Positions 1 through 10,426 are shown, counted from the first letter of the stretch. The stretch: 10,426 nucleotides of DNA from a bacterium (GCA_046757025.1 JBHHXN010000182.1:1-10426); one strand, 5' to 3'. Numbers and translations are program-made. The notes: generated by a model from the letters alone, not told the origin.

Positions 1-43
1 TTTTTCTCTAACTAATCGAGTGGCTCAATCAGGGCATTTCCAA

Positions 44-85
44 GGAGACAGGAGATCCATATTAATAATTTGATCCCCTGTCTCC
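44..85 (-). terminator. Stem-loop downstream of the gntR gene (possible terminator or mRNA-stabilising hairpin)
   Basis: GGAGACAGGAGATC (44-57) and GATCCCCTGTCTCC (72-85) form a 14-bp inverted repeat. The single mismatch becomes a G:U pair on the minus-strand RNA. It lies 17 nt after the gntR stop, but no strong poly-U tail follows. Confidence 0.45.
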
Positions 86-102
86 GTTCTTCCTCCTCCC
101 CC

Positions 103-486
103 TCACTTTTTGCCATTTTTTTTCAAAATCATTTTAATGGCTTCCTGGATATCCTCAATCGACACCCCCTCTTCCAGCGCCGATAAAATGATGGGCTTTA
201 AGCTTTCCAGTAGTCTCTCACGGGCCATATCCTTTTTCCTTTTTTCAGGTAATTCCGAAACAAAAAATCCCTTACCCCGGCGGGAGAGAATTAAGTTTTC
301 ACGCAGCAGACTTTCGTAGGCACGCTGCACCGTAATCACACTCACGTGCTGTGCTCGGGCTAACGCTCTGATAGAAGGCAAACTGGTTCCGGCCGCCAGC
401 TCTCCGTTGAGAATTTTCGCACGAATTTGTCGGATGATCTGACTTTGCAGCGGTTCCGAAGATAGATCCGTTAAATTTAAAAGCAT
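103..486 (-). CDS. GntR family transcriptional regulator, YtrA subfamily (127 aa)
   Basis: Winged-HTH signature PLQSQI..QI...I..GEL..G..LPSIR.LA....VS..TVQRAY..L...NLI..RRGKGFFV, followed by the very short helical C-terminal domain typical of YtrA. ATG at 486 is preferred over TTG at 492: it aligns with the paralog start (MLLNLT), has AAGG upstream, and sits 2 nt after the upstream TGA. Confidence 0.93.
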   Translation of the reverse strand: MLLNLTDLSSEPLQSQIIRQIRAKILNGELAAGTSLPSIRALARAQHVSVITVQRAYESLLRENLILSRRGKGFFVSELPEKRKKDMARERLLESLKPIILSALEEGVSIEDIQEAIKMILKKNGKK

Positions 487-488
487 GC

Positions 489-1997
489 TCAACCTTTTAT
501 TTTCAAAACCAGTATGGTTCGGTCGTCCTGCGGCTCGATTTCTTCTGCAAAATGCGTCAAGTCCTGCAAGACCGAGTGCACGATTTGGGAAGAGTTTGCC
601 GCCGTTTGACTTTTAAGCAGCTCCAGCAGACGCGGTTCCCCGTATTCTTCTCGCTGTGCATTCATGGTTTCAGTGACGCCGTCGGTGTAAAAAAATATAA
701 AATCGCCGGCCCGTAAGTGGATTTTCCCGGTGGCATAAGTAGCCGGTTGTAACACCCCTAACGCTGGGCCTCCGACTTTTAACCACTGCCATGTTCCATC
801 TTTTCTCATCACCAGGGGATGGTTATGCCCCGCCGTAACATATTCAAAAATTCGAGACTTCTTATTGAAAACCCCATAAAAAAGCGTAACAAATTTATCT
901 TTCGGTGTAAAACGAACCAGTTGTTGATTCAAATTATTTAACATCGCTGGCAGATTTTGCGGGCGCTGCATTTCGCTTTTTAAGATGGCCTGAATTTGTG
1001 AAATGAGTAAAGCTGCAGATAACCCGCTGCCGCACGCGTCGCCAATAACCAGACCAAAACGGGCCGCGTCGATAGGAAGATAATCGTAAAAATCTCCGCT
1101 CACTGCATGGCGGGAAGAGATGTGGGCCGAAACAGAGATCTGGTCTTCATCCGGCAGCTTTTTGGGCAGCAGATCATGCTGGATTTGCATGGCGGTGGCG
1201 ATATCATCCTGCATGCGCCGGCGCTCGATGGCTTCTACATAAAAACGGGCGGTGGCTAACGCGGTCACGAACTGGTTGAGCAAGATTTTCAGCAAATTTA
1301 AATCATCCTTTGAATAGGCGTTGCCATCAACCTTTGCCGTTAACCCTAAAAAGCCCAATAATTCGTCGGATTCGATCAAAGGCAATATCAGCTCGATTTG
1401 ACGTTTTAAAAGCTGCTGGCTCAATCCACAGTTGCTGGAACCTGATTGAAAATCCTTAACTGTGACCGGCAGTTTAAATTTTGTGATGATTTTAAAAATT
1501 TCATCTGTGCGATCAACCAGCTCTGGTTGCGGAAACTCCTCACAAGGGTAAAACGTATAAACATCTTGCTGCTCATTGTAAAAAACAAAAGTTACACTTC
1601 TTACCAACAACGCTTTTTTAATATTTTCTTCTACAATTTGCCGCAGCTTATCGGGATCAAAGACGGAGATCAGTTGTTTTGAAAACGATTCTATGGTGCT
1701 CAAAGTAGAATCTTTTCCCGACAAACGCTGCCTTGCTATTTCCTGTTTTTGATCCGGAGTCAACGCCGCCACATAAAATCCACTGCTTCGCCGCGTTCGG
1801 ATCAATCCTTCGCGCGCCAACGCATTATAAGCACGCTGAACGGTATTCCGACTGACTTGCTGGGAGCGTGCAAACAAGTTAACGGGTTCCAGCTCAACGC
1901 CTTCTCTGAGATCCCCATCGATTATTTTTTCACTCAGTTGACGAATTATTTGAATGTGTAATGGTTCGGTCGAAAGCTCGGTTAAATTGAGTAGCAT
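489..1997 (-). CDS. GntR(YtrA)-HTH / GAF / PP2C (SpoIIE, RsbU-like) Ser/Thr phosphatase fusion protein (502 aa)
   Basis: aa 1-92 are a GntR wHTH (VSRNTVQRAYNALAREGLI..RRSSGFYV). The middle is GAF-like (LILPLIESDELLGFLGL..K.DG.AYSKDDLNLLKILLNQ..TAL). A coiled-coil linker (A.QIQ..LLP) leads to a SpoIIE domain with the metal-ligand motifs VSGDFYD, IGDACGSG, YTDGVTE and QDDRT, plus FVTLFY and AGHNHP. Confidence 0.9.
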   Translation of the reverse strand: MLLNLTELSTEPLHIQIIRQLSEKIIDGDLREGVELEPVNLFARSQQVSRNTVQRAYNALAREGLIRTRRSSGFYVAALTPDQKQEIARQRLSGKDSTLSTIESFSKQLISVFDPDKLRQIVEENIKKALLVRSVTFVFYNEQQDVYTFYPCEEFPQPELVDRTDEIFKIITKFKLPVTVKDFQSGSSNCGLSQQLLKRQIELILPLIESDELLGFLGLTAKVDGNAYSKDDLNLLKILLNQFVTALATARFYVEAIERRRMQDDIATAMQIQHDLLPKKLPDEDQISVSAHISSRHAVSGDFYDYLPIDAARFGLVIGDACGSGLSAALLISQIQAILKSEMQRPQNLPAMLNNLNQQLVRFTPKDKFVTLFYGVFNKKSRIFEYVTAGHNHPLVMRKDGTWQWLKVGGPALGVLQPATYATGKIHLRAGDFIFFYTDGVTETMNAQREEYGEPRLLELLKSQTAANSSQIVHSVLQDLTHFAEEIEPQDDRTILVLKIKG

Positions 1998-2032
1998 GAT
2001 GGAGCCGTTTTTTAATTGTTAATAGTATTCAT

Positions 2033-2057
2033 ACTGTATATACCCAATATATACAGT
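2033..2057. promoter_or_regulatory. YtrA-type GntR operator (perfect inverted repeat)
   Basis: ACTGTATATA-CCCAA-TATATACAGT: 10-bp perfect arms containing TGTA-N13-TACA, the spacing known for the B. subtilis YtrA site (AGTGTA-N13-TACACT). It lies 35 bp upstream of the fusion-gene ATG in an AT-rich divergent intergenic region. Confidence 0.8.
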
Positions 2058-2182
2058 TAAGTTTCATAATCACTCTTTTTTTTTAATAATTTGTTAATTT
2101 CACTTGATTTCATTTTAGATGGAGCGAAATAAAGAGAAACAGTTGCAGGTTGTTCACTGTCCAATTTAGATTTGCACTCAAA

Positions 2183-4594
2183 ATGATCATGGCTAAGATA
2201 GAAAAAGTTTTGCTACGCTTCTTGATTTTCGTGATGGTTTTCACTTTTCACAACACCGTGATTGCACAAATAATCGAGACCGCTCCCCGTGCAGAAAAAA
2301 CTCAAAAAGCCACAGAAGGTATAAAAAAGATTCGGCGGACAATAAAGGATAGATTTGCCAACTCGCCGGTTCGACCGGATTATCCCATTCAGAATTACTA
2401 TCAACCACCCACTGGCAGAACTACTGCGAGGTTGTTTTCTGCCGTGAACGATACCACCCCGCCGAATGCGCCCACGGAGCTGACGGTGGTGACCGAGAGT
2501 ATTCACAGTATCTTTGCCAGTTGGACAGCCGCTACAGACCCCGAATCAGGCATCGATTATTATGCCTACGGCATCGGTAGTCAGCCCGGTGCTGCCGACA
2601 TCCGTTGGTGGCAAAGCACCGGCCAACAAACAGGGGCGTACGGTTTAAGTTTAGATATGCTGGGTATTGCCGAAGATTCCACGTTTTATATTTCGATTTA
2701 CGCGGTGAACGGTGCAGGTCTTCAAAGCGTCATAGTCAGCTCCGGCTCCACGGTAGTAAACTGGCAGGATCTGGGAAACCAAAACAACGCTCTAACGGTT
2801 GCGTATTCAGACTTCGGTTACGATTCCACCGGGGTCAACATCATTTCAGGCTGGGACTCCACTGAAATGCAAATGTTCGACCATTTTATTTCCAGAATGA
2901 ATCCCATCATCAAGGAGATTTATGGGCCGCCATCGCATTCTTACACCGTCACTCTGGTAAAGAACCTCTGGTACGCCGGCTCCAATATATTTTTTCCCAG
3001 CTCCAATCAAGTCCACATGTCGGAGATGTACCCACAACTTTTGACCCACGAGCTCATTCACGCGTATCGCGACAACGTCATCCTTTCCACTAACGACAAC
3101 TGGCAATTTCATCCCCAATTGAGCGGCTTTGAAGAAAGTTTTGCACAGGGGGCCAGTTACGCATGCATGAATCGATATATCGAGCTCTACCCAAACGACG
3201 TCATCGTGGACTCCACCTATCTTTTTGGCTCAAGCATGCTATGGGATTACGATTATCGCAACGTACCGGCCATCACTACGGAAGATTTTTGGAGCGATTA
3301 TGGTGGCATTGGCCTGTTTTGGGAGCGCTACGAACTGGGCGCCGCGGCCATGCGCAAAATACATGTAGAAGATCCTGACTTTTATCATAAATTCAACACA
3401 GAATATTATCACCGCCTGAACCAGGATCATTCTCTCACCACCCGCCGCGATCTAATGATTGAAATCATCGCCAAGGTGGTGCCCGAAATCGAAATGCAGC
3501 CCGCCAAAGTTTGGATAAACAACCAGCGTATTTTTGATTGTCAAGTTGTACCTGGCCGCAAAATATGGGTATGGACTCAGCGCTATCCCTGGCAGGAATA
3601 CCTCGTCTTCCAACGCATTTTTTTCTACGAAACATTTGAAAATGGCAGTGAATGGGCCTACTGGGACGAAAACAACCAAACCTGGGTTTACCATCACCTG
3701 AACGGCTCCATTGGAACCGGGACGGTTACCACATACGGCGACTCTGCCATCTGGCAAGGCAGCTTGCAAATTGAACCGGTCGACAATCCGCCGGATTTTT
3801 GGGGCTTTGGTTTTGATGAGCTGAATTTTTCCACGGATGACGATCTGATGCCCTGGCCCGGAGGGTCTCCGAGTGATTTTTTACTCGGTATGCACGATTT
3901 TAATCTCTACCGTTTTAACCTAAATTTCGGGGGTATCACCGAGCAGGTCCATCGGATCATCGGAGATAATTTGCGCAACCCCGCCGGCGTTTTTGGGGGC
4001 ATTCTCAATGCTCAAGATGGCGTCATTTACCTCGATCATGAAAATTACCCGCCGGAACCGCCCCTGCCTGTGGTGAACGGTGTGTTTTACGGTACGCGAA
4101 AGTGGGCCTCGGTGCCCAATCCCAGAACCGGCGGTACGGACAGTCAACCCGGCAGAATCCACGTTCGTTTTGTACAAAACGATGGTCGTCATTTCCTCGC
4201 TCAGCGCAACATCGATTGGGGCAGTGCCAATGGCAACCAGGTTTTTCTTTTTGATACCGAGGCGATGCAACTGGACACCAACCTGGTCTCTTCTGCGGAA
4301 TTCCAGCGGCAAACCTTTGAATTTCGGCTACAGCAAAATTACCCCAATCCGTTCAATCCCACTACGGAAATTCGTTACACGCTGGCCCTTTCCGGCAGAG
4401 TGGAGTTGGTCATTTTTAATTTACTCGGGCAAAGGGTAAAAACATTGGTTTCAGCCCAGCAAAGCCGCGGGCATCACATCGTTAAATGGAACGGCGCCGA
4501 TGATCATGGGCGGCTGGTTAGCAGTGGGGTTTATTTTTACCTTTTGAAGTCCGGCGCATTTCGCACGGTTAAAAAGTTGCTTTTGGTTCGTTAG
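2183..4594 (+). CDS. Secreted protein: Fn3-like domain + HExxH (gluzincin-like) putative zinc metallopeptidase + C-terminal FlgD-Ig/T9SS type-A-like sorting domain
   Basis: Signal peptide MAKIEKVLLRFLIFVMVFTFHNTVIA|Q. Fn3-like segment DTTPPNAPTEL...SWTAATDPESGIDYY.YGIG...YISIYAVNGAGL. LLTHELIHAY (HELIH at 3047-3061) is followed about 24 aa later by GFEESFA. C-terminus FRLQQNYPNPFNPTTEIRY...FNLLGQRV..L...WNG.D..G..VSSGVYFY.L...KKLLLVR. Start is uncertain: ATG 2183 or 2189, while the ORF track starts at TTG 2150. Confidence 0.85.
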   Translation: MIMAKIEKVLLRFLIFVMVFTFHNTVIAQIIETAPRAEKTQKATEGIKKIRRTIKDRFANSPVRPDYPIQNYYQPPTGRTTARLFSAVNDTTPPNAPTELTVVTESIHSIFASWTAATDPESGIDYYAYGIGSQPGAADIRWWQSTGQQTGAYGLSLDMLGIAEDSTFYISIYAVNGAGLQSVIVSSGSTVVNWQDLGNQNNALTVAYSDFGYDSTGVNIISGWDSTEMQMFDHFISRMNPIIKEIYGPPSHSYTVTLVKNLWYAGSNIFFPSSNQVHMSEMYPQLLTHELIHAYRDNVILSTNDNWQFHPQLSGFEESFAQGASYACMNRYIELYPNDVIVDSTYLFGSSMLWDYDYRNVPAITTEDFWSDYGGIGLFWERYELGAAAMRKIHVEDPDFYHKFNTEYYHRLNQDHSLTTRRDLMIEIIAKVVPEIEMQPAKVWINNQRIFDCQVVPGRKIWVWTQRYPWQEYLVFQRIFFYETFENGSEWAYWDENNQTWVYHHLNGSIGTGTVTTYGDSAIWQGSLQIEPVDNPPDFWGFGFDELNFSTDDDLMPWPGGSPSDFLLGMHDFNLYRFNLNFGGITEQVHRIIGDNLRNPAGVFGGILNAQDGVIYLDHENYPPEPPLPVVNGVFYGTRKWASVPNPRTGGTDSQPGRIHVRFVQNDGRHFLAQRNIDWGSANGNQVFLFDTEAMQLDTNLVSSAEFQRQTFEFRLQQNYPNPFNPTTEIRYTLALSGRVELVIFNLLGQRVKTLVSAQQSRGHHIVKWNGADDHGRLVSSGVYFYLLKSGAFRTVKKLLLVR

Positions 4595-4666
4595 GCCGAA
4601 GCGTTTTTTTTACTATTTTGGAAAGGAGTTGATAATTGAAAGTGGGGAGAAGGGATGATGTGTCAT

Positions 4667-4807
4667 TCAGACATCTTTGATCTTTTCAGTGGCAGAATGC
4701 TTTGCCGCCTCTTTTGTAGCGAACTTTTTAATCTCTTCTTTCGTGGCGAGTTTGGCCAAAAGCTCGTTTTTGGTCTCTTCCAGATCTTTCCTGGTGACAA
4801 TTTTTTG
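4667..4807 (-). pseudogene. Start-less fragment with ATKE-type coiled-coil repeats
   Basis: A minus frame not in the ORF track reads QKIVTRKDLEETKNELLAKLATKEEIKKFATKEAAKHSATEKIKDV*. It resembles 'ATKEDL' repeat proteins, is preceded by an in-frame TGA (4808-4810), and has no start codon. Confidence 0.35.
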
Positions 4808-5450
4808 TCAGGATTCACTGTGAAGCCTATGCAGTAAAAAGGAGATGTCTTCATACTGAGCAAAGTCTAATTCGCCCGCCACATCTGATATGAGACGCGA
4901 AAATTGATTTTCAAAATAGTTTTACACCATTTTTCGCGAATACCCCGAACATGTTTTCTCATAGAAAGAATAAGGTGAACAATATTTTCAGCTTGTAACT
5001 AAAAAGTTGTAAAAACCATATTGCTGGAAATTTTAGCATCCATCCTGAATCAGGTCCATATCAATTATATGTACCCAGCAAACAACCAGATTCCTTACGA
5101 GTATCAGCACCCGTTTCAATATACCGAGTGCGGGAGAGCGTTGCGAAAAGCGGCTTTCCCAATTGCGTCAGTCATTCTAAATGGGAACCGCTCCAGCTTT
5201 AAACACGGTTGTTCTGGACCATGTCAATTTGCTTCTTCGGCGTGAAAAATTTAACAGGGCCGGGTTCAGGAAGTAGCGTGACAGAGCAGCCTACCAGCCA
5301 ATCAACATTTGAAACTCGCTGAAATCGGTTCTGATTGTGAACATAACGCTGAGTTCAACAGCCCTCGATATCAACCCTTTCCCAGTTCAGTCAACGCGCC
5401 GGCAATTTTACCAAACTCTCAATTCAATGCATTTTAGATGCATTTTTCAT

Positions 5451-5865
5451 TTAAGTTCCGGCTTGCAATTCCGGGCTAAAAAAGTAGCGTTTGATCATCA
5501 CCAGCCAGAGCACGGCACCACCGAGCAGGAGAAGAGAAAATAATAGCATCACATCCCATTGCGTTTGGACAGTGAATTCTGCTGGTTTGAAATATTCCGC
5601 CAGGTAGGCATCGCGCAAAACGGTGCGCATGATCGCCATAAACACCACAACCAGCGCTAATAATCCCGCAGACAAGAAAAGGCCTTTTCGCGGATCTTCC
5701 CGGCGCAGAGCCTGGGACATGACGAATTTAGCTGCCACCGCCAAACATACAATTCATGGCCAGAATATGTAAAACAAAAGTGAGTACCAGCAATAACTTA
5801 AAAAGAAAAAACGGCGCCGGTAAAGGAATGGGATCCAGTGATGGCAGCATCATTTGTGTATCCAT
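5451..5865 (-). pseudogene. Internally deleted, frameshifted integral membrane protein (partner of a CydA-like/cytochrome c fusion)
   Basis: GGAGG SD (5872-5876) and ATG 5865 give MDTQMMLPSLDPIPLPAPFFLFKLLLVLTFVLHILAMNCMFGGGS* (stop 5728-5730). A second frame overlapping at about 5730-5744 gives ...AIMRTVLRDAYLAEYFKPAEFTVQTQWDVMLLFSLLLLGGAVLWLVMIKRYF...* (5451). From memory these match the two ends of a several-hundred-aa membrane protein family encoded next to cytochrome c-fused CydA homologs; the middle is missing. Confidence 0.7.
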
Positions 5866-5879
5866 TAGTGACCTCCCGA

Positions 5880-6239
5880 TCAATTGGTTTCCTTGAAAGT
5901 TTCATTAAACCACCTCGCCAGAAGTGCGCGTTCGTTTTCCGTCAAATTCAGCTCCGGCATCGATTCATTCACAGCGGATAAATCTTCCATAAAAACCGCG
6001 ATGGTCTCCTGATCAAATTCCGTGAGAAAAGTGACCATGGGGTCTTGTGATTTTGGCAGATGGCACACCGCGCAGTTCTGTTGAAACAAATCCGGCCCGG
6101 TGACTTCATGCAAAGACCTTTCACGCCAGGGCGCCACTTGAGACAGGAACGCAGCCAGCGCTTGCCGCTCTTTCGGCAAACCCACAAACGGCGCCATGGG
6201 GGATGGTATTAAACTGAAAGGCGGGTATTCTTCATACAA
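5880..6239 (-). pseudogene. 5'-truncated c-type cytochrome (C-terminal one and a half class I cytochrome c domains)
   Basis: One complete domain: GPDLFQQNCAVCH (CxxCH at 6060-6074) ... MPELNLTENERALLARW. It is preceded by only the tail of another domain (MAPFVGLPKERQALAAFL), which lacks its CxxCH. There is no signal peptide or TM helix, an in-frame TAG at 6246-6248, and no SD before the TTG. Confidence 0.72.
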
Positions 6240-6298
6240 ATTAAACTACAAAAAACAACTACCAGCGAAGATGACGGTTCATTTACACTTTTAAAATG

Positions 6299-6341
6299 AA
6301 TTCATCCTTCCGAGACCTTAGCGGCTTCGGAAGGATGAATT
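6299..6341 (-). terminator. Probable intrinsic terminator of the vWA gene
   Basis: Perfect 15-bp inverted repeat AATTCATCCTTCCGA (6299-6313) / TCGGAAGGATGAATT (6327-6341), 12 nt after the TAA at 6354 and followed by CATTTT on the minus strand. Confidence 0.7.
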
Positions 6342-6353
6342 TCTCAAGCCCTT

Positions 6354-9300
6354 TTACTTCAACAGCAGCATGCGCTTGGTGGCGCTGAAATCGCCCGCCA
6401 CAATCTGGTAAACGTAAATGCCCGAAGACACCTGCAGGCCACTGCGGTCGCGGGCATCCCATTCAACCACATACTGGCCCGGAAACTTTTGCTCATCCAC
6501 CAGCACGCGCACCAGCTCACCTAATAAATTGTAAATCCGCAATTGCACCGACACGCCGTCGGACATTTTGTTCGGAACGTCGTAGCGGATTTTGGTGGTG
6601 GGATTAAAGGGATTGGGATAGTTCTGCGCCAGTCGAAACGCCACCGGCAACTGTTCTAACTTCAGCTCGAAATCCAATTCATCCACCACATCCAGTAAAA
6701 ACAGATCGGCGTGGGTGTTGGCTGGGCCTTCATACACGATCAACATCTCATTCTCACCCTGGCGCAGGTACTCCACCAAATCGATGGTGATGCGACCTTC
6801 ACGCGGCATGAGAAAGGCGTTGATTTCCGTTGCCACCCGACTCGGATCGGTAAACAGGCTGAACTTGTGGCCGTTCAAATCCACGCGGATTTCAGTCAAT
6901 CCAAAATTTGTCAACTGAAAATAGCGCTCGATTTCAGGAAAAGTAAAGCCAAATTGGCGCTGCGCCCGATCCGTGGAAAGCGAAACAAACACCGGATCAC
7001 AGTTGAATTTGTTGCCGCACACATCGAAAAGATCGATGCTGAAACCCAACGACTGATTCGGGTCGATGGCGTCGATGCGGAACTTGACTTCTTTCGCCCC
7101 CGGCGTGAACGGATCCACCGTCAAGGTGGCGTTGCGCAGCCGCTTGGGTACCACCTCTGCGAGGCCGCTGTGATCATCGAAAAAAGTCCCCACCACCGAA
7201 TTGCCGTCGTGCACAAAAGTACATCTCGGCGGTAGGTTATCGAAATCCACTGTGATGGAATCACTTATGACCTTGATCGCACCCGTGCTGTCTTGAATGC
7301 GGCAGTTAGCCACCACTGCGTTGCGGCCGGATGATAACACCACGGTCGCCACAAATACGCCGTCCACCAGCTCTGCTTCCACCCCGTTGATATCGCAGGT
7401 TACGACCAACGACGAAAGCGAATCGAAATTGGTGGTGGCGGTCACTCTCACCGTGTCGGTACAGACCACCGCCTCGGCTTTTGGCGAAATGATTTCGATA
7501 TCACAGATCAGCGGAGAATTGGCAAACACCTGCACCGTATCAGTACAAACCGATACGTTACCGCAGCTATCGGTGACCGTGCAGGTCGCCACCAGAAAAT
7601 TATCTCCCTCATCTAACGGCACCGTGACCGCAAACGTGTTTCCGGAAACCGATGCCGCCACACCATTCACTTCACACTCAACAGTGAGCGGCGGCGCACC
7701 GCCGCTGAGGGTGGTCCTCCCCACCACCGTCAAGCTGTCGGTACAGAAGACCGAGCTATCCGCAGATGGCGAAGTAATTTCCACCGCACAAACCGGAGCG
7801 CCCGCCGTAAACACCGTCACCGAATCCTTACAAACGGTAACCTGGCCGCAGCTATCGGTGACAGTGCAAACCGCCACCAGGACATTTTCACCCGCAGCTA
7901 ACGGCACCTTTGCCTGAAAGGCGTTGCCCACTACCAGAGCGGGAATGCCGTTAATTTCGCACTCGATGGCAAAGGGCGGAACGCCGCCGCTGATGGTCGT
8001 CACGCCAGCGACGTCTGCACTGTCGGCGCAGGAAAATGTGCTGTCGGCGGGCAAGGTGATTTCCACCTTGCACACTGGCGGCGTACTGGTGAAGACCACC
8101 ACCGAATCCCGGCAAACCGTGATTCTGCCGCAACTGTCTTCCACGGTAAAAACCGCCACCAGCAAATTCGCACCAGCACTGAGTGGCACTGCAGTATGAA
8201 AGGTGTTGCCGCTGACCGTGGCGGCCAGGCTATTCACCGTGATGGAAGTTGTGAACGGCGGCGCTCCGCCGCTCAAATTGGTATCGCCTTTAACTTCTAC
8301 GCTGTCAGCACAGAAAAAAGCGCTGTCGGCGGGAGAAGTGATAGTGATTTCACAGACAGGGGGTTCTGTGCATTCGACCTTCACCGTGTCGCGACAGATC
8401 GTCTGGTTGCCGAGACTGTCGACCACCGTGCAAGTCGCCACCAAAGTTTCGTTTTCAGGTGAACAGGGCAAGATGACACTGAACATATTTTCTTTAATTT
8501 CGGCGTTGACGCCATTAACGTCACAGGTGATGGTAAACGGAGGCAATCCACCGGGTATATTGAGCAGGCCCATCACTTTTACGCTGTCCGTGCAAATAAT
8601 CTCCCCTTCCTTGGGAGCGGTGATATCGACTAAACAAGAAAGTTCTTCTGAACAAATCACTGAAACAGTGGCGGTGACACTGGTTTGATCTTCTGCCGTG
8701 GCCGTGGCCGCGATATCACTTAGACCACCGACCACACTCAAAGTGGTGGCAAAAGTGCCGGCCGCATCCAATGTCACGGGATGGCCGTTTACCATGACCA
8801 CATCGTTCAATCCCACAATGGGAATAGCCGGCAGAACTTGCTTCAGCTCAGCCGGGTCTTCCACTTGCAGGAAAGTGCCACCGGTACCTTCTGCAATAGC
8901 GGAGAGCTCCTCCGCGCTCGATTCTGTGGTGATACCGATTGCGTTGATGACAATGCCTCTGGAGGCGGCCTCGGCGATTTCATCGGCAAGCTCCCCTCCG
9001 ATGCGATTGTTGCCATCCGAAAGAAAAAATACGATGTTCTTTTCATCCTCTGATTGACTTCCCAGGACGGAAAGCACCACCCGCAAAGCCGCTTCAAAAT
9101 TGGTGCTGTTGCCCAAAGAGTCCCGAGAGATGGGCTGAAAAAGCTCAATAGAGCCGCCCGCAATCAGCTCGGAGTCTAGCGACCGCAAAACTTCCTCGAT
9201 GTCGGACAGACCATTTTCGTCCAGATCAACTCGAGGCGGTGCAGTAAAATTTTGGAATCCCGTATTTGGATCGACGTCGGCACTGGCAGGCCGACTGGCA

Positions 9301-9770
9301 AAAGCGATGACCCCGATATCCAATTGCGGCAAATTCCCAATACTTTCATTCAGTGCCAGTATGCCGGCTATTTCCGCATCCAGAATATCCCCTTCGATGT
9401 TATCGCCATTGACATCATCGCCGGCGTCAATCTTACCATCGCCATTGACATCGATGGGCGGATGAAACGCCGGGTCTGTGGTGCTGCCCGAGACATCGAT
9501 GACATAGAGAATGTTTATGGCGTTTTCCGGGGCATCGCTGAGCGTCACAAATCCGCTGACGTCGAAAGTACAGGACGGGGGGCCAGGTGAAATCGTGCCA
9601 TCCAACGGAGAAGTAATGCGCACCGTTAAAATCTGACCGGTGGTCGTGGTGTCGGAATTGGGATTTTGAGCAAATAAGAAATCAGTAAAGAATACTAAAA
9701 CAACAATTGGCAGGAAAATCTTCATCAAAAAGGATAATCCACGGCATCTATGATTAATTGAGCTATTCAT
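6354..9770 (-). CDS. Secreted vWA-domain adhesin-like protein with Cys-rich Ig-like repeats and C-terminal FlgD-Ig/T9SS type-A-like sorting domain (1138 aa)
   Basis: AAGGAG SD 7 nt before the ATG. Signal peptide ...KIFLPIVVLVFFTDFLFA|Q. vWA with complete MIDAS (VIDVSGS at 9483-9503, STNFEAAL, FFLSDG) plus INAIGI and LSAIAEGTGGTF. Five ~94-aa repeats follow, then FRLAQNYPNPFNPTTKIRY...YNLLGELVR.L...WD.RD.SG.QVSSGIYVY...KRMLLLK. Confidence 0.92.
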   Translation of the reverse strand: MNSSINHRCRGLSFLMKIFLPIVVLVFFTDFLFAQNPNSDTTTTGQILTVRITSPLDGTISPGPPSCTFDVSGFVTLSDAPENAINILYVIDVSGSTTDPAFHPPIDVNGDGKIDAGDDVNGDNIEGDILDAEIAGILALNESIGNLPQLDIGVIAFASRPASADVDPNTGFQNFTAPPRVDLDENGLSDIEEVLRSLDSELIAGGSIELFQPISRDSLGNSTNFEAALRVVLSVLGSQSEDEKNIVFFLSDGNNRIGGELADEIAEAASRGIVINAIGITTESSAEELSAIAEGTGGTFLQVEDPAELKQVLPAIPIVGLNDVVMVNGHPVTLDAAGTFATTLSVVGGLSDIAATATAEDQTSVTATVSVICSEELSCLVDITAPKEGEIICTDSVKVMGLLNIPGGLPPFTITCDVNGVNAEIKENMFSVILPCSPENETLVATCTVVDSLGNQTICRDTVKVECTEPPVCEITITSPADSAFFCADSVEVKGDTNLSGGAPPFTTSITVNSLAATVSGNTFHTAVPLSAGANLLVAVFTVEDSCGRITVCRDSVVVFTSTPPVCKVEITLPADSTFSCADSADVAGVTTISGGVPPFAIECEINGIPALVVGNAFQAKVPLAAGENVLVAVCTVTDSCGQVTVCKDSVTVFTAGAPVCAVEITSPSADSSVFCTDSLTVVGRTTLSGGAPPLTVECEVNGVAASVSGNTFAVTVPLDEGDNFLVATCTVTDSCGNVSVCTDTVQVFANSPLICDIEIISPKAEAVVCTDTVRVTATTNFDSLSSLVVTCDINGVEAELVDGVFVATVVLSSGRNAVVANCRIQDSTGAIKVISDSITVDFDNLPPRCTFVHDGNSVVGTFFDDHSGLAEVVPKRLRNATLTVDPFTPGAKEVKFRIDAIDPNQSLGFSIDLFDVCGNKFNCDPVFVSLSTDRAQRQFGFTFPEIERYFQLTNFGLTEIRVDLNGHKFSLFTDPSRVATEINAFLMPREGRITIDLVEYLRQGENEMLIVYEGPANTHADLFLLDVVDELDFELKLEQLPVAFRLAQNYPNPFNPTTKIRYDVPNKMSDGVSVQLRIYNLLGELVRVLVDEQKFPGQYVVEWDARDRSGLQVSSGIYVYQIVAGDFSATKRMLLLK
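7240..8636 (-). repeat. Five tandem intragenic ~94-aa Cys-rich Ig-like repeats
   Basis: First-Cys codons start at 8636, 8354, 8072, 7790 and 7505 (spacing 282, 282, 282, 285 nt). Consensus C.VEITSP.D....C.DSV.V.G...SGG.PP....C.VNG..A.V.GN.F...VPL..G.N.LVA.CTV.DSCG..TVC.D.V.VF. Confidence 0.9.
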
Positions 9771-9821
9771 TTTTTTACTCCTTTAATTTGATGCGCAGCT
9801 CGGGTTATTTTAACAATTTTT

Positions 9822-9896
9822 TCATAGCAGGAACTCGTCACCTCCTCTTACAAAACACGGGAATCTGTTTGAGTAAAATAGGACAGGTACAAACAT
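9822..9896 (-). CDS. Possible 24-aa leader ORF upstream of the vWA gene
   Basis: AAGGGGG lies 7 nt before the ATG. The ORF reads MFVPVLFYSNRFPCFVRGGDEFLL*, and its TGA overlaps (ATGA) a 6-codon ORF MKKLLK* (9825-9805). No homology evidence. Confidence 0.2.
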   Translation of the reverse strand: MFVPVLFYSNRFPCFVRGGDEFLL

Positions 9897-10026
9897 AGAT
9901 AGGCCCCCTTCGGTTGTTGTCGGTATATTTACAATAAAAGATAAAAATTGCAAAAATCAAGGTCTATTTTGAATTAGCGTAATATATTTTATTTATTCGC
10001 AATTAGTTGTGTAGTTTCTATCTAAT

Positions 10027-10176
10027 TAGTGTCCATCCGTAAAGAGCCCTTTTTTGTCATTCGCCCAATCTTTAAGCGGGAATCCATTGAGCCGTTAGGC
10101 ATGAGATTCCCGATGAGCTTGTCCCTGCATGTTGTAAGCAGGGAGCACTCGGGAATGCGATTACGGATGGACACTA
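10027..10176. mobile_element. MITE-like element A (150 bp)
   Basis: Perfect 16-bp terminal inverted repeats TAGTGTCCATCCGTAA (10027-10042) / TTACGGATGGACACTA (10161-10176), with TA at both ends and no coding capacity. Confidence 0.7.
10055..10157. repeat. REP-like nested palindromes inside element A
   Basis: TGTCATTC...CGGGAATC (10077-10084) / GATTCCCG (10105-10112); ATTCCCGA (10106-10113) / TCGGGAAT (10149-10156); inner hairpin TCCCTGC (10122-10128) / GCAGGGA (10138-10144). Resembles the widespread GTCATTCCC...GGGAATCC REP/dRS3-like repeats. Confidence 0.6.
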
Positions 10177-10178
10177 CT

Positions 10179-10365
10179 TAGTGTCTGAATGAGAGCATGA
10201 TGAGAAATGCGCGACATAAAATCCTTTTCGCGAAGGCGTTCCTGCGACGAGGCTCAGGACAGGCCCTTCGACAAAGCTCAGAACAGGCCCCGGCCGAGCT
10301 AAGCAGGATTTCATCCTTGGCCAGCAGGCTTTCGGGAAGATAGGGTAGTTTTCGTTCGGACACTA
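10179..10365. mobile_element. MITE-like element B (187 bp)
   Basis: Imperfect terminal inverted repeats TAGTGTCTGAATGA (10179-10192) / TCGTTCGGACACTA (10352-10365), 12/14 matches. Shares the TAGTGTC...GACACTA tips with element A and starts 2 bp after it. Confidence 0.6.
10241..10288. repeat. Two tandem 24-bp REP-like units inside element B
   Basis: CCTGCGACGAGGCTCAGGACAGGC (10241-10264) and CCTTCGACAAAGCTCAGAACAGGC (10265-10288) are 20/24 identical. They resemble the common CCTTCGACAxGCTCAGG intergenic repeat type. Confidence 0.7.
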
Positions 10366-10426
10366 TTTAAGTAATTCCTAATGCAGCGAAAAGCCGCAAA
10401 CCGAAAAGCGAAATTCGCAAAAAGGA

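Follow-up and report, generated by a model that had tools for sequence, protein, structure and literature searches.

Introduction

The SpoIIE-family PPM phosphatases RsbU and RsbP of B. subtilis, RsbZ and P. aeruginosa RssB consist of an N-terminal input domain, a helical linker and the catalytic domain. In its accessible part, PMC12143880 gives PAS, receiver, GAF and HAMP domains and the four-helix bundle of RsbU as input domains of RsbU-type phosphatases; in RsbU, the linker is described to dimerise and activate the phosphatase, with the N-terminal domains acting as exchangeable controllers. The YtrA subfamily of GntR regulators is defined by its association with an ABC-transporter operon and a single long palindromic site (PMC4494728, accessible part). 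Its members dimerise through helices alpha4 and alpha5, which set the spacing of the DNA-binding heads, and no ligand was known in the report describing this (PMC6746942, accessible part). B. subtilis ytrGABCDEF comprises an additional first gene, ytrA, an ATPase gene, permease genes and a second pair of ATPase and permease genes; it is linked to envelope stress, and the inducer of YtrA is still called speculative in the accessible text of PMC12772383. In the S. aureus operon pmtR-pmtABCD, a YtrA-subfamily repressor heads genes for an ABC-2 exporter with two ATPases, and PmtR is released by amphipathic peptides, the peptide-binding site being left open in the accessible part of PMC5080381.

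The locus described here shares features with all of these systems. It lies at one end of a bacterial DNA stretch of 10,426 nt (GCA_046757025.1 JBHHXN010000182.1:1-10426), referred to as the window, whose coordinates are used throughout. Its first gene encodes a fusion that resembles RsbU, RsbP, RsbZ and RssB in having a SpoIIE domain with all metal ligands and a long linker helix running into the PPM fold, but its input domain is a GntR/YtrA winged helix and its operon lacks STAS, anti-sigma and sigma genes. The gene order is that of ytrGABCDEF, except that the slot before ytrA is taken by the fusion instead of the small YtrG. As in pmtR-pmtABCD, a YtrA-subfamily repressor heads an ABC-2 exporter operon with two ATPases, but here a phosphatase fusion precedes the repressor, 1–9 paralogous permeases of ~215 aa are present, the promoter is of the ECF type and no PSM-like cargo was identified. 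Both halves of the fusion and the operon type are known, whereas the literature searched does not describe the combination, the relaxed wing on a preserved fold, the repeated loss of the GAF domain or the ECF-type promoter. No published description of the fusion was found in a literature search; the architecture may be listed in supplements of domain censuses, and both domains are named in existing automatic annotations of fusion homologues.

Architecture of the fusion and its operon

The first-pass annotation of the window had claimed a 502-aa GntR-GAF-SpoIIE fusion that is tightly coupled to a stand-alone GntR gene, and both statements hold. The open reading frame at 489..1997 (minus strand) encodes a protein of this length with Pfam matches to GntR (aa 16-76, 40.8 bits, over the cut-off), SpoIIE (PF07228; aa 312-500, 162 bits, cut-off 25) and GAF_2 (aa 177-247, 25.7 bits, under the cut-off of 28.6); homologues, profile and fold matches and an AlphaFold model (mean pLDDT 85.7) support the same architecture. 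The fusion stop (489) is separated from the ATG of ytrA (486) by a gap of 2 nt. At the junction between the head and the GAF domain (~1720), for which a check for bridging sequence had been proposed, contigs span in 4/4 sequencing runs (all from one study, with run X1 possibly being the source of the window DNA), and the fusion is not confined to one assembly. An assembly artefact as the origin of the fusion was ruled out by homologues with both domains together with the bridging contigs.

The second gene, ytrA (103..486, minus strand; ATG at 486, stop ending at 103), encodes a stand-alone GntR repressor of 127 aa with intact recognition helix and wing, as judged by Pfam, alignment and a structural model. 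It has the characteristics of the YtrA subfamily, namely a length of ~125 aa with a winged helix-turn-helix and alpha4-alpha5, an ABC-transporter operon and a single long palindromic site. Its best NCBIfam match among small repressors is PmtR, and that of the ATPase is PmtA, both under the cut-off.

The premise that this ytrA gene lacks the usual ABC operon proved wrong: ytrA heads one across a contig break, and the operon only appeared to be missing because the window ends there. Position 1 of the window coincides with a contig end, and nt 1..8 overlap the end of contig C88, on which the operon continues; 33 nt separate the end of C88 from an ABC ATPase gene, whose product is 86% identical to the ATPase downstream of ytrA in a relative. 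The join of C88 and the window was covered by single records on both sides in 4/4 runs; a 4594-nt contig of X1 spans it widely, the other runs reaching ~30 nt on one side. A 14-bp hairpin with no U-tract after it (44..85, minus strand) lies between ytrA and the ATPase gene. The complete operon consists of the fusion, ytrA, an ATPase, six permease paralogues (one of them split), a second ATPase, an ABC-2 permease and a seventh paralogue. The permease paralogues have ~210-240 aa, and relatives have 1 to 9 of them in the stretches compared. Among 66 metagenome loci with at least 300 nt of downstream sequence, 65 have an ABC ATPase gene after ytrA. As far as the accessible parts of PMC4494728 and PMC12772383 describe it, this layout is of the usual YtrA kind, and the exporter operon is likely repressed by YtrA. 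A regulatory pair without a transporter was ruled out by the continuation of the operon into the ABC genes on C88.

Operator and promoters

The perfect operator that had been reported upstream of the fusion is present: repeat search and comparison with relatives gave a predicted YtrA operator at 2033..2057, a perfect 10-5-10 inverted repeat with the core ACTGTA-N13-TACAGT. It is the sole 20/20 match in the 5.96-Mb genome, in which the next best site, and thus any second copy, scores 15/20 at most; perfect 10-5-10 repeats of any sequence number 54. The operator is nearly invariant before fusions and before fusion-less ytrA genes and also precedes more distant YtrAs, so that it belongs to YtrA and not to the fusion. 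Since the upstream genes vary among relatives, it is tied to the exporter operon and not to the divergent gene at 2150.

Motif comparison gave a predicted ECF-sigma -35 element (TGAAAC; 2061..2066, minus strand) and, 16 nt from it and within the operator, a predicted -10 element (GGTA; 2041..2044, minus strand), as well as a possible sigma70 -10 element (TATATT; 2046..2051, minus strand). A sigma70 -35 element, TTGAC, occurs in 30/45 fusion loci and is degenerate in this locus. ECF promoters are defined by AAC at -35 and CGT-type -10 boxes (PMC5758882, accessible part), and an AAC -35 and a (C)GT-type -10 at about 16 nt are found here. The motif overlapping the operator reads G[ACT]AAC, 16 nt, [ACG]GTA across relatives; among 74 non-identical loci (leaving out duplicates, operator scores <15 and truncated ytrA genes), both boxes are present in 42, neither in 27, and 5 are discordant. 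In the 3073 upstream regions of this genome, a relaxed form of the motif was found 66 times at a spacer of 16, other spacers averaging 29.5, a pattern picked after the motif had been seen, with 12 patterns tried and two minimal ones showing no peak. The motif occurs in 39/45 fusion loci versus 4/29 fusion-less loci, an association that comprises 5 independent pairs only and is not significant. The same motif precedes an operon for an rpoE-like ECF sigma factor, a zinc-finger anti-sigma factor and DegP on contig C32; among relatives of the C32 sigma gene, such a motif is present in 20/30 loci, with the consensus GGAAC...GGTT (one base off per box). The genome contains 33 matches to sigma region 2. 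Judged from these motifs, ECF control of the fusion operon promoter is likely. Feedback via partner switching is not implied, because the C32 sigma factor has a membrane-type anti-sigma factor.

Distribution of the fusion

A search for homologues gave 1642 matches among 7993 scored candidates, the best 120 of which were annotated; 94 of these, counting the query, combine PF00392 with PF07228. A search of architecture and neighbourhood, of the kind that had been suggested as a check, thus returned a real GntR-SpoIIE family with conserved ytrA adjacency and operator. Because homologues with named taxa come mostly from candidate division KSB1, the window is likely to originate from this division as well. 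When the best 150 representatives of 50% clusters were matched to a head profile, 35 had the head and PPM, 13 the head, GAF and PPM, and 1 the head and GAF; 24 longer head matches with neither GAF nor PPM looked mostly like tandem-HTH or unrelated GntR proteins by first residues and match counts. A contig scan of genomes for the module gave 11 matched loci, 2 of them relevant, and a cluster atlas search with the fusion returned generic GAF-SpoIIE clusters only. Multi-transmembrane GAF-SpoIIE proteins of ~750 aa from the same lineages share the GAF domain, linker and PPM domain at 37-44% identity and form one clade inside the PPM tree of the fusions, but a membrane N-terminus replaces the YtrA head.

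Among 167 KSB1 genomes, 30 contain ytrA (E below 1e-59). The fusion is present in 26 of them, a PPM gene lies directly upstream at a contig end in 2, one has a deletion remnant and one has none; 3 of the 26 fusions are broken (by a frameshift, a 170-aa internal deletion and a 438-aa internal deletion). Conversely, ytrA is present in 26/26 genomes with the fusion. Metagenomes gave 561 ytrA loci, and 77 of the best 80 were assignable: 29 have a fused head, 15 a PPM gene cut by a contig end and 33 no PPM gene upstream, some of the latter having little upstream DNA. The fusion is dispensable to ytrA loci. As it always occurs with ytrA, whereas ytrA often occurs without it, the fusion depends on ytrA and not the reverse. 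Some fusion-less relatives carry a short hydrophobic ORF in the slot before ytrA.

The fused YtrA-like head

The head comprises a YtrA-like winged helix and the first half of alpha4 (aa 1-92; 1722..1997, minus strand) and is 46% identical to the stand-alone YtrA over 131 columns. Alignment and model show RRSSG instead of RRGKG in its wing and N instead of R40. For comparison across the family, 13 DNA-contact positions in alpha2, alpha3 and the wing were taken from the FadR/AraR contact table in the accessible part of PMC4494728. In 32 non-redundant pairs (kept from 44 after an 85% identity filter), these positions are 99% conserved in the cognate YtrA versus 46% in the fused head, and the wing 97% versus 37%. 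Sets of 38 YtrAs (one of which looks like a cut fusion) and 49 fusions of similar divergence (45% versus 41%) differ in the same way: the wing G-x-G is found in 32/38 YtrAs versus 6/49 fusions, K/R72 in 34/38 versus 7/49 and R40 in 37/38 versus 31/49. S38 is retained in 17/49 fusions, T52 in 35/49 and R/K55 in 43/49, so that R40, S/N49, T52, R/K55 and Y57 persist in most fusions. The specificity positions 50, 51 and 54 of the fused head vary freely, while the operator is nearly invariant. The net charge of the wing is +2.4 in YtrA versus +0.2 in the fusion; residues 36-77 carry +5 in both the 502-aa fusion and YtrA.

The head as a whole is under purifying selection, with a dN/dS of 0.14 and values of 0.29 for its wing versus 0.019 for the wing of YtrA (9 disjoint pairs with few sites, own counting script). 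P12, Q16, Q20, I25, L36, Y57 and L60, located in the core and alpha1, are invariant in the 32 pairs, and fused head and YtrA alike retain the N-terminal strand and alpha1. R44 is found in 82% of fusions versus 46% of YtrAs, and T6 (80%) and H14 (61%) are likewise commoner in fusions. By these comparisons, the fused head is a DNA-binding domain in the midst of repurposing, with a kept fold and a relaxed wing, and not a case of simple decay. In the model of the fusion, alpha4 ends at residue 92 and no alpha5 follows, whereas the YtrA model has alpha4 at 81-105 and alpha5 at 110-124. The fused head therefore departs from a YtrA repressor in its contact residues and wing (helix contacts are partly kept) and in the alpha4-alpha5 dimerisation arm. 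Since the second half of alpha4 and alpha5 are missing, the models make a YtrA-type homo- or heterodimer formed by the fusion unlikely. With its wing eroded and its dimer helices cut short, the head likely no longer binds the operator. The earlier proposal that the phosphatase is tethered to DNA is weakened by the degenerate wing across the family, the R40-to-N exchange in this protein and the missing half of alpha4 and alpha5.

Phosphatase, linker and GAF domain

The PPM/SpoIIE phosphatase domain (498..1163, minus strand) contains D302, D305, D320, D439, D491 and D492, as seen by Pfam and alignments, and the metal-binding aspartates of the GD, D-x-x-G, TDG and DD motifs are all present in the 502-aa fusion, in agreement with the first-pass annotation. 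D302, D320, D439 and D492 are invariant in 44/44 intact locus fusions, D491 and D305 being found in 43 and 41, respectively. Among 38 representatives of 50% clusters with a full domain, D302 and D492 occur in 38/38 and D320, D439 and D491 in 37/38. The best fold match of the fusion model is P. aeruginosa RssB, and one helix (aa 230-276) enters the PPM domain. This helix overlaps a conserved linker (aa 251-278; 1164..1247, minus strand; model and dN/dS), whose dN/dS of 0.06 is the lowest of the fusion protein, that of the PPM domain being 0.13 (both 9 disjoint pairs). The fusion phosphatase is predicted to be active. The view that fusion, ytrA and operator form a real module is thus borne out by their conservation, and its phosphatase looks active from its residues. 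Linkers between head and PPM domain range from 24 to 69 residues, the commonest length being 33 (13/45 lineages); they are in heptad phase in 25/45 lineages, but in 8/20 distinct lengths (p 0.19), so that a heptad register is suggested at most.

A GAF domain occupies about aa 96-250 (1248..1712, minus strand), with profile matches to solved GAF domains at aa 99-260 and an agreeing AlphaFold model. It is not present in family members of ~345 aa and is missing in 25/44 locus fusions. On a quick PPM tree with 63 rows, the GAF-less state requires 8 changes, at least 3 of which are forced by well-supported branches; partial GAF deletions exist as intermediates among homologues, and in GAF-less forms alpha4 runs straight into the linker. 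The role first ascribed to the GAF domain has lost weight, since the domain was deleted independently several times in the family, and the GAF domain as an essential sensor of the family was ruled out by this repeated independent deletion.

Candidate substrates

Around 53 loci, no conserved linked gene was found for STAS proteins (1), RsbW-like proteins (1) or kinases (0), and the operon does not show the partner-switching arrangement of the rsbUVW-sigB type, in which STAS, anti-sigma kinase and sigma genes cluster with the phosphatase. The genome contains 21 STAS matches and 14 matches to the RsbW family over the cut-off, as well as 28 SpoIIE-type proteins and 29 Hanks-type kinase matches. 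As the surroundings of the operon show no conserved gene of these three types, the substrate of the fusion is expected to be encoded in trans; most likely, it would be one of the STAS anti-anti-sigma-type proteins of the genome.

Discussion

The account tentatively preferred, although it stops somewhat short of being probable, is that of an RsbU-type phosphatase that uses a repurposed YtrA head as its input domain, is made upon derepression by YtrA and firing of an ECF promoter, and has a trans-encoded STAS-type target. A YtrA dimer would cover the operator and the promoters overlapping it. Envelope stress or an inducer may release YtrA; by analogy with PmtR, amphipathic peptides are a lead for this signal. 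Transcription from TGAAAC-N16-GGTA would be started by an ECF sigma factor, and the fusion would be made together with the exporter. The head would act as a dimerising or sensing input and, together with alpha4, could control dimerisation of the phosphatase via the helical linker, as in RsbU. The enzyme would then dephosphorylate a protein encoded elsewhere, probably of the STAS anti-anti-sigma type, making the fusion an output branch from the Ytr/Pmt response into the partner-switching network of the cell. As a copy of the head and a phosphatase lead an exporter operon probably controlled by YtrA, the fusion likely relays the envelope-stress state of the operon to phosphorylation switches elsewhere. 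Features counted against this account are the residual DNA-contact surface, the basic residues 36-77, the dispensability of the fusion and the weak heptad support; the many SpoIIE-type proteins of the genome (28), the unlinked substrate, the non-significant association of the ECF motif with the fusion and the one-base difference per box in the rpoE promoters of relatives also count against it.

Three other explanations were weighed. The head may have arisen by tandem duplication upon entry of a GAF-PPM gene and serve as a folded cap for dimerisation or translation start, the phosphatase being constitutive and transcription under YtrA and the ECF factor its sole control. Fused heads are as divergent among each other as the PPM domains (43% identity each) and well under the 73% of YtrA, and they resemble their own YtrA (0.428) no more than other YtrAs (0.430); this as well as the broad range of linker lengths and the frequent losses and internal deletions of the fusion would suit a passive cap. 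It is nevertheless unlikely, as fusions conserve R44, T6 and H14 better than YtrAs do, no part of the protein has a lower dN/dS than the linker, one linker length (33 residues) dominates and the head was retained while the GAF domain was shed repeatedly. The phosphatase could also be directed at YtrA itself, with its head docking on the repressor or pairing with it in a mixed dimer in which one DNA-binding half is crippled; dephosphorylation or titration of YtrA would then determine how fast the operon is switched on and off. The fusion never occurs without ytrA, the genes are 2 nt apart here with no other substrate gene near, the DNA face of YtrA has invariant S38, S49 and T52 in a genome with 29 Hanks-type kinase matches, and the N-terminal strand and alpha1 are common to both proteins. 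However, these three residues are ordinary GntR DNA contacts (PMC4494728, accessible part), the alpha4-alpha5 dimer arm is missing from the fusion, near-identical YtrAs work without a fusion in many loci, co-evolution of the fusion with its cognate YtrA was not apparent at low power, and the literature search returned no paper on YtrA phosphorylation by title or start of abstract, which leaves an enzyme of this kind improbable to a similar degree.

Least likely is a DNA-tethered phosphatase, whose head would contact the operator, the neighbouring GAAAC box or DNA of any sequence, the enzyme being positioned or switched by this binding. Such tethering would fit the GntR match over the Pfam cut-off, the contact residues kept in most fusions (R40, S/N49, T52, R/K55, Y57) and the occurrence of the GAAAC box with the fusion (39/45 versus 4/29 loci), but the wing G-x-G, K/R72 and S38 are each kept in a minority of fusions, R40 is N here, positions 50, 51 and 54 are free beside a nearly invariant operator and a YtrA-type dimer arm that could span the 25-bp site is lacking. 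Moreover, the GAAAC box is found together with a -10 G at the spacing of ECF promoters, and across the genome it is enriched at this distance. A related and rather unlikely extension of YtrA-directed activity is that the state of YtrA repressors in this clade depends on Ser/Thr phosphorylation or on a signal read by the head, the fusion being a self-targeting reset enzyme that recognises the signal or YtrA via its copy of the head. If true, this would imply phosphorylation control of a GntR/YtrA repressor and provide an enzymatic read-out for the long-sought inducer of YtrA.

With a phosphatase that takes its input from a YtrA head, the fusion would extend the range of input domains in RsbU-type phosphatases by the fold of a transcription factor. 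As a soluble protein with an enzymatic output, it also lends itself to the screening of candidate signals for YtrA-subfamily repressors.

Other features of the window

Divergently from the fusion gene, which joins a YtrA-type GntR head to GAF and SpoIIE phosphatase domains, lies a gene for an 814-aa protein (positions 2150-4594 of the window, forward strand) with a T9SS-type C-terminal domain and a HELIH (HExxH) motif, which is likely a secreted metalloprotease. A cytochrome c gene and a membrane protein gene, both apparently broken, follow as fragments at 5451-6239 on the reverse strand. A T9SS-type C-terminal domain is also carried by a 1138-aa VWA protein (6354-9770, reverse strand), together with Cys-containing Ig-like repeats of about 94 aa. 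At 10022-10181, two 21-nt inverted repeat arms, 95% complementary and 118 nt apart, possibly mark a small mobile or repeat element.

Genes outside the window

On the contig carrying the continuation of the operon (C88), seven paralogous permeases with 4-6 transmembrane segments each are arrayed after one ATPase (L042:11859-19035). One of these copies (17726-18369) is broken into two frames, and the number of paralogous permeases in relatives ranges from 1 to 9. An operon for an ECF sigma factor, a zf-HC2 anti-sigma factor and DegP was located at L142:698-3235; its sigma gene is present in 77 of the 81 genomes of the class, and 20 of 30 loci of this gene carry GGAAC-N16-GGTT as an upstream motif. 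Multi-transmembrane GAF-SpoIIE proteins of about 750 aa (P0057, P0062, P0070 and kin) were also observed, whose N-terminus had no match in Pfam. They form a single clade within the PPM phosphatase tree of the fusions.

Variation at the fusion locus

Decay products of the fusion were seen at L041, L034/L066, L053 and L026. The decayed forms comprise a remnant of the PPM C-terminus, internal deletions of 170 and 438 aa, and a frameshifted copy whose near relatives have an intact gene. In genome G012, the fusion and the stand-alone repressor gene ytrA are found on separate contigs (L144, L145), and the ORF immediately 5' of ytrA appears transposase-like in sequence. In G010, a DUF418 membrane gene lies between fusion and ytrA (L143:1482-2750).

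Among the 14 fusion-less loci with an operator-ytrA gap of more than 90 nt, 8 (L076, L089, L090, L100, L111, L114, L126 and L135) contain a short ORF of 30-50 codons, basic and then hydrophobic, between the operator and ytrA. The same slot is occupied in the B. subtilis ytr operon by the small transmembrane protein YtrG.
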